DNA of 8,722 bases from a virus (IMGVR_UViG_2526164674_000023), one strand, 5' to 3'; positions 1 through 8,722 are shown, counted from the first letter of the stretch. Notes: a model not told the origin generated them from the sequence alone. A program made the numbers and translations.

Positions 1-5098: not shown

Positions 5099-6190
5099 AT
5101 GCGTGATTACGCAAAAGTTTCTCCGCGATTCTGGCTGGGAGAAACGGGGAGAGAACTTAGAAAGGCGGGTGCAGAAGCGCAAGTTGTTGCTTTTTACCTG
5201 ATGACATCCCCTCACGCAAATATGCTGGGTTTGTATTACCTGCCAGTTTTATACCTTGCTCATGAAACCGGGCTTGGTCTGGAAGGGGCTTCAAAGGGGC
5301 TTAAAAGGGCTGTTGAAGCTGGTTTTTGTAGCTATGACCATGATGCAGAGATGGTCTGGGTCCATGAAATGGCAGCCTGGCAGGTTGGGGAAACGTTGAA
5401 GCCTGGCGATAACCGTTGTGCAGGTGTCAGGAATGAGTATGCATCATTACCTGAAAACGCTTTTCTGTCAGTGTTTTACGACAGATATAAAACGGATTTC
5501 CATCTGGATGTGAGGCGGAATAATAGCCGAAATTCGGTAAGGGGCTTCGAAGGGGCTTTTAAGGGGCTTCGAAGCCAAGAACAGGAACAGGAGCAGGAGA
5601 AAGAACAGGAACAGGACAAAAACACTATGGTTCATGGCAAAAAAAACACCACGAACCAGGCAGGGGATGTTCAGACCGTCAATCCTGGTCAGCCAGCAGG
5701 CACGACACCGGAAGCCGATTCGGGCGCTGTGCAGCAGGTGATGACCGCAGGGTCGGAGCAATCACACCAACTGCAGCAGCCTGAAGCCGATTCCGCCATT
5801 CAGCGGGAAGCCGATCGGGTAGTCCCGGAAAGCACCGGGCAGTCTGTGGGACGAGTGGATTATCCGGATGTGTTCGAACAGGTCTGGCGGGAATACCCGT
5901 TGCGTGCTGGGGCAAACCCGAAGAAATCCGCTTTCAGTGCCTGGAAGGCCAGATTGCGCGAGGGGGTGCCACCAGAGACCATGCTGGATGGTGTGAGGCG
6001 TTACGCGAGATACCTGGCGGCGACCGGGAAAGCGGGAACGGAATTTGTTCAGCGAGCGACGACGTTTTTTGGGCCGGACCGGAATTTTGAAAACCCCTGG
6101 TTGCTCCCGGTAAGCGGCACGAACAACCAGCGTTGTGTGAATCATATTTCTGAACCGGATACCGAAATTCCGCCGGGATTCAGGGGGTGA
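5099..6190 (+). CDS. phage replication initiation protein (lambda O-like role; acidic QEQEQEQEKEQEQ linker; C-terminal domain resembling DnaT-type replication proteins)
   Basis: Lies immediately upstream of and coupled to the DnaC-like gene (stop 6188-6190, next ATG 6197). Preferred start is ATG 5099 with GAGG 5 nt upstream (MRDYAKVSPRFWLGETG...); the ORF-track start at 4988 has no SD. Contains iteron-like DNA repeats internally, as lambda O does. Family identity is inferred from context and composition, not from a search. Confidence 0.7.
   Translation: MRDYAKVSPRFWLGETGRELRKAGAEAQVVAFYLMTSPHANMLGLYYLPVLYLAHETGLGLEGASKGLKRAVEAGFCSYDHDAEMVWVHEMAAWQVGETLKPGDNRCAGVRNEYASLPENAFLSVFYDRYKTDFHLDVRRNNSRNSVRGFEGAFKGLRSQEQEQEQEKEQEQDKNTMVHGKKNTTNQAGDVQTVNPGQPAGTTPEADSGAVQQVMTAGSEQSHQLQQPEADSAIQREADRVVPESTGQSVGRVDYPDVFEQVWREYPLRAGANPKKSAFSAWKARLREGVPPETMLDGVRRYARYLAATGKAGTEFVQRATTFFGPDRNFENPWLLPVSGTNNQRCVNHISEPDTEIPPGFRG
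5270..5657 (+). repeat. iteron-like direct repeats (candidate replication origin inside the initiator gene): GGGCTT motifs at 5270, 5286, 5297, 5307 and AAGGGGCTT x3 at 5539, 5550, 5561 with 11-bp spacing, then GAACAGGA-type repeats (5578-5617) and an A-rich stretch (5617-5650)
   Basis: Seen directly. Seven copies of one hexamer in about 300 bp, with helical-turn (10-11 bp) phasing. The 11-bp spacing puts successive copies in different codon phases, pointing to DNA-level rather than protein-level selection. Confidence 0.5.
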
Positions 6191-6196
6191 TGTGGC

Positions 6197-6943
6197 ATGA
6201 AAAACATTGCGGCAGCCGGGGTTCTTGAACGTATTCGCAGACTTGCACCACAGGCGTCGGTTCCACCGTACCGGACGGTGGAGGAGTGGCGGGAATGGCA
6301 ACTTGCTGAAGGACGAAAACGCAGCGAGGAGATTAACCGCCAGAATCACCAGTTGCGGGTGGAAAAAATCCTGAATCGTTCGGGCATCCAGCCTCTGCAC
6401 AGCAAATGCTCGTTTGCGAATTATCAGGTGCAGAACGACGGGCAAAAATACGCGCTGAGCCAGGCCAAATCCATAGCTGACGAACTGATGACCGGGTGCA
6501 CGAATTTTGTGTTCAGCGGTAAAACCGGCACCGGGAAAAATCACCTTGCAGCGGCGATGGGTAACCGGCTGATGGCGAAGGGGCGCAGCGTGATTATCGT
6601 CACCGTGTCTGATGTCATGAGCGTGTTGCATGACAGCTACGACAACGGCAAATCCGGGGAAAAATTTTTACAGGAGCTTTGCAGTGTTGATTTGCTGGTC
6701 CTGGATGAAATAGGCGTTCAGCGGGAGACGAAAAACGAGCAGGTGGTATTACACCAGATAATTGATCGCCGGACAGCATCACTGTGCAGTGTCGGGATGT
6801 TAACAAACCTGAATCATGCCGCAATGAGTACACTTCTTGGTGAGAGGATTATGGACCGCATGACCATGAACGGTGGTCGATGGGTGACGTTTAACTGGGA
6901 TAGCTGGCGTCCAAATGTCAGCAATATGAGGGTTGTGAAGTAA
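6197..6943 (+). CDS. DnaC-like helicase loader / IstB-type AAA+ ATPase (YdaV-like phage replication protein), 248 aa
   Basis: Walker A-like FSGKTGTGKNHLAAA and Walker B LLVLDEIG are visible in the translation. GGGGG 9 nt upstream of the ATG. Position directly after the initiator gene matches the lambda O-P / Rac ydaU-ydaV arrangement. Confidence 0.85.
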   Translation: MKNIAAAGVLERIRRLAPQASVPPYRTVEEWREWQLAEGRKRSEEINRQNHQLRVEKILNRSGIQPLHSKCSFANYQVQNDGQKYALSQAKSIADELMTGCTNFVFSGKTGTGKNHLAAAMGNRLMAKGRSVIIVTVSDVMSVLHDSYDNGKSGEKFLQELCSVDLLVLDEIGVQRETKNEQVVLHQIIDRRTASLCSVGMLTNLNHAAMSTLLGERIMDRMTMNGGRWVTFNWDSWRPNVSNMRVVK

Positions 6944-6964
6944 TTTTGTCCGGAGGAAATTTTA

Positions 6965-7735
6965 ATGGAAACCGTATCTGACGCACTGAAAGCACTGAAA
7001 AAAGCCTCTTCACATGTGGTGGCAGCTCGCCTTGGAATCAGTCGTGAAGAGGCTGTCAACGAGCTGTGGGAACTCAAAATAAATGGCGTCGTTGATAAAA
7101 CTGGTCACACCTGGTTTCTGGCTGGCGAAGGTGAATCCCGGGTAACCGAAGAGCGGCCAGTAAAATCTGAAGCACAGGATATGCTGACCGGGGAGGTCGA
7201 ACAAAAAGTTACCGCAGACATGATGATTGAGTTTATCGGTCAGGATGGGGCTAAAACGTGTGAGGAACTGGCGGGTAAGTTCGGTGTCAGTACTCGCAAG
7301 GTTGCTTCCACGCTGGCGGTGGTAACCGCAACGGGGCGGCTGGCACGCGTTAATCAGAACGGTAAATTTCGTTACTGCATGCCGGGCGATAATTTACCAG
7401 CAGAGCCGAAAGCCGCGCTGGTAACGGAAAGTGATGGTAAGGCCTTTCCTCAGCCAGCAGGTGCTGCGTTACCAGTCCGGGAAGCCGCAACACAGGAAGA
7501 AATTAAAACAGAAACTGTGGCGGACATTGTGCAGCCGTTGCCATCGTTTACCGAAACGCAAGCAGATGAGCTGATTTTTCCGTCCCTGCGCAGGGCAAAC
7601 CTGGCGCTGCGCAGGGCGAAAAGTGATGTTCAGAAGTGGGAGCGAGTCTGCGCCGCGCTGCGGGAGCTGAACAAGCACCGGGATATTGTTCGACAGATTA
7701 CTGATTCTTCCCGCCGTGTTGTATCGGAAAAGTGA
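6965..7735 (+). CDS. hypothetical phage protein with two predicted winged-helix-like segments (256 aa)
   Basis: Strong SD (ccGGAGGAaattttaATG). Two similar HTH-like stretches (SHVVAARLGISREEAVNELWELKINGVV and CEELAGKFGVSTRKVASTLAVVTATGRLARV) separated by an acidic linker. Family not recognised. Confidence 0.6.
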   Translation: METVSDALKALKKASSHVVAARLGISREEAVNELWELKINGVVDKTGHTWFLAGEGESRVTEERPVKSEAQDMLTGEVEQKVTADMMIEFIGQDGAKTCEELAGKFGVSTRKVASTLAVVTATGRLARVNQNGKFRYCMPGDNLPAEPKAALVTESDGKAFPQPAGAALPVREAATQEEIKTETVADIVQPLPSFTETQADELIFPSLRRANLALRRAKSDVQKWERVCAALRELNKHRDIVRQITDSSRRVVSEK

Positions 7736-7750
7736 TAGCCGGAGGCGCTT

Positions 7751-8146
7751 ATGGCGAAACCTTTTACACACGAACAGCGTGAAGAACTGAAGGCCCGAAT
7801 TATCGGGCTGGTACGCAAAAATGAACGCATGACGATATCACAACTGGAGAGAGCGACGGGAGCAGGCTGGCATTCAGTCAGACGTTGCCTTGTGGATGTA
7901 CTGGCTTGTGGCGATTTATACATGCCCGGTAAATACGGTGTTTTTACATCAGAACAGGTGTATCGCGTATGGCGTAAGGCAGCGGAGAAAGCAACCGACC
8001 AGACATTGATTCGAAAGTTACCAGACGGAGAAATACGCCGCTACGACAGACAACAGAACATAATCTGTGGCGAGTGCCGGAAGAGTGAAGTTATGCTGCG
8101 TGTACTGGCGTTCTATCAGGGCAATTTTCAGGAGGCGGTACTGTGA
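7751..8146 (+). CDS. hypothetical phage protein (131 aa), possible N-terminal wHTH
   Basis: SD GGAGG 5 nt upstream of the ATG at 7751. Stop overlaps the next ORF's GTG (GTGA). Translation has an HTH-like stretch (MTISQLERATGAGWHSVRRCLVDV). Confidence 0.6.
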   Translation: MAKPFTHEQREELKARIIGLVRKNERMTISQLERATGAGWHSVRRCLVDVLACGDLYMPGKYGVFTSEQVYRVWRKAAEKATDQTLIRKLPDGEIRRYDRQQNIICGECRKSEVMLRVLAFYQGNFQEAVL

Positions 8147-8571
8147 GTGAATTAGCTATCAGGCTTCAATTGTCGCTGGCATTCGCATCAAAGGAGAATG
8201 AGATGACCACTTTTACAAAAGAGCAGTTAATCAGTCATGTTAGTGAAAATGTAAAGGCGATGAAATTTGCAGTAAAACAGACAGCATTCAAAAATTCTCT
8301 CGAGGCAATTGAGTTGGATTTAGCACTGGCCCTTGTTGCTCAGGCTTCGCTGGAAGCAGAGCCCGTGCTTTATATGAATCGATTTACCGGAAAGACATTC
8401 TCACTGGAAGAGCAACCCGGTGCTGATAAGGAACCGGAAATATACGTGCCGCTATATGCTGCCCCGCCAGACAGCGCCGCCATGCTTCAGGCTGGAAACT
8501 TTCGGGAAAAAAGGGTTCGTCAACCAATAATTTTCGGGAAATCTCGGAAACGTCAACCAACTATCCGGTAA
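8143..8571 (+). CDS. hypothetical phage protein (142 aa from GTG 8143; alternative ATG start at 8203 gives 122 aa)
   Basis: GTG at 8143 overlaps the upstream stop and has AGGAGG 7 nt upstream. ATG at 8203 also has a good SD (AAGGAGaatgagATG). Contains a ...YVPLYAAPP... stretch of the kind seen in Ead/Ea22-like nin-region proteins (recollection, unverified). Confidence 0.55.
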   Translation: MSELAIRLQLSLAFASKENEMTTFTKEQLISHVSENVKAMKFAVKQTAFKNSLEAIELDLALALVAQASLEAEPVLYMNRFTGKTFSLEEQPGADKEPEIYVPLYAAPPDSAAMLQAGNFREKRVRQPIIFGKSRKRQPTIR

Positions 8572-8603
8572 CTCTGGATGATTGGATAAGCTGTAGTGAG
8601 CGA

Positions 8604-8722
8604 ATGCCGGATGATGGTCAGCACGTAATTATTTTATGTGATGGCGCATTCGTTCTTTATGCGCAATATCGAGACGGTGAGTTTTTTGATGTAGTCCGTA
8701 ATGGTGATGAATTTTTCGAAAC
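8604..8722 (+). CDS. DUF551-like phage protein, partial (3' end off window; true start uncertain)
   Basis: Frame open from 8430. Translation ...LDDWISCSERMPDDGQHVIILCDGAFVLYAQYRDGEFFDVVRNGDEFFE resembles DUF551 phage proteins (W-I-S...R-L/M-P-E/D N-terminal motif). The first in-frame ATG is at 8604, but the conserved WIS motif lies upstream of it (8583-8591). Confidence 0.5.
   Translation, partial: MPDDGQHVIILCDGAFVLYAQYRDGEFFDVVRNGDEFFE

Follow-up and report, generated by a model that had tools for sequence, protein, structure and literature searches.

Two clusters of a 9-bp unit, AAGGGGCTT, phased at 11 bp, were found inside the replication initiator gene of a lambdoid prophage. The repeats are real and lie within a replication module, and their DNA sequence is conserved regardless of the protein that it encodes. 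The units are probably iterons that are bound by the N-terminal domain encoded by the same gene, and they would then form an intragenic origin of replication of the lambda type. The window, meaning the whole stretch of viral DNA that was analyzed (IMGVR_UViG_2526164674_000023; 8,722 nucleotides), was represented at 100% identity by a lambdoid prophage of Escherichia coli O157:H7. The coordinates of its features are collected in Table 1.

Repeat arrays in the window and the surrounding replication module

The array of AAGGGGCTT units in the window was beyond chance. Five exact copies of the 9-mer were present (at 5283, 5294, 5539, 5550, and 5561), all inside the initiator gene, compared with 0.08 expected, and none of 200 dinucleotide-preserving shuffles gave five. 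Within each cluster, neighboring copies were always 11 bp apart. The dimer AAGGGGCTTNNAAGGGGCTT (20 nt, 11-bp period) occurred three times in the window, with 0.00 copies expected. Tandem Repeats Finder reported arrays with a period of 11 at 5283 to 5309 (2.5 copies) and 5539 to 5574 (3.3 copies) and an array with a period of 6 (GAACAG) at 5579 to 5616 (6.3 copies). Clusters A and B were 256 bp apart.

The initial annotation had described cluster B as three perfect copies at an exact 11-bp spacing, overlapping the palindrome GGCTTCGAAGCC at 5565 to 5576 and followed by short repeats encoding the QEQEQEQEKEQEQ linker. The exact matches and the period-11 and period-6 arrays agreed with this description, the palindrome was present, and consecutive copies did fall in all three codon phases, as had been proposed. 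For cluster A, which had been described as GGGCTT at 5270, 5286, 5297, and 5307, the copies at 5286 and 5297 (units 5283 and 5294) were real and conserved in the family. The copy at 5270 was 16 bp from the next one, outside the 11-bp phase, and the copy at 5307 reads GGGCTG; neither was conserved in homologues. The degenerate unit AAAGGGCTG that follows cluster A was absent from the family consensus of homologues.

Table 1. Positions of the annotated genes, protein modules, and repeat features in the window
Feature	Position	Strand	Remarks
CI-like repressor gene	3167-3568	minus	
Cro/YdaS-like gene	3677-3949		
CII/YdaT-like gene	3933-4358		
ECs1072-family gene, antisense	4565-5020	minus	
Replication initiator gene, 363 aa	5099-6190	+	ORF; RefSeq CDS WP_001205823.1 has the same coordinates
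N-terminal winged-helix domain, aa 1-144	5099-5530	+	Presumed origin-binding module
Cluster A, two exact AAGGGGCTT units (5283-5291, 5294-5302)	5283-5302	+	Encodes EGASKGL
Degenerate third unit, AAAGGGCTG	5304-5312	+	7/9 match, 10 bp past the preceding unit; lineage-specific
AT-rich, low-GC3 zone, candidate DNA-unwinding element	5440-5538		Just upstream of cluster B
Cluster B, three exact AAGGGGCTT units (5539, 5550, 5561), 11-bp phase	5539-5569	+	Encodes RGFEGAFKGL
Invariant AAGCCAAGA, fourth unit	5572-5580	+	11 bp beyond the last iteron
(GARCAR)n hexamer tract	5576-5617	+	Encodes QEQEQEQEKEQEQ linker; Tandem Repeats Finder period 6
Exchangeable C-terminal module	5619-6190	+	Mosaic junction at ~5619
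DnaC/IstB-like AAA+ helicase loader gene	6197-6943	+	Pfam IstB_IS21, 3.9e-19; PHROG 50 "DnaC-like helicase loader"

The initiator gene was predicted to start at the ATG at 5099, with a GAGG Shine-Dalgarno sequence at 5090, in agreement with WP_001205823.1, which is labeled "hypothetical protein" in RefSeq. The 363-aa product was matched end to end by PHROG 1701, "DnaD-like helicase loader" (E = 9e-149), and weakly by PHROG 6251 (E = 1.5e-4). No Pfam family matched it at an E value of ≤0.01, and neither did the lambda O-protein profile at the same threshold. The DnaC/IstB-like gene immediately downstream appears to encode the partner of the initiator. Among 10 sampled relatives, the gene after the initiator was DnaC-like in four, a DnaB helicase in three, and a lambda-P-like loader and a primase-helicase in one each, so that a gene of helicase-loader or helicase type came next in 9 of the 10, as in the window. 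The window's prophage is probably defective, because a neighboring gene in the O157:H7 prophage is interrupted by an insertion sequence, and the repeat element may be unused in that strain. A promoter and terminator scan of 4850 to 6250 found nothing over the shuffled expectation, and no Rfam family matched this region.

Conservation of the repeats as DNA among homologues

Loci homologous to the initiator gene were gathered from phages (9 loci), species-representative genomes (79 loci), and viral contigs (80 loci); these yielded 125 distinct sequences and, from those, 41 representatives with <88% nucleotide identity. The hosts of these homologues spanned 39 to 65% GC. The homologues are phylogenetically related, and the conservation percentages reported for them are not independent trials. 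The family defined by the N-terminal 160 residues (N-domain) comprised 983 protein clusters at 90% identity, with members 58 to 82% identical, and ranged over Enterobacteriaceae, Acinetobacter, Burkholderiales, and Xanthomonadales. Its hosts included Klebsiella, Citrobacter, Salmonella, Proteus, Acinetobacter, Cupriavidus, Caballeronia, Achromobacter, and others, and members were carried by Stx-converting phages as well as by prophages of clinical Klebsiella and Acinetobacter. Members were labeled "hypothetical" or "DNA-binding protein" in RefSeq, and the family has no Pfam model.

Synonymous sites were frozen in cluster A, which read GAA GGG GCT TCn AAG GGG CTT in the 41 representatives. Compared to the share expected from each gene's own codon usage, the motif codons were overrepresented among these representatives: GAA (100% observed, 55% expected), the first GGG (100%, 34%), GCT (82%, 22%), AAG (100%, 65%), the second GGG (95%, 33%), and CTT (90%, 22%). 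In the same set, the Ser wobble position, which falls in the 2-nt spacer separating the two units, was free to vary. The top codon at six other invariant Gly columns of the 41 representatives reached just 35 to 63%. The motif codons were still fixed in high-GC hosts, in which they are non-preferred.

Cluster B was aligned by anchoring on the Ser codon that follows it, which gave the consensus aag[SSS]c.. gAAG[SSS]CTtc. AAG[SSS]Ctt.. AAGCCAaGA.CAgGA.CAgGA. In the two units proximal to the anchor, the central triplet was GGG or CCC in 91 to 92% of the 125 genes, flanked by AAG and CTT, and other triplets consisting only of G and C were rare. Each unit was either AAGGGGCTT or its reverse complement, AAGCCCCTT, and the encoded peptide changed with it from EGASKGL to EAPSKPL or QAPSKPL. 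The orientation patterns among the 125 genes included uniform forward (F) and reverse (R) arrays (FF, RR, FFF, and RRR) as well as mixed ones (FFR, FRR, and xFR). Forward-type genes were found in Klebsiella, Citrobacter, Proteus, and E. coli. The unit is an oriented 9-mer that is accepted either way round, since the central triplet is restricted to GGG or CCC and the two orientations are mixed within clusters. Cluster A was forward in every gene examined.

Conservation extended past cluster B into AAGCCAAGA and the hexamer tract. All bases of AAGCCAAGA but one were conserved at ≥90%; within this block, Ser was encoded by AGC in 41 of 41 representatives and Gln by CAA in 88%, and the wobble base preceding the Ser codon was A whichever amino acid was encoded. 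The (GARCAR)n tract was present in all homologues, in 4 to >25 copies. AAGCCARGA followed by (GCARGA)n was translated as S-(QE)n in 118 of the 125 genes. Five homologues (L051, L063, L076, L084, and L085) read AAGCCAAGA and the tract one base earlier, as K-P-(G/R)-A-(GA)n, because one unit is spaced at 12 bp or is missing; the tract then becomes (GGA GCA)n and encodes (GA)n instead of (QE)n, a change found in at least three lineages. The frame-shifted ORFs rejoined a C terminus homologous to that of a canonical sister (L076 compared with L086 and L085 compared with L080). The protein sequence of the linker is therefore dispensable, given that the frame-shifted lineages keep the DNA, including the hexamer tract, and return to a homologous C terminus. 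In high-GC hosts, the (CAGGAG)n form of the tract had 67% GC.

Frozen synonymous sites, flipped units, and the use of two reading frames bear out the proposal in the initial annotation that the repeat is maintained at the DNA level. Across the alignment of homologues, the nucleotide repeats persisted and the amino acids changed, which is the opposite of a pattern in which the encoded residues are kept and the nucleotide repeats are lost.

The intragenic clusters were near-universal among the 125 homologues. Across the 125 loci, exact 9-mers numbered 349 within the 330-nt span, compared with 20 in 603 kb of flanking sequence, and no further repeat array was found in the sampled 2.5-kb flanks. 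Most of the 20 flanking copies belonged to a third, noncoding cluster of two or three units at an 11-bp phase, in either orientation, located in the ~45 nt that precede the start codon; 4 to 17 nt separate the end of its last unit from that codon. This upstream cluster was found in Acinetobacter lineages and in two further loci (L031 and L072) and was missing from the window and from 32 of the 41 representatives. It resembles an operator, and at least some of the units may serve autoregulation and not initiation. The distance from cluster A to cluster B was quantized among homologues (254, 266, 278, 289, 302, and 314). Helical phasing between the clusters was considered as an explanation and dropped, and these distances were not counted in favor of looping, because gain or loss of 11-bp units together with restoration of the reading frame suffices to explain them.

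An AT-rich zone just upstream of cluster B also appears to be conserved. The lowest GC content of the gene in the window (35%) was at 5440 to 5499. Relative to the anchor, AT content exceeded the local mean by 7 to 11% at positions −120 to −60, in the 80 nt preceding cluster B, in 90 to 95% of 40 homologues and by 5% at position −40 in 75% of them, and GC3 was 0.12 to 0.32 under the gene mean across the last ~15 codons preceding cluster B. A sharply AT-rich unwinding element was not found, the enrichment being just ~10% and arising partly from amino acid composition. By contrast, the A-rich stretch at 5617 to 5650, which had been proposed as part of the origin, is present in the window (AT skew of +0.7 to +0.8 over 5560 to 5649) but was not conserved; its position is at the mosaic junction or beyond it.

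Modular organization of the initiator protein

The AlphaFold model of the initiator had a mean pLDDT of 79.7, with values of ~88 to 98 over residues 10 to 144. The topology of this region in the model, H1(25-36)-b1-H2(50-57)-H3(60-73)-b2-b3, is that of a winged helix, and H3 is predicted by topology to be the recognition helix. Cluster A encodes residues 62 to 68, the N-terminal half of H3. Residues 145 to 175, which are encoded by cluster B and the QE tract, were disordered in the model (pLDDT of <50). The freedom of cluster B to flip and to shift frame, in genes in which cluster A is always forward, is explained by the disordered linker that cluster B encodes. A sequence search of the PDB with the family profile gave no match, and Foldseek comparison with the PDB returned winged-helix matches alone, none of them significant.

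The C-terminal module is exchangeable. From 5619 to the stop codon, the gene shared 91 to 92% nucleotide identity with seven E. coli phages, the N-terminal halves of which were unrelated to that of the window. In the E. coli genome set, 2,329 records fell in the 90 to 95% identity band, and those listed matched the C-terminal part only. Conversely, homologues of the N-domain were joined to many different C termini. The comparison with lambda fits as well: cluster B is located in a disordered linker between the winged-helix N-domain and an exchangeable C-terminal module, and a helicase-loader gene comes next.

The same C-terminal module is shared by initiators of the 689R5/Tritos type from E. 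coli, and these provide a comparison in which the N-domain differs. The N-domain of the window showed no detectable homology to the corresponding replisome organizer N-terminal family (689R5/Tritos/phiEf11 type), with no Pfam match and an hhalign probability of 0.2%. The 689R5/Tritos-type genes likewise carry two phased clusters, ~260 bp apart, the second of which is followed by a tandem repeat. Their iteron sequence is different, GTCAC(G) at a 10- to 11-bp phase, with four copies at gene nucleotides 129 to 160 and three to five at 389 to 430, and the GATAAAGATACA repeat that follows encodes a TDKDTDKD acidic linker. This two-cluster arrangement of GTCAC(G) was conserved in E. coli, Pseudomonas, and Aeromonas phages; a scan of viral contigs with the 689R5 N-domain gave solely 100%-identical copies, which have no comparative value. 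The AAGGGGCTT-type motif co-occurred only with the N-domain type of the window. The repeats and the linker tract thus travel with the N-domain, which fits a cognate pair of binding domain and binding site.

Candidate origin function, alternative explanations, and known systems

If the units are iterons, the initiator would occupy the 11-bp-phased units of cluster B (5539 to 5569, together with AAGCCAAGA at 5572 to 5580) on one face of the helix and probably also cluster A, 256 bp upstream. The nucleoprotein complex would destabilize flanking DNA, for which the zone between the clusters (5440 to 5538) and the purine-rich (GARCAR)n tract are candidates, and the C-terminal module would recruit the DnaC-like loader (6197 to 6943), which would load host DnaB. 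We infer that the initiator is the protein that binds the units and that an origin fires here; the position of unwinding and looping between the clusters are likewise put forward conditionally. Six records were returned when PLSDB was searched by tblastn for natural plasmids using this initiator, and no genuine plasmid or minimal replicon was found. The 32-kb "plasmid" that was inspected is a linear chromosomal or prophage fragment, and two further records were of chromosome size or came from a strain with a chromosomal copy of the locus.

The main rival to an origin is that the units serve autoregulation only, as operator or transcriptional roadblock sites bound by the initiator or a different regulator, with the origin located elsewhere. 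In plasmid Rep proteins, one winged-helix domain serves both origin binding and autorepression, and the noncoding cluster overlaps the promoter and ribosome-binding region in the Acinetobacter lineages and in L031 and L072. The lack of a strong AT-rich unwinding element also accords with this explanation. However, the upstream cluster is missing from the window and from most representatives (32 of 41), whereas the intragenic clusters are near-universal, and the sampled 2.5-kb flanks contain no other array. In addition, the position at the junction of the N- and C-terminal domains, beside an AT-enriched zone, mirrors lambda, SPP1, and phage L (PMC7466680, PMC6316719, and PMC8022706). Regulation without an origin is considered unlikely.

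The remaining explanations account for smaller parts of the data. That junction DNA is kept as homology for the swapping of C-terminal modules would suit two features: the mosaic junction at ~5619 comes directly after cluster B and the (QE)n tract, and N-domain homologues bear many different C termini. A recombination linker common to the N-domain types is disfavored because the repeats and the tract covary with N-domain type: the 689R5-type genes, with the same C-terminal module, have GTCACG units and GATAAAGATACA instead. Cluster A and the upstream noncoding clusters, moreover, are at no junction, and a central triplet confined to GGG or CCC indicates a recognized site, not mere homology. 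This explanation is very improbable. Pairing in the mRNA between cluster A (AAGGGGCUU) and an inverted cluster B (AAGCCCCUU), with an effect on translation, is extremely improbable. Perfect complementarity of the clusters over 9 to 20 nt does occur in reverse-type homologues, and in the window clusters A and B were reported by a repeat search as an imperfect inverted repeat (I1, 73%), but pairing is impossible in the window and in all forward-type genes because both clusters run the same way there. Orientation also varies unit by unit, the noncoding copies occur in either orientation, and no compensatory flips were seen, cluster A having kept its forward orientation throughout. There is next to no probability that the repeat is purely one of protein, an EGASKGL motif and a QE linker written with biased codons. 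Forward-type proteins do contain two copies of EGASKGL, and most members have an invariant S(QE)n; the nucleotides nevertheless persist where the amino acids change (EAPSKPL, QAPSKPGAGAG, and RAGAGAR), the motif codons are fixed even in high-GC hosts that do not prefer them, and copies exist in noncoding DNA.

An intragenic iteron origin has precedents in several phages. In lambda, the origin occupies the middle of gene O (PMC7466680). There, as in the Stx phages 933W and P27, the N-terminal part of the initiator binds the iterons, the C-terminal part recruits the loader encoded by the next gene, and the intragenic origin is at the boundary between the two (PMC7466680). As in the window, the iterons of lambda dictate the amino acids of the linker, and the N-domain and iterons move as one specificity module in mosaic phages. 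The initiator of the window, however, has no sequence relationship to the O protein (no Pfam match). Its 9-bp units at an 11-bp phase differ from the four to six iterons of ~19 to 20 bp in lambda, and they form two clusters 256 bp apart, one of them within the region that codes for the DNA-binding domain. Unit orientation is free in the window's family, the main cluster of the window has the AT-enriched zone on its upstream side and a conserved hexamer tract on its downstream side, and the partner is DnaC-like and not P.

In Salmonella phage L, gene 18 contains six 11-bp repeats that were called "likely the origin" (PMC8022706). Gene 18 of phage L, with six imprecise 11-bp repeats (TGTCCAACGGA), and gene 18 of P22 resemble the window in having short repeats with an 11-bp period in a lambdoid initiator gene, and in phage L the origin was likewise proposed from sequence alone (PMC8022706) and a partner helicase gene is located downstream. 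The repeat sequence and the initiator family of phage L and P22 are different, and for phage L a single array was reported, without comparative proof of DNA-level selection. In Bacillus phage SPP1, oriL is inside gene 38 (PMC6316719); its product, G38P, binds direct repeats in its own gene that adjoin an AT-rich unwinding element. SPP1 also has a separate, second cluster of repeats (oriR), and loader and helicase genes follow (PMC6316719). The second site of SPP1 is ~13 kb away, compared with 256 bp in the window, the host is Gram positive, and no sequence similarity was detected. Iteron plasmids (RepA, RepE, and pi) share a winged-helix initiator and phased direct repeats with the window, and their extra sites at the initiator's own promoter, used for autoregulation, may be compared with the upstream cluster in the Acinetobacter lineages.

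A broader reading, advanced tentatively and rather unlikely, is that the window represents a distinct and ancient origin architecture common to unrelated replisome organizers. It would consist of two orientation-free clusters of short units ~25 helical turns apart, one in the codons of the recognition helix and the other joined to a functional two-frame (GAR CAR)n tract, with a loop of ~260 bp trapping the AT-rich zone. In such an architecture, the (GAR CAR)n tract might act, for example, as a single-strand binding or unwinding track similar to DnaA-trios, for the AAA+ loader or for the initiator.

As a kind, the intragenic iteron origin is textbook knowledge, and the array in this N-domain family would be a further example. 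No description of the family or its repeats was found in the literature, in which searches with the 9-mer gave primer sequences only. What is unusual about it is that there are two clusters, that units may point either way, that one cluster forms part of the codons for the recognition helix, and that the hexamer tract persists in two reading frames. The locus is an unusually clean natural case of dual coding, in which the DNA survives inversion (Gly-Ala to Ala-Pro) and a change of frame (QE to GA) because the protein sequence of the linker is unimportant and the DNA is important. With the cis site defined, phages of this N-domain family gain a precise candidate origin and a candidate determinant of replication specificity, of use in annotating prophages, building mini-replicons, and understanding the exchange of replication modules.

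Presumed iteron clusters in related and unrelated initiator genes

Initiator genes of the 689R5/Tritos phage type encode an N-terminal domain unrelated to that of the initiator in the window, although the two-cluster architecture is alike. Two clusters of GTCAC(G) units in a 10- to 11-bp phase, ~260 bp apart, were found in these genes (L170:1154-1179 and 1414-1496; also loci L253 and L254) and are followed by (ACAGATAAAGAT)n, which encodes TDKDTDKD. Phages of Pseudomonas and Aeromonas carry this N-terminal domain as well. In blastn, the GTCAC(G) iteron region alone (63 nt, 80% identity) matched the replisome-organizer gene of Enterococcus phage phiEf11.

Acinetobacter lineages contained a third, noncoding cluster of two to three AAGSSSCTT units (the presumed 9-bp iterons of the initiator gene) in an 11-bp phase (e.g., AAGCACCTTacAAGCCCCTTcgAAGGAGCTT). 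This cluster overlaps the promoter/Shine-Dalgarno region and is probably an autoregulatory operator in these lineages; no such upstream noncoding cluster was found in the window.

Coordinates of features in the window and in related loci
Feature	Location	Strand	Details
dicB	window 564-752	-	
DicF antisense sRNA	window 937-988	-	Rfam RF00039, 76.9 bits
ydfB	window ~2099-2227	-	
RelE/ParE-family toxin gene	window 2661-2948	-	
RelB antitoxin gene	window 2948-3139	-	
ECs1072-family gene	window 4565-5020	-	NCBIfam NF033230, 105.7 bits
Terminator-like hairpin and T-run	window 5628-5658	-	TGGTTCGTGGTG...GCCATGAACCA, then TAGTGTTTTT
Third AAGSSSCTT cluster	L004:1440-1490; also L018, L023, L035, L036, L038		~45 nt or less 5' of the initiator start codon

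Hexamer tract and A-rich stretch

The copy number of the (GARCAR)n hexamer tract that follows the second cluster ranged from 4 to >25, with ~25 QE copies at locus L064. At least one assembly was broken by the tract (the L051 contig stops within the repeat), and a frameshift within the tract is not restored at L160, which makes this homologue either a pseudogene or the product of a sequencing error. Inside the A-rich stretch of the initial annotation lies a terminator-like hairpin, which may have arisen by chance, as 1 site of this kind was found versus 1.8 expected.

Early region and state of the prophage

DicF, dicB, and ydfB form a Qin/Kim-type cell division inhibition cassette in the early-left region of the prophage, and the toxin and RelB antitoxin genes (window 2661-3139, minus strand) directly adjoin the CI-like repressor gene. 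The antisense ECs1072-family gene separates the initiator gene from the CII/YdaT-like gene and is thus located within the stretch expected to be the rightward early operon. Downstream of the replication module, an ISEc8 (IS66-family) insertion splits the DUF977 gene (window ~7751-8722; locus L001:8852-11715), and this copy of the prophage is therefore probably defective.

C-terminal tail of the initiator

The last 24 residues of the initiator (amino acids 340 to 363, window 6119-6190; ...EPDTEIPPGFRG) weakly matched the C-terminal end of the profile for the primosomal protein DnaT (NF002770), at E = 0.0019 and far under the profile's cutoff. Annotations as "primosomal protein I" probably stem from this similarity. 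The IPxGFRG tail was also present in the Shigella and Klebsiella phage relatives whose partner gene is DnaC-like and in two more homologous proteins (P0009 and P0035). This tail may be a loader-docking peptide.
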